Origin: Nitrosopumilus sp.
GTDB lineage: Archaea > Thermoproteota > Nitrososphaeria > Nitrososphaerales > Nitrosopumilaceae
NCBI GenBank assembly: GCA_965238275.1
Contig: OZ250186.1
Span: forward strand, 1,952,001-2,016,000
DNA length: 64,000 nucleotides
Direction of reading: 5' to 3'
A model generated the notes under the pieces. It made no database searches, had not been told where the DNA came from, and saw only the letters and a list, made by a program, of their open reading frames with translations. The position numbers and the translations under genes are program-made. Below, piece by piece: positions 1 to 64,000 of the stretch. Within the stretch, counting starts at the first letter, position 1. Each line of letters starts with the position of its first letter.

Positions 1-70
1 CCCCACTGTCGGTGCTACCGTGAGTTACTTCTGGGAAGACTAGGGTTTGAAGAAAATTTAAAAGAAACAA

Positions 71-265
71 ATGACAATTACATTCATGAGCAATAATGAT
101 GATTTGGACAAAGCCAGACAAGTCGCGAATGACATGATAAACACGCTAGAAGAAGCAGACCAAGCCTTGGAGAATGCAGAAACCATTGAAGAAGCAAGAC
201 AAATTTGCGGTGAAATAGAGTCCGATGCACGAAACCTACAGAATGAATTGCCAGACACTGCATAG
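71..265 (+). CDS. small acidic helical/coiled-coil hypothetical protein
   Basis: 64-aa ORF, E/D/A-rich, TTTAAAA box just upstream, directly followed by a second ORF. Confidence 0.6.
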   Translation: MTITFMSNNDDLDKARQVANDMINTLEEADQALENAETIEEARQICGEIESDARNLQNELPDTA

Positions 266-267
266 AA

Positions 268-855
268 TTGGCCAACGAAAAAGACACTATAGAACAGATA
301 CGTGCAAAAATACGCGAGTATGTTGGAAAATTAACGGAACTGCTGTCTGGCGGACCGCGCAATCCGGAAGAGATTGCGTATTTCATCAATCAGGTTGCAG
401 AATTGCTAAACGTTGGCTGGGTTTTTCGGTGGTTTACCTTGAACTACAAACGGATGCTGGATGTGGCAGGCTTGTCGTTTTGCATCGCCGGCATCATGTT
501 GTTGATGTTTGGCAATGATTTCACGGTTCCAAATGTTGTCTGGCTTTCAGTGCTTGTCTTCACTACGGCTGGCTGGGGCGTTTTCCTCCTGATGTTTCCC
601 GGCCCGGCTTCCTTTGGAACGAAGCCAAAGACCAAAATCGACGCCGCGTGGTGCCTGGCGTTCATGGCGTGGATGGCGTTTGTTGCGCTTGGCGTTACGG
701 CAGCAGCGATACAGACGGCAAACCGCGGATTCGCTGATCCTGCCGGTTATGTCGTGGTGGCTGCTGCTGTATTGGCCACTTACAGGGTGGCAGTGCCTAG
801 AATGGTATTTGGGGCCAACGCCGCATCGATTTTACGCGGAAGATCCATCAAATAG
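268..855 (+). CDS. hypothetical membrane protein (about 4 TM)
   Basis: 195-aa ORF starting 2 nt after the upstream stop, with several hydrophobic segments. Confidence 0.6.
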   Translation: MANEKDTIEQIRAKIREYVGKLTELLSGGPRNPEEIAYFINQVAELLNVGWVFRWFTLNYKRMLDVAGLSFCIAGIMLLMFGNDFTVPNVVWLSVLVFTTAGWGVFLLMFPGPASFGTKPKTKIDAAWCLAFMAWMAFVALGVTAAAIQTANRGFADPAGYVVVAAAVLATYRVAVPRMVFGANAASILRGRSIK

Positions 856-869
856 CTGGCACTACAGGC

Positions 870-1068
870 GGCTCTGGAACTTTTAGTGATCTGATCACCA
901 AAATTTAACACCAAGGTTCAGATGCCGTTCATCTCACTTTTGAACAGACTTTTGGAATGCACCACACCTGAACACCATGATGAAATATAGTGAAATCAAA
1001 TCTGGAGAAGAACCAAAAACGCACTTTTGAACAGTAAACATTCGAGATCACCAAAATTTAACAGAGCC
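870..1068. mobile_element. non-autonomous IS6-like miniature element (MITE)
   Basis: Ends GGCTCTGGAACTTTTAGTGATC and GATCACCAAAATTTAACAGAGCC. 870-910 is the reverse complement of most of the 47-bp unit at 34442 and 35643. Internal 13-bp direct repeat CACTTTTGAACAG at 935 and 1022. No TSD. Confidence 0.75.
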
Positions 1069-1230
1069 TGATTTGGGAAAAACACACAAAGAGTTAACAG
1101 AGTGCATCCACGCAAAGGTAACAAGCCCTGACGCCCATGTGCCTATGAGGATAATTCACAAATCCGCCTGCCGCCTGCATGTGGCACCAAATACACAAAA
1201 CGCCATGAAAAACCCCATGCAACAAATCCA

Positions 1231-2106
1231 TTACAGATCCCGAAACTTTACCATGTTGTAAAAGTACGACGCGTTTGTCTGGATGGATCCCCTGCGTGGA
1301 ATCTTCTGCAGTCCGACGTTCTTTGAGTCGAGTGCCGCCTGGGCGGCGCCCCCGGCAAAGCAGAGTGCCCACAAAAAGTCCCTCTCCCTGAGCATGGTAC
1401 AGCAGAATGCCGCACAAAAGATGTCGCCAATGCCGGTCGTGTCGTGAATGCGCTTGCTTGGGATGGTAATGGAGTATATCTTGTCCTCCACCAGAAGCGA
1501 GACTTCTGTCTTGTCTGTCAGCAGGACGTATTTGGCTCCCTTCTTCTGGAGCGCCCTCATCATGTCTGTGCCGGTTCCCCCGTCAACCATGCATCTGGCC
1601 TCGTCAGGATTGACCTTGATGGCGTCGACTCCGGACAGGTCAAGATCCGTACCCTCTAGTATTATGCGGTTTTGCGGATCCGTCCCCCTTAGAAACCCCT
1701 GTGGATCAACAAGAAGAAAGCTAGAGTCGCCCTTGATTCCCTCAAAGACATCGTCGGATATCTCGTGAAATATCGGGCTCACTATGTGCCCGTCTGCATC
1801 CGTCTTAGAGTACGGTATCGGCTCGCACCGGTTTTCAAGCACGAGCGTCCTGTCTGCCCCGTCAATGGCGATGGCAAACCTGGTGGTTCCCCTGTCAGAT
1901 TCGCATCCTGTGTGGCTTATCTTGTTCTCTGCGAGGTACTGGCTTGGAAAGTCTGCGCCGAACCTTGTATGCAAGTCTACATCAAACTTGAACTGCCTGG
2001 CAGTAATCCCGCAGTAGCATGCAGGGCCGCCAATCTGTTTATACCTTTCCCCGCCGATTGTGATCGTGTCTATTGCGCAGTGGGCAAAGATGGACAGCTT
2101 CACCAT
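1231..2106 (-). CDS. PfkB-family carbohydrate kinase
   Basis: GG motif near the N-terminus and C-terminal DTTGIGDIF PfkB signature. Confidence 0.9.
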   Translation of the reverse strand: MVKLSIFAHCAIDTITIGGERYKQIGGPACYCGITARQFKFDVDLHTRFGADFPSQYLAENKISHTGCESDRGTTRFAIAIDGADRTLVLENRCEPIPYSKTDADGHIVSPIFHEISDDVFEGIKGDSSFLLVDPQGFLRGTDPQNRIILEGTDLDLSGVDAIKVNPDEARCMVDGGTGTDMMRALQKKGAKYVLLTDKTEVSLLVEDKIYSITIPSKRIHDTTGIGDIFCAAFCCTMLRERDFLWALCFAGGAAQAALDSKNVGLQKIPRRGSIQTNASYFYNMVKFRDL

Positions 2107-2393
2107 CTACACAGTCATGATATGGGATTTAGTTTTTTGCATTTTCCTTTTCGCAACAGTCCCTGCAGATGATTTTTCTCTTTAGTACCACCAAATCCAT
2201 TCCCGAGCGTAGGCATTCATGACACAGACCGCGCATTACATATCACCTATAATTACGCCATCCATGCTTAAAAGATGCTACTGCGGCGCGACGCAAAAGT
2301 CCATTCAAAACAAAAGAAAGCGGTAGTGCGTGGGGTCATGGCGGTTCGGGACCCGTCAATACAAGGAAAAGATTTTTCTGCCCGGCCTCTGGA

Positions 2394-2981
2394 TTGCCCG
2401 TATTGAGAACCGCCCTTCTGGCACTTGTTGTACTGTTTCTTGTACTGGTTCCGTTGTCCGTGTGGCTGACAGAGGGATCTGGCAGCGTAGACGGGATCCC
2501 GACAGGCGGCCCTGTTGTCTTGGGAGTCACAATCGCGTTATCCATAATGTCGTGGTCGGCCTTTTCGTGGACATCCAAGAGATTCAGCCTTTCTGGAGTC
2601 CTGCTCTGCGTAATTACGGGTGCGTCCCTTGTGCTCCCGTTCCTCAGTGTTCTTGGGCCGTTTGCCGGGATCATCGTGGGGATTGTCGCGGGATTTTCGG
2701 CCTCGCGGCTGCAAAGAAGGATGGAGGATCCCTCGCAGAATCGACAGTTGAAGCTGGCCGTCATGACGCTTGTTGCAGCATATATTGGCTTAACGGCAGT
2801 TGCCTTGGGAGCGTCTAGTCCGCACATCTGGGACACCGGCGATGGCATCGGCGCATGGACAGGCACTCCGGAAGGAATGGAGCAGCAGGTTCTTCCGTTC
2901 GACCTTGTTGGGCTTGTCCCGCTTTTGGCGTCTGCCACGTCCTTGGGGGCAACCGTACTGCTAATCCGGGTCCGGAAGTGA
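2394..2981 (+). CDS. membrane protein with partial ammonium-transporter-like helices
   Basis: Multiple TM segments; ITGASLVLP...GPFAGIIVGIVAG resembles Amt C-terminal helices; too short for a full Amt; start uncertain. Confidence 0.5.
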   Translation: MPVLRTALLALVVLFLVLVPLSVWLTEGSGSVDGIPTGGPVVLGVTIALSIMSWSAFSWTSKRFSLSGVLLCVITGASLVLPFLSVLGPFAGIIVGIVAGFSASRLQRRMEDPSQNRQLKLAVMTLVAAYIGLTAVALGASSPHIWDTGDGIGAWTGTPEGMEQQVLPFDLVGLVPLLASATSLGATVLLIRVRK

Positions 2982-3238
2982 GGCCTGGAAGTATTCTGTC
3001 CGGGACGGAACCATTTTTTTGTACAGTTCTCATCAAATACGACAACCGGTTCACGCCAGTCGTCCTGCATGCGCATTTCCCAGACACGGCCAGGCATCCG
3101 AGCATGGCGTACGATATCTGCACAGACTTTTGCGTGCCGCTGTGATTAGGTCCGGTGGCGTGTGGCATGTGGCAGGCAGGAAGAGACCATACCTGCACAC
3201 ATTCTCAAGTATAAATAGCGTCTATTCCATGCCCTGTT

Positions 3239-3451
3239 ATGGGAGTAATATCCAAAGGTGCAAAGTGCAATGTGGACGGGTGTGACCTGGATGGTGCGCG
3301 ATCCATTAACACGCTGCGGGTGCAGAGTGCGGGGCTTCGCGTAAGCTCTGCCGGGAAGAAGGCCGTGTTGTGCAAGGAGCACTACAAGGAATGGAAGAAG
3401 GAGTCAAAGGATGATCGTGACCTTGAGCGCGCCAGGTATGACAGATTTTAG
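3239..3451 (+). CDS. conserved thaumarchaeal small Cys/His zinc-binding protein
   Basis: 70 aa with CxxxxC...CxxH; TATA-like TATAAATA ~25 nt upstream. Confidence 0.8.
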   Translation: MGVISKGAKCNVDGCDLDGARSINTLRVQSAGLRVSSAGKKAVLCKEHYKEWKKESKDDRDLERARYDRF

Positions 3452-3528
3452 CCTGTCTGTGTTCTTGATGTGATGGGAATTAATTCCGCCTTGATTTGGC
3501 CAATGATGCCATTCCCAACCGACGCCTG

Positions 3529-4706
3529 CTATGCATTCTTGTGTGAGTCTTTTGAGATCTTTTTACGGACGGGATTATCAAAGTAGTCCCTGCTGAGCCT
3601 GTCATACATGCTGCCTATCCTTTTGTACAGCCTTTTTGGCTTCCTTGGCTTCTGGCCGCTAAGCACGTACAGTGCCAGAATGGGAAACGCGATGGTCACA
3701 TCAGCATACACTGTCACCATTCCCTGGTGCGCGTCCTGAACCTTGCCCCAGCTCTTTCCCTCCTGCAGCGTGGCACCTGACAGCCCTCCCGTGTCGGGCC
3801 GTGCGTCTGTAATCTGAATGATGTAGTCCTGTCCCCCGTCGTCTCTTCTGAGTATCTGGTCAAGCAGCGGTCCTGTCTGCTGGGCCGTGTTCTTTGGGAC
3901 CCCTCCCCCCAGTTCCAGAATGCCTGACTTTTCAGAGTCGTACAGGAGTTGGCCGCGCGCGCCTCCCTACACTGTCACCATTCCCTGGTGCGCGTCCTGA
4001 ACCTTTGCTGCCTGCTCGATTATCTCCCTTACAAAATCCAGGTTGTACCTCTTGTCTCTTAGACGGTGGACGGCCAGGTTGAGGGCCAGCGAAGAGTCCT
4101 TTATGGTGGATATGTACACTTTTCAGAGTCGTACAGGATTGCTGCCACGTCGTACTCGTATGCTGCCGTGACAAAGCTCTTCTCGGGATGTTTTGCGTTC
4201 TCTGCACTGATCCTTCCCATCATGTTGCAAAACTCTGCAGTCGTAAACGGCCTGTCCGTCATGCCTGCCCCGATCTTTTGGATTATCTGATCCTCTGCCT
4301 CCAGCGTCTCATAAAACTTGATAAACACGTCCCTGATCCTGACGATCTCGTTTTGATACAGCCTCATATCGTCCACCTGGGAGCTTCCCTGCTTCACCGG
4401 CAGCCCCCACGCAAAATGATCCTCGTGGTATACGTTGGCGCCCGTGGTAATTATCCAGTCTACAAACCCCCTCTCAATGAGCGTCTTTATTATTCCCCCG
4501 AATCCGACCGGCGTCAAGGCCCCTGACACTGTAAGGCAGATGGTCGCATCCTCCTGGATCATCCGGGCATACAGCTTTGCAGCCTCCCCAAGCTTCCTTC
4601 CGTTGAACCCCGAACCCTCAAAGACGTCCACCAGATCCCCTATGCCCATGCCGGGCTCAAGCTTGATGTGCGGTATGTCTTTTCCATGAAACTCGTGCGG
4701 GTTCAC
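3529..4706 (-). pseudogene. deoxyhypusine-synthase-like (homospermidine synthesis type) gene disrupted by two templated insertions
   Basis: DHS motifs in order: TVSGALTP, ITTGAN, then in shifted frames YISTIKDSS, GGGVPKN, DTGGLSGATLQEGKSWGKV and YADVTIAFP. Insertions at 3948-4004 (in-frame stop) and ~4119-4145 (frameshift). Confidence 0.85.
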
Positions 4707-4852
4707 ATCTGAAAAATAATCTGTACTGTAATAATACTTGCTGGTTGGAGGACTCGCTTGGGTTCAGAGGCGTGCCGGGATCCGGTTGCGTGCGTCGGCC
4801 CATGCCAGACTACTACTTGGTTTGCATCTGAATGCGGCATCCCAAATTGGGC

Positions 4853-5302
4853 TCAGAACATGATATAGTCAAGGGCAGACGCATCACTGATCAGTCTTGT
4901 GTGCCTGGTGCCCAGAACGTAGCCGTTTTTGATATCAACCACCGGAATCCATCGGTTGGTGGATGTGTAGTGCCTCTTTTCTGCAAGCTCGCGCTCTATT
5001 GCCTCTATGTTAAACTCGCCCTCCTCCACCTCCTGCGTGGTAAGGTGCTTGATTGTGATTAGAATCTTGGTAACCTTTACCCTGTCTCCAAACTTCCATC
5101 TTGAGGTCGGTATCTCGTCGGAGACCTCCAGAACCTTGATCTTCATCTGTTTCTTTCCAAACGCGTCGTGGCTGACCAGCGTCTTTTCATCCGTAAACTC
5201 TTCAAAACTGATCCTGGAGTTTACCTCTGCATCAGATATTGTATCCAGCAACGATTTTGAGTCTAATCCGGGGGGAGATGCATCGGACTCGTTATCACTC
5301 AT
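4853..5302 (-). CDS. conserved thaumarchaeal hypothetical protein
   Basis: Soluble ORF with host-like codon usage. Confidence 0.75.
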   Translation of the reverse strand: MSDNESDASPPGLDSKSLLDTISDAEVNSRISFEEFTDEKTLVSHDAFGKKQMKIKVLEVSDEIPTSRWKFGDRVKVTKILITIKHLTTQEVEEGEFNIEAIERELAEKRHYTSTNRWIPVVDIKNGYVLGTRHTRLISDASALDYIMF

Positions 5303-5761
5303 GGGTTGAATCCACATTCATCATTAAAAACGGTTTGCAAACCTAGTGGCACTACCCCCATGGCAGATATTGGAATGCGGACTAGGCATGCAGCATGTAT
5401 CGAATGCGTGTTGTACCCCACTTTGAGCTGGAACCATTAATAACGTAGAATCATATACAATACATGGGGAGTGACACAGCTGAAGAGTGAATACGAGTAC
5501 GTAATGTCCATAAGCGATAAACTGGGTAAGTATCTGGGAGATTGGATGTCTGTAGTTGATGAGGATATATACCAGCAATGAAAAATTCATATCAAAATCG
5601 CTCATAAATTTTTGATGCAACAGCCGTCTCTGGAAATTACGAGGTGCGTTGAATTCCCAAATGACGAGAAAAGACGCCCCGAACATTAGACATTGCATGC
5701 TCTGGTGCGCCGTGCATGGCACACGCTAGGCGGCGTGGGTCCGGTGCGGTTTGATGTCGTT

Positions 5762-6883
5762 CTAGATGGCCCTGTACAGAAAGTTTTCAACGACCAGATT
5801 CGGTTTTTTGTACCTCGTGTACCTGGTGATCGCCTCGCGGAGCATGCTCAGGCTGGTGTACGGCACGTCAAGCACTGCCCGTTTGAGATCCCTCCAGTAC
5901 GTCTCTATGGCGCTCAGGTCCGGGGTCGCAGTTGGCAGGAAGACTATCTCCAGGCCGTCTGTGCCATCAAGCAGTTTGCGTATGTTTGATGCCCTGTGCT
6001 GGGAGGCCTTGTCCATGATCAGGCAGATCTTCTTGAACCTGTACATCGCCTGCCTTAGAAAGTCCTCAAAGGTGTCCTTGGTAAACGCGTCGTACTGCCG
6101 GAACATGCCCCTGCCGTCCGTGGTGATTAGTCCATGGATTATCGTCTTGGAGTGTGAGCCGGTGTACGTGAAAAACGCCCGTATTCGTAACTGTTCGGTT
6201 TCCCGAAGTCACCTCATGATCTAGGCACGAATCTATCATGGAACGACCGTTTTTATCGGCAAAACGTGATTTTTTCGTGCCTGTGGTTGGTTTTACTTCG
6301 GGAAACCGATCAGTTACCCGTATTCCCTTCCTGGTGTAGCCGCGTCTTCGCGGCCGCGCATCGGAGATTACTATGGACTCGTCCTGTATCGCTACGACTG
6401 TTCCTTCACTGTTCTTTTTTTTATAAGCTCTGGCATCTCTTTTTGGAATTTCCTGATCTCCTCGTCAGGCGCCCTTCTTGCATGTTTTCCTACTGGAACC
6501 TTCTGGGAATAGCCCCACCCGCGCAGTATCTGGCGCACATATCCGAGTTCGTACCTTACTCCGGTCTTCTGTTGGATGTATTGCTGCATCTCCATGCCCG
6601 TCCAGACAGGTTTCCTGCATGCGGCCTTTCTGATCTTCTTCATGTCTGCCTTGCTCGCCTTGGTCGGCCTGCCGGAACGCGGCATGTTTCCCAGCCTGTC
6701 AAATCCAACTTCCAGGTAGCGCTCGTGCCACTTGTAGCCCCACGAGGCTGACTTTCCCAGGGATTTTGCAGAATCCCTCATGGTTATCCCGTCACGTTTG
6801 ACTCTGATGATCAGCATCATGCGGTCCTTGGTATCGCAGTCTGTCTCAGCGGCGTATCTTTTCAACATCGTCTTGATCTTCAT
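5762..6883 (-). pseudogene. IS630 transposase: HTH ORF A plus DDE ORF B, joined by a -1 shift at A8 and interrupted
   Basis: ORF A 6392-6883 has the RSGRP HTH linker. A8 run at 6415-6422 leads into VVAIQDES, then IMDKASQH and PDLSAIETYW. 131-bp insert at 6187-6317. Confidence 0.85.
6187..6317. mobile_element. 131-bp IS66-type MITE
   Basis: 23-bp TIR GTAACTGTTCGGTTTCCCGAAGT / ACTTCGGGAAACCGATCAGTTAC; perfect 8-bp TSD CCGTATTC (6179-6186, 6318-6325). Confidence 0.92.
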
Positions 6884-7490
6884 TGACTATGCTACGTGAA
6901 ATAAGCATAATTTCACATGGAGTTAAAATATTTTACAATCACATCAATTTTTCATCTTTGGTATAGTTGCCGCTGGGCAGGATGCAAAAGCAGTATATGA
7001 TAAAGCTAGGAAGAAGTATCTTGGCCGAACTCCATTTGTCATGAAGATTCCCAAAGAAACAGTAATGCTGCTTTAGCCTGGATTTCAATGCCCGCTGCAT
7101 ACCAAAGACGATCGACAATCACCATTCGCTACATTAATCATCGTGATCCCGGTGGCGCACAATAAAAACTCCCAATATACATTTCTCAAAATCCTACGCA
7201 ATTTATAAAATTATAATTTTTAAAAACTGTCCGTAGATTGAACTCAAGATTTGTTAGAATGGATCTATTGCATGACGGCGACTATAAAATACGGTATGTC
7301 TGCTGTTTTATGTGGGCATGATTGTTTTATGCGCGATTTATTTAGTATCCCATATTGGCAGATTGTGAATGGGTTCATACTGGTATAATTATGACCACTA
7401 TGCCAGTTCACAATCATCAATTCCAAGTTATGATGATTTTTGTTCTTTGCTGTTTTTTTGGATATGGTGTTGGCAGTACACAAGACCATC

Positions 7491-8036
7491 CTATTCTGCG
7501 GCAAACGGCATTTTGTAATCCTTCAGGGTAATCTCCTCCCGCAGGCTGCCTGTACCTGCAAACGTCCTGCCGTCATAGCTGCATGTGCAGCTGGTGACGT
7601 CCCTGGACTCGTCCCACACCTTGTAAAACTCCCGCAGTTTTCTGCCCTCATATCTTCCAAGGCCCACCCTCTTCTTTGAGAGGAACTTGAAGGCAAGCAC
7701 CACCTTTCTCTTCCTGTATATCTCGAATATGTCCATCCACTCCATGCACCGCATTATCTGCTCTGCGGGGACGGGAAGGGACATGGTGGTTCCTGACTTT
7801 GCCTCTATCACGAGCATGGTTCTTTTGGATGTGCTGACTGCCAGCACGTCTGGCAGTCTGATGCTAGGCGATCCCAGCCGAAACGCCTTCCAGTCATGCG
7901 TGCTGTTGAACCTCCTGACCAGGGTATCCTCCCACGCATACCCTCTCTGCCTGCGTATCCTGGATGCCGCTATGTTGTTGCTGTTGGATGCCTCCCTTGG
8001 AATCTCCTCTGTCCGTGCCACCACAATAGCATCCAA
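7491..8036 (-). CDS. Hjc-like Holliday junction resolvase / PD-(D/E)xK nuclease
   Basis: GYAWEDTL...PDVLAVS...IEAK motif. Confidence 0.8.
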   Translation of the reverse strand: MDAIVVARTEEIPREASNSNNIAASRIRRQRGYAWEDTLVRRFNSTHDWKAFRLGSPSIRLPDVLAVSTSKRTMLVIEAKSGTTMSLPVPAEQIMRCMEWMDIFEIYRKRKVVLAFKFLSKKRVGLGRYEGRKLREFYKVWDESRDVTSCTCSYDGRTFAGTGSLREEITLKDYKMPFAAE

Positions 8037-8152
8037 TCCAGTGCGATATATGTTAAGACAGCCGTCTGCTGACGATGGTGCATTACCGGATTTGTCCTGT
8101 GGTCTGACTGCTTCCCTCCCTCCGGAGTTCTCCTGCTCCTTCAGACAGAATC

Positions 8153-8195
8153 CTGCTGCTGCTGCTGCTGCTGCTGCTACTGCTACTGCTGCTGC
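8153..8195. repeat. (CTG)n trinucleotide tract, intergenic
   Basis: About 14 CTG/CTA units between divergent genes. Confidence 0.9.
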
Positions 8196-8238
8196 CTGTA
8201 CGCAGTGAGTTTATCAAACCCATGCGCCTCATCTGATC

Positions 8239-9081
8239 ATGCTTGATGGAATGGTCAGGGACCTGGCCATGATAAAACAAGAGTTTGCGAGAAGTTATGA
8301 CCGGGGCGCGCACATACAGGAGGTGCTTCCGGCATCGGCATCTGACAGGTTTCCGATTGACGAGGATCACGTGAGGCTCCTGCACGGCTTTGCCCAAAAG
8401 AACCCCATCTACACCGGCTCATACGAGCAGACCTTCGCGGGGGTTCGGTGCCGCATCTACGAGGGCGACATCAACGAGTACTGGCTGAACAGCATAAAGC
8501 ACGGTTCCAGCTGCCAGCCGTTCTACCCCACGTGGATGGTATCGGCGTATCTGATGGCGCTGACTGCACGGGATATGGGATACGGCCACCTGGTGGACAT
8601 AGGATCCGGCGACGGCCGCATAGCATTCTGTGGGAAGATACTGGGGCTTGGGGCGCGCAGCATTGAGATTGATCAGACGCTGGTGGACCTGCAGGAGACG
8701 ATTGCGGATGCCACCTGCCAGAACTTCAATCCGGAATGTGCAGACGCATTAGAGTACGACTACTCCGGGCTGGACATGGATCGTCCGGCCTTCTTTATCG
8801 GCGGGCTTCCTCAGATGGGGGGAGACATTCTGGCAGCCAGCATAGTCGAGAAGATCAGCGGCATGCCGCAGCTCAAAAGGAGCGCGGGACTGGTCCTTGC
8901 AGGGACCCACTCCAAGAGGCACCTCTCGGGAAACATCAAAAACGGGGGCTGGAACCCCCTTCTTGACAGGTATGGGCTGGAAGTGGTGGATACAGTCTCC
9001 CTGCCCACCGTCTGGACATTCGACCAGGCATCTGACACGCCCTACATCTACGCCCGGTTCAGGGATACGGTACAGTCCTGA
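8239..9081 (+). CDS. class I SAM-dependent methyltransferase-like conserved protein
   Basis: LVDIGSGDGR motif I. Confidence 0.8.
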   Translation: MLDGMVRDLAMIKQEFARSYDRGAHIQEVLPASASDRFPIDEDHVRLLHGFAQKNPIYTGSYEQTFAGVRCRIYEGDINEYWLNSIKHGSSCQPFYPTWMVSAYLMALTARDMGYGHLVDIGSGDGRIAFCGKILGLGARSIEIDQTLVDLQETIADATCQNFNPECADALEYDYSGLDMDRPAFFIGGLPQMGGDILAASIVEKISGMPQLKRSAGLVLAGTHSKRHLSGNIKNGGWNPLLDRYGLEVVDTVSLPTVWTFDQASDTPYIYARFRDTVQS

Positions 9082-9089
9082 TGAGTATC

Positions 9090-9404
9090 CTATTCCACGT
9101 GGAACCTGTAGTCTCCTTCTGATGCTACGGCGCACCGCCGCATCCGGACTGCCTGGCCCACCCTTGGCGCCTGTGAAATCTCTGCCATTACCCTTACGGC
9201 GCCACCCTCAAACTCCACCATGCAAAAGTACCTGCCGCCCTGTCCGGAGTATTCAAGGATTCTGCCCTCAAAGCTGCCCCTTCTAAGCGACACGGGACCC
9301 ATGCACCGGCTGCAAATCTCGGATGCAGGCCAGACCACCCTTCTGCACGCGGCGCATTCGGGGATGCAGAACCTGCCCCGTGCCAGCTCGGACCGGAAGC
9401 TCAT
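9090..9404 (-). CDS. DUF35-type Zn-ribbon/OB-fold protein (thiolase partner)
   Basis: CxxC...P...CxxC; overlaps the thiolase stop. Confidence 0.85.
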   Translation of the reverse strand: MSFRSELARGRFCIPECAACRRVVWPASEICSRCMGPVSLRRGSFEGRILEYSGQGGRYFCMVEFEGGAVRVMAEISQAPRVGQAVRMRRCAVASEGDYRFHVE

Positions 9405-10516
9405 CCCTCCTCCAGCACCAGCACCGTCGATGACGTCGCGGCAGCCGACATGTTGTGGACCAGTCCGACGCGCGCATCCTCAACCTGTCTGGGCCCTGCC
9501 CTTGCCTGGAGCTGCCGTGCAATCTCCACTGTCTGGGCTATCCCGGTGGCCCCAAGCGGATGCCCCGCCCCGATCAGGCCCCCGCGCGGATTAACCGTAA
9601 AGCTGCCGGTATCATACGCCTCCTGTATCATCCCAAGACCCGCCCCTTTTTTTGCAAGCCCCGTGGATTCCAGTGCCAGGGGTTCGCAGACGGAGAATGC
9701 GTCATGCACCTCTGCCACGTCGATATCTTGTATGTCGCAGCCTGCCATCTCCAGGGCGTGATGTGCTGCATCCCTTGTCGATTCCAGGGAGTCAAACGAG
9801 GAATTCCCTCCGAATCCTGCCGACGTGGTCTTTTGTCCAATCCCCCTTATCCACACCGGCGCGTCACATATTCCCCTCATTGCCTCCTCTGAGGCAAGAA
9901 GGATCGAGGCGCCGCCGCTGCACGGCCTGGAGCAGTCCAGCATCCTCAGATCGTCAGTCAGTCTCCGGGATGCTGCCACCTCCTCCCTGGTGTACGTCCT
10001 TTTGGAGAGTGCCTCCGGATTGCCGCGCGCCTGCCTGTGGTTCTTTACCGGCACCACTGCCAGATCCTCGTCTGATACGGCAAACCGCCTCTTGTATGCC
10101 CTGGTAATGATGCTGCCCCAGAATATCGGATGCTTGAACTCCCCCCGGGAACTGTCCCATTCCAGAACCCGTCCGGGACTGTCATGCCTCTCTGCCCCTG
10201 ATACCAGGACAGTCTCTGCCAGGCCTGATGCGATATATGCATACCCCGAGACTATCGAGTTGGTACCAGAGTTGCACAGGTTCTCCACCGAATGGGCGGT
10301 TCGGGGCCTGATTCCCATCGTCTCTGCCAGGATGGGGGCAAGGTACTTTGAGTTGCTGTTTGTGGATACCAGGACGGCATCCACGTCGCCCCTGTCTATG
10401 CCCGGATTATTCACAAACAGGTCTCCTGCAGACTGCTGCAGCAGCACCTCAACCTGTATGTCCTCCATGGTAAACGGCGTCGTCCCGTATCCTGCGATTC
10501 CGACCCTACCTGCCAA
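9401..10516 (-). CDS. thiolase-family protein (archaeal acetyl-CoA acetyltransferase)
   Basis: ENLCNSG, EVHDAF, NPRGGLIGAGHPLGATG. Confidence 0.92.
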   Translation of the reverse strand: MAGRVGIAGYGTTPFTMEDIQVEVLLQQSAGDLFVNNPGIDRGDVDAVLVSTNSNSKYLAPILAETMGIRPRTAHSVENLCNSGTNSIVSGYAYIASGLAETVLVSGAERHDSPGRVLEWDSSRGEFKHPIFWGSIITRAYKRRFAVSDEDLAVVPVKNHRQARGNPEALSKRTYTREEVAASRRLTDDLRMLDCSRPCSGGASILLASEEAMRGICDAPVWIRGIGQKTTSAGFGGNSSFDSLESTRDAAHHALEMAGCDIQDIDVAEVHDAFSVCEPLALESTGLAKKGAGLGMIQEAYDTGSFTVNPRGGLIGAGHPLGATGIAQTVEIARQLQARAGPRQVEDARVGLVHNMSAAATSSTVLVLEEG

Positions 10517-11471
10517 GAAACGTCTCCACCAGCAGATTAAACGACTCCATGGTATTGTCTCCAACCGGATTGAACTGGATTATGGGCAGGTCCATTCCCG
10601 TCTCCCTGAACCTGGCAAGCTGCCTCCTGCACTCCTTGGGGGTTCCATATATGGCAAGTTCGCTTAGCATGGAGTCCGGTACCAGCCTGTGGTTTGTCTT
10701 GAACCCAGTCCTCTTGAACTCGCCATATATCCCTGCAGTCTCGCGCTCATACCCACAGCGTCCAAGAAACTCGCGGTACACCCTTCCCACCGAGATGTAA
10801 AACGCCAGGGTTCTTTTTGCCCTGGCAATTGCAGCCTCCGAATCCTCCGAGACGCATGTGATTATCTGGCATGCCACGTCAATCTCCCCCTTTGGGCGCA
10901 TCTGCCGTATGGTATCCCTCATCTCCTCCAGCGGCCTGAGATAGAATATCACCCCGTCTCCAACCTCCCATGCCAGGTTTACCATCCCCTGGTTGACGGC
11001 AGCCAGGTATATGGGAATCCTTCTCTTGGGGCGGACCAGCAGCTCAAAGTTCTTCAGGTGGAATGCCTGCCCAGAGTGGTTTATCGGATCCCCTGACAGT
11101 GCCTTTCTGATCACCCCGACATACTCCCTCATCCGCTGCAGGGGGCGCCTGAACCCGTATCCGTGAAGATCCTCCACTATGGGCATGCTGCTGGTGCCCA
11201 GCCCCAGAACCATCCTCTGGCCGGATAGTGCGTCTGCGGTGGCTGCCCCCATGGCAATCAGCGCAGGGCTCCTTGAGTATATGTTGATTATCGAGGAGCC
11301 TATCCTCTGCGAGGTCGTGACGCCGGATACTGCCCCGAGCATTGCAAAGTTCTCCATCCCCCATGTCTCCGGAATCCATATGGTGTCTACGTGCGTGCCT
11401 GACAGTATCCGGGAACACTCCATCACCTGGTCCACTGTCAGCAGGGATCCAAGGCTGCATGAAATCCGCAT
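10506..11471 (-). CDS. LLM-class F420-dependent oxidoreductase
   Basis: IWIPETWG, NIYSRSPALIAMGAAT, LGLGTS, IPIYLAA. Confidence 0.9.
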   Translation of the reverse strand: MRISCSLGSLLTVDQVMECSRILSGTHVDTIWIPETWGMENFAMLGAVSGVTTSQRIGSSIINIYSRSPALIAMGAATADALSGQRMVLGLGTSSMPIVEDLHGYGFRRPLQRMREYVGVIRKALSGDPINHSGQAFHLKNFELLVRPKRRIPIYLAAVNQGMVNLAWEVGDGVIFYLRPLEEMRDTIRQMRPKGEIDVACQIITCVSEDSEAAIARAKRTLAFYISVGRVYREFLGRCGYERETAGIYGEFKRTGFKTNHRLVPDSMLSELAIYGTPKECRRQLARFRETGMDLPIIQFNPVGDNTMESFNLLVETFLGR

Positions 11472-11939
11472 GAATGCTGTACGGCCATGCCATATTCTAG
11501 TGTATGGGAATCATGCCCGGAAACCCACACCACCAGATGATGCCAAGATGCCATCTGATGCCTTGTCCTTTTCTGAGGCCCCCGCAGGCTCCGCCGGATT
11601 GGATTCTCCTCTGATCTCCCCTGGGGCGGCATGCCAAACGTGCAGGCCCGGTTCCCTTGCAGGAGCCGATGCCGGCTTTTTGCATGTGCGCGGCATGGTA
11701 CCTGATGCCATACCCTGAATGTTCAGTTGTTTTAGCAACAGGTAAATTTTGATTGAGGCTGGGTATTATCATATTCTGAATGGAACAGTAGACATGAGCG
11801 AACAGATTGTCGGTAAGGGCCCACACGGCCATGCATTCTGGCAGGATGTTGCAGTATACGCATCAAGCACCACTGATGAGGGATTCGTTGAAGAGATGGC
11901 ATACATGATAGTCACGCTGTACCGAACAGGTGCCTGATA

Positions 11940-12602
11940 CTATACCGTTTTCATTCTTGATGCGCACTCTTCTATGTCCTTGAATGAGTCTATCGAGTAC
12001 CACCAGACGTCCCTGAACTTTACCGTGCCCAGCCTGCCTCTTCTGGCGTACTCTGGAAAGAGCGTCCTTTCTATGTCCCCGACGTCTGGCAGATCCCCTG
12101 CTATGTCCCTTTGAAGATGGTATATCCCGGCATTCATCCACATGTCGTGAATCCGGCCCTTCTCCTTGAATCCCGTTATGGTGTTGCCGTCTGTCTCCAG
12201 TATGCCAAACCCCGTCTTCAATTCGACTGAGGCCACGGCGTTGGGTACCCCGATGATCCTCTCCAGGTTGATATCTGTCAGGACGTCGCCGTTCATTACC
12301 AGAAACGACTCGCCTGCAACCCTGTCTGCTGCCCTCTTGATGGCGCCGCCGGTACCGAGGGGGGACTCTTCCACTGAGAACCTTACGTTGATCCCCATGT
12401 CCTTGGCGTGCATGTGGTTCTCTATCATTTTGGACTTGTATCCCGTGCAGACTATCACGTCTGCTATCCCGTATTCCTTGAGGTATCTCATCTGCCATTC
12501 TATGAGAGGAACGTTCCCTACGGGTACGAGGGGCTTTGGGACATAGTCTGTAACGGGCCTGAGCCTCTTACCGCGTCCCCCTGCCAGTATTATTGCATCC
12601 AA
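11940..12602 (-). CDS. sugar-phosphate nucleotidyltransferase
   Basis: ILAGGRGKRLRP...PKPLVP, LGTGGA, NGDV. Confidence 0.92.
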   Translation of the reverse strand: MDAIILAGGRGKRLRPVTDYVPKPLVPVGNVPLIEWQMRYLKEYGIADVIVCTGYKSKMIENHMHAKDMGINVRFSVEESPLGTGGAIKRAADRVAGESFLVMNGDVLTDINLERIIGVPNAVASVELKTGFGILETDGNTITGFKEKGRIHDMWMNAGIYHLQRDIAGDLPDVGDIERTLFPEYARRGRLGTVKFRDVWWYSIDSFKDIEECASRMKTV

Positions 12603-12814
12603 CCAGAAATACTCCGTTCCCAGGCTATATCAAAATTTCAGATCATGGCCGGGTGCATGATGGCGTGACGTCGAATCCGGCAGCAATCACTGCTCTGTCA
12701 GGTAGTAGTGCAGCTCCGTATAGCACTCTACACAATAGTCCTCAAAGTCTGTATGGTCGCAGTCATAGACCTTTGCCACGTCTGCACTGCACTTGGCACA
12801 CGTGGGCATGTGCC

Positions 12815-13219
12815 TCAGCCTGCGGCGCGGGATTTTCTTATCTTTATCCCACCCAGTGCCATGATTATGGCGCCGACTGCAATCAGCGCGCCGCCCTCGC
12901 CTACAGCCCTTGCCGTGTTCCCGTCTTCCCCGGCGGCTGCTATGAAGATTCCGCCTCCGATTACAACCAGGACTCCGGTTATTATCAGCATGATGCCAAG
13001 TCCCATAAACGGCGGCTTCTTGGCGATAAAGAATGCAATGAACGACAGGATTATCGGGGGAAATCCGAACCCTATTCCGCGGACCATCCCGTCAAATGGC
13101 AGAAATCCGTCCCCTCCGCCGCCTCCGCCTACCATGACGTCGGCACCATACACCACCAGCAGCACAATTGATATTCCGGACAGCACAATCGGGACAGATA
13201 CCATGTCTGAGATCTTCAC
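12815..13219 (-). CDS. thaumarchaeal 4-TM membrane protein
   Basis: Four hydrophobic helices and a poly-Gly loop. Confidence 0.75.
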   Translation of the reverse strand: MKISDMVSVPIVLSGISIVLLVVYGADVMVGGGGGGDGFLPFDGMVRGIGFGFPPIILSFIAFFIAKKPPFMGLGIMLIITGVLVVIGGGIFIAAAGEDGNTARAVGEGGALIAVGAIIMALGGIKIRKSRAAG

Positions 13220-13288
13220 TATGAATTAATAAACCTACTACGACGGGATTTTCCGACCGGCTTTTAAAGGAAATTCCATCGCAGGGAG

Positions 13289-14653
13289 ATGACTGCGCAG
13301 AAAAGGCCAAAAAAAGGAGACCGCCTGCGCGCGTTTGCCACCGTGAGGTACTGGATTGGGCAGCTGAACGAGAGCGGAATCAAGCACGACATCAGCATTG
13401 CCACAAGCACCAAGGATCTCTACCTGTACCATCTGGTCATGTTCGACGAATGGCTGGCCGGGCGCGAGTTCGACGTGCGGGTGCAAACAGTAGTGGATGG
13501 CAGGATAGTCCGCAAGACCGCCCAAAGGTCGTTTGAGCATGTGGAGGAACTGCTGTATTTCGGGGAGGAAGGCAACGAGAAGGAGGTAAAGAAGATAATC
13601 AGCCAGTACCTGGCGGATCCGCGGCACAGGCACCTGAGACGCTCCACGAAAGTCGGCATGTGCACGGCGATCAAGTCGTACCTTGACGCGCACGACGTGT
13701 TCACGAACGCCAAGATTAACGGGCGCAAGAACGACGAGGCGGAATTCACCGAAGAGCCCGGGCTTGACATCACGGAGTTCTACAAGATGATGACTGCCGG
13801 CAAGATAAACCCGCTGACGCGCGCCGTGATGTTGGTGAAATTCCAAGCTGGGTTGGACTCGTCCACGCTCGCCGACAGGTTCAACTTTTACGCGTACCCG
13901 CAGATAGCAAAATACTGCGGAATCCCCGACCATGAAAAGTGGGATCTTGACAAGTGCCCCGTCCCGATCAGGCTGAGGCGCGTGAAGACCACCATCAAGT
14001 ACACTACGTTCATCGACCGCGATGCCCTGTCCGCAGTCAAGGACTACCTGGCATGGAAGGAGAACCTCCACGGCCCGCACGACCCCGAAGCCCCCATGTT
14101 TACCACCACCAGAGGCAAGCCGATACACGGGAAATGGATCTCGGATGCGTTCAAAAGAGTCGCGAACAGTTCCGGAACCCAAAAGCAGCTGGCACCCGGC
14201 GTCCTCAAACTAAAATCGCACGGCGTGCGGCACCTGCTGAAAAGCACGCTGAAGGCCTGCGGGTGCATGGATTATGCAGCCGACCACATCATCGGGCACG
14301 CGCCCAAGGATCCCTACGACCAGGGGGCAAAATATTACCCAGAGACGTTGAGGCTCGAATACGCCAAGGCGTCGCACAAGATCAACATATTCTCCCACGT
14401 GCAGTCGGTGGTGGACGACCCCGAACCGCCGGGAGGCGCCGATGAGAAACTGAACGACGCCCTGGCCGAGATGAAGGAACTGCGTAGCCAACTCAACGAG
14501 ATAAAGGACGCAAACGAAAAAAGGATCGAGAGGGGGAACGGTTCGACCGCGACGAACGCGACGCTGCGCGAACTGTTGCGCAAACTTTTGGACGGCGACG
14601 GCGATGCCGGCACGGTAAGCGCCATCAGGAAGCACCTGGACGGAACAGAATAG
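13289..14653 (+). CDS. tyrosine recombinase/integrase
   Basis: RLRRVKT (K), SHGVRH (HxxR), IIGHA and downstream Tyr; box I reads FQAGLDSST; C-terminal coiled coil. Confidence 0.88.
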   Translation: MTAQKRPKKGDRLRAFATVRYWIGQLNESGIKHDISIATSTKDLYLYHLVMFDEWLAGREFDVRVQTVVDGRIVRKTAQRSFEHVEELLYFGEEGNEKEVKKIISQYLADPRHRHLRRSTKVGMCTAIKSYLDAHDVFTNAKINGRKNDEAEFTEEPGLDITEFYKMMTAGKINPLTRAVMLVKFQAGLDSSTLADRFNFYAYPQIAKYCGIPDHEKWDLDKCPVPIRLRRVKTTIKYTTFIDRDALSAVKDYLAWKENLHGPHDPEAPMFTTTRGKPIHGKWISDAFKRVANSSGTQKQLAPGVLKLKSHGVRHLLKSTLKACGCMDYAADHIIGHAPKDPYDQGAKYYPETLRLEYAKASHKINIFSHVQSVVDDPEPPGGADEKLNDALAEMKELRSQLNEIKDANEKRIERGNGSTATNATLRELLRKLLDGDGDAGTVSAIRKHLDGTE

Positions 14654-14664
14654 GGCCTTTTATT

Positions 14665-16878
14665 GTAAGAGGTCGCCTTTGCGAAGCGATTTCGTGCCTG
14701 ATCTGCCCCGATTAATTACCAACTGAGCTACGTTTTCGGCCATAAATGCCCATTTAATTGGCATTATTCAGGGTTTTTTCCGGGCGGGGATGAGGCTCGG
14801 CTGAGCTGCATTTTGGCCGATCCGGTGATCGGACTTGCGAAGTGGGCCTTTTTTGGTGCTGTCGGGCGTGGTGCGTTGTGCCCGAATCGGGTGGCGGGCC
14901 GGCACGGCGGCCTGACATGTGTCAGGCAACCGGTGCTGTGGGGGTCGCGCAGGACATGCAGGGCAGCCATGGATGGATTTTGCAGGATTTATACCGTTGC
15001 TGCCCGCTGCTGCTGCTGCCGGTATTTTTTCGACCATGCCTCGCATGTAGTCGACCAAAAAGTCGTGCGGGTTGACGCCGCGCATCCTGCACGTCTCGCG
15101 GATGCTGGCCAGGACGGCGTGGTTGTATGCGCCGGCAAGGCTCTTGCTGCCGCCTGAGACCTTCCGGGATGCGACGCTGGGCCGCAGGGGGCGCTCGGCA
15201 TCGTTGTTATGGCACTTTGTGCTGAGGCGGATGAATGGGAACAGGTGGGTGATCTCGCGCCGCAGCCGCTTGACAAACCGCTTGCAGTGGGGTTCGGTGT
15301 AGCTGCCAGACATCAGGCGCCTCACCCGGGCCAGGAGGTTGCGCACCTTGAGGTTTCGCGCGGCCGCATCGTCGTTCGGGTTGAGTCCCTTCTCTGCGTG
15401 CCAGGAATCGATGATTATCCCCTTTAGGGCCTTGGCAAACTTTTTGAATTCTGGCCCCGGGTTTTTCATGGTCAGGGTGCGGATGATCTCGCGGAGGTAG
15501 TGGTAGTGGCACTTTTGGTGGGTCCTGCCGATGCGGTTCCACGCGGAGTGTGAATCAGAGGTGACGTGGCCTGCGTACCCTCCAAGCAGGGTCTCCAGCA
15601 CGTCTCCTCCCCGGCGCTTGTCCACGTAAAAGACAGTCGAGTTGTCACCGACTAGTATCCACAGCCAGTACAGCACACCGGCTACCCTCCAGCTGGTCTC
15701 GTCCCCGAAGACATGCTCTGAGAAGAATATCTCCTCGAGCATCTCCTCGTAGAGCGGGTGGAGGGATCCTGTCACGGCATCCACGTGGCCGATGACAGTC
15801 GACTTTGCAAGGTCCGTGTGGTAGATTATGTTGATCAGCTTGCGGATGGGTTCGTAGGGAATGTTGTACATCCTCATCGTCGTCTCAAGGCACGTCAGGC
15901 TGGCGCCGAACCGTCCACCGGGGACGACCCCTGGGATCTCGGGGGCAAACTGCCTGCCGCATTCCCTGCAGTACCTGCGGACGACGGTATACTGGATGCC
16001 GGTCAGCTTCCCGTCGATAATCTCCTCGACTACCCGGATGGTCACCTCGGTGGGCTCCTTCGAGAGGGCATGGCCGTGCGGGCAGGCGGGCATGTCAACT
16101 AGCTTTTTTTCGGATATCGGGGGAGGATCACGGCCGGTGCGCAGGCAGACGACCTTCCTGAACGGGTCTGGTGCAGGCCCGGGTGATTCCCGGAGCCGCT
16201 TCTGGGAGCGGCGGCTTTTGATGCCCAGATTCTCGGCTGCCAGCGCCGAGTTGGCCGCGCGCGCCTCCCTTAACTGAGAGGCATGCTCTGATGCCTGCCG
16301 TTCCAGGCGGGCTATCCTGTCCATGACTGCCTGCGAGACGTCGCATCCCTGCAGGAGGGCGGCGTTTTCTGCCCTCAGCTTCTCTATCTCGGAGTCCTTT
16401 TGTTCTATCTCGGAGTCCTTTTGCACGTTCTCTTCTTCCAGCAGTTTGATCCTGGCATCCATCTCCGTCAGCATCGCGTGTTCCCCTGAGAAGGCCTCTG
16501 CCTCCTCCTTCAGCTGCTCGATGTCTTTTCTCAGTGCCATGCTCTCCTCGTCCTTGGATTTGAGCATGTCCAAGACGGATTCGAAGAGGGACTTGGTGTC
16601 GGTTACGGAGTTCCAGTCAATCTTTTCCAGGTCGATTACAGGCGCCACGCCATAACACGGGAAGGCATGATCCATAAAGCTTTTGGGCACGCAGCGCCTG
16701 CCGGAAAATGCGGCGCAAAAGATCCAACCGGAAGAGCCTTGATCCGAAAACCGCCCTGCCTGAGGACCGTGTTGATAACGTGCAATTAATCGGGTATTTA
16801 TGGTCAAAAACGTAGCTCAGTTGGTAATTAATCGGAACAGATCAGGCACGGAATCGCTTCGCAAAGGCGACCTCTTAC
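14665..16878 (-). mobile_element. IS66-family element (single-ORF type) with ~85-bp TIRs
   Basis: GTAAGAGGTCGCCTTTGCGAAGCG... and ...CGCTTCGCAAAGGCGACCTCTTAC; flanks CTTTTATT / CTTTTTTC match only partly. Confidence 0.9.
14768..16675 (-). CDS. IS66-family transposase
   Basis: Coiled coil, CPHG/CREC Zn finger, GDETSW, TSDSH, QKCHYHYLR, HNNDAERPLR; start uncertain. Confidence 0.9.
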   Translation of the reverse strand: MDHAFPCYGVAPVIDLEKIDWNSVTDTKSLFESVLDMLKSKDEESMALRKDIEQLKEEAEAFSGEHAMLTEMDARIKLLEEENVQKDSEIEQKDSEIEKLRAENAALLQGCDVSQAVMDRIARLERQASEHASQLREARAANSALAAENLGIKSRRSQKRLRESPGPAPDPFRKVVCLRTGRDPPPISEKKLVDMPACPHGHALSKEPTEVTIRVVEEIIDGKLTGIQYTVVRRYCRECGRQFAPEIPGVVPGGRFGASLTCLETTMRMYNIPYEPIRKLINIIYHTDLAKSTVIGHVDAVTGSLHPLYEEMLEEIFFSEHVFGDETSWRVAGVLYWLWILVGDNSTVFYVDKRRGGDVLETLLGGYAGHVTSDSHSAWNRIGRTHQKCHYHYLREIIRTLTMKNPGPEFKKFAKALKGIIIDSWHAEKGLNPNDDAAARNLKVRNLLARVRRLMSGSYTEPHCKRFVKRLRREITHLFPFIRLSTKCHNNDAERPLRPSVASRKVSGGSKSLAGAYNHAVLASIRETCRMRGVNPHDFLVDYMRGMVEKIPAAAAAGSNGINPAKSIHGCPACPARPPQHRLPDTCQAAVPARHPIRAQRTTPDSTKKGPLRKSDHRIGQNAAQPSLIPARKKP

Positions 16879-16901
16879 CTTTTTTCACCTTCATACATAA
16901 G

Positions 16902-17350
16902 AGACATAATCCGTAATTGGGCATAACCACGCGATTGGACGCATTGCAGGACAAATCCGGTTGACTGCATGGAATTGCATGTCAATTCGAACTTACCCAA
17001 TGATCAAAACTATACGTCAGTCGTGTTTTATTCTGATTGCCCATATCAAAGCATGTCATTATACGACAAATTAGCAAAAAAGCCCAAACTGTTCATCCGG
17101 TGCACTGGACTGACAGTCTCCGAATTTAATTTGGTGGCAGGGCGGCTGGCAAAAAAATACCCCAAGGCAGAGCAAAAGCGACTCTCCAAAAGAAGCAGGG
17201 TGCGCGGCATTGGTGCCAGACGCAGGTGGAAACTGGATCTGAAAAACAGGTTTCTTCTGGTCCTGTTTTATTACAGGACATACGCCACACAGGATCTTCT
17301 TGCCATGGTGTTTCAGGTGGGCCAGGCCAGCGTGTCCCGCAGCATGGGGG
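16902..17350 (+). mobile_element. 5' fragment of IS5-type element A
   Basis: TIR AGACATAATCCGTAATT; near-identical to the reverse complement of ~33743-34190; breaks off after SVSRSMG. Confidence 0.88.
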
Positions 17351-17446
17351 GCCGGGGCCGCGCGTTCCGCGGGCCGGCATCCGCGCGTGCCTTGCATGCT
17401 GCCAAGGCAAACCAGTTTATAGCCAGAGCCGCCCAACCGAGACATC

Positions 17447-17518
17447 ATGGCCGCCTGTAACCTCTTCCGATTCGATGCGTTCCGGGCCCTGGCCCACTTT
17501 GAGGCAGCCTATGGGTAG
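17447..17518 (+). CDS. putative 23-aa upstream peptide (MAACNLFRFDAFRALAHFEAAYG)
   Basis: TTTATA at 17416-17421, ~26 nt before the ATG (leaderless spacing). Confidence 0.3.
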   Translation: MAACNLFRFDAFRALAHFEAAYG

Positions 17519-17606
17519 CTTGCAGCGTCCTGACGGTTGCGGCCGCGGCGGCGTCCTGCGTGGGGATCCCGCCCCCTCCCCGCGGCGCGAAGGCGGGGGA
17601 AGCGTC

Positions 17607-18392
17607 TTGAGCAAAGCCGTGATCCAGCAGAGGACGGACAGCCACTTCTCAAGGATCGCCCCGAGGTACGGGGACCTGCGGACGACAGACTCTGATCACA
17701 TCCTGCACATAAGGAACCGGCTGCCCAAAAAGTCCCGGATCGTGATGGCAGACGTAGGCTGCGGCGACGGGCGGTACTCGGCGGATCTTCTGAGGTGCCT
17801 GGGGGACGGCTGCTACCTTCACTGCATCGACTTCAACGAGAGCATGATCAGGCACCTGAGGGCCCGCCTGGCGGGCCGCGGCATCCTTAACTTCTGCGCC
17901 GCGCCGGGGGATGCCGGCAAGCTGCCTCTGGAAAACGACACCATGGACTGCATCGTGACGTTCAACGCCATCCACCACTTTGACGTCCAAAGGTTTTTGG
18001 CGGAGGTCTACGGGTGCCTCAAGGACGACGGCCGCGCGTTCATCTACACGCGGCTGCGGAGCCAGAACTCGAGGAACATCTGGGGACGGCACTTCCCGCT
18101 GTTTGCCGAGACCGAGGATCGCCTGTACGAGCTCGACGAGCTGCGGCACGCCGTCAGGAAGGCGGACATGAGGGTCGCCCGTGCCGACGTGTTTGGACAC
18201 GACAGGGCGTCCAGCTTGGCGGACCTCGTAAGCAGGGCAGAAAGCAGCCACTATTCCACGTTCGACCTGTACGGCAGATCCGAGTTCAGAGAGTCACTGG
18301 CCGCGTTCAGGCAGAACCTTGCCGACAACTTTGACGACCTGGACGACATCCGGTGGCGGGACGAGAACATCCTCATCGAGATCAGCAAGTAG
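17607..18392 (+). CDS. class I SAM-dependent methyltransferase
   Basis: MADVGCGDG, CIDFN, GDAGKLP, AIHHF; likely TTG start; visibly higher GC than the flanks. Confidence 0.88.
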   Translation: MSKAVIQQRTDSHFSRIAPRYGDLRTTDSDHILHIRNRLPKKSRIVMADVGCGDGRYSADLLRCLGDGCYLHCIDFNESMIRHLRARLAGRGILNFCAAPGDAGKLPLENDTMDCIVTFNAIHHFDVQRFLAEVYGCLKDDGRAFIYTRLRSQNSRNIWGRHFPLFAETEDRLYELDELRHAVRKADMRVARADVFGHDRASSLADLVSRAESSHYSTFDLYGRSEFRESLAAFRQNLADNFDDLDDIRWRDENILIEISK

Positions 18393-18485
18393 CGCCGCGG
18401 CCGGCCGCTGCGTCGGGGGACGGGTCAGGCACGACCGCGTACCGCCTGCAGGCGGTGCCGCCCGGCTGCAGGACCTGCCACGTAA

Positions 18486-18866
18486 GGGTGTTGGTGGAGC
18501 ACACGATAGGCAGACTCAAGCGCTACGCGCGCCTCACCGACCCGTACGACGGCAACGCAGCCGGGTTCAACAGGGAGTTCAACGTGATCACAGGACTGGT
18601 AAACCTGAATCTTTTGTGGGACTTTATGGAAAAGGGTCCGCCACCGCCAGGGCAGTGGAAGACGTCAGTAGACTGGGACAGGGCCTGCTCCCAGGCTCCG
18701 GTCAAGTAGAATTCAGGGCACGATGAAGTGCTGCAAGGCTGCGCATGCTGTTTTGGATTTTGAGGGGAACGGACTTGTCACATGCCCGACACGAGTAGTT
18801 TTAGGCCGTATTTTTCCGGTTTTTTATGGCAGGGTTGGCAAAATGGATGGATTACGCATATCTTCT
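18486..18866 (+). mobile_element. 3' fragment of IS5-type element B
   Basis: Near-identical to ~32805-33185 including the TIR GGATTACGCATATCTTCT. Confidence 0.88.
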
Positions 18867-19136
18867 ATTAGGCAGATGGGGAAAATTACGTGTAAAGGAC
18901 TATTCGTATCGAGTTGGACAGGGTTTACATTTACCATCCACTAATGATGCATCTTCACGGCCAACGCAACTACCATGTTCGAATTGCAACGTGTCACGTG
19001 CTTGCGCACACACTCTTGAATCACTCTTACACCACATTACACGTTCTGCCATGTTTCATTGCATAACCACTTTTAATTATAGGTTCCTTCCACCGAGTTT
19101 TTCCTGATTTAAATAAAATCCGTCCCATAACAAATC

Positions 19137-19382
19137 ATGGAACTAATGTCCGACGAGCAATGGAAGGTGATTCAGGATGACTCCAAGATGCCATTGCAGG
19201 AACGCGCCGAACTCTTTGCCAAGAGGTGGCTGACAATGACTGATTGGGACAACCTGCAGTCAGAGTTTGCCGCCGTCGCCCAAAAAACACTACATGACGA
19301 TGCAGTCAACACCGTGCTCAAGGCAGGCAACATTCCTTCTGGAATGGAGAAAAGAAGGCCACGCGACATCATGCTGCCGTAA
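19137..19382 (+). CDS. hypothetical protein
   Basis: 81-aa ORF with TTTAAATA upstream. Confidence 0.55.
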   Translation: MELMSDEQWKVIQDDSKMPLQERAELFAKRWLTMTDWDNLQSEFAAVAQKTLHDDAVNTVLKAGNIPSGMEKRRPRDIMLP

Positions 19383-19385
19383 TCA

Positions 19386-21272
19386 CTATTGGTACATCTG
19401 TCCAAACATTCTGCTGTCTTTGGGTTTCTGTGCATCTACGTCGTTTTTGAATTCCGTAACTTCTGTTTTCTTCGGCTTCGCCATCTCGGCACAATTCTCC
19501 TGCATATTTTCATTGAACTGCGTCGCCCGTTCCGCAAGCGGCTCAGTCACCTCCCCTATCCCGAATTCTTTCGGAAGCGCGCCTTGCATTATCGGGCCTG
19601 CTGCACCTGCCATGGCACCAAGACCAAACGCTGTCGCCTTGTCCCAGAATGACGGTTTCTTTGCCCCTTCTGGCAGTTCCGGATTCGGCTCCGTAAGGCC
19701 GTGTTTCTGCCAAAATGACGGTTTCTTCTTTGGCGTCTCTTTCTGTCCGGCATCATCTGCGCCGGCATCAGTGCTGGCATCATCAGGAACATATCCACTG
19801 CTGCCCGCACCAGGAGGCGGTGTCCTCGTGTCGCCGCCTGGCATCACGCTTGGAATGACGCTTGGCCCACCACCCGCACCAAAACCGGTAGTACCGACAC
19901 CGGGAGCGCCAGCACCGGGAGCGCCACCTGGCATTATTTGGGCCTCGTTGACATTTGGCTGCATGCCTCCGCCGCCGCCTCCGCCGCCCAACATGCCAGT
20001 CTGGATGGCCGAAGAGACGGTACCGCCGACCACGCCCTTAGCAACGCCCAGTGCTGGACCGGCAGCGCCGCCTATTGCACCCGCGCCACCTATTGCACCC
20101 ATGCCGCCACTTACTGCCGCGCTTACAGTCGTGGCAGCAGCGATCAATGCGGCCTTCATCGCTTCCATCACCTCACCCTTGGTAGTCATCAACAACGAGC
20201 CGCCGACAGACGTGACTGCAGAAGAGCACAGAAAACACACGCATACCGCGGACAGCCAGCGTATCAGTGCCGGCTGGTCAAACGACGACTGCAGGTATGC
20301 CACTCCCGCGGTAAATATGATGGCAGACAATATTGGCGCCATCATCAAACCAAATATGGCGTTGACGTAGTCGCTGGCGTGCCGGTCAAATTTTGGAATC
20401 AGCGTCATCGGGAGAAATACCGGAATGGAAATCAAAATTATCATGGTGAGCACCACGCGCAGCACCCCCGTCACCCACATCTCCATACCGAGCAAAATCA
20501 CCACGTACGCCTTGAAGACGCCCAGGAACGCAATCGATATCGTCTCTTCCATGAATCTTGCCGGATCCACCAGGAACGTCGACCATGCCTCGGGATCCCA
20601 CGTGCTTGGCGGTATGATGTGCCCTGCCTCCATCCACAGCCACGCAGAACGCGCCGACGCGCGGCCCTCCAGCGTGGTCTGGTCTATCACAAGTCCGGTC
20701 AGGCCGATGTCCGTCCTGTCCTCGGGGAACGGCGCCATCAGGTACAGCGCCATCCCCTCTATTACCATCGCGGCCGGATCCCAGATGATTGGAAGTATCA
20801 TGATAATGACCAGGAACGGGATGACTTTCTTGACCCGCTCCACGGCGTTGGACTCGCTGGTAAAGCCGGTGCCGGACATCACGTACTCCATGACCGATAC
20901 CGCCACGACAAACATCATTATCACGATTGAATACTGCGCCAAAAACCAGTAGAACTTCAGGTATCCGGTCTCCTTGGCCTCGCACCCGGATCCGCCGCCG
21001 CCGCCGCCGCCGCCGCCCTCCGTGCATGTTTCAGACGCCTGAGCGCATTCCCAGGAAACGTGGTCTCCGCTTTCGTTGCATTCTGGAGTAGTAAGCACCC
21101 GCGCCCCGTCGTCGGCATACTCGTGGAACGTCGGCATGTCGGTGAGTATGGTCGGCAGTTGCAGCCCGGCAAGCGTGACAAACGACTGGCTTACGGCGAT
21201 TATGCCGGCAACCACAATTAGCATGATGGCAAGCATTCCCATTATGGTAAACACGCCGCGCCGTTTTGCCAT
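19386..21272 (-). CDS. VirB6/TrbL-like polytopic membrane protein
   Basis: Many TM helices followed by a Gly/Ala-rich low-complexity tail, the architecture of conjugative VirB6/TrbL; KKPSFW repeated twice. Confidence 0.65.
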   Translation of the reverse strand: MAKRRGVFTIMGMLAIMLIVVAGIIAVSQSFVTLAGLQLPTILTDMPTFHEYADDGARVLTTPECNESGDHVSWECAQASETCTEGGGGGGGGGSGCEAKETGYLKFYWFLAQYSIVIMMFVVAVSVMEYVMSGTGFTSESNAVERVKKVIPFLVIIMILPIIWDPAAMVIEGMALYLMAPFPEDRTDIGLTGLVIDQTTLEGRASARSAWLWMEAGHIIPPSTWDPEAWSTFLVDPARFMEETISIAFLGVFKAYVVILLGMEMWVTGVLRVVLTMIILISIPVFLPMTLIPKFDRHASDYVNAIFGLMMAPILSAIIFTAGVAYLQSSFDQPALIRWLSAVCVCFLCSSAVTSVGGSLLMTTKGEVMEAMKAALIAAATTVSAAVSGGMGAIGGAGAIGGAAGPALGVAKGVVGGTVSSAIQTGMLGGGGGGGGMQPNVNEAQIMPGGAPGAGAPGVGTTGFGAGGGPSVIPSVMPGGDTRTPPPGAGSSGYVPDDASTDAGADDAGQKETPKKKPSFWQKHGLTEPNPELPEGAKKPSFWDKATAFGLGAMAGAAGPIMQGALPKEFGIGEVTEPLAERATQFNENMQENCAEMAKPKKTEVTEFKNDVDAQKPKDSRMFGQMYQ

Positions 21273-21347
21273 GGTTTGGAGGATGCTTTGGCATTTAAGG
21301 GGCAAAAACCGGCTGCCGGCCTTTTATGCCGCGCGCAAATTCATCCC

Positions 21348-22001
21348 ATGGAAGAGATCCGCATGGCGTTGTTTCTTGGAATGTTTGCCGTGCTTGGGTG
21401 GTATGACTTTCGGACCCGCGAGATAGACGACAGGCTGTTTCTCGTATTCGGTGCTGCCGGTGCCGCACTGTACGTGTTTGACTGGCAGGACACGGACTCG
21501 TATGCGGTGCTGCTGGTACTGTGTTCTACATCGGCTGCAGTCATGCTGTGGAGGCTCAAGGTGTGCGGCACGGCCGACATGTTTGCCATAATTGCCGGCG
21601 CCGTCATATACCCTGTCTACGCGGGGTTCGTGCCCACCATGCTGATGGTGTTTATCGGCGGTATAGTGTTTGGCGTGGCCTTCACTGTTGGCGGGAACGT
21701 GCTGTTCAACGTGTCTGATGCTGCACGTGGCAGGCTGTTTGGCGACGTGTCTGACGGACGCATGCGCAAATGCCTTGCGTTCTTTTTGGTTCACCGACAG
21801 CGCGGGTTTGACAAGCACGTCTTTCTGGCAGAAGATACCGTGAAAGGCAGGCGCAGGCTGAAGATGGGGCGCAAGTCGGCCAGCCAGAAATTTGCAGGGC
21901 CGTCCACGCGCAACTACGTCGAGTACGCGCCCCCGTTCATAACGTTTGCAGCCGTGTCAGCGTTCTTTGTGGTTGCAGTCGCGTACGCGTACCAGTGGTA
22001 G
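21348..22001 (+). CDS. A24 prepilin/preflagellin peptidase-like protein
   Basis: WYDFRTREIDD (first Asp), CGTAD (GxxD), C-terminal PFI; multiple TM. Confidence 0.8.
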   Translation: MEEIRMALFLGMFAVLGWYDFRTREIDDRLFLVFGAAGAALYVFDWQDTDSYAVLLVLCSTSAAVMLWRLKVCGTADMFAIIAGAVIYPVYAGFVPTMLMVFIGGIVFGVAFTVGGNVLFNVSDAARGRLFGDVSDGRMRKCLAFFLVHRQRGFDKHVFLAEDTVKGRRRLKMGRKSASQKFAGPSTRNYVEYAPPFITFAAVSAFFVVAVAYAYQW

Positions 22002-22085
22002 GACGGCCGGAACCGCGTGTTGTGACCAGCATCTTGCCTGTCGTGCTACCACAAAACTCATTTACCATCCACGCACCATGTCATC

Positions 22086-22265
22086 ATGGACTGTGAGGAA
22101 GGCTTGCGCATGGTAGCACGTCTTCGCCAGACCGCAGACGAGGACGAAAGGGCAGGGAAATTAAAATCGGTCAATGCCTTGAGGGAACTCGCGCTCGCCT
22201 TTGAGTGTGTGGATTACGGCCTGTACATGTTCGAGTACAAGTACGGGATCAAGACGTGTGACTAG
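22086..22265 (+). CDS. small hypothetical protein (59 aa)
   Basis: ORF MDCEEGLRMVARL...GIKTCD read directly from the sequence. Confidence 0.45.
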   Translation: MDCEEGLRMVARLRQTADEDERAGKLKSVNALRELALAFECVDYGLYMFEYKYGIKTCD

Positions 22266-22509
22266 ATCCCGAGTTTTTTGCGCAATTCGGCTATCCTGTC
22301 CCTGTAGCCTTGTGCTAGCGGCAACGCGGCTGCAAATTCAACCGCCTTCACGGGATCGTCGCATATTTGCTTAGTCCTAGCCGGGATCTTCGCGTACTGT
22401 TTCTTCAGCACATCCAATTCTTCCTCGCCGTCTTTGGACACGGGATGCAGTACGCGTTCAGCATAAAAGGAGTCGCATGAGCCAATCTATGACTTGGCCG
22501 TTCCTTGAA

Positions 22510-22595
22510 TGGGAAGGGCGGGATTTGAACCCGCGAACCCCTTGGAGAGAGAGGGGGGATCTTAAATTCCCCCGCATTTGGCCAGGCCGTGCTAT
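22510..22595 (-). tRNA. tRNA-Leu(TAA)-like pseudogene lacking the 5' acceptor strand
   Basis: Reverse complement shows D-arm GCA-CGGCCTGGCCAAA-TGC, anticodon arm GGGGGA-ATTTAAGA-TCCCCC, long variable arm, T-arm GCGGG-TTCAAAT-CCCGC and 3' CCTTCCC-A. Confidence 0.75.
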
Positions 22596-22829
22596 AGTGA
22601 AAAGTGAAAGTTCGTGAATACATGATAACCCTGCCCACCCACCACATGTGGCGGGCTGACCCCTACAATTGCATGGTCACAAAGACCTGGTTCGTGAATG
22701 GGGCTATCCGAGCTGCTGTGTTACTGGACTGCGAGTCCTGATAGATGCATGCAGCTGCCGGCCCCGCATAATGATTAAACCGCTCAGAATATAACAAAAA
22801 CCGGTGCAAGGTTGAAGTTTGAGGAACGG

Positions 22830-23651
22830 ATGTGGAGTGATCTGGATCCTGCCAAGAAATACGCCGTGATGGACACGATGGTGCTGCTTATGGCGTTCCG
22901 TTATTCCGGCTAGACGACAAGAGACATCAGGGACACACTGGACGGACGCGTAATACTCATGGTTCCGTGCATCATTCGCGAGGCGTTTAACGTGTACAAA
23001 GAGATGGGCATCAGGGAGGACATCCTGGATTTTGAAGCGTTCGTAAATGAGAAGATGTGGGCCAGGTTCGGCGCATTGGTGACGGTAGGTCCGAGCCATA
23101 AGACGCGCAATGCCGCGTCAAGGACCCACAAAGAACAAAAGTATTGCAACAAGGAAGGCGCGTGCCTTTCGTACGTGGACTGCCTGATGCTGCGCCTGGC
23201 AGTCGAGAACCTGAACGTGGACGTACTGACCGAAGACGCCACGCTAATACGGGCGATATGCGCAGAATGTGGGTTTCTTGGTCGTCCGAGAACTTGTCGT
23301 GCCCTGAGCAACTACTACAACAGGCGGTTCTACGTCTCCAACATGATCCATTGGCTGGCACGCGGCAATCCTTTCGTCAACATACAGGACGTGTTGTGGG
23401 ACACGGAATACGAGTTCGACGGCTCGTGGCGCGTGATCGTGTCTGAAACGCCCACGCTGAGCGTCAGAATGGAAAAGATTGGAGACACGCGTGCGCCTTG
23501 CCCGTTTGCAGACGAACGGGGGGCGCTTGACGCGATACTGGCGTGCTGGAGTGCCGAGTACGGCGACTACTGCCGCAGCCACCATTCAAGCGAGTTCATG
23601 GACACGTGCACGTGTGGAAGATACCCGTATGATGAAAATACGGATTCATGA
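22830..23651 (+). pseudogene. PIN-domain nuclease with in-frame TAG at codon 28
   Basis: YAVMDTMVLL (before the stop at 22911-22913), CIIREA, LSYVDCLML and VLTED all in one frame. Confidence 0.75.
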
Positions 23652-23929
23652 CTGGATTAGCCGAAAGCCTGCAGGTTCCTGTACTTGCAGCCTGTCAAAC
23701 GCAGGAATGAAATCGTGCGGCTTGCACGGTCGTTTGAAAGATTTTACTACAGGCTGAACGGGTCAGACAAGCCAATGGCTTGGCCGAAGTGGGGCATGCA
23801 GGACAAGATGCGTCCAGCGTGCAGATGACATGTAGATCATGATTTCTAACTTGTGATTGTAACAGAAATATACGCACTGGCAGTCAGCACATGCACCATA
23901 TTTTTATAAAAACGCCCATAACGTGACGC

Positions 23930-24385
23930 ATGGACTTTTTCGAATGGTGGGATTCGGCCCCGTGCAGGCATGCCAACGCGGCATGCGGGCTGTACGGACA
24001 CAGCATAATATTCGGTTGCACCAACTGCCGCACACAGGCAACGTTCTCGCTCCATGACGACAAAACGGAATTTCACGTATCCATATCAGACGGCGGAAAA
24101 ACGAGATTCAACCACGTCGATATGGGCGATGCCGCACGGTTTGCCATGCGGATGGGCCGGATATTCATGCCCGAACAGGGCGCGGATCCGGAAAGCAGGA
24201 CATTTGAAAAAGACCGCGCAAGGCTTCGGGAACTGGTCGGGCTGCTTGACAGGCACGCGGATCTCACCGGCGGCGGCAAACTCATGCTGGTGGACGGCGC
24301 CGGGGCCACGCAAAAGTGCTCAAGATGCGGCGAGGCAGGATTCGAGGAGGCAGGGTGCCAGGCGTGCGGGTACATGGCGTCTTGA
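23930..24385 (+). CDS. hypothetical Zn-finger protein
   Basis: CxxC near the N-terminus and C-terminal CxxC...CxxC. Confidence 0.6.
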   Translation: MDFFEWWDSAPCRHANAACGLYGHSIIFGCTNCRTQATFSLHDDKTEFHVSISDGGKTRFNHVDMGDAARFAMRMGRIFMPEQGADPESRTFEKDRARLRELVGLLDRHADLTGGGKLMLVDGAGATQKCSRCGEAGFEEAGCQACGYMAS

Positions 24386-25065
24386 TGTGGCATCGTGCAT
24401 GCCTGATTGCGGCTCATGACTGTGGTTCTGCCGAATTTCCCACATAGAATGATCTACCGACAACTTCCCAGTCTCTTTGGGAATGCATCAACATGGCATT
24501 GCGCCCATGTTGCCGCTGCTGTACTCATAACGCCTGTTTTTCATGTGGTGTTGATACCTGCAGGGAGAAAGATTTCTTGCTCGGGGTTCTGGCGGCAGGC
24601 GTTGCCATTGGAATTGCGGGCATGTTTGCTTACACGTCATTGGAACGGAACAATCCGTTCAAGGCACCGTCATAGGGGAGCACGTGGATCCCTCGGACGT
24701 GCTCGATTTTGCACTGGGGTTTGCGGCCGGTCCGGACACGTTCCTGACCCACACACATGCAGCCGACATCATGCAGAAACTTGATTCGTAATCGGTAACA
24801 GGATCTGGCCGTGGAGCATCATTCGTGTGCTGAACTCCGTTCTCAAAATAAAAAAACGCATTAAAGTCAACGCCATCAGGCCATGCCCCTTCCATTGCAC
24901 CCTCAAGCCTGAAACCAGATGAAGAAGTACAGAACAGGCATAATTGCACCGGCCGCTGTTCTTTGCCAGCTCCTCGTCACTGCAGACGCTGCGTGTGATG
25001 CAACCCATGTGGTTTGGATTGGATGCACGTATACGCGTCAATTGACGGCATCATCAGATGACGTA

Positions 25066-25410
25066 CTATGAGAGAAAACTCTCTTCGGCCTTCCTGACCC
25101 TTGCCACCACATATATCCGGCTTGGGTGTTTGCCGCCTCCCGGTGACATGTTTGCGCCAAAAAAGTCAGGCTCGCCGAGCCGTCTGATGTCGTCGTTGCT
25201 CCATGCCCGCTGCCATGAAGGCGGGTGCGGTGTGCCAAGCTGGGTTTTTCTGACGTATTTTTCATGTTCCCCGGATCTAATATCATGGTTTATCTCCCGG
25301 GTGCAGCCATCACAGAGATACCTCTTCGTGCCCCTGTCAATCCACTTCCAATACTGTTCCTTTGTACGTTCGGGTTCCATTCCCTGACAGGCCGGACATG
25401 CGTATGCCAT
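25066..25410 (-). CDS. hypothetical Zn-ribbon protein
   Basis: CPAC...CDGC; TTTTATAAAA box upstream. Confidence 0.6.
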   Translation of the reverse strand: MAYACPACQGMEPERTKEQYWKWIDRGTKRYLCDGCTREINHDIRSGEHEKYVRKTQLGTPHPPSWQRAWSNDDIRRLGEPDFFGANMSPGGGKHPSRIYVVARVRKAEESFLS

Positions 25411-25565
25411 ACCGTGCAACGGTACGGATTTTATAAAATTGTTGTCAGTCACCGCCACGCTCCAGCGCCCTCTTGATGACACCCGGCGTGGAGAATCGCT
25501 TCTTCATGGGTGCTGGAAGTGCCGCCCAGGGTCAGTGCATGACTGGCTTGCCCCATCACTGATAT

Positions 25566-26165
25566 ATGGCAGGCAAAAAATCCCAAACCATGCCGAGCCC
25601 GTGGCAGACCAAGCCCGTAATTAAAATAGAGAACGTGGTCGCTACCGCGTCCGTGGGCCAGACGATGGACCTGCGCGACATCCAAGAAAAATTTCCGGGC
25701 ACCGAGTACCACCCGGAACGGTTCCCAGGTTTGGTGTTCAGGCTCGCGGTGCCAAAGACTGCCACTCTGATATTCAGGACAGGCAAGATGGTGTGCACAG
25801 GTTCCAAGTCAAAAGAGATGGCAGCCGAGGCGGTAGACACCGTGGTGAAAAAACTCAGGAAGGGCGGCATCGACATACGAAACGACGCGACAGTCACGGT
25901 CCAAAACATCGTGGCCGCAATAAACCTGGGCGGAAGAATCCACCTTGAAAAGGCCGCAAGGACGCTGCCGCGCAGCATGTACGAGCCCGAGCAGTTCCCG
26001 GGTGTGATACACAGGGTCGTGGATCCAAAGACTGTCATACTGGTGTTTGCCTCAGGCAAGCTGGTGTGCGCCGGCGCCAAGAAAGAGGAGGACGTGTTCC
26101 GCTCCGTGCACAACCTGCACGCGCTTTTGGAAGAGAAGGGCCTAATGATCTACGAATCCATGTGA
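25566..26165 (+). CDS. tbp: TATA-box-binding protein (island-borne paralogue)
   Basis: Two TBP repeats: ENVVATA...YHPERFPGLVFRL...LIFRTGKMVCTG and QNIVAA...YEPEQFPG...VFASGKLVCAG. Confidence 0.95.
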   Translation: MAGKKSQTMPSPWQTKPVIKIENVVATASVGQTMDLRDIQEKFPGTEYHPERFPGLVFRLAVPKTATLIFRTGKMVCTGSKSKEMAAEAVDTVVKKLRKGGIDIRNDATVTVQNIVAAINLGGRIHLEKAARTLPRSMYEPEQFPGVIHRVVDPKTVILVFASGKLVCAGAKKEEDVFRSVHNLHALLEEKGLMIYESM

Positions 26166-26213
26166 ATGGAATTCAACGAAACACCTTTCTACCCAAACCC
26201 GCAATCCGTGCTG

Positions 26214-26450
26214 ATGTCGGAACGAACCCGTAGCAATTGGTGGTTTTTGTTGCCCATATTTTTGGGCGTGGTTGGCGGCCTGATATCGTACTTTGTCATA
26301 CGCTCGGACGATCCCGACAAGGCAAAGAACAACCTGTACCTTGGCATCGCACTGACCGTGGTCGAAGTGGCGGCAAGTTTGGCGTTCTACTGGATTCTCT
26401 TGAATGTTAACTTGTTCCCGGGTTCTTCTGCAATCCCTGGTAGTGACTGA
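26214..26450 (+). CDS. small thaumarchaeal 2-TM membrane protein, 3' end abutting IS6
   Basis: RSNWWFLLPIFLGVVGG...DDPDKAKN. Confidence 0.7.
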   Translation: MSERTRSNWWFLLPIFLGVVGGLISYFVIRSDDPDKAKNNLYLGIALTVVEVAASLAFYWILLNVNLFPGSSAIPGSD

Positions 26451-26699
26451 GGTTCTCCTGCATCATCGGTTGGTGGCACAAATTCAGGATCTTCTCCAGA
26501 TTTACTTGCTGTTTTACGCACCGTTATGCCATTCCCCATTAAATCATAATTCCTCTAGGGAGAATCTGCCAGTTGTGATGGATAATCCCAGTCATTGCCA
26601 TGACATGCATTGATGGGACATCCATCACGCCAAGGCCAGTCTGGGCTACGTGTGTCGCTGCCGTTGCTACAGCTGCCGTTGCTACTGCTGCTGCTGCGA

Positions 26700-27846
26700 C
26701 TACGCTGCTGCTGCAGCAGCTGCTGCATTACTGATGAGGGTGATCTGCTTGTCCGTTCCAGATATGACGATCCCTGCGGCCTCTGCGGGTGTAATTTTGC
26801 CAATGCCGCCATGGGGGCGGAAAAAGTTGTGGTGGACGATCATCAGCCGCACAAGCGCGGGACTTTCTGTCCCGAACTCGCGGGCGGTCTTGATGCGATC
26901 CTTGAATTCACCGTTAAGCCTCTCGTGCTTGTTGTTATGACTGAAGCGGTTCTTCAGGTGAATCTCCCGGACGTGGATCAGCCTGAAGCCGTTGCGTCTC
27001 CAAAACGCCCTGCGGGCGGCAGGACAAAACGCCTGCAGGCCGTCTGTTACCAGCACCCACGGGGTGGTTCCGGCCAGATTCCTTGCGGCTGCAAACAGGG
27101 GGGCGGGTCTGTAGTTGAGTTTTGTCTCAGACACGTCATGGGACAGTATGAACCTGCTGGCGCCGTCCATGACGGCAAAAAGCCACCGCGCCTGCGCGCG
27201 AACCTTGAAATGTATCTCGTCACAGTGCCACTTGTAGCTCGTGCGCGGCTGCAGCCGCCTTGAATATTCATCCATCAGCGTCGAATAATGCGCAGTCCAC
27301 CTGTATATCGTGCTTGAATGCACGGTTGTTCCGTCCTGTGCCATCACTGCCTGCACCGCAGCGCAGGACAGCCCGTACGCTGCCTCCCTGAGTGCCCGGG
27401 ATATCGCCTCTGGGCCGGCATGGCGCTTCTTGAAGCCCGGCCGTCCGGAGAATGTCCGGCCGCACGGCTTACACCGGTACCGCCGGATCGGCCCGTACGC
27501 GTTGTGTCGGTGCCCGTTGCGTGCAAACACAGTCGACTTGCAATGGTGGCATGCAGTCTGAGGCATGCTAATGACAATTGTATTTTGGTTCCTGCACCGG
27601 TCCCACATCCGGCCAAGCAACACGTCCACTGCCCGCACGTGCTTGCACAGGCCGTCACAATTGACGTAATGCTGGCACGCGCATACAAACCCGGCAGAGC
27701 CAAGAATCACCAGATACCACAGTCCTGGAATAGACTGCGATGCCACATTCCATCGTCTGAGACTTGGTCATCCTCACCTGCTTTGGGTCGTCACTGATCA
27801 CCTGTCCCTGCCTTGCCGCCGTTTTGGCGCGTTTTGCCCTGTTCAT
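26700..27846 (-). pseudogene. IS6-family transposase with SWIM and Zn-ribbon domains, +1 frameshift near 27766
   Basis: One extra base relative to copy 2 splits the 381-aa ORF into the 63-aa and 348-aa ORFs. Confidence 0.85.
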
Positions 27847-27917
27847 AAATAAACCAATTGGTATTATTACATAGATCTTTCTACCAGTCTTAAATAACAG
27901 GCAGCTAAAAAAAATTC

Positions 27918-28094
27918 ATGACCCAGTGGGCCAAAGACGCCAAGGAATTTACCGTTTCTGTGATCAAAAACGAGAAGCGTCTGACAAACTACAGCTACAT
28001 ACCAAAACCGATACTTGAAATGCTTGGCAATCCCGACAAACTAAAGTTTGTCATTTCCGGCGATGACATAATGGTGCGCAGACCAGACGAGTGA
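27918..28094 (+). CDS. AbrB/SpoVT-like small protein inside IS6 copy 1
   Basis: 58 aa MTQWAKDAKEFTVSV...YIPKPILEMLGNPDKLKFVI. Confidence 0.7.
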   Translation: MTQWAKDAKEFTVSVIKNEKRLTNYSYIPKPILEMLGNPDKLKFVISGDDIMVRRPDE

Positions 28095-28204
28095 ATCTGG
28101 AGAAGATCCTGTGCCCGTTTTGTCTGGATTGTGTCACCAACCGATGATGCAGGAGAACCGGCCATTACTAAGGCATAAATAACGTTTTAAACGAAACTTA
28201 ACAC

Positions 28205-28681
28205 TTGCCGGATATAAAAGAGGCTGAGCTGACAGAGCCGAAGGCTTTGGATGCTGAACCCGAGGAGAATGTAGGTTTGAACAAGGCACTTGCCACTTAT
28301 CGAAAACTGATAGAGAATGACGGCAAAAACGTACTGACAGAAGAGCAACAGGAGTCACTGGAGAAGAAGATAAAGGAGATCGAGAACAGGGAGGTGGTAG
28401 AGAGGATTGATGATCACGAGCCAGTCGAGATACCGTTTGACGGCACCATACTGATTGGCCCTCCGACGCTGACTAGGTTTGAGAAGGCAAGAATTATGGG
28501 GGCAAGGGCACTGCAGCTGTCACTGGGGGCACCTCCATTCATACCAATTCCAAAGACTGCAAGAATCTCGCTGGACATATCCATGGAGGAGCTGGAGCAG
28601 AGGGTCATACCAATCACCATACGAAGGGTTCTGCCAAACGGCGACTACCAGAATATACCAATTACCAATTTTGAAAAATGA
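28205..28681 (+). CDS. rpoK: RNA polymerase subunit K (Rpo6)
   Basis: LTRFEKARIMGARALQLS...IPITIRR. Confidence 0.95.
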   Translation: MPDIKEAELTEPKALDAEPEENVGLNKALATYRKLIENDGKNVLTEEQQESLEKKIKEIENREVVERIDDHEPVEIPFDGTILIGPPTLTRFEKARIMGARALQLSLGAPPFIPIPKTARISLDISMEELEQRVIPITIRRVLPNGDYQNIPITNFEK

Positions 28682-28732
28682 ACCATTGGTCGATAAAACT
28701 TAAAAGAATAGAAAATTTCTGATTGTTAAATA

Positions 28733-29014
28733 ATGTCACTAAGAGGAGCAGACGGAACGATACAGGATCGCATAACGATTGAACACGATCCAGTCATGGA
28801 GTCAGTGGCGTACGTGCTGTCCAGACTGGATGGTGTCGGCAGACTGGCCTTGAGATCAAAAGGCAACTCCATCCCAAACGCGGTGGCAGTGGCAAACATC
28901 ATCAGGGATATGAACACGGGGGTCAGGGTGCAAAAGATTATCCTGGATACGGAATCGGCCCCCGGAATAGGCAGAATGACATCAACAGTAGAGATAATAC
29001 TGGACAGGTCCTAG
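28733..29014 (+). CDS. Alba-family DNA/RNA-binding protein
   Basis: LRSKGNSIPNAVAVANII...TSTVEIIL. Confidence 0.85.
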   Translation: MSLRGADGTIQDRITIEHDPVMESVAYVLSRLDGVGRLALRSKGNSIPNAVAVANIIRDMNTGVRVQKIILDTESAPGIGRMTSTVEIILDRS

Positions 29015-29430
29015 TAGACGCTTCCGGGACCCTTGAGCAGCATGTTCTCGCATTCTTTGCACACCTGCTCATCAATGTTGGACTCTAGGTTGTGGTGTAT
29101 CTCGCATATCAGCAGACTGGACTTTATGTAATTGCAGAGTCCGATGAATTTTGAGAGGCTCGAAGGCGTGTAGGCCAAGTCAGACGAAAGGTGGTCGCTC
29201 AGCTCGTCTATCATGACTGCGACCTGCTCTTCTGCCAGGAGCTTCATGATCAGGGACGGATCCCCACGCGTGCCGCGGATGTAGTTGCTTATTGCCGCCT
29301 GGGTGACGCCGAGCATCTTTGAGATTTCATCCTCCCTGATGTTATGTTCCTCTGCAAGCTTTTTTGCAAGGATGGCCCTCAATGCGGGAATCAGGGTCTT
29401 GGACTCAATCTCGGCAGGCAGAAGCATCAA
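29011..29430 (-). CDS. archaeal HTH transcriptional regulator
   Basis: ISKMLGVTQAAISNYIRGTRG with C-terminal CxxH...CxxC. Confidence 0.88.
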   Translation of the reverse strand: MMLLPAEIESKTLIPALRAILAKKLAEEHNIREDEISKMLGVTQAAISNYIRGTRGDPSLIMKLLAEEQVAVMIDELSDHLSSDLAYTPSSLSKFIGLCNYIKSSLLICEIHHNLESNIDEQVCKECENMLLKGPGSVY

Positions 29431-30088
29431 CTCTTAAAAACCCATAAGGGATTTAAATCTTGCAACGCAGGGTGCTGCAAAACCAGTTGACGGGCACCTG
29501 CCGGTACGCCAGACGGAGGGTGCCGTCCCCACATCGTTTGTAATATGCAGTTTATGCTTGTCTGAATTTGGTATCCACCTTGGATCCGGCTGCTGCCAAT
29601 CACGTCTCCTGCAGGACAGTGGCATAGTCATGACGCTGGGGCTGTCATTTTGGAGACGCTTTGGCCATCAGCCGATTTTGCAATAGCCCGGAACACGTGT
29701 GAAAACAGAAGGGGTTATCCCAGACTAACAGATGATGTCTGCAGTTGCCGTCAGGAACGCGATGGCCTCTGCATGGTTCAAGTGGGGTTTTGCGGCGACT
29801 GGCAGGGGACGCCACGGCAATCCAGATCGGTTCGGCTACAGGTTACAGATGGCATCTTGTCCGAGGACTGGCCGAGATCCGGACAGGCTTTGCCACGAAA
29901 TCAGCGAGGCTGTTTGGCGCATTGGGACCAAACAGGCTACGCCTCATGTCAACTGACGCGGCAAACTCCTGGGCGTTCATAGCATATCCTTTTGGCATGT
30001 TGCGCGGCCTTAATTCACAGTTTCTTTGAGATGCGAGGGACCGTCAGGGTCTGAGGTGTGTCTAGTCTGCCAAACCTTGCGGCATCTG

Positions 30089-30553
30089 CTATTCTGCTAG
30101 CCATCTTACCAAGGCTTTGTTTGGATCTGCAAGCTCGTCTATGCCTGTGTAGTACCAGTCTTGCCAGCCTTTCTTTGGCAGACCCGTAAACAGCATCAGG
30201 TTGAGCGGGTACGCATCGCTGTCAGCGCACCGGCGAAAATCATCACGGAACAAAAATACATCCTTGCCCCACGCGATTGCCATGCCAAGCTCAACCATCA
30301 CGCCCTCGTCTGGCGGAGTTCCGTTAACCACCGCAAAAATTCCGTCTGCGTCTTTAACGTCTTGCATGTCAGAACGGCCGATCTTGTACGGACTGTTGTC
30401 TCCGGGCCTGTCTTTTTGGTTGTTTCGCTCAAAAGGCTCCCACACCTCGGCTCCGAGTTTGTCTAGCAGCTTTACAAGATCTTGCAACGGTCCCGCTTTT
30501 TGTTGTGCGGAGAACCCGTACGGGTTTGCAAGATAGAGCGTCTTTTTTGTCAT
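30089..30553 (-). CDS. nucleoside 2-deoxyribosyltransferase
   Basis: LYLANPYGF, DADGIFA, DEGVMVELGMA, NLML. Confidence 0.9.
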   Translation of the reverse strand: MTKKTLYLANPYGFSAQQKAGPLQDLVKLLDKLGAEVWEPFERNNQKDRPGDNSPYKIGRSDMQDVKDADGIFAVVNGTPPDEGVMVELGMAIAWGKDVFLFRDDFRRCADSDAYPLNLMLFTGLPKKGWQDWYYTGIDELADPNKALVRWLAE

Positions 30554-30643
30554 TCCTTAGTACTTTCTTTTTGCATTTTGTTTGTATTTGTTTCGAAATG
30601 TGTAATCTTGAACACATGCATAATTCTGCCTACCGATTGCAGT

Positions 30644-30717
30644 AAGGAATGCCACCCCAATACACATCCCCTAGGCCGAAAGGAATGCCACCCCAATACA
30701 CATCCCCTAGGCCGAAA
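30644..30717. repeat. 36-bp tandem duplication
   Basis: AAGGAATGCCACCCCAATACACATCCCCTAGGCCGA twice. Confidence 0.92.
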
Positions 30718-31151
30718 AAGCTATCATGAGAACCAAGACATCCGGTTGAAGACGGACAATAGGAGATACATCCAGGACGGCGCGTCTTACCCGATGACCA
30801 TATTTTAAAAAAGACACCAAACTATCATCACGAATACCGAAGGAAGTATCCTCAATTGGCTCAAGTCCAACGGCATAAACCTACGCAAGCCGGATGGACA
30901 TTACACGCTAGCGCACCGCGGTGAAAGGCCGAACACGCATCTGGGCAGACATGAGACATAATCCGTAATTAGAAATTATGCATATTTTCCTATATTGTGT
31001 AGGTTTTTTGACTCCTACCCGATTGCTTCCCGGACTAGGAGAACCCTGAGGTTGGCAAATCCGCAAACGATGTCATTGATGGTGTCATATTTTTTCAGGC
31101 GGTTTCGGTAGACACCGCCCATTAGAGAATATGCGTAATCCCCCTGTCCAC

Positions 31152-31900
31152 ATGGAACAGGAAAACGATAAATTTCTAATCAGGCAGCTGGAACAGAAAG
31201 ACAAAAAGCTGGAACGATCTGGAACAGAAAGACAAAAAGTCCTCAATCTAAAGCAACAAAAAGCTGGAACAGAAAGACAGGGAGTTGGGCCTTGAACGCG
31301 GCCTGTGGAAGAGCAGGAACGATCTGGAACCCTGCATGCACCAGAGGTGCTAGACGGCATAATACGCGACGGGGACAAGCTCATGTCACGCTGGCAGACG
31401 GGGAACAGTTCCGGTAGCTTGCATTCGGGCCAGATACCGCTGTTCCGCGATAACGCATCCCGGGTCTCCGAGCAAACTGCTGCTCCTAGCTTATCCGCAA
31501 AAAGGACAACCCCGCCCAAAGCCCGGTACAATGGATGCGATGACTGGCAGGAAAAGCTGCTGCCCCGACCAAGGAGGATTTCGATCGTGGATATTCATAG
31601 ACGGCACGCACTGCCCCGTGCATCTGTAAAGTCAGTCCGGCGCATGAAATACTCCGGCAGACGTGTCGCCGGGGTGGTGATGATCAAAAAGCATCAGTCG
31701 GCGACATCACGCTGCTCAAGGAACGCCCCAGGCAGCAGGAAAACAAAAGCCTAAAAAATATTCTCCACCCGGGTGTTGGTGGAGCACGCCAGAAAGACAA
31801 AAAGCTGGACGTGATCAGAAAGACAAAAAGCTGGGACGCAGGAAAACAAAAGGGCCGATAAAAAATATTCTAAAGCACGACTAAAGACAAAAAGCTGGAG
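31152..31900 (+). repeat. scrambled, multiply deleted duplicate of transposase B plus GAAAGACAAAAAGCTGG repeats
   Basis: Collinear short pieces of ~31890-32825 joined across many deletions. Confidence 0.8.
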
Positions 31901-31996
31901 CAGAAAGACAGGGAGCTGGGCCTTGAGCGCGGCCTGTGGAAGAGCAGGGACGATGGCTGGAACCCCGGCAAGGGGCCCGCGCTGCATCTGCTAGAG

Positions 31997-33028
31997 GTGC
32001 TAGACGACATAATACGCGACGGGGACAAGCTCCGCCATGCCACGCTGGCAGACGGGGAACAGTTCCGGTACATGCTGGAGCGGGCCAAGGTGTTTCTGAC
32101 GCATTCGGGCCAGATGCCGCTGTTCTGCGATAACGCATCCCGGGCCTCCGATCCCGGAAACCGGTGCAAGCTGTACCTGAGACACGCGCTGCTCATGGCG
32201 CTGATGCACAAAAAGGAAAACATCACGCAGGGAACGCTTGCCGCGTTCTTCGGGATAGACCAGTCCACCGTGTCCCGGTACTTTCCTGTGATGGACGCGA
32301 TGCTGGCAGGAATACTTCCGACGGCAGACAATATATCCGAGGAGGTAGCTGCTGCCCCGACCAGGGAAGATTTCAAGAAGATCGTGCCCGGATCGGATGG
32401 GGGCGAGATCTTCATAGACGGCACGCACTGCCCCATACAGCGCCCGTCCGTAAAGTCAGTCCGGCGCATGAAATACTCCGGCAAGAAGAAAAAGTTTACC
32501 AACAATACCAACGTGTACACCAACCGGAACGGGGTGGTGATCGGCATATCAAAAAGCACCGTCGGGTCAGTCGGCGACATCACGCTGCTCAAGGAACGCC
32601 CCATGCCGTTTGGAAAGTGGGAGAAGGCGATGCACGATCCGGACCTGCCAGAATCAGACAGGTGCCACCCATTCGTCGACCGCGGCTACCAGGGAATCGC
32701 AGACCACCTGCCCGGCACCACGCCGGAGATCCCGCACAAGAAGACCAGGGACACGCCGCTGACGCCGGAGCAAAAAAAGCACAACCACAGGATCAACTCC
32801 ACCCGGGTGTTGGTGGAGCACACGATAGGCAGGCTCAAGCGCTACGCGCGCCTCACCGACCCGTACGACGGCAACGCAGCCGGGTTCAACAGGGAGTTCA
32901 ACGTGATCACAGGGCTGGTAAACCTGAACCTTTTGTGGGACTGCATGGAAAAGGGCCCGCCACCACCGGGGCAGTGGAAGACGTCAGTAGACTGGGACAG
33001 GGCCTGCTCCCAAGCTCCGGTCAAGTAG
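31997..33028 (+). CDS. IS5-type (DDE_Tnp_4) transposase B, N-terminus damaged
   Basis: FIDGTHCPIQRP, YSGKKK, VDRGYQG, RVLVEHTIGRLK. Confidence 0.9.
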   Translation: MLDDIIRDGDKLRHATLADGEQFRYMLERAKVFLTHSGQMPLFCDNASRASDPGNRCKLYLRHALLMALMHKKENITQGTLAAFFGIDQSTVSRYFPVMDAMLAGILPTADNISEEVAAAPTREDFKKIVPGSDGGEIFIDGTHCPIQRPSVKSVRRMKYSGKKKKFTNNTNVYTNRNGVVIGISKSTVGSVGDITLLKERPMPFGKWEKAMHDPDLPESDRCHPFVDRGYQGIADHLPGTTPEIPHKKTRDTPLTPEQKKHNHRINSTRVLVEHTIGRLKRYARLTDPYDGNAAGFNREFNVITGLVNLNLLWDCMEKGPPPPGQWKTSVDWDRACSQAPVK

Positions 33029-34513
33029 AATTCAGGGCACGATGAAGTGCTGCAAGGCTGCGCACGTCATTTTGGATTTTGGGGTGAACGGACTTGCCAC
33101 ATGCCAGACACGAGTAGTTTTAGGCCGTATTTTTCCGGTTTTTTATGACCGAGTTGGCGAAATGGGCGGATTACGCATATCTTCTATTATGCGAAACCGT
33201 TTGACCCTGCGGATGGCGTGCTCCACATACACCCGTACCTTTGAGTGTTTTTTGTTGAATTCCTTCTGCTCGGGGGACAATTCTGCACCTTTTTGCTTCT
33301 TGTACGGCACTACGGCATCCCGGTCAGGAAACTCCTTGTTGATCCCCTGGTATCCGCCATCCAGGATCTCTCTGACCTTGATCCTTTTCTTGTCCTTGCT
33401 CCCGTCCTTGCGTGGAAGGTTGTCAGGGAATGTCGGGTGTTTCTTTTTGAATACTGCAAAGTCGTGGATCCTGCCCGGGGAATGCCGGGTCTTGTGAAGG
33501 ATGAGGCCGTCCGTGGCCGATGTGTACTGGACCTTGGACGTGTGCCTGTGTGCCTTGCCCGAGTAGTGGGACCGTTCCATGTCCTTGCGCCCGGGACGTT
33601 GTATCTGCTGCTCGGAGGCATCAATCAGGGCAGTCAGGCCCGGAATGATCTCCTCAAGATCGTCAAGCGTCTTGGTGGCCTTGATGCTGGCGTAGATCTT
33701 TGACGGAAGCGGAACGCACTGCCGGATCGACGGCTCCAGTGCCCCCATGCTGCGGGACACGCTAGCCTGGCCCACCTGAAACACCATGGCAAGAAGATCC
33801 TGTGTGGCGTATGTCCTGTAATAAAACAGGACCAGAAGAAACCTGTTTTTCAGATCCAGTTTCCACCTGCGTCCGGCACCAATGCCGCGCATCCTGCTTC
33901 TTTTGGAGAGTCGCTTTTGCTCTGCCCTGGGGTATTTTTTTGCCAGCCGCCCTGCCACCAAATTAAATTCGGAGACTGTCAGTCCAGTGCACCGGATGAA
34001 CAGTTTGGGCTTTTTTGCTAATTTGTCGTATAATGACATGCTTTGACATGGGCAATCAGAATAAAACACGGCTGACGTATAGTTTTGATCATCGGGTAAG
34101 TTCGAATTGACATGCAATTCCGTGCAATCAACCGGATTTGTCCTGCAATGCGTCCAATCGTGTGGTTATACCCAATTACGGATTATGTCTATGGAGTCCA
34201 GGGCGTGATAGTGCGCACGTACAATGACAGCGAGTCCTGCTTCGTCTCGCTTGCCGTCCACAAGTTGGGCGCCGAGGACATCACAAGTGCGGCCGCAATT
34301 AGCACGAATTTTAGTAACTGCATAGTTTTTTGATCAAATGTTGAACTCCATGCCTACGCGCGTCTATGCAGTTTTTTGACGTGGAGCCAGGCCCTCGTGC
34401 AGGATCGTGCCAAGATCATCTCCCCTTGCCTTGCATGTCTGGGACCTGTTAAATTTTGGTAATCAGATCAGTAAAAGTTACCAGAGCCGCCAGCCAAGCG
34501 CCAACGTGGTGTT

Positions 34514-35240
34514 TTATTGCACGTTGCGCGCGACATGCAGTCCGCATTCTTTGACGCCACGTTCCCACCACCAACGGCCCGCGCGCGGATCTTCGCCGGG
34601 TTTCACAGCCCTAGTACATGGTTCGCATCCTATGCTTGTGTAACCCCTGTCCAACAACGCGTTGTACGGCACGCCGTGCGCCCTGACGTAGCCCCAAACG
34701 TCTTCAATACTCCAGTTTATTATCGGATTTATCTTCACTATCCCGCCGTGCGCCGAATCCAATTCGAACATTTCCATGTCGCGCCTGGCTTCGGTCTGAT
34801 CGCGCCGCAAGCCGGTGATCCACCCGTTGAGCGTGGCCAGTTTGGCATTCATCGGTTCGACTTTGCGGACATGGCAGCACGTTTTGCGTCCCTCGACGCT
34901 TTCGTAAAACAGGTGCGTGCCGCGCTCTTCGACCATGTGTTCGACGCGTTCGGGATCCGGTTTGAGCCTTTCGACTTTGATTCCATACCTGTCTTCCACG
35001 GCCGCGATTATGTCCAGTGTCTCTTTCGGCAGAAAACCTGTGTCTAGCGTGAAGAATTGGAATTCGGGGGTGATTTTCACCATCATGTCGATTACTGCCG
35101 CGTCTTCGGCGCCGAAGCTTGACGCCTTGCCGACTGACGGACAAAGGTTGTCAGACGCCCACCTGAGCGCTCCTTCGGCGGTAGTTATTTCAGAATTCAA
35201 CAGCCGCACGTCGTCTGCGGTAAGCCGTTTACGTGCCCAT
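34514..35240 (-). CDS. cysH: APS/PAPS reductase (Fe-S type); start codon one base out of frame
   Basis: SSFGAED, TLDTG, CCHVRK, WITGLRRDQ, SIGCEPCT, RAGRW, KECGLH. Confidence 0.9.
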
Positions 35241-35489
35241 TCGCTCTTCAATTTTTTCAAGCTCCTTAGTACATTCAGTGCTGTCGCTTTCCAAGGCTGA
35301 AATTTGTTCATCGTAGTTTTCAATATCATTTTTAAATTCTTTAATTTCGTTTTCGTCATTTGAATTGTCGATCCGATACTTTGTAGCTTTTCGAAGTTCG
35401 CGAAGCCTGTCTAATTCCCTATTGTTTGTTCTTATTCTTTCTTTAAATGCTTCTGCTGCACCTTCTGCACCGTAGTTTAATCCAGTCAT
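35229..35489 (-). CDS. AT-rich coiled-coil hypothetical protein (cargo)
   Basis: 86-aa charged helical ORF overlapping the cysH 5' end. Confidence 0.55.
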   Translation of the reverse strand: MTGLNYGAEGAAEAFKERIRTNNRELDRLRELRKATKYRIDNSNDENEIKEFKNDIENYDEQISALESDSTECTKELEKIEERMGT

Positions 35490-35689
35490 GGTTGCATCAG
35501 AATACAAATAACATTATAATAAAGGTACTGAAAAGTGGCGGCGTGTTGCATAATCCTGCCTGCCATGTTACAATGAGCAGCACCATACACCATCATCCAG
35601 ACCGAAAAAGCTAAAGATCATGAGAATCAAGGCATCCTAGTGTGACCTGTTAAATTTTGGTGATCAGATCAGTAAAAGTTACCAGAGCC

Positions 35690-37044
35690 CATGTCTGCTT
35701 GATGCTCATCAGCGTGGCAATGGCATCTGCGCCCTTCTTTGACCTGCTCCCGTTGCTGTTCTTGCGCAGGATGACGCACGGCCTGATGGCCCGCTCTGCC
35801 CGGTTGTTGTGGTATTCGACGCCGTCTGTCTCCAGAAACGCAAACAGGTGATCTCCCTCCCGCACCAGCCTCTTGCGCATCCTGTTGCAGTGCCTGCAGT
35901 CGCGGTCCTTTTCGAGCCTGCCGATAAGTGACGCGATGCGACGATCCAGCCTCTTCTTTGCTGCCAGTGCTTCGGCACCTCCCGGAACGGCGCCGTCGAT
36001 GTGCGAGTCCCACAGTATCGTGCGCAGCGTCCTTGCGTGACGCTTGTAGTCATCGCCGGGATTCTTGTATTTCAGGGTGTCCTTGATGTCCCGGGCGTAA
36101 TGAAGGTGGCACTTTTGGTGTTCGGATCCGATGACGTTCCACGCGGCCCACGAGTCAGACGTGACGCATCCCGGGTAGTCCTTGCCGAGCATCTTTTTTG
36201 GAACCTTCGAGTTCCTGTGGCGGTGCACCTCGTAGATTACGGCGTACCTGGCTACAGCCACCCACAGCCAATAGTTTGTGCCGTCGACGCGCCAGGTCGT
36301 CTCGTCCCCGTTTATCGCAGGCGAGTTTCTTACCTCCTCCCTGATCTTCTCGTACAGCGGCCCGAGCTCCCGGGCCATCCTGCACACCATGCGGTTTATC
36401 GCAGATTCCGTGATTCTTGCCGAGTACATCATCATGACAATATTGCATATTCTGAGGTCTGACATGCCGTGCAGCCTGAGGATGACCATCATTATCATAA
36501 AGTTGATCCCGTACCTGGAGTTTGGCAGTGCCAGCGGAGTCCTGCCGGACACGATCCTCTTGCAGTTCCTGCAACGCCTTCTCTTTACTGTCACCTTGAT
36601 GTGCTTTAGTTCCGTCTTGGCAGCCTCCCTTACCACCTTTGTGTACGTGGACACGCATTCTGAGAGGTCGGAGCTGCCGCAGTTGCCGCACGTGTGCGGA
36701 TCTGCTGTCTCCTCTGCGTCTATTCTTTCAGGACGCGCAAGGCCCGTGCGTTTGTGGTCACTTGGCTTGCCCTTGCCCTTGCCCTTGCCCTTTGCGCGGC
36801 GCCGGGTACTGCCGGTCTTTTTGTCCGGTTTTGCGCCGATGCTCCTTGCAACGGCAGCCGATATGATGCCCTTTGCCTCCTGCAACTCTACCGTGAGATC
36901 CTGGATCTGTTTGAGGGCGGCAGCGTAAAGATCAGCGAGTTTGGCCATCTGCCGGTCTTTTTCGGCCATCTGCTCTACCATCACACCCACTTTTTCCTCC
37001 AGTTCTGCAATCCTTGACTCGGAATTATCATCAGACATATGCAA
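35690..37044 (-). pseudogene. IS66 transposase 2 (last ~25 codons displaced to ~34362-34441)
   Basis: CGNC/CRNC, NGDETTW, TSDSW, QKCHLHYAR, HNNRAERAIR. Confidence 0.9.
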
Positions 37045-37266
37045 ACCGTGGGCAGCAATGATCTAAAAATTAGGACGGAGAGAAAAACTCGATCAAGTGA
37101 TTAAAAATAGTTTTAAAAAATTAGACAGACGCGGATTTTCTGATTGTAGATATGGAGTTCAACATTTGATCAAAAAACTACACAGATACGAATTTTATTA
37201 TATTTCACAGTACTCATGTATATAATAGATTTTTAACTGTCTATTGACTCATGAACATAAGTTAGC

Positions 37267-37965
37267 ATGGCTTTAATTTATGGAATTTCCGGTAGCGAAA
37301 GGGGGCTCTTGAACAAATATCCCAGTGCAGTGCAAAAAATTGAAGATATTGAGAAAGCCTACAATGACTTGAAAGAACATATGAAGGAAGAAGATAACGG
37401 GTTTTTCGGGCGCATCAGGAAATGGAGCAAGCAACAGCAGCTAAATAGGTTTGAAAAAAACAAAGGTGATCCGATGCACGCAGGCACCCGCGGTGAATTG
37501 CATGTCTTAAATGAGCTGTCCAAGTTACCTGACGATTATCACGTTTTGTGTGGACTTGATTTTGAATTGCCGCATTACGTGACTTACAACAATCGAAAAA
37601 ACCTAAAATCAGCACAGATGGATTTCGTGGTGGTTTCCAAAAGAGGAGTGGTCATAATCGAAGTCAAAAACTGGAGCGACCGATATTATGAACAGCATGA
37701 AGGCATCAGTCCACACGAGCAAGTGGACCGTGCGGGACTGGTGCTGTGGATTTCGCTAAAAGCATGGAGAAGCCCACAAAACCCTCCGGTTACAAAAATC
37801 TTGCTGCCGGTGCAAGAAAACATGGGATATGATCTAAATTTCAAGTTTGTTTTGGTAAGGCATTTGGCAAATATCAATTCATTCATTGTAAACCAAAGAG
37901 AATTGTTTTCAGAAAAAGAAACTCAAAGGGTCGTTGACAGGTTAAAAGATCATGTCACGCAATGA
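37267..37965 (+). CDS. NERD-domain nuclease-like protein
   Basis: GTRGE, QMDFVVV...GVVIIEVKNW, PHEQV. Confidence 0.85.
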   Translation: MALIYGISGSERGLLNKYPSAVQKIEDIEKAYNDLKEHMKEEDNGFFGRIRKWSKQQQLNRFEKNKGDPMHAGTRGELHVLNELSKLPDDYHVLCGLDFELPHYVTYNNRKNLKSAQMDFVVVSKRGVVIIEVKNWSDRYYEQHEGISPHEQVDRAGLVLWISLKAWRSPQNPPVTKILLPVQENMGYDLNFKFVLVRHLANINSFIVNQRELFSEKETQRVVDRLKDHVTQ

Positions 37966-38258
37966 TCAATCCGCGTGTTTGTAGACAGTCTTACCGGAAT
38001 TATCCTTCAGAGTATTTCCCCAAGACGCGCAGCCATTCCCCTGCAAGCCTGAATGTGCAGAATATTTCCCCCACCGTGAGAGTAATTTAAATGGGATTTT
38101 ACAGTTATTTTTACGACAAATCCAGTTTTTGTTCACGAATTTATTTTTCACTGCATATCGGATTCCATAATTTGGGACAGAGGTATTTTGGCGGCATGGC
38201 ATTGGCCGGAAGGTTGGCGGTAAGAAATTATTGCTACCGTCGGATTTATAAATAATTT

Positions 38259-38456
38259 TTAATAGTTTTTATATTTAGCCTGGTTGGCGGAATTATCATG
38301 ATAGCATTCTGAACACATCTTAGAATACAATAGCATTACGGCATTGCCACAAAAAATGCATTCATCATGCTTTACACGCCTCCCATGCTCCTCAGGACAT
38401 TTCTTGTGAACCACGTCAGCCCTCGTGACATCGGCTTCGTCGGGCAACATGTCCAA
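38259..38456 (-). CDS. small Cys-rich protein (possibly frameshifted at the 5' end)
   Basis: CIFC...CSEC; AT-rich. Confidence 0.45.
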   Translation of the reverse strand: MDMLPDEADVTRADVVHKKCPEEHGRRVKHDECIFCGNAVMLLYSKMCSECYHDNSANQAKYKNY

Positions 38457-39155
38457 TTCATCTTTCCCCTTGCATTCTTGAGTATAACTTGCAATTCACC
38501 ATGAACTGAAGCAGGGTTTTATTTTATTGAAATTTAATGGGTGATGAAGGCGTATTCGACTCGGCATGAATCAGACATGCTGGAGACGGCCTAACTCATG
38601 GTGGAAGTTAGGTGTCCGTTTATGCCATGCATGCAGTATGCCAGACATATTGATGGCAGTTGCACGGTCCAACACATGCATGATGATGGACTTGGAACGG
38701 CTTTTGACATCAAGTTGACATGATTTCTGCAACGTCCCGAGGGATTACCATAGATTTCCACATGTGGGCTGCAATCATGGCCAGGCCGGATCCAGATGAT
38801 GTGCCCTTGGGCAGTCGTACCGGAGACCGAAGAATCTAGGGGTCTTTCCTCCCCCCCCCCTCATACCGGCGCATCCGGCGATGCATCCGCAGGCCAGATT
38901 GCAGAGACGTATAGGCAGTATCACTTATGCCTGTTTAACGCAGGCAACCCAGACATGCTACAGGCATTCCTGTACGTATCCTAATTCCCTTTTTGTACGC
39001 CCTTTTGAGTTCATCCCATTTTGTTTAGCCCATATTGCAGCAAGAGGTCGCAGGATCTGTAGTTTCGAGTGTGGTCGGTTCAACCTTGCATGGACTTTTT
39101 TGCGTCAGCATGGATCTAAACGAATATTGTAGAGTCCCAAGGTACACACAGCCAG

Positions 39156-40100
39156 ATGGCAGGCGAAATATCAGACAGGCTCTACAGGGTTCTTGAAGAG
39201 TCCTGCGCATCCTGCAAGTCGAACCTGATCTCGCTGTCAGGGGGACTGGACAGCACCATCATCGCATACCTGTCAAGACAGCGAAGTCCAAAGGGGGTGG
39301 CAGTCATTGCAGAGGACTTTGTCTCGACTGACCTGACATACTGCCAGATGGCGGCAGGAAAGATGAAGATGCCCCTGTCAATATACACGGTAGGTACGGC
39401 TGAAATCCTTGAGGCCGTCGGGGAGACTGTCAGGATTCTGGGAAACTTCAACGACATAGAGATTCGAAACAGCGTTGTCATGTATCTGGCAGCAAGATGG
39501 GCAAGGGACAACGGGGAGGAGTCGATCATCACAGGCGACGGCGCCGACGAGCTGTTTGCAGGATACAGGTTTCTCATCAACAAGCCGCAGGGGGAGCTCG
39601 AAGAGGAGATCAGGAGGGTCTGCTCTGTGATGCATTTTCCCACGCAGAGGATTGGGGACGCCCTGGGAGTAGGCATAGAATCACCGTTCCTGGACGAGTC
39701 GGTGCAGGAGCTTGCACGGGAGATCCCGGCTGACTTGAAGGTCAGAGGGAGAGGCAGGGAGAGGCACGGAAAATGGATACTGCGCAAGACGTTTGAGGGG
39801 CTCATCCCGCCCAGAATTGCATGGAGGCCCAAATCCCCAATGCAGGACGGATCCGGGACCGCAGGCCTGACGGGCCTGTTCGAGTCAGTTATCGACCGGG
39901 ACGAGTTTGCCGAAAAGGTAAAGGCGGTACAGGGGAAAGACGGCATCACCATCAGGAGCAGCGAGTCGATGTACTACTATGAGATCTTCAGGAGGCATTT
40001 TGGGCCTCCTGCACGTGTTCCATACGGCGCGTGCCCATACTGCGGATGCGCAATCAGGGATTCCAGATTCTGCAGGATGTGCGGCGCGTTTCCGGTCTAG
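39156..40100 (+). CDS. asparagine synthase-related protein (ATP pyrophosphatase domain)
   Basis: SLSGGLDS, TGDGADELFAGY, SPFLD, KWILR. Confidence 0.9.
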   Translation: MAGEISDRLYRVLEESCASCKSNLISLSGGLDSTIIAYLSRQRSPKGVAVIAEDFVSTDLTYCQMAAGKMKMPLSIYTVGTAEILEAVGETVRILGNFNDIEIRNSVVMYLAARWARDNGEESIITGDGADELFAGYRFLINKPQGELEEEIRRVCSVMHFPTQRIGDALGVGIESPFLDESVQELAREIPADLKVRGRGRERHGKWILRKTFEGLIPPRIAWRPKSPMQDGSGTAGLTGLFESVIDRDEFAEKVKAVQGKDGITIRSSESMYYYEIFRRHFGPPARVPYGACPYCGCAIRDSRFCRMCGAFPV

Positions 40101-40243
40101 GCGTTGTTCCTATACTTGCGCGGTTTTTTAATGAATATCCGCCTGCATCCGTTGCAGCAAAAGTAAAACTTTGTCCCGTCATGCTCGTGCAGCAGTGCAA
40201 GATCCTCGTCTAGTTCAATTCCGCACACGGGATCCACTGGCAT
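40097..40243 (-). CDS. YHS/TRASH-domain protein (48 aa)
   Basis: MPVDPVCG...FYFCCNGCRRIF read directly; below the ORF-track cutoff. Confidence 0.85.
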   Translation of the reverse strand: MPVDPVCGIELDEDLALLHEHDGTKFYFCCNGCRRIFIKKPRKYRNNA

Positions 40244-40368
40244 GATTTACCCATTCTGAAATTCCTTATATTTGATGTGTAATTTCGAGGAAACCGGCAG
40301 CATCCAATGGAATTCCTCTCAAAACAGTCGCCTGCAAAAGCCGGACGGGCTGCTGTTGGCACGCCCGG

Positions 40369-40734
40369 TCAGGAATGGACGATATCCAGAATCTTGTCTG
40401 GGAGCAGTCCGTAATCGGCATCAGGCTCAAAGACTGCATACAGTATGTCGTCGTTAATCAGGACGCTGATTGCAAGAATCCGCTCACGCAGGGCCATGGC
40501 AAATTTTACAGGGCCGAGCTGCTTGTCAAACTCTTTTCTCATCTTTACACGCAGTGCAAGCTCCATGAAGATCATCTCGTCATCCCTCTCATCCTCGAGC
40601 GACTTGATGCTCTCCTTCATTCCCCCTGCGACAAGCCTGCCCCGCTCGTTAACAACGCCGACAAACCGGATCTTTGGATCAAGGGACATTACAGAGTCAC
40701 AGATTCCAACATAGTCATAAATTTTCTCGGCCAA
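40369..40734 (-). CDS. thaumarchaeal DUF6659-like protein
   Basis: IRFVGVVNERGRLVAGG...FDKQLG. Confidence 0.8.
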   Translation of the reverse strand: MAEKIYDYVGICDSVMSLDPKIRFVGVVNERGRLVAGGMKESIKSLEDERDDEMIFMELALRVKMRKEFDKQLGPVKFAMALRERILAISVLINDDILYAVFEPDADYGLLPDKILDIVHS

Positions 40735-40875
40735 TCTCAATACTAGTAAAAAATTTCTGCTTATTATCTTTATACGGCACAATAGTTTGTTGTACAACCC
40801 CAATCTAGTGCGTAAATTCTCACCAATAAAACACGATCCAGGCACGATTATGTTCAACAAACTACGGCACAATGT

Positions 40876-41982
40876 CTATGAGGTAAGCTTTTTGATGATG
40901 CCAAGAAACTCGTCTTCTGCAAACGGCGGGATCTTCATGACTTCAAGGTTTTCAGACACGTGTTCTGGGAGCTTTTGGCCTGCCAGGGGGGCTAGAACGC
41001 CGGGAGCCGAACGTATGAACTGCAGCGCGCGCAGCGAGGGCTTGAGTTTGTCAAACTCGGGCATCGCCCCTGGTTGAAGCAGCCGCCCCTGCATGAATGG
41101 CACGCTGGTAAAGACCCCAATTCCCAGAATCCTTGCAGCCTCCAGCGCGGATACGTCTGCTCCTCCTCCGCCGGCCTGCTGGGTCTTTGCAAGAAGCGCC
41201 TGGTCATAATACATGTTAAACGGTATCTGGATGAAGCGGAATCCGTGGTTCTTTCCGCCCGCCCTTGCCGCCATCTTCAGGACATCCCCAAGCTCGAGGT
41301 GTTGCGGGTTGCTCCGTGGAATCCGGAAGCACTCCCATGTGGCCATTCCGTAAAAGGCCAGCTTTCCCTCATCCCGCTTCTGCTCGTACAGCTCGAAAAC
41401 GGATTCCAGGTTCTTTAGGAACTGATCCCGGGATACGTCCTTTATCTGGCCCTCTATGGCGTTGTGAACATACATCAGATCAACACACTCCAGCCCAAGA
41501 TTCTTCAGGCTTCTGTCCAGCTGATCAGACATGTACGCAGGGGTCATGCAGTGGTATCCTGACGTGATGTCGCCCTCTCCGACGATGCCATTTTGGACAT
41601 ACTCCCTCTGGACGTACTCCCAGAAGCCCATCTGCACGTCAGCGTCATTTGTGACATATCCGTTCTTGGTGGAGATGAATACCTGATCGCGCGAGATCAC
41701 CCCGTCCTGGACAAGTTCGGATACTGCCTTTCTGACTGAACGCTCGGCCTTTTGGGATCTGTAGTTGATTGCAGTGTCTATCACGTTGACTCCTGAGGCG
41801 ACAGACTGCTTGACTGCAGCAGAGACCAGATCGTCTGTCCTGGAATCTGCATCGCCGAGGTATGTTCCAATGCCTACGTTTGACAGGGTAAGGTCCTCAA
41901 ACACCTTGAAGTTGGCCTGGTTCACGCCAGAGTCTATGGCAAACTTTCTTGTTCCTTCAGGCGTTGCAGAACCGGAGATCAT
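40876..41982 (-). CDS. aldo/keto reductase
   Basis: GIGTYLG, IDTAINY, ISTKNG, VDLMYVHN. Confidence 0.9.
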   Translation of the reverse strand: MISGSATPEGTRKFAIDSGVNQANFKVFEDLTLSNVGIGTYLGDADSRTDDLVSAAVKQSVASGVNVIDTAINYRSQKAERSVRKAVSELVQDGVISRDQVFISTKNGYVTNDADVQMGFWEYVQREYVQNGIVGEGDITSGYHCMTPAYMSDQLDRSLKNLGLECVDLMYVHNAIEGQIKDVSRDQFLKNLESVFELYEQKRDEGKLAFYGMATWECFRIPRSNPQHLELGDVLKMAARAGGKNHGFRFIQIPFNMYYDQALLAKTQQAGGGGADVSALEAARILGIGVFTSVPFMQGRLLQPGAMPEFDKLKPSLRALQFIRSAPGVLAPLAGQKLPEHVSENLEVMKIPPFAEDEFLGIIKKLTS

Positions 41983-42012
41983 GCAACAGATCACCACCGC
42001 TCAAATTTATGT

Positions 42013-42909
42013 CTAGAGCCCAATTAGGAGTCCTGCAACAAGCAGCGCTCCTGTGATCCGGCTGGATAGCAGCGTGGAGGACATTGACGGCACCAGTTCC
42101 TCCACGGTGTCGTGCCTCCTTCCCAGGCCGATTCCCGACTTTACCATCAGTGGCAGCCCCAGGAGGCTGACAAGGGACGAGGCAGGAAGCAGGCCGGCAG
42201 ACACGCCGGAGATTACGGCACAGTACGAGACTGCCGGAAATATCCAAAAGAGGACAGGCGCCCTGTTCCGGCCGGCGGCGATCACCAGGGTCTTTCTTCC
42301 CTTGGCCTTGTCAGCGTCGTGATCGGCAAAGGATGCGACAAAGAGCACCAGCGAGGACAGGGAACCCACTGCGGCCCCCACCAGGACAGATTCGGCTGTA
42401 ATCTGTCCGGACTGGATGTAGAAGGCCCCGATGGCAGTCAGGGAGCCCTTGAGGGCGACAAAAAACTCGCCCAGGCCGGAGTCGACGATCTTTGTGGAGT
42501 AAAAGTAGATGGACAGGACTGCAAATCCAAGAATCACGGCAATCACCACGCCGTCAGTGAGGACAAAGTATCCCCCTATGGCAGTGCCTATGACGAGGAA
42601 TATGATGCCTGCACGGTACACAGAAGATGCCTCAAGCAGGCCCTCGGGCAGGACCCCGGTGCCGCCGCTCATGGATGTCCGCTTCGTAATCGTGTCGATT
42701 CCACGCTTAAAGTCCCAGTAGTCGTTAAACAGGTCCACGCTGGCATGAAGTGCCATGACCCCGGCAAATGTCAGGGCAGCGTCAAACGGGCTTATCGCCA
42801 GGTTCTGCCACCAGCCAAGTGCCAGTCCGGCAGATACTGCGATCACGGAGGCCAGAAGGAAGCGGACACGGATGACACGGAACCAGACAGACAGCATTTG
42901 AACCAACAT
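42013..42909 (-). CDS. UbiA/MenA-family prenyltransferase
   Basis: NDYWDFKRGID, DHDADKAKGRKT, multiple TM. Confidence 0.9.
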   Translation of the reverse strand: MLVQMLSVWFRVIRVRFLLASVIAVSAGLALGWWQNLAISPFDAALTFAGVMALHASVDLFNDYWDFKRGIDTITKRTSMSGGTGVLPEGLLEASSVYRAGIIFLVIGTAIGGYFVLTDGVVIAVILGFAVLSIYFYSTKIVDSGLGEFFVALKGSLTAIGAFYIQSGQITAESVLVGAAVGSLSSLVLFVASFADHDADKAKGRKTLVIAAGRNRAPVLFWIFPAVSYCAVISGVSAGLLPASSLVSLLGLPLMVKSGIGLGRRHDTVEELVPSMSSTLLSSRITGALLVAGLLIGL

Positions 42910-42986
42910 CCGTTCTCGGGCGTAATATTCATGAGTTTTGGATCCTGCATGCCTGTGTTTATAACCTGACTGGCCCGAACCGGTGT

Positions 42987-43208
42987 ATGATTCTTGGAAG
43001 GGTGTCAGACGGCGAGCCGGTGGTGAGGCTCGAACTGGAGATACGCTGCAGCAGCTGCAAAAAGGGCGTGCCCGGAGGCGTGACAGTCTCGGAGAGGCTT
43101 TACGGCAGTGACGGATTTGCCGCAGAGATTCAGGCGTTCAAAAGGGACTACCTCTGTGGGATATGCAGGGACAAAGAGAGGGTCGGCAGGAGAAACCGGC
43201 ACCAGTGA
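42987..43208 (+). CDS. small Zn-binding conserved hypothetical protein
   Basis: CSSC...YLCGICRD. Confidence 0.7.
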   Translation: MILGRVSDGEPVVRLELEIRCSSCKKGVPGGVTVSERLYGSDGFAAEIQAFKRDYLCGICRDKERVGRRNRHQ

Positions 43209-43293
43209 TTTTAGTGTGGGCGCGCCGTCCTGGTTGCCTGCAGTGTGTAAAGGCGGGCATTCCATGATGCCTGCAGACTGCTGCCGGCATTCA

Positions 43294-43695
43294 TCACACT
43301 AGGGATTCGTCGTTTACCTCAAGGGGCTTTCTTCCCATAAAGCCGGAGTCCGTTTCATGCCAGAACCGTATCTCAGTCTCGCCATACTTCCAGCACAGCC
43401 AGACCTCCTGGTTGAACCTGTTTGAGGGAAAGTCAAGAAGGCCCTGATCTATGCTCTTGACTACAACGCCGGTCTTTTCCAGGATCTCAACGGATTCGTA
43501 AAACCGGGTTACTGCCGAGTTCAGTTTCTGCTTGAGTACGACATACGCTTCAAGGGAGTTTGTAGTTGAGAGGCTGGCCTGCAGTTGCTGCTCGTATTTT
43601 GCCACCCCTTTTTTACATGACAGGGCGTACTCGAACTTTTTTATGACGTCAGGCAGCGCCGCGTTGGCCTTGTTGACGGTAAAGAGATGTGACAT
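43294..43695 (-). CDS. DUF2203-family protein
   Basis: GLLDFP...LCWKYGE...WH...GFMGRKP. Confidence 0.88.
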   Translation of the reverse strand: MSHLFTVNKANAALPDVIKKFEYALSCKKGVAKYEQQLQASLSTTNSLEAYVVLKQKLNSAVTRFYESVEILEKTGVVVKSIDQGLLDFPSNRFNQEVWLCWKYGETEIRFWHETDSGFMGRKPLEVNDESLV

Positions 43696-43831
43696 GCATG
43701 ACATCAAACATTGCAGATTAAAAAGATTGATTTGCTCCAGCCGGCCACACAGCCTGCCGTGCAGATGACCGGACAATCCGGGTTCTCCTGCATCATCGGT
43801 TGGTGACACAAAATCAGGATCTTCTCCAGAT

Positions 43832-44008
43832 TCACTCGTCTGGTCTGCGCACCATTATGTCATCGCCGGAAATGACAAACTTTAGTTTGTCGGGATTGCC
43901 AAGCATTTCAAGTATCGGTTTTGGTATGTAGCTGTAGTTTGTCAGACGCTTCTCGTTTTTGATCACAGAAACGGTAAATTCCTTGGCGTCTTTGGCCCAC
44001 TGGGTCAT
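43832..44008 (-). CDS. AbrB/SpoVT-like small protein inside IS6 copy 2
   Basis: Same 58-aa ORF as 27918-28094, divergent from the transposase. Confidence 0.7.
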   Translation of the reverse strand: MTQWAKDAKEFTVSVIKNEKRLTNYSYIPKPILEMLGNPDKLKFVISGDDIMVRRPDE

Positions 44009-44079
44009 GAATTTTTTTTAGCTGCCTGTTATTTAAGACTGGTAGAAAGATCTATGTAATAATACCAATTGGTTTATTT

Positions 44080-45225
44080 ATGAACAGGGCAAAACGCGCC
44101 AAAACGGCGGCAAGGCAGGGACAGGTGATCAGCAACGACCCAAAGCAGGTGAGGATGACAAGTCTCAGACGATGGAATGTGGCATCGCAGTCTATTCCAG
44201 GACTGTGGTATCTGGTGATTCTTGGCTCTGCCGGGTTTGTATGCGCGTGCCAGCATTACGTCAATTGTGACGGCCTGTGCAAGCACGTGCGGGCAGTGGA
44301 CGTGTTGCTTGGCCGGATGTGGGACCGGTGCAGGAACCAAAATACAATTGTCATTAGCATGCCTCAGACTGCATGCCACCATTGCAAGTCGACTGTGTTT
44401 GCACGCAACGGGCACCGACACAACGCGTACGGGCCGATCCGGCGGTACCGGTGTAAGCCGTGCGGCCGGACATTCTCCGGACGGCCGGGCTTCAAGAAGC
44501 GCCATGCCGGCCCAGAGGCGATATCCCGGGCACTCAGGGAGGCAGCGTACGGGCTGTCCTGCGCTGCGGTGCAGGCAGTGATGGCACAGGACGGAACAAC
44601 CGTGCATTCAAGCACGATATACAGGTGGACTGCGCATTATTCGACGCTGATGGATGAATATTCAAGGCGGCTGCAGCCGCGCACGGGCTACAAGTGGCAC
44701 TGTGACGAGATACATTTCAAGGTTCGCGCGCAGGCGCGGTGGCTTTTTGCCGTCATGGACGGCGCCAGCAGGTTCATACTGTCCCATGACGTGTCTGAGA
44801 CAAAACTCAACTACAGACCCGCCCCCCTGTTTGCAGCCGCAAGGAATCTGGCCGGAACCACCCCGTGGGTGCTGGTAACAGACGGCCTGCAGGCGTTTTG
44901 TCCTGCCGCCCGCAGGGCGTTTTGGAGACGCAACGGCTTCAGGCTGATCCACGTCCGGGAGATTCACCTGAAGAACCGCTTCAGTCATAACAACAAGCAC
45001 GAGAGGCTTAACGGTGAATTCAAGGATCGCATCAAGACCGCCCGCGAGTTCGGGACAGAAAGTCCCGCGCTTGTGCGGCTGATGATCGTCCACCACAACT
45101 TTTTCCGCCCCCATGGCGGCATTGGCAAAATTACACCCGCAGAGGCCGCAGGGATCGTCATATCTGGAACGGACAAGCAGATCACCCTCATCAGTAATGC
45201 AGCAGCTGCTGCAGCAGCAGCGTAG
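44080..45225 (+). CDS. IS6-family DDE transposase with SWIM and Zn-ribbon domains
   Basis: CACx9CKH, CHHC/CKPC, WHCDE, VTDGL, NNKHERLN. Confidence 0.9.
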   Translation: MNRAKRAKTAARQGQVISNDPKQVRMTSLRRWNVASQSIPGLWYLVILGSAGFVCACQHYVNCDGLCKHVRAVDVLLGRMWDRCRNQNTIVISMPQTACHHCKSTVFARNGHRHNAYGPIRRYRCKPCGRTFSGRPGFKKRHAGPEAISRALREAAYGLSCAAVQAVMAQDGTTVHSSTIYRWTAHYSTLMDEYSRRLQPRTGYKWHCDEIHFKVRAQARWLFAVMDGASRFILSHDVSETKLNYRPAPLFAAARNLAGTTPWVLVTDGLQAFCPAARRAFWRRNGFRLIHVREIHLKNRFSHNNKHERLNGEFKDRIKTAREFGTESPALVRLMIVHHNFFRPHGGIGKITPAEAAGIVISGTDKQITLISNAAAAAAAA

Positions 45226-45688
45226 TCGCAGCAGCAGCAGTAGCAACGGCAGCTGTAGCAACGGCAGCGACACACGTAGCCCAGACTGGCCTTGGCGTGA
45301 TGGATGTCCCATCAATGCATGTCATGGCAATGACTGGGATTATCCATCACAACTGGCAGATTCTCCCTAGAGGAATTATGATTTAATGGGGAATGGCATA
45401 ACGGTGCGTAAAACAGCAAGTAAATCTGGAGAAGATCCTGAATTTGTGCCACCAACCGATGATGCAGGAGAACCGACAATCCGTATAACTTATAGCATTT
45501 GATGTGAATATGGATACAATGACATACGACGGCAAGCCCGGTTTACCGGCGGTCTGGATAGCAGGGATTCAGATGATCCCCCTGCAAGTCGCGGATGGGA
45601 TGTGCAATGATGCAGCGGCAGCAGCAGCAGCGGCAGCAGCAGCGGCCAAGGCAGGTCCTGCCGGCGGCAGCAGACCAGGTGGGCGCGT

Positions 45689-46186
45689 ATGACTTCATGT
45701 GCCGGCTGCAACATGCCGCTGGGATGGAAAAAGTACAACTTTCAAAAGCAGTGGCGCGTACGCGGATACTTTTGCAGGGAATGCATGAAGAGGATGGGCC
45801 AGGACTTTGACGCCCACGGAAAGGTTACCATACCAAGAAAGGCCTGTGATTCATGCCACCAAGAGTTTTATTTTTTGGAATCAGTGTGGCATGGAAAGAA
45901 ACAGAAGCACTGCTGCAACGTCTGCAGGGACGTAGGATTCACCGAAAGATCCGCCAACGAACTTCCCCCAATCCCACCCAGGATCCCGATGATGATGGCA
46001 ATCTTTGCAGCCTTTGGCGTCATGCTGATGATTACAGGGTTTGTATACGTGATGCTGGTGGCACCACAGCAGGAATCCAACATACTGCATATCATAATAG
46101 GGAGCTGCATGTCAGGCGGAGGTTTCATGCTGGCACGCAAGATGGTAAAGGTGCGCAACATCATACTTGGAAAGAAAAAGGTATAA
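45689..46186 (+). CDS. Zn-finger plus 2-TM hypothetical protein
   Basis: Four CxxC pairs and two C-terminal helices. Confidence 0.75.
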   Translation: MTSCAGCNMPLGWKKYNFQKQWRVRGYFCRECMKRMGQDFDAHGKVTIPRKACDSCHQEFYFLESVWHGKKQKHCCNVCRDVGFTERSANELPPIPPRIPMMMAIFAAFGVMLMITGFVYVMLVAPQQESNILHIIIGSCMSGGGFMLARKMVKVRNIILGKKKV

Positions 46187-46389
46187 CTGGGAATTACAAA
46201 ACCTGCACCTTCAAGACGGCAGTCTTACCAAGCCGCTTCCCACGTAAGCACAGATCAGATCGTCTACTTGGAGTACCGTCTTTTGATCCTGAATGAATGT
46301 GATGAGAATCATGGCCATCATGCACCATCCACATTTGGAGTAGATTGCCCATCCAAAAACAATTAAGAGAAGAACCGCGGCAAAACTGC

Positions 46390-46668
46390 ATGTCAAACAA
46401 GATAAAGTGCTCGCACATCCTTGTCGCAAAACAGAGCGAGGCCATAGCCGTCCTGGAGAGGATCAAGGGCGGCGAGAAGTTTGGAAAGGTGGCAAAGGAG
46501 GTATCAATTGATTCGGGCAGCGCAAAAAGGGACGGCAGCCTCGGATATTTTGCAAGGGGCAAAATGGTAAAGCCGTTTGAGGATGCCGCATTCAAGATGC
46601 GCATCGGGGAGACATCAGAACCGGTCAAGACAGAGTTTGGATACCACGTAATCAAGAGGCTTGCATGA
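46390..46668 (+). CDS. parvulin-type peptidyl-prolyl isomerase
   Basis: CSHILV, GSLGYF, MVKPFE, TEFGYHVI. Confidence 0.93.
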   Translation: MSNKIKCSHILVAKQSEAIAVLERIKGGEKFGKVAKEVSIDSGSAKRDGSLGYFARGKMVKPFEDAAFKMRIGETSEPVKTEFGYHVIKRLA

Positions 46669-46752
46669 TACTTGGATGCTGTCCTGCTGCACGGGGCAGG
46701 TGCCGGACAGACCGAGCACAACATTTTTTGCCGTTCCGGGAGGATTCAGGTT

Positions 46753-47013
46753 ATGGTGCTAAACGAGGAGAGTCTGGAGGGGATTCTGGCATACCTGGAA
46801 AGATCCATCACGCGCCTTGCAGCAGATGCATCCGAAAACCTCGGGATGAAGGGTACCGGCCTTGAGGACTTTCTTCAAAGGCAGTTTGACTTGAGGCTGG
46901 ACCGCCTGCTTGAGGCAAGGGACGGCAGCAGCATACACCACCTGGAGTCCGGAATGAAGAACAGGATAATACAGAGAAGGCAAAATATCCTGGACGGCAT
47001 CATGAGGGATTAG
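46753..47013 (+). CDS. conserved thaumarchaeal hypothetical protein
   Basis: Host-like codon usage; SSIHHLESGMKN motif. Confidence 0.7.
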   Translation: MVLNEESLEGILAYLERSITRLAADASENLGMKGTGLEDFLQRQFDLRLDRLLEARDGSSIHHLESGMKNRIIQRRQNILDGIMRD

Positions 47014-48539
47014 ACAAACGCGTCAAGCCCTGCAGGGGGATCCTCTGGCGGGTTCCCATCAGTATCAGGCTGGTTCCTCTCAAGTACTGCACTCATCCGG
47101 CTGCCCATGGATCGTGCGGCGGTCATCTTTCTGCGCCCTATCCAGTAGTATGCCTCGTCGATGGTGTCCTTTGCTATCAGGACCACCAGATTTCCGGTGT
47201 CCTTCCTGCCGGTCCTGCCCCGTCTCTGAACGTATCTTATGGAGCTTGGAACGTTGTCATAGAATATCACCTGGTTTACCTCGGCAATGTCCAGGCCTTC
47301 CTCGCCTACGCGGGTGGCAATCAGCACGCGAAACACCCCGTCCCTGAACTTTTGAACGGCCTGAACCTGCTCCTTCTGTTTCAGCCCGGCCTCGCCTGCC
47401 TTGCCTATCAGGATTCCGCACGGTATGCCCGCAGCGTTGAGGTTCTCGGAGATCATGCCGACAGAGTCCCTGTAGCTTGTAAATATCAGCACCTTTCCGG
47501 GAACGGACCCGACTATCTCCTTTAGTTTGGGAATCTTGGGGTGTTCCACCCCCCGGGACTTTGCCTCCATGGCAAGATGGACCGCCCGGGTAAAGTTGGG
47601 GTCAACCTCGAAGAGTTCCTTGACTCCTGCCCCCTTCCTTGCCCGCGCGCGCTTGCAGAACTCCAAAAACGGCGTGATCCCGTGCGCCTCAAGTATGTTC
47701 AGCGCGTAGTGGATTCTGATTGCGGTGAACAGCGGCTTGGCCGAGCGCCGGTTCTGGCTCAACACAAAAGTCCGGATTCGAAGCAGTGCAGAAAGCGACT
47801 GCTGCCCGGACAGGCTTATGCCGTTTCCCTTCAGGGTGTCATACCTTTGGTTCAGGGCCAGTTTCAGCAGCGTCTGGATGGCCTTGAGTTCCGGCGGGAG
47901 CGCCACCCTTATCCATTCGGTGCGCGTCTGCTGCGTGTACGGTATGACGTCAGGGCTCTCCTCGGTCCTCTCGGCGACGCTTGATATTCGGAGCCTTGTG
48001 AGAATCTCGGTGGCCTTTTCTGTCTCGCTTGGAAGCGTTGCAGTCATGCCGAGAATCCTGACTTGTGCGTGCAAGAGGCGCTCGGCGATTCCAGAGTAGG
48101 CATAATCCCCCACCGTCCGGTGCACCTCGTCAAACACCACGAGGCTGAACTGTTCAGGGGACACTATCTGCCGATCCAGATCATTCCTTGTTATCTCCGG
48201 CGTCGCGCACACTACGCTGCTGCCCCACAGCCCCTTGCGCTTCTTGACCGGATCGCTGCCGGTGACAAGCGAGATGTCGTCCAGGGTGAGGTGCTTTTGC
48301 AGGAACTCGTAGTGCTGGTTTACCAGCACCCGCGTGGGGGCCATGAACAGCACGCCCCCGTCCCCCCTCGAGAGATACTCGGCCATCACCTGGAGTGCTA
48401 TTGCAGTCTTTCCAAGACCGGTGGGCAGGACGACGATGCAGTTTTCAGAGACTGCCTGCCGCGCAAGGTTCACCTGGTACTCCCTCAGTTCCATGGAATC
48501 CTTTCGGACATACTTTTTCTCAACGTACTTTGTCAACAC
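47010..48539 (-). CDS. Hef/FANCM-type SF2 helicase
   Basis: LPTGLGKT, DEVH, TAT, EEGLDI, QRRGRTGR. Confidence 0.92.
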   Translation of the reverse strand: MLTKYVEKKYVRKDSMELREYQVNLARQAVSENCIVVLPTGLGKTAIALQVMAEYLSRGDGGVLFMAPTRVLVNQHYEFLQKHLTLDDISLVTGSDPVKKRKGLWGSSVVCATPEITRNDLDRQIVSPEQFSLVVFDEVHRTVGDYAYSGIAERLLHAQVRILGMTATLPSETEKATEILTRLRISSVAERTEESPDVIPYTQQTRTEWIRVALPPELKAIQTLLKLALNQRYDTLKGNGISLSGQQSLSALLRIRTFVLSQNRRSAKPLFTAIRIHYALNILEAHGITPFLEFCKRARARKGAGVKELFEVDPNFTRAVHLAMEAKSRGVEHPKIPKLKEIVGSVPGKVLIFTSYRDSVGMISENLNAAGIPCGILIGKAGEAGLKQKEQVQAVQKFRDGVFRVLIATRVGEEGLDIAEVNQVIFYDNVPSSIRYVQRRGRTGRKDTGNLVVLIAKDTIDEAYYWIGRRKMTAARSMGSRMSAVLERNQPDTDGNPPEDPPAGLDAFV

Positions 48540-48646
48540 ACGGAATCAGGGATTACAGATTTTATGTCTTCGTAAACACGAGATCCAGCATTTGATGATG
48601 CCTCCCAGTACACCATTCTAATATATGGAGCAGGCAATGAGCCTAC

Positions 48647-49168
48647 ATGAGTGCGGGGTTTGCAAGACCGAGTTGGGACGAGTATTTCATGCTGCAGGCA
48701 GAGCTGGTTAAACTGCGCTCCAACTGCATGACCAGAAAGGTGGGCGCAGTCATAGTCAGAAACCATATACAGCTGTCCGCAGGGTACAACGGCACGCCGC
48801 CGGGAATCACAAACTGTTTTGAGGGCGGATGCAAAAGATGCACGCTTAGGATGGAGGGAAAGATAGAGTCCGGCGCGTCCCTTGAGAGGTGCCTGTGCAA
48901 CCACGCAGAGTCAAACGCAATAGTCCACTGCGCAACCCTGGGCATATCGACAGGAGAGGGCTCCATCATGTATACCACGTACGTGCCGTGCATGGAGTGC
49001 ACCAAGCTGGCAATAACTGCAGGAATCAAGAGGTTTGTCTGCCTGGAGTCGTACCCGGAGGATGACGGCGGACTGCTAGAGGAGGCAGGCGCAGAGTGCG
49101 TCATACAGGACAGGGAGCCCATTGCGGGGTGGGTAAGGGAGCTGGCAAAAAAATACGAGAGGGCGTAA
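48647..49168 (+). CDS. dCMP deaminase
   Basis: RPSWDEYF, GYNG, HAESNA, PCMEC. Confidence 0.92.
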   Translation: MSAGFARPSWDEYFMLQAELVKLRSNCMTRKVGAVIVRNHIQLSAGYNGTPPGITNCFEGGCKRCTLRMEGKIESGASLERCLCNHAESNAIVHCATLGISTGEGSIMYTTYVPCMECTKLAITAGIKRFVCLESYPEDDGGLLEEAGAECVIQDREPIAGWVRELAKKYERA

Positions 49169-49169
49169 G

Positions 49170-51710
49170 ATGCAGGCAGTCCACACCACAGAGTCGATAC
49201 CCCCGTCCATGCTCGTCTCGGCAACATACGACGGCGCGCTGAATCTTGCGATCCTCAAGTTTTATGATCCCGAATCCAAAAGGCTGTTCTTGTGGAAGGA
49301 TAACACCGGACACAAGCCGTACTGCTATTCCAGGCTGTCCCCGGACGAGCTGGGGTTCCTCCAGAACAGGGACGACGTCCTCGAGATAAAGACGACACGG
49401 AGATACGACCTGGCAAGAGACGAATCGGTAAACATGTCAAAGATAACTGTTGCAAACCCCCTTGCAATCGGGGGAGGGGCAGGAGGCAGGGGCATCAGGA
49501 ATCTGATCGAGACCTGGGAGTCTGACATCAAGTACTACGAGAACTATCTTTATGACACGAGGCTTGTCGTTGGAAGGTACTACAAGACTGAAAACAAAAA
49601 GATAGTGCCCCACAACATGGAGATCTCCGAGGAGGTCAAGCTTGCGCTCAAGAGCCTGCTGTGGGACAAGGTGGACAGCAAGAGCATGGTGGATGCAGAA
49701 GAGTTCAAGGAGTTCATCTCAGAGTGGGCGGATCTGTTGAACCAGCCGATTCCCAAGATCAGGAGGCTGGCAGTAGACATAGAGGTGGAGGCCGAGACTG
49801 ACAGGATTCCGGATCCCAAGGTTGCAGAAAAAAAGGTCACCGCGGTAGGCTTCAAGGGTTCGGACGGTTTTGACCAGATCTTTGTGCTCAAGACCGAGGG
49901 CACCCCCATGGGTACAAACGATCTTGGCGATGAGATCAAGGTCGTCTTTTACGAGGAGGAAAAGGGGATGCTGCAGGATGCCTTTGAGGCAATCGGATCA
50001 TTCCCGTTTGTAATAACGTACAACGGGGACGAGTTTGACCTGCCATACCTCTACCACAGGGCCAAGAGGCTTGGAATCGAGGATGCGCAGATTCCAATCT
50101 ACATGATGAGGAACTCTGCCACGCTAAAGGAGGGCGTGCATCTGGACCTGTACAGGACCATGTCCAACCGCTCGTTTCAGATTTATGCCTTCAGCCAGGC
50201 ATATACGGACTTTTCGCTAAACAGCGTCTCAAAGGCCCTCCTTGGAAAGGAGAAGATTGACTACGGGCTGAACCTAGACCAGCTTACCCTGTACCAGACT
50301 GCAAACTACTGCTACAACGACTCCCTCCTCACATACCAGCTGACAAGCTTTAACGGCGATCTCCTCATGAACCTGCTTGTAATCATCGCAAGGATTGGAA
50401 GAATGCCGATTGACGACATTGCAAGGATGGGGGTCTCTCAGTGGATCAGGAGCCTGCTGTACTACGAGCACAGGGTCAGGGACTACCTCATCCCAAACAG
50501 GGCGGAACTGGAGAAGAGATCAAGGGACGTCATGTCAGATGCCGTAATCAAGAGCAAAAAGTACAAGGGCGGCCTGGTAGTCAGCCCCAAGGAGGGGATT
50601 CATTTCAAGGTGGTCGTAATGGACTTTGCGAGCCTGTATCCAAGCATCATAAAGGTCAGGAACCTGTCATACGAGACTGTCAGGTGTCCGCACGAGGAGT
50701 GCAAGAGGAACACAATCCCGCAGACCAACCACTGGGCATGCTCAAAGAGGAACGGGCTGACATCAATGATCATCGGATCCCTGAGGGATTTGAGGGTAAA
50801 CTACTACAAGAGCCTCTCAAGGAAGGAGACCCTTACAGACGAGCAGAGGCAGCAGTACACGGTGGTAAGCCAGGCACTCAAGGTTATTTTGAATGCCAGC
50901 TACGGCGTAATGGGGGCAGACATATTCCCGCTGTACTTCCTTCCCGCAGCAGAGGCGACCACTGCAATCGGAAGGCACACCATCCAGGAGACGATCAACA
51001 AATGCGAATCCGCCGGAATCAACGTGCTTTACGGGGATACGGACTCGCTGTTCATCAAAAAGCCAACGCCTGCACAGATCCAGATGGTAATAGAGCAGGC
51101 AAAGAGGGATCACGGGGTCGATCTCGAGGTTGACAAGGAGTACAGGTACTGCGTGCTAAGCAACAGGAAGAAGAACTACTTTGGGGTTACAGAGTCCGGA
51201 AAGGTCGACGTCAAGGGGCTGACGGGCAAAAAATCGCACACGCCGCCGTTCATCAAGAGGCTGTTTGGCGAGATCCTCGTGGTCCTCGCAAGGATACAGA
51301 CAGAGGGCGACTTTGAGGAGGCAAAGAGGGTAATCTCAGAGAAGATTGCAGGGTACGGCAAAAGGGTGGAGTCAAGGGAGATACCGTTAAAGGATCTTGC
51401 CTTCACCGTCATGCTCAGCAAGTCGCCTGCAGAGTATACAAAGACTGTCCCCCAGCACATAAAGGCTGCAAAACAGCTAGAGGGCAGCAGGATCATAAAG
51501 AGGGGGGACAGGATCTCATACATCAAGGTCATAGGCAGGATCGGGGTAAAGCCAATCGAGTTGGCAAGAGGGGACGAGATTGACGCCAAGAAATACATGG
51601 AGTTTATGGAGTCCACCCTGGAGCAGATTACCTCGTCGATGAGCCTGGATTTTGACAGGATCCTGAATAAGCCAAAGCAGTCAGGCATGGACGAGTTCTT
51701 CTGGGGCTAG
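49170..51710 (+). CDS. polB: family B DNA polymerase
   Basis: DIE, YNGDEFD, DFASLYPS, KVILNASYG, YGDTDS. Confidence 0.96.
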   Translation: MQAVHTTESIPPSMLVSATYDGALNLAILKFYDPESKRLFLWKDNTGHKPYCYSRLSPDELGFLQNRDDVLEIKTTRRYDLARDESVNMSKITVANPLAIGGGAGGRGIRNLIETWESDIKYYENYLYDTRLVVGRYYKTENKKIVPHNMEISEEVKLALKSLLWDKVDSKSMVDAEEFKEFISEWADLLNQPIPKIRRLAVDIEVEAETDRIPDPKVAEKKVTAVGFKGSDGFDQIFVLKTEGTPMGTNDLGDEIKVVFYEEEKGMLQDAFEAIGSFPFVITYNGDEFDLPYLYHRAKRLGIEDAQIPIYMMRNSATLKEGVHLDLYRTMSNRSFQIYAFSQAYTDFSLNSVSKALLGKEKIDYGLNLDQLTLYQTANYCYNDSLLTYQLTSFNGDLLMNLLVIIARIGRMPIDDIARMGVSQWIRSLLYYEHRVRDYLIPNRAELEKRSRDVMSDAVIKSKKYKGGLVVSPKEGIHFKVVVMDFASLYPSIIKVRNLSYETVRCPHEECKRNTIPQTNHWACSKRNGLTSMIIGSLRDLRVNYYKSLSRKETLTDEQRQQYTVVSQALKVILNASYGVMGADIFPLYFLPAAEATTAIGRHTIQETINKCESAGINVLYGDTDSLFIKKPTPAQIQMVIEQAKRDHGVDLEVDKEYRYCVLSNRKKNYFGVTESGKVDVKGLTGKKSHTPPFIKRLFGEILVVLARIQTEGDFEEAKRVISEKIAGYGKRVESREIPLKDLAFTVMLSKSPAEYTKTVPQHIKAAKQLEGSRIIKRGDRISYIKVIGRIGVKPIELARGDEIDAKKYMEFMESTLEQITSSMSLDFDRILNKPKQSGMDEFFWG

Positions 51711-51853
51711 CCCGGAGCGGGTGTGTGCCCCCTTGAAGCGATTGGCCTCTCGCCATGCGGATTCCTTGGCAGAGTCTATGCGGCCTGCAGGCAGGATGCC
51801 ACAGGCAGGCAGATAATCAAGGATTAAATAGAAAACCGGACACCCAAGTAGGG

Positions 51854-52528
51854 ATGCTGGTCATTAACTGCAAGAACTACATGGAGGTTGCAGGAGACAG
51901 AATTGTCAGGTTTGTTGAGACTGCCGAAAAGGTCTCAAAAAGATACAACGTGGAGATTGCCGTGGCGCCGCCACAGCACCTTATTGGCGCAGTCGCAGGA
52001 AGAGGCGGCAGCAACAGCAGCAGCATACCCATTCTTGCCCAGCATGTCGACGAGTCAGGCATTGGCAGCACCACGGGATTCGTGGTGCCAGAGATGCTAA
52101 AGGAGTCAGGGGTGAGCGGATCCCTGATTAACCACAGCGAGCACAGAATTCCAGATGCCGCGGTACAAAGGCTGGTGCAGAGGATGAGGGGGCTTGGAAT
52201 GATCTCCATCGTATGCGTTAGGGATGTGGCAGAGGCCGGAAGGTATGCAGGATTCAACCCCGACTACATAGCAATAGAGCCTCCTGAGCTGATTGGCTCG
52301 GGCAGGGCAATCTCAAAGGAGAGGCCGGAGATGATCACCGACGCAGGCGATGCAATAGCAGGTGTCGGGAGTCAGGCCGGGCTGCTGTGCGGTGCCGGAA
52401 TCATCTCAGGGGCAGACGTCGCAAGGGCCGTCGAGCTGGGAGCCAGGGGCGTTCTGGTGGCAAGCGGAATAGTAAAGGCGGCAGACTGGGACGGGATAAT
52501 CTCAGAGTTTGCCAGATCAATAAGATAG
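51854..52528 (+). CDS. tpiA: triosephosphate isomerase (archaeal type)
   Basis: [33 protein letters not shown]. Confidence 0.95.
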
Positions 52529-52619
52529 CCATCCCCTGGCAGGATCCCGGATGAACCGGCACGCATGCATGCCATGAAATACTGATAAAATATAAAACAA
52601 CATAACCAAACAATACACC

Positions 52620-52763
52620 ATGAACGGAACGACAACGTTTGCGTGCTTTGCACTGCTAGCAGCAGCCGCGCTGATTCCCGCCACGCCTGCGTATTCCCAA
52701 GACGAGGATGTCGATCCGTGTTCCCTGACACGCTTTGATCCAGACTGCAGCCCGTCAGGGTGA
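52620..52763 (+). pseudogene. 5' stub of a secreted protein
   Basis: MNGTTTFACFALLAAAALIPATPAYS signal peptide; stops at the junction with the kinase. Confidence 0.55.
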
Positions 52764-54154
52764 CCCATTCCCTCGACAATCCCCCTGCAGATGGACAGTC
52801 CCAGTCCCGTGCCGCCGTGCCGGCGGGTTACGGTCGAATCCACCTGGTAGAACTTGTTGAAGAGTTTTGCCTGCTTTTCCTGCGGGATGCCTATGCCGTT
52901 GTCTTCGACGCCAAACCAGAGGAACTTGCCGTCCCGCTTGACAGTCACAGTTATCCGGCCGGTGTCAGCCGGCGTAAAGTCGACTGCGTTGTATATCAGA
53001 TTGTTTATGACCTCCTCTATCCTGGATCTGTCCCCCGTGACGCGTCCCTTCTCCAGCACCTGCATGATCAGTTTGATCCTTTTTTCGTCTGCCGTGTAGG
53101 CCATGGTGGATTTTATGCTCTCCACCATATCTTCAATGTCAAACTCCCCAAAGTCAAACTTCATCCTGCCCAGCTCCAGCTTGTGTATGCTCAACAGGTC
53201 TGTTACCAGATGGCGGAGGTGGACTGCGTTGTTGAGGATGGTCCTGATCGCCTTGGTCTGTTTTTCGTTCAGATCCCCCAGCATTCCGGGCTTGGCCAGC
53301 GCCTGCGAGAATCCGATTATTGGCGTGAGGGGAGTCTTGAGCTCGTGCGTTATGCCGGTGAGAAACTCGTCTTTCATCGTGTCTATCTGCTTGCGCTGGT
53401 CAAGCATGTCTGTAGTCTCCTTCATTTTGGTAAGGTCCTGTATGACCACGTTCCTGCCCAGCAGTGCCCCATCCTCGTCAAACAGGTTTGTGGGGGTTAT
53501 CAGTGCCGGAAACTCGGCGTGATCCTTCTTTTTCATCCACGACTCGACTGGCTGGCAGGCCCCGTTGACGCGCCACTTTGCCATGTTTATCAGTATGCCC
53601 GAGACGGACCTGTCTGCGGTGTGTTCTGTCAGGTTCTTGCCGATAATCTCGGACTTTGTGTAGCCGAGCTTTTCCGCATAGGCCCGGTTGCAGTCTACTA
53701 TCACCCCCTCCACATTCACGGTCCGGTACATGTCAGGCGAGTTCTCATAGAGGCTTTCGTACTTGCTCAGCCTCACCAACTCCTGAAACTGCCTAACCTC
53801 CTCATAGTCCAACAGGGTCGTCCTGCTTCGGACCAGCTTGCCGTTGGTGCCGACCACGTCCTCCACGGTAATCAATACATCAAATGACCTGCCGTCCTTT
53901 GTCAGCAGCGGAAACTTGTGGTTGTGGACAGGTATGCGTTTCTTCCAGTTTTCAAAGATGTTTCGGATGAGATCATGGTGCTCCTTGGGAGTGTGATCGA
54001 ATATGGACATTCCCACGACCTCGTCCCGGATGTATCCCAGCATGCGTGCGTATTTGTCATTGCAGCTGATTATGTGTCCATCAAGATCCACCACCCTTTG
54101 CATGGGCTCCAGCGTGGTACGCACCGTATGGCGTTTCTCAAATTCGGTACTCAT
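52764..54154 (-). pseudogene. PAS-PAS histidine kinase, C-terminally truncated
   Basis: THELKTPL, NLIYNA, DNGIG, GTGLGL; homology stops at CRGIVEGMG, and the ORF runs on into unrelated sequence to 52517. Confidence 0.8.
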
Positions 54155-54501
54155 TGTATCGCCCCTTCACACTGTAATAACTGGCAGTTGGCATATTCAG
54201 TTTGCATGTGAGGGTATCAGGTAAATATCTGTATTGTGTGTTGGCTGGTGCGGCCATCTCATAGGGTTGGGGACACAAACCCATGGCCGCGCATTACTGG
54301 GCGTGGCGCCAGGTAACTCCGGGCGATCTCGACGCACGTCCAAAGTTCATCGAAATGTTAAAGATTATCCCGCCTTGTCATGTCGGCCACCATCTGAGTT
54401 CCTGGATCGGGTCACATGTGGTTATTTTCGTACAACAAAAACACGCCAAATTCTGAAAACACTTATGAACAGTCCGTTTGGCATACCGACTATAATATAC
54501 C

Positions 54502-54969
54502 ATGGAAAGACTGTCAAAATTTGCAATTTATTTGGGAATTGGGATTGGCATGACCGTCTTCGTATTGTTCCTGATTGCGGCACTGCCAAATATACTTGAA
54601 AACTCCGTCCGAGATTGGGAACGCCTCGACAAGAGCGGCTACTCTGAAGAAGAACTGCGTGCAAAGTTTACAGAACACCCGGCATACAAGGCAATGTATG
54701 AAAGGTTTCCGGATACAAAGGAAGATTTCACATATTATGGAGAAGGAGACGGAAGCATGATGTTGGGAGTGATAAATTTTGAGAACAACAATCAACTGAT
54801 GCTTGATTTAAACTATCACGACTATGAGGGCAAGGTCCGTGCAGGCGCATACTGCAACACAGAATCAGGCCGCGACGGATTCTATGCAGACGAATTGTTT
54901 GCAGAGGGCTTTATACGAAATACCGACTGCCTGGAATTGACAGACGACGACAAACCGGTCGAACCCTAG
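54502..54969 (+). CDS. membrane-anchored hypothetical protein
   Basis: N-terminal TM and acidic extracellular domain. Confidence 0.75.
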   Translation: MERLSKFAIYLGIGIGMTVFVLFLIAALPNILENSVRDWERLDKSGYSEEELRAKFTEHPAYKAMYERFPDTKEDFTYYGEGDGSMMLGVINFENNNQLMLDLNYHDYEGKVRAGAYCNTESGRDGFYADELFAEGFIRNTDCLELTDDDKPVEP

Positions 54970-55228
54970 GGTGCCGTTACGATGACTCCCCGTACGGGGC
55001 ATGCGGCAAGTTGACTAAGAGATTTTGATAATTGCCTGCGACGGTTAAAAGGAATTCATGCGGATGCCGGGTGGGCAGGTGCCTGTGCGGCTTGGAGGCA
55101 TACCCGGATACGTCAGATACATGTACAGATTAATGGTTTAATACCCCCTTGCAGATGCCATATAGTTAAAAATGAAACAAATCTACTTTTACGACGAGGG
55201 GGACGGAAAGAATGCCATATAGTTAAAA

Positions 55229-57877
55229 ATGAAACAAATCTACTTTTACGACGAGGGGGACAATTTGGGCGGAAAGGGCTTTTGGGCGGAAAGGGCCTGC
55301 CTGTGCGAGATGACAAAGCTGAAGCTGCCAGTCCCGCCCGGATTTACAATAACCACCCAGGTCTGCAAGAAATACTATGAAAACAAGAAGGGCCTTCCAA
55401 AGACGCTCATGGCAGAAGTGAGAAAAAACATCGCAAAGATTGAAAAGAGGACCGGAAAGGGGTGGAACTCCGAGTCAAACCCCCTGCTGGTATCGGTTCG
55501 ATCCGGCGCTGCAGTATCCATGCCCGGCATGATGGATACGATTCTAAACCTGGGACTCAATGAGGTGACCGTGTCAGGGCTTGCAGAGAGGAGCGGCAAT
55601 CCAAGGTTTGCATGGGATTCGTACAGGAGGTTTATCCAGCTGTTTGGAAAGGTGGTGTTTGGCGTGGACGACAAAAAGTTTGACGGCGTGCTGGATGCGG
55701 CCAAGAGAAGGCAGGGCGTAAAGAATGACAGTGATCTGAACGAGAAGTCGCTAAGGGGGATAGTAGGCAGGTACAAGAAGATCTGTGAAAAGCATACCGG
55801 CAGGGCGTTTCCCGCAGACCCCACAGAACAGATAGAGCTTGCAATCAAGGCAGTCTTTGGCAGCTGGATGGGCCACAGGGCAGTCGTGTACAGGGAGAAG
55901 AACAACATCACGCGGGATGTCGCAGACGGGACTGCGGTGAACGTGGTGTCCATGGCGTTTGGCAACATGGGCGATGACAGCGCCACGGGGGTCGTATTTA
56001 CAAGAAATCCGGAGGACGGCACCCGCCACATCTACGGCGAATACCTGATGAATGCCCAGGGCGAGGACGTGGTTGCAGGAGTGAGGACAGGAAAGCAGGT
56101 AGACCAGATGAAAAACGATCTTCCAGAGTCATACAAGCAGCTTGCAAATACATGCCAGATGCTCGAAAGGCACTACAAGGAGCCCCAGGACATAGAGTTT
56201 ACGATAGAGCAGGGAATATTCTATCTGCTGCAGACCAGGAACGCAAAGATGAACGCAGTCTCGATGGTAAAGACGTCAGTGGACATGGTCAGGGAGAGGC
56301 TCATAGACAAGAACATGGCCCTGACCAGGATTCATGCAGAACAGCTGGAACAGATGCTGCACAAGAGGATGGATCCCGCAGATGTCAAAAAGCACGAACG
56401 CGTGGTAGGGGGGATCGCAGCGTCGCCCGGCGCTGCCAGCGGGATTGCGGTGTTTGATGTAACGAGGGCCGCTGCCATGGGGGAAAGCGGGGAGAAGGTG
56501 GTTCTAATCAGGGAGGAGACAAAGCCCGAGGACGTGCCTGCGTTCTTCGAGTCGGTGGGAATACTTACCAGCAGGGGAGGCAAGACGTCCCATGCCGCAG
56601 TGGTCGCAAGGGGAATGGGCAAGCCGTGCATTGTAGGATGCTCCGACCTGGAGATAGACTACGAGGGCAGGCAGTGCAGCGCAAACGGCAAGACCATGCG
56701 CGAGGGCGACACCATCACAATTGACGGAAACTCGGGCGCAGTGTATACGGGTTCGGTACAGATGATAGAGCCGGAGATTACCGCAGACTTTAGGCGGATT
56801 CTGAAATGGGCCCAAAAGTCAAAAAAGATCGGGGTCAGGGCAAACGCCGACACCCCGGACGGCGCAAGGCTGGCAAGGGAGCTTGGAGGCCAGGGCATAG
56901 GGCTGTGCAGGACAGAGAGGATGTTTAACGCAAGCGACAGGATAGGGCTGTTTGTGGATATGATCATGGCAAGGGATACCAAGGAGAGGGGCAGGGTGCT
57001 CAAGAAGCTCGGCCGCCTCCAAAAGAGCGACTTTATCCAGATCCTAAGGGCCATGGAGGGATACAAGGTCACAATCAGGCTGCTGGATCCCCCGCTGCAC
57101 GAGTTCCTTCCAAACCCCGAAGAGCTTGCAGAGAAGATTCGAAAGATGAAATCGCCAAAAGAGATAGACGAGGCAAAGAACGTCCTGAGAAGGGCAAGGG
57201 AGCTTGCAGAGGTCAACCCCATGATGGGGCACAGGGGGGTAAGGGTCGGAGTCACGTATCCCGAGATTTACGAGATGCAGATCCGCGCAGTCTTTGAGGC
57301 GCTTGCAGAACTTGCGCGCAAAAAAGTCAGGGCGCGTCCCCAGATTATGATTCCGCAGATAAGCAGCGTCTCGGAACTGAACCACATCAAGGGAATCTAC
57401 GACTCAGTCAAGGCCGAGATGGAGGCCAAATACAAGACCAGGCTGACGATAAACTTTGGGACCATGATCGAGGTGGTGCGGGCGGCCCTTACCGCAGAGG
57501 AACTTGCCGGTACTGCAGAGTTCTTTAGTTTTGGCACAAACGACCTGACCCAGGGCACGTTCAGCTTCAGCAGGGAGGACGTGGAGGGCAAGTTCCTTCC
57601 GGAGTACATGGACAAGGAGATCCTGGAGAGGAACCCGTTCCAGTCCATCGACGAGGGCGGCGTCGGCAGGCTGATGAGGCTGTGTGTCGCCGACGGACGC
57701 AGCGTCAGGCCCGACATGGAGGTCGGAATATGCGGGGAGCACGGGGGGGATCCAAGGTCCGTCAAGTTCTGCCACGGCCAGGGCCTCAGCTATGTCAGTG
57801 CCTCGCCGCACAGGATCCCGATTGCCATAGTGGCAGCGGCCCAGGCGGCAATAGAGCAGTCTGAGAAATCCCAGTGA
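55229..57877 (+). CDS. ppdK: pyruvate, phosphate dikinase (rearranged 5' end)
   Basis: LGGKG, VSVRSGA, GGKTSHAAVVAR, GLCRTE, SFGTNDL, GICGEHGG. Confidence 0.95.
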   Translation: MKQIYFYDEGDNLGGKGFWAERACLCEMTKLKLPVPPGFTITTQVCKKYYENKKGLPKTLMAEVRKNIAKIEKRTGKGWNSESNPLLVSVRSGAAVSMPGMMDTILNLGLNEVTVSGLAERSGNPRFAWDSYRRFIQLFGKVVFGVDDKKFDGVLDAAKRRQGVKNDSDLNEKSLRGIVGRYKKICEKHTGRAFPADPTEQIELAIKAVFGSWMGHRAVVYREKNNITRDVADGTAVNVVSMAFGNMGDDSATGVVFTRNPEDGTRHIYGEYLMNAQGEDVVAGVRTGKQVDQMKNDLPESYKQLANTCQMLERHYKEPQDIEFTIEQGIFYLLQTRNAKMNAVSMVKTSVDMVRERLIDKNMALTRIHAEQLEQMLHKRMDPADVKKHERVVGGIAASPGAASGIAVFDVTRAAAMGESGEKVVLIREETKPEDVPAFFESVGILTSRGGKTSHAAVVARGMGKPCIVGCSDLEIDYEGRQCSANGKTMREGDTITIDGNSGAVYTGSVQMIEPEITADFRRILKWAQKSKKIGVRANADTPDGARLARELGGQGIGLCRTERMFNASDRIGLFVDMIMARDTKERGRVLKKLGRLQKSDFIQILRAMEGYKVTIRLLDPPLHEFLPNPEELAEKIRKMKSPKEIDEAKNVLRRARELAEVNPMMGHRGVRVGVTYPEIYEMQIRAVFEALAELARKKVRARPQIMIPQISSVSELNHIKGIYDSVKAEMEAKYKTRLTINFGTMIEVVRAALTAEELAGTAEFFSFGTNDLTQGTFSFSREDVEGKFLPEYMDKEILERNPFQSIDEGGVGRLMRLCVADGRSVRPDMEVGICGEHGGDPRSVKFCHGQGLSYVSASPHRIPIAIVAAAQAAIEQSEKSQ

Positions 57878-58313
57878 TTAAAAGCCAGGGGTTTTGAATA
57901 AACCGGCAGGCATGGTTCCGGATGCAGGACAATAATATTCTGGCATTAAACGTGAATGCATATTGATGTTTGTTTGTCCGACATTCTGTAAATCCTCGGA
58001 ATATTCTGCATATTCATTAATGTGAATTTTTGGCAGTCACGTAAGCCAATTAAAGTGTCATTTTCCAGTTATCGGCTCCTTTAGATAATTGGGGAGAGGT
58101 AATTTTTCGTCTGGACAGTGTCCGGCAATATCACCTTCAATCAGATATATGCCCAATATTGGCGCAGCCGCGGCAATTATGGCCATAAATGCTTGTAGGA
58201 TCTTTCCAGAAACATTATGAACCTGCCACCGGCATCGGATTGGAACCATGGGCCACAGAACATGATTTTGTTGCATAGGTTAGTTTTTATTTTTGGAGCC
58301 ACAACTGATCATC

Positions 58314-58703
58314 ATGCAAGGGTTTAACGTACCAGGGGCCCTATACCAGCAGAAATGCAGCAGGCTTTTACAGGAGGGCGAGATGCGCTTTGCAGGAATA
58401 ATCGACAAGGGGGGCGCACTCGTGGCCGGAGGGTTCAAGGAGACCGTGGTGCCGTACGAAAAGGACGAGACCAACCTGCAGTCTTTCTTCGAGTTCATCT
58501 CGAAGATATCCATCAGGCACGACTACGACGAGAGCCTGGGGCCGATCAACTACCTTGCGGCGCGCCGCGACAAGGTCATACTGATGGCCTTCCCCTTCCC
58601 GGTGTCAAACATCGTCCTCTTGATATCCGCAGAGCCCACAGTCAGCATCGAGGAGACGGCAGAAAAGGTGGTGCGCATATTCACGGACTCTGGCCAGCGG
58701 TGA
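58314..58703 (+). CDS. thaumarchaeal DUF6659-like protein
   Basis: MRFAGIIDKGGALVAGG...YDESLG; paralogue of 40369-40734. Confidence 0.8.
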   Translation: MQGFNVPGALYQQKCSRLLQEGEMRFAGIIDKGGALVAGGFKETVVPYEKDETNLQSFFEFISKISIRHDYDESLGPINYLAARRDKVILMAFPFPVSNIVLLISAEPTVSIEETAEKVVRIFTDSGQR

Positions 58704-58927
58704 GGGAAAAGGCATCAGGTTTGTCATTATCGCAGCAGCAGCCTGTTGCATGGTTTGTTTCAGGATATTATCGTGAATTACGCCGTCTGCCAGGAACTGA
58801 AAAATCGAAAAAAGACGACCGACACAAAATCCCGCTCCAAAAATCCAGATAGACGTGCCGTACCTTAAGCCTCGGGAAAGCCCGTGCGCAAAATACACTT
58901 TAAAGCCATCTGCGCCCAACCATACCC

Positions 58928-59485
58928 ATGCTTCCCAGGATAGAGTCCATCAGGCAGATAAGGCAAAAGATTGGGGTCACGCAAAAAAAGCTTGCAGGCA
59001 TGACCGGCGTCAGCACGTCGATGATAAACCAGATAGAGTCGGGCAGGAGCAGGCCAAGCTACGAGACGGCAAGAAGGATATTTGACAGCCTGGCAACGCT
59101 GGAGGGGGCGTCCTCGTCGCACACGGTGGGGGACTTTTGCAGCAGCGACATCATAAGGCTAAAGCCCACTGACACGCTGCATGACGCAATCAGAAGGATG
59201 CACGAGATGTCCATCAGCCAGATTCCGGTATTTGACGGAGTCGACGTGGTGGGGCTGATATCCGAAGACGGCATCGTAAGGCACATCTCGGAGATGGGGG
59301 AGGCCGAAATCAAGAAGGCAAGGCTCTCAGACACCATGGAGCCGACACCTCCGATCGTGGATCACCAGACTCCTGCAAACGTGCTTGTCCCGCTGATAAG
59401 ATACTCAAAGTGCATACTGGTCTCAAGGAACACGAGGATCGTGGGGATAATTACGGCCTCTGACACCCTCAAGATGATGGAGTGA
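58928..59485 (+). CDS. HTH + CBS-domain transcriptional regulator
   Basis: TQKKLAGMTGVSTSMINQIESG; ISQIPV, GIITASD. Confidence 0.9.
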   Translation: MLPRIESIRQIRQKIGVTQKKLAGMTGVSTSMINQIESGRSRPSYETARRIFDSLATLEGASSSHTVGDFCSSDIIRLKPTDTLHDAIRRMHEMSISQIPVFDGVDVVGLISEDGIVRHISEMGEAEIKKARLSDTMEPTPPIVDHQTPANVLVPLIRYSKCILVSRNTRIVGIITASDTLKMME

Positions 59486-59879
59486 CTTTTGGGTGGGAGC
59501 AGAGTTCTGCAAGCACGCCTGCAAGCGACTTTGGATGAATGAACGTAACCTGCGTTCCCGCAGAGCCGGGCCTTATCTTTCCCAGGAACCGGATTCCGCA
59601 CCCCTCCATCCTTTCCACCTCGCCTGAGATGTCGTCAGTCTCCAGCGCGATGTGGTGGAGTCCCGGCCCCTTGCGGTCAAGGAACTTTTTAATCGGGCTG
59701 TCCGGGGTTGTGGGCTGCATCAGCTCGATCCGGCCGTTCTCCAGCGTGATTATCGCCACGCGGACCCCCTCAGACTCCACCGTCTCAAACTCGACTTTGT
59801 CGACTCCGAGGGCCTGCTGGTACACGCGCGCCGACTCCTCCACGTCGTTTACCGCAATTGCGACGTGATCGATTAGCAC
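59469..59879 (-). CDS. mce: methylmalonyl-CoA epimerase
   Basis: IDHVAIAV, GPGLHHIA, FIHPKS...LAEL. Confidence 0.93.
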   Translation of the reverse strand: MLIDHVAIAVNDVEESARVYQQALGVDKVEFETVESEGVRVAIITLENGRIELMQPTTPDSPIKKFLDRKGPGLHHIALETDDISGEVERMEGCGIRFLGKIRPGSAGTQVTFIHPKSLAGVLAELCSHPKVTPSS

Positions 59880-61469
<1,590 letters not shown>

Positions 61470-61475
61470 TATTCA

Positions 61476-62402
61476 TCACTTTAGTACGGATTTGGTTATC
61501 CTGGCCCCCGCCTCAAACGGATCCATGCTGCCCTCCTGCACCATGTTAAGGTGTTTGGCGGTGGCCTTGTCAGAGAGTAGCATGTCATCGATTTTGCTGC
61601 GAATGTTATTTAAAATGATATCCCTTAGTTCGGCCTCGAGGCGCGGCCCGCGCGTCTCCTTTTTGGACTCTGCCCGGGACTTCATCATGCCCTTGAGCAC
61701 CTTTGCAAACTCGCCGATTCCCGTGTTCCTCTTTGCAGACGTCTTGAGGACGATCGGCCTTCTCTCAGAGCCCCCTATGAAGTCCTGCACGGCATCAAAG
61801 AGCCGGCTAGAGCCTGCAAGATCGCTTTTGTTGATGAGGTAGATGTCGCCAATCTCAGTCAGCCCGGCCTTGATGGTCTGGATGCTGTCGCCGGTATTGG
61901 GGTTGAATACCACCACGGTGATGTCTGCAATCTTGGATATCTCCACTTCCGTCTGTCCCGCCCCGACGCTCTCGATTATTATCGGGTCGAACCCGGCATA
62001 CTCCAGCACGCGGATGCTGTTTCTCAGGGAACCGGATACCGCGCCTGTAGCGCCCCTTGATGCGATGCTGCGGATATACGCGCCAGAGTCGGTGGACTCG
62101 CTCATCCTGACCCTGTCCCCGAGTATCGCCCCTCCGGTGATGTGGCTCGTGGGATCTATTGCCAGCACCGCAGGCTTGGTGCGCAGTTTCCTCAGGTCCA
62201 GAACGGTCTGGTTGATAAGCGAGCTCTTGCCGGCGCCTGCAGGCCCGGTTATCCCGATTATGACAGAGTTTCCTGTCTCCCCGAAGATCTCCTTGAGCAG
62301 TTCCCGGGTTCCTTCCGGATCGTTTTCCACCATGGTGATGGCCTTTGCAATGGCGCCCCGCCTCCCCTTCTTCAGATCAGGTATCAGATCCAATACGGTC
62401 AT
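61476..62402 (-). CDS. meaB: methylmalonyl-CoA mutase GTPase chaperone
   Basis: GPAGAGKS, GAILGDRVRM, ESVGAGQ, NKSD. Confidence 0.93.
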   Translation of the reverse strand: MTVLDLIPDLKKGRRGAIAKAITMVENDPEGTRELLKEIFGETGNSVIIGITGPAGAGKSSLINQTVLDLRKLRTKPAVLAIDPTSHITGGAILGDRVRMSESTDSGAYIRSIASRGATGAVSGSLRNSIRVLEYAGFDPIIIESVGAGQTEVEISKIADITVVVFNPNTGDSIQTIKAGLTEIGDIYLINKSDLAGSSRLFDAVQDFIGGSERRPIVLKTSAKRNTGIGEFAKVLKGMMKSRAESKKETRGPRLEAELRDIILNNIRSKIDDMLLSDKATAKHLNMVQEGSMDPFEAGARITKSVLK

Positions 62403-62520
62403 GGCTCCAAGGGGCAATAAAATTCTGTTTACCGCGCAAGGGAGGAATGCAGACATTAATGGTGCCACAGGATGGGAATGTACTCATGGATCTTGGCCGG
62501 CCATGTCCTGCCGGTCTGTA

Positions 62521-62925
62521 TTATTCCCCGGCATAGATTATCGGGGCGGCGGGATCCCCATGGGGTCGGATCTCAGTCTTTATCTGCACGTGTCCGAACT
62601 CGCTGTGCTCGACTTCAAGCACCACAGGGTGTACCGCCCAGCCGTGCTTGGGGGTACCCTGGAATGGCACAGTCTCTGTAAACCCGGATCCCTCAAACCC
62701 CTTCTGGAACGATTCGGACATTCCAAGAATCTCAAGCACCACAGAGTCGGTGTTGCCGGAGACGTCATCATAAATGATCTCCACATCTCCAGTGTCATAG
62801 TATACGGCGCTGACATGAAGCGCCTCCCGAAGGGCCGCATCATCCCCACCCCGGTCCCCTGTCAAAAATAGGAGTGCAAGTACCGTGACCACCCCAAGAA
62901 GTATCGGGGCCGTAAACCTAGCCAT
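62521..62925 (-). CDS. conserved thaumarchaeal membrane-anchored protein
   Basis: N-terminal TM; coupled to the aminopeptidase stop. Confidence 0.75.
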   Translation of the reverse strand: MARFTAPILLGVVTVLALLFLTGDRGGDDAALREALHVSAVYYDTGDVEIIYDDVSGNTDSVVLEILGMSESFQKGFEGSGFTETVPFQGTPKHGWAVHPVVLEVEHSEFGHVQIKTEIRPHGDPAAPIIYAGE

Positions 62926-64000
62926 CCCCGAACTCCCGGTTCATCCTTCTGAGCAGCGCAGAGCGTATGCGCACCCTTTCAAGCATCTGTGCCTGCGTCC
63001 TCTCTGTTCCGGGTGCGGGGTTCTCCTTGAAGAATGCAGTTATCTCAGATTCCATGGAGTCGTCTGCCACAGACGATATGCTGGCAACTATCCGATTGAG
63101 CAACGGGTTTCCGGAGCCGACCTTTTTGTTGAGGCGCTTCCAGTTCTTTTTCAGCCATGGCCACAGGATCTTCCTGCCGTGCGGGTTGGCAGCCACCTTC
63201 ATGATTGGCAGCTGCATGTTCTGGGAACGGACCTCGGATGTCTGTGAAAAGTTGAGGGTTCTGGTGAGGAGTCGCGTGTCTTGGAACCCGCACATGGTGC
63301 CCAGGAACCTGAGCCTCTCCTCTGCGGTGCCTGCGTTCCTGTACAGTTCCAGCAGCTGGGCAAACGTCTTGGCGTTTCCGTTCCAGGCTGCAATGGAGCA
63401 GACAGGCTCGACCAGGTCGGGCCCGAGCGAGTCGGGAGACTCCAGGAATCGGTCGTACCGTGCACGCGCCTCGGCAGTCACTTCCGGGTCGTTCATCCGC
63501 CCCAGCGCAGATATCACAAACGTGCGCAGCATGGCATCGGTGTGGCTGTCCGTCTTTTTGGAATTCCATCCCAGGCGCGAAAGCATCGCCTTGAGGTGGC
63601 GCCGGGCATACATGCCAACCTCTCCTGAGAATCCCTCGTGGAATGCGCCAAAGTACAGCGATGCCAGATTGTGTGCGACGTTGAGGGATGCCATGTAGCT
63701 CTCCTCGTCAAGGTATGCGTCTGAAAAGTCAAGATAGTCTCGTACCGTCTTGTCGCCTGACACGCAAAGCGAGAAGAGATCGTTTTGGACCGCCCACCGG
63801 TCTATAGCGGGAACCTCCTTTTTGTCCACCATGGGCTTCAGGTCAGAGAGCATCGCGTCGTCGTACCTGACACGATAGAATCCCGTCCGTCCGTGGTTCA
63901 CGACTGGTCCTCTGGTACCTTTGGGAATCCTTACCGATACGGACTCTTTTTTGAGGAGTTTCCTTGATGACCCGTCTTGGAGTCCCATGGACAGTGGGAT
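62918..64000 (-). CDS. M1-family aminopeptidase, C-terminal part (runs off window)
   Basis: NHGRTGFYRVRY and ERAP1-like C-terminal helical domain. Confidence 0.88.
   Translation of the reverse strand: MPLSMGLQDGSSRKLLKKESVSVRIPKGTRGPVVNHGRTGFYRVRYDDAMLSDLKPMVDKKEVPAIDRWAVQNDLFSLCVSGDKTVRDYLDFSDAYLDEESYMASLNVAHNLASLYFGAFHEGFSGEVGMYARRHLKAMLSRLGWNSKKTDSHTDAMLRTFVISALGRMNDPEVTAEARARYDRFLESPDSLGPDLVEPVCSIAAWNGNAKTFAQLLELYRNAGTAEERLRFLGTMCGFQDTRLLTRTLNFSQTSEVRSQNMQLPIMKVAANPHGRKILWPWLKKNWKRLNKKVGSGNPLLNRIVASISSVADDSMESEITAFFKENPAPGTERTQAQMLERVRIRSALLRRMNREFGDG

Follow-up and report, generated by a model that had tools for sequence, protein, structure and literature searches.

How did a sulfur-assimilation gene, encoding a CysH-type reductase, come to lie inside the transposase gene of an insertion sequence, between two copies of the same 47-bp repeat, in a genome of the ammonia-oxidising archaeon Nitrosopumilus? 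We addressed this question in a 64,000-nucleotide stretch of DNA (the window; contig OZ250186.1, positions 1,952,001 to 2,016,000). Positions are those of the window unless they are given as genome positions.

Structure of the cysH unit

The locus consists of a 1248-bp block, made up of two 47-mers and the cargo between them, with one copy of an 8-bp sequence on either side:

34434 to 34441: 8-bp target-site duplication CATGTCTG, left copy; eight uninterrupted IS66 copies have this 8-mer once, at the corresponding position
34442 to 34488, plus strand: 47-bp element, copy 1, with both tips (GG...CC) intact and arms complementary at 16 of 23 positions
34489 to 35642: cargo, 1154 bp, GC 0.50 (genome 0.527)
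35643 to 35689, plus strand: 47-bp element, copy 2, with an inner tip of TG, not GG
35690 to 35697: CATGTCTG again, the right copy of the duplication and an exact match to the left one

The two 47-mers lie on the same strand and are identical at 45 of 47 positions, the changes from copy 1 to copy 2 being G to T at position 1 (the inner tip of copy 2) and A to G at position 21; a shuffled sequence used as a control for the repeat gave 0 matches. Each 47-mer is an imperfect palindrome in which two 23-nt arms, complementary at 16 of 23 positions, surround one central base, and the outer arms of the unit begin GGACCTGTT... and GGCTCTGGT.... The duplication is exact at 8 bp and fails when extended to 9 bp, and no duplication flanks either 47-mer individually. 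A reading of this DNA made from the sequence alone (the sequence-only reading) had described two direct 47-bp copies with two differences, one of them at the inner terminal G, inside a perfect 8-bp target-site duplication, and the comparisons bear this out. It had also described the element as a palindrome of two 23-nt arms around one base; the layout stood, but the arms pair only imperfectly.

The unit interrupts an IS66-family element

The duplicated 8-mer lies in the following element:

34311 to 37192, minus strand: IS66-family element that received the unit, about 1626 bp long once the insert is subtracted, with inverted ends at 34311 to 34357 and 37146 to 37192
35650 to 37044, minus strand: interrupted IS66-family transposase ORF, cut near its C-terminus (PF03050, 2.4e-36; NF033517, 222.5 bits, cut-off 180)

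The typing of this ORF agrees with the earlier proposal that the unit splits an IS66 transposase. In the eight uninterrupted IS66 copies of the genome, CATGTCTG is single and is followed by the same right flank. When the unit and one copy of the duplication were removed in silico, the resulting sequence matched other IS66 copies at 98.4% over 1407 bp, with no gap across the junction. Because the eight uninterrupted copies have the 8-mer only once, the block was inserted as one piece: a single event placed all of it in the IS66-family transposase gene at an 8-bp staggered cut.

Public sequence data back the junctions on which the sequence-only reading depended. Contigs of four public runs, from four studies, cover the left junction, each starting at 34412, 30 bases into the IS66 flank, and one contig (depth 2) spans 34412 to 35719, bridging both junctions. 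A direct joint of 34433 to 35690 was present in all four runs; it was considered as a product of excision and is read instead as the uninterrupted IS66 paralogues.

Cargo genes and their origin

The cargo contains the following features:

34514 to 35359, minus strand: APS/PAPS reductase (CysH-type) gene (PF01507, 1.3e-47; NF002537, 267.7 bits; TIGR02055, 253.2 bits, cut-off 235.3)
35229 to 35507, minus strand: coiled-coil ORF of 92 aa, on the cysH strand and upstream of that gene, with only weak coiled-coil-type matches
35546 to 35634: segment of 89 bp that matches genome 1277068 to 1277156 at 93% identity, the matching DNA lying directly upstream of a gene for 547 aa

The interval given for cysH is the longest ORF, and the real start is probably further downstream; a 271-aa protein identical to the cargo cysH product is on record as P0001. 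Profile scans gave no family assignment for the 92-aa ORF, of which run X1 contains a strain variant with an in-frame 9-bp deletion at 35456. Profile matches and the ORF list agree on the cargo as it had been proposed, 1154 bp with cysH and a coiled-coil ORF, and the unit is, as also proposed, without a transposase gene: neither of its two credible ORFs (a CysH-type reductase and a coiled-coil protein) is one, and its other ORFs are alternative-frame overlaps. A recombinase gene was not found inside the unit either.

The cargo CysH is 62% identical to the product of the resident cysH gene, which adjoins sat (genome 658203 to 658979). A CysH tree was built from the resident copy and 45 of the 120 listed matches (46 proteins, the other 75 matches being omitted). 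It separates two clades: one, which has full support and consists of 10 unnamed proteins, contains the cargo protein, and the larger one contains the resident copy and every named Nitrosopumilus, Nitrosopumilaceae and Cenarchaeum protein of the tree. Among the listed relatives, the nine closest to the cargo protein are P0002 to P0010. The protein relatives that have names are Nitrosopumilaceae, and by this measure the host is an archaeon, as the sequence-only reading had supposed. The 1154-bp cargo has no second full copy in the genome, a comparison with 40 relatives gave no DNA that closely matches the unit, and no arms lie near a 53-aa fragment in genome G017. At both of its loci the 89-bp segment points the same way with respect to the gene downstream of it. 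In runs X3 and X4 the cargo contigs continue through this shared segment into sequence of the 1277-kb locus, which we take to be a repeat-induced path.

The 47-mer family and other duplication-flanked units

The 2.2-Mb Nitrosopumilaceae genome contains 15 47-mers, together with related elements of about 68, 120 and 200 bp. The 47-mers are short, non-coding, multi-copy and bounded by terminal inverted repeats, and their arms pair at 16 to 21 of 23 positions. Throughout the family the arm tips read GGCTCTGKT or GGCACTGTT. They open with GG, have G at position 7 and contain CTGTT or CTGGT; the 'caaa' motif of IS6 ends occurs only in the c. 120-bp relatives. Among 80 other genomes of the genus, 8 contain the arm pattern, and further Nitrosopumilus MAG loci also contain 47-mers; a search for the exact 43-nt pattern of the 47-mer in genome and metagenome contig collections found nothing. 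The 47-mer is thus a real family, with 15 copies here and others in Nitrosopumilus genomes. Its 47-bp layout is the same in all 15 copies and in copies from other species, and these are therefore not independent deletion products. This contradicts the possibility, raised in the sequence-only reading against its own proposal, that the units are independent deletion relics of full-length insertion sequences.

Matching 8-bp flanks were found at seven of the 156 arm pairs within 40 kb (six exact, one at 7/8), compared with 0.06 expected, and the 5995 arm pairs of the whole genome gave the same six exact units and one trivial case, compared with 0.09 expected. The insertion sites of the seven units have no common sequence. 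Crossed duplications between distant arms, which would be a sign of inversions or large composites, were not found beyond the local units. For unit c1 (genome 285667 to 288299), gene capture was considered, but a better explanation is a small element into which a 1446-bp insertion sequence and an IS110-like piece have inserted.

The type of unit seen at cysH recurs in the genome with other cargo. Gene mobilisation by 47-mer pairs had been proposed from the cysH unit, and the list of pairs, cargo and duplications now includes two additional 47-mer pairs around other cargo, with duplications of 8/8 and 7/8. One pair flanks a HEPN protein and a nucleotidyltransferase (duplication GCCGGACT), and the cargo of the third 47-mer pair consists of small AT-rich ORFs; the genes on either side of the latter unit are presumably cbiD-like and cbiG-like. 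Two of the three 47-mer pairs are clearly direct, matching at 45/47 and 44/47 positions on the same strand versus 32 and 35 on the opposite strand, and the remaining pair is only weakly direct (36 versus 32). In both young units the flanking copies are each other's closest relatives, all other between-copy comparisons reaching at most 41/47. Two composites with c. 200-bp boundaries (genome 1948325 to 1953068 and 1948532 to 1951945) are in inverted orientation and have exact duplications; the first starts before the window and ends within it:

870 to 1068, plus strand: c. 200-bp relative of the 47-mer, right boundary of the duplication-flanked composite at genome 1948325 to 1953068 (duplication TGATTTGG)

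Solo elements behave differently from these pairs. Of the 23 examined (nine 47-mers and 14 relatives), none has a duplication, and at their exact boundaries 0 to 4 of 8 positions match, as in random DNA. This lack is at odds with an actively transposing miniature family, which would normally show duplications.

Search for a helper transposase

The genome contains no transposase gene bounded by GGCTCTGKTAAATT arms and no repeat of at least 600 bp that starts or ends at such an arm. Scans with PF13610 and NF033587, and tblastn with a 381-aa protein, revealed only one IS6-like family in the genome, which scores below the NCBIfam cut-off (84-86 bits versus 125) and is represented in the window by two copies:

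26451 to 28159: second copy of the IS6-like element
43781 to 45474, plus strand: IS6-like element, 1694 bp, encoding a transposase of 381 aa whose N-terminal part is zinc-binding, and with a 9-bp duplication, GACAATCCG

A 17-nt subterminal motif is common to this element and the c. 200-bp and c. 120-bp relatives (39 matches versus 0 reversed) and is absent from the 47-mer. The ends of the element begin GGTTCTCCTGCA..., and 9-bp duplications were present in three of its four full copies. It is unlikely to be the helper, since its ends differ from the arms and its duplications are 9 bp and not 8 bp.

Models of ISL3 and IS1595 detected no transposase in the genome. Boundary mapping of 12 repeat families gave no element with these ends; the IS66 elements of this genome make 8-bp duplications, but their ends are GTAA. 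Of 43 listed multi-copy ORF families with at least three members, 20 were selected and typed with NCBIfam; they gave IS5, IS66, IS481, IS630 and TnpB types, and seven families had no match. The 13 loci at arm matches in G006, G017, G069 and G087 contained short elements only, and arms of this kind were absent from the borders of the IS6-like genes in these four genomes and in G092, boundaries being definable for the G017 element only. An IS6 transposase with matching ends, which the sequence-only reading had expected, was thus not found in the genome or in the relatives' loci examined. The IS6-type character that it had assigned to the ends themselves is well founded: the arm tips match the marks described for IS6/IS26, namely GG tips, G at position 7 and a cTGTt motif (PMC7986276, PMC6807381).

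Discussion

We consider the 1248-bp block likely to be a composite transposon, non-autonomous and with a miniature element at each end; it would be a small-scale counterpart of the gene-moving composites of bacteria. A DDE-type transposase acting in trans would recognise the two outermost arms and move all the DNA between them. The arm tips, together with the 8-bp duplication, indicate an IS6-type enzyme; the helper would be such an enzyme other than that of the resident IS6-like element, and may have been lost or have gone unrecognised. Points against this reading are that the searches gave no helper, that the 23 solo elements show no duplication and that the two flanking copies are not identical. 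The route may have been that of a classical composite, in which both outer ends are used at once, or an IS26-like copying-in of a circle carrying one 47-mer and the cargo, which is a possible route for the cysH unit.

The circle can also be taken as an explanation in its own right, in which about 1201 bp of circular DNA (a solo 47-mer and adjacent DNA) were copied into IS66 by a replicative IS6-type transposase that duplicated the 47-mer. We regard this as rather unlikely, although several features of the family fit it. All three 47-mer pairs are direct, two clearly and one weakly; the mutual closeness of the flanking copies in the young units is what would be expected after replication of one copy; and the tips are IS6-type and the duplication is 8 bp. 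The absence of duplications at all nine solo 47-mers fits copy-in elements that mostly make adjacent deletions, and it also fits the rare resolution of short repeats by homologous recombination. However, the composites with c. 200-bp boundaries are inverted and yet exactly duplicated, which is disallowed by the rule for IS6 pseudo-compound transposons as given in PMC7986276. An IS6 transposase with these ends was not found, and the resident IS6-like element duplicates 9 bp. The copies of a pair, which on this route would start out identical, differ at two positions here and at three in the second unit, and the back-joint of the circle was not among the joints listed for the four public runs, whose contigs cannot show rare forms.

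A related proposal, which we think unlikely, is that the 47-bp elements are too short to pair their own ends and spread only within circles copied in by a replicative IS6-type enzyme. Circle-only spread would jointly explain the direct pairs of sister copies, the solos without duplications, and the shuffling of metabolic and toxin-antitoxin genes. If true, it would constitute a natural minimal translocatable-unit system in archaea, in a thaumarchaeal host genome that is symbiont-like and ridden with insertion sequences.

The palindromes might instead be sites of site-specific recombination (integron attC-like, or hairpins of the IS200/IS605/REP type), with the cargo as a cassette. Arms that pair imperfectly at 16 to 21 of 23 positions, solo copies without duplications and the many TnpB genes of the genome would suit such sites. 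Nevertheless, an exact 8-bp duplication that is single in the empty sites and recurs in seven units is the mark of DDE-type staggered cleavage, the insertion sites have no common sequence, an Rfam scan of 33000 to 38000 matched no family, and the unit has no recombinase gene; we consider this explanation very improbable. That cysH is resident and was flanked by chance, by two independent solo insertions or by deletion relics of full-length insertion sequences, is scarcely credible: solo 47-mers are common (nine in the genome) and the two copies are not identical, but the gene lies inside IS66, eight sister copies are without the block and have a single 8-mer, neither 47-mer has its own duplication, and the 47-bp layout is shared by 15 of 15 copies and by those of other species.

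The nearest experimental counterpart of the composite transposon that we favour is the TIME-COMPs of Pseudomonas, which are described as units, bounded by two Tn3-derived miniature elements, that transpose in trans (PMC4133298). According to the same source, TIMEs are 262 bp long, belong to the Tn3 family and make 5-bp duplications, and their mobility was followed with trap plasmids. In both cases a pair of miniature elements without a transposase surrounds unrelated genes, and one target duplication surrounds the whole; here the eight uninterrupted IS66 copies represent the empty target site. The flanking copies of TIME-COMPs, as described there, may differ by about one base, and both orientations occur. 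The flanking 47-mers of the cysH unit differ at 2 of 47 positions, which we counted against the composite reading. Unlike the TIMEs in that description, the elements here are 47 bp without a core, with an 8-bp duplication, IS6-like tips and an archaeal host; and movement of the whole unit in trans was shown for TIME-COMPs, whereas for the cysH unit we infer it from structure.

The 8-bp duplication, the tip motifs and the direct flanking copies around passenger genes are shared with the pseudo-compound transposons of IS26/IS6, as these are described. In the published accounts IS26 is about 800 bp and has its own transposase (PMC7986276, PMC6807381), and ISfinder is said to hold two IS6-derived miniature elements, of 227 and 336 bp (PMC7986276). 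Unlike IS26, the 47-mers have no matching transposase, the related composites are inverted, and the resident IS6-like element duplicates 9 bp. Because it encodes no IS6-type DDE transposase, the cysH unit is at best a derivative of IS6/IS26 and not a member. Many copies of IS26/IS6 elements are without a duplication of their own, as are the 47-mers. Mobile insertion cassettes, such as MIC231 of Bacillus cereus, carry passenger genes flanked by ends that a transposase recognises and acts on in trans; they have one inverted repeat per end, whereas here each boundary is a complete two-armed element. In Acinetobacter, 439-bp miniature elements flank class 1 integrons (PMC3934969; reviewed in PMC10969869), and the likeness, as far as described there, lies in identical miniature elements at both ends of a gene segment and in evidence for insertion as a unit. 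The Acinetobacter elements differ in their bacterial host, in being roughly ten times as long and in having resistance integrons as cargo, whereas here the passenger is a metabolic gene and the host a thaumarchaeon.

In bacteria, the capture of genes between two miniature elements is already established, mostly for resistance genes. The novelty claimed in the sequence-only reading therefore stands in part: the literature search found no description for archaea, for Thaumarchaeota or for IS6-like ends of such size, but mobilisation of genes by miniature pairs is described in bacterial work (PMC4133298, PMC3934969).

The contrast between the seven pairs with duplications and the solos without them (0/23) is a testable clue to the chemistry of transposition, and the 47-mer units could serve as a natural test case for IS26-type copy-in with minimal ends. 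For annotation, they are a warning that a metabolic gene inside an insertion sequence may be a passenger. For the archaeon itself, elements that consist of two 23-nt arms appear to relocate host genes, among them a divergent second APS/PAPS reductase and a HEPN/nucleotidyltransferase pair.

Results

The cysH unit is a single insertion with a target duplication

Two copies of a 47-bp miniature element, the 47-mer, lie in direct orientation:

window 34442-34488, 47-mer copy 1 (left), same strand as copy 2
window 35643-35689, 47-mer copy 2 (right), same strand as copy 1

The copies differ at positions 1 and 21, and 100 shuffles of the window gave no match to the 47-mer. Each is built of two 23-nt arms with one base between them, the layout described by the sequence-only reading; the inverted arms, however, are complementary at only 16 of 23 positions, so the palindrome is imperfect. 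Between the copies lie 1154 bp with two genes, both on the minus strand, and the earlier description of direct 47-mers with two differences around cysH and a coiled-coil ORF was confirmed at window 34442-35689.

The 8-mer CATGTCTG abuts copy 1 on the left and is repeated immediately to the right of copy 2; lengthening this repeat to 9 bp fails, and neither 47-mer of the unit has a duplication of its own. The flanks on both sides belong to one IS66-family element with inverted ends at 34311-34357 and 37146-37192, whose transposase ORF (35650-37044) matched PF03050 (2.4e-36) and NF033517 (222.5 bits, cut-off 180). When the unit and one copy of the 8-mer were deleted in silico, the junction aligned without gaps to other IS66 copies, for example at 98.4% over 1407 bp. 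In eight uninterrupted IS66 copies CATGTCTG is single and is followed by an identical right-hand flank, which bears out the perfect 8-bp duplication and the split IS66 transposase claimed earlier. Because the empty-site alignment is gapless, the 8-mer is single in the empty copies and neither 47-mer has its own duplication, the 1248-bp block is a single-piece insertion with an 8-bp target duplication.

Public data include four runs, each from a different study, with contigs that reach across the left junction and begin 30 bases into the IS66 flank; one of the four runs is possibly the source of the assembly. A single contig of depth 2 covers 34412-35719 and bridges both junctions. A 'skip' joint, 34433>35690, is present in 4/4 runs; we rejected it as evidence of excision, since the uninterrupted IS66 paralogues would yield the same joint. 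In one run (X1), the unit has the same left junction but differs by a 9-bp in-frame deletion at window 35456 in the coiled-coil ORF and by 9 substitutions, so that a diverged strain carries the same insertion.

The IS66 element has two IS5-type (DDE_Tnp_4) transposase genes as its immediate upstream neighbours and a NERD-domain gene as its immediate downstream neighbour (window 31997-34117 and 37267-37965). The surroundings of the element are a patchwork of mobile elements.

The cargo includes a second, divergent CysH

The CysH-type reductase of the unit, the passenger, matched PF01507 (1.3e-47) and NF002537 (267.7 bits), and exceeded the cut-off of TIGR02055, the thioredoxin-dependent APS-reductase model (253.2 against 235.3 bits). 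The 92-aa ORF upstream of it gave only weak matches, of coiled-coil type. With these two genes as its cargo the unit has no transposase gene, as the sequence-only reading had stated.

A resident cysH elsewhere in the genome adjoins, by inspection of the translation, an ATP-sulfurylase gene. A tree of 46 CysH proteins puts the two apart: the passenger belongs to a separate clade of ten unnamed metagenomic proteins that has full support, and the resident copy groups, in the larger remaining clade, with all named Nitrosopumilus, Nitrosopumilaceae and Cenarchaeum proteins of the tree. Given this separate clade and an identity of 62% between the two proteins, we read the passenger as a second, divergent paralogue or xenologue, not the resident gene relocated. 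A search of 40 relatives for the unit's DNA gave no close copy, and an exact pattern search of two large contig collections (genome_contigs and metagenome_contigs) gave none either.

An 89-bp piece beside copy 2 and upstream of the passenger operon (window 35546-35634) is 93% identical to genome 1277068-1277156, the upstream region of an unrelated 547-aa repeat-protein gene. Its orientation relative to the downstream gene is the same at both loci, which may share it as a segment that bears a promoter. Within this segment, contigs of two runs jump between the unit and the 1277-kb locus.

The 47-mer belongs to a family in a repeat-rich genome

The window lies within a single 2.217-Mb contig (GC 52.7%), in which repeats of at least 400 bp total about 405 kb. 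The named relatives of the genome's CysH are Nitrosopumilaceae, Nitrosopumilus and Cenarchaeum, and judged by these the host is a thaumarchaeon. NCBIfam typing of multi-copy ORF families gave IS5, IS66, IS481, IS630 and TnpB types, with 7 of the 20 scanned lacking a match.

An arm-consensus scan of the genome (at most 5 mismatches) gave 84 arm matches and 15 complete 47-mers. The host IS66 element's closest sister copy lies with its end 13 bp away from the most symmetrical 47-mer (genome 1122936-1122982; 21/23 arm positions pair). The same type of tip, GGCTCTGKT or GGCACTGTT, is shared by relatives about 68, 120 and 200 bp long, and at its left end the c.200-bp element forms a 47-mer-like hairpin with a degenerate inner tip. 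Of 80 other genomes of the genus, 8 have the arm pattern, and the hairpin core was found in 14 loci of a species-representative collection, mostly in MAGs of Nitrosopumilus or Cenarchaeum and in several cases within complete 47-mers; the further copies that the earlier reading called for thus exist within and beyond this genome. Four loci with the core (L069, L070, L074, L079) are on contigs labelled Candidatus Poribacteria, 'bacterium' or Cloacimonetes, which may reflect misbinning or cross-domain spread. One solo 47-mer has identical 8-nt flanks in two different Nitrosopumilus MAG records (L068 5218-5264; L073 6239-6285), which points to an old, inherited copy.

No 8-bp duplication was found at any of 23 solo elements (0/9 solo 47-mers and 0/14 longer relatives). 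Examples are genome 1064432-1064633, 1474646-1474765 and 1094594-1094661.

Duplications recur at paired elements

We paired each outward-facing arm with each opposite arm within 40 kb. The outer 8-bp flanks matched in 7 of these 156 pairs (6 exactly, 1 at 7/8), against 0.06 expected, and the arms of the seven are 0.95-4.8 kb apart. With 0.09 expected, an all-against-all comparison of 5995 arm pairs returned the same six exact units and, trivially, one pair of elements that abut. Three units, including the cysH unit, are bounded by 47-mers; two composites are bounded by c.200-bp elements and two units have other arm types.

genome 1110135-1113604, 47-mer-bounded, duplication GCCGGACT; HEPN protein, nucleotidyltransferase and a later IS5-type insertion
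genome 672574-673524, 47-mer-bounded, duplication GTAGTGT[T/C]; small AT-rich ORFs (GC 0.37)
genome 1948325-1953068, c.200-bp-bounded composite, inverted orientation, duplication-flanked
genome 1948532-1951945, c.200-bp-bounded composite, inverted orientation, duplication-flanked
genome 285667-288299, other arm type, exact duplication TCCATGGC

The first follows closely downstream of a gene that inspection suggests is ribonucleotide-reductase-like and that appears to contain an intein, and the genes either side of the second are presumably cbiD-like and cbiG-like. The inverted composites are nested one in the other just before and at the window start (genome 1948114-1953068; window up to 1068). 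Inspection of their translations identified an ABC-transporter ATPase and a membrane protein as cargo, which further includes an IS5-type insertion. They are inserted in the tail of a further element copy. The unit at 285667-288299 contains a 1446-bp insertion sequence (with two more 100% identical copies) and an IS110-like piece, and a small arm-bounded element into which these have inserted explains it better than gene capture does.

The ends are IS6-like and the only IS6-like transposase family has other ends

Published passages on IS6-family ends describe a G dinucleotide tip, a G at position 7 and a cTGTt motif (PMC7986276, PMC6807381), and one of them gives a duplication length of 8 bp (PMC7986276). 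Because the arm tips of the 47-mer family fit this description and the duplication has this length, we call the ends IS6-like, by which we mean resemblance, not membership. The IS6-like reading stood as to tips and duplication; no enzyme with these ends was found. A single IS6-like transposase family is present in the genome, as five copies that match without interruption and as fragments:

window 43781-45474 and 26451-28159, IS6-like element, 1694 bp, ends GGTTCTCCTGCA...

Its 381-aa protein has a zinc-binding N-terminal extension and matched the IS6 model NF033587 over the full length at 84-86 bits, against a cut-off of 125. The element makes 9-bp, not 8-bp, duplications in 3 of 4 full copies, and a relative in genome G017 also has a 9-bp duplication. 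The matching transposase that had been proposed was not recovered. No IS6 enzyme with an 8-bp signature and no ISL3 or IS1595 transposase is present in the genome, and no repeat of at least 600 bp starts or ends at an arm genome-wide. No full-length element with these arms was found at loci around arm matches and IS6-like genes in five relatives. The IS66 elements make 8-bp duplications, but their ends are GTAA.

A 17-nt motif, GGATCTTCTCCAGATTC, has 39 matches when at most 2 mismatches are allowed, and 0 when it is reversed. It is subterminal in the IS6-like element and interior in the c.200-bp and c.120-bp elements (e.g. genome 1995817, 1064563), and the 47-mer lacks it. This shared motif suggests a common ancestry of the IS6-like element with the c.200-bp and c.120-bp elements. 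An IS6-like element of genome G017 has a near-identical sequence at its extreme tip.

Discussion

A site that occurs once in empty copies and is exactly duplicated over 8 bp around the insert bears the signature of DDE-type staggered cleavage and joining. A DDE-type transposase would have acted on the outermost arms of the unit, and would have done so in trans because the unit encodes none. We consider it probable that the unit is a composite transposon bounded by miniature elements and moved in this way.

The sequence-only reading had proposed a specific IS26-like route with a circle of one 47-mer plus cargo, which we regard as doubtful. All three 47-mer pairs are direct, as that route would have it, and the flanking copies of the two young units are mutual closest relatives in the genome (45/47 and 44/47; other comparisons of different copies at most 41/47), as expected if insertion replicated one copy. 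The lack of duplications at solo 47-mers and their longer relatives would be odd for cut-and-paste miniature elements; copy-in elements whose main product is adjacent deletions would be expected to show it. Against this, the inverted, duplication-flanked c.200-bp composites indicate that joint use of two outer ends is possible in the superfamily, the flanking 47-mers are non-identical, the genome has no IS6 enzyme with the 8-bp signature, and no circle was seen among assembled contigs, the only material searched. For the composite transposon, the copies of the two young pairs show 5 differences in all, of which 3 affect the terminal dinucleotide of an inner tip (GG>TG in the cysH unit, GG>AT in the second), a pattern that fits, suggestively only, inactivation of inner ends that holds the composite together.

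Taken together, the earlier observation is confirmed and its interpretation partly supported. Duplications at pairs and never at solo copies, with no helper transposase found in our searches, are a real puzzle.

Among open-access full texts we found no report of gene units bounded by miniature elements in archaea, of IS6-like TIR-only elements of such size, or of miniature elements as the basis of a translocatable unit; a term search of a survey of thaumarchaeal mobile elements returned neither MITE nor composite transposon. The IS6-derived miniature elements in ISfinder number two and measure 227 and 336 bp (PMC7986276). Paired mobilisation was inferred for 439-bp elements flanking integrons, according to PMC3934969 and a review (PMC10969869), and that pairs of Tn3-derived miniature elements, the TIME-COMPs, mobilise the DNA between them is experimentally established (PMC4133298). 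As described there, TIME-COMPs have 262-bp boundary elements, 5-bp duplications and both orientations, whereas the cysH unit, the probable composite transposon of this thaumarchaeon, has 47-bp boundaries in direct orientation and an 8-bp duplication.
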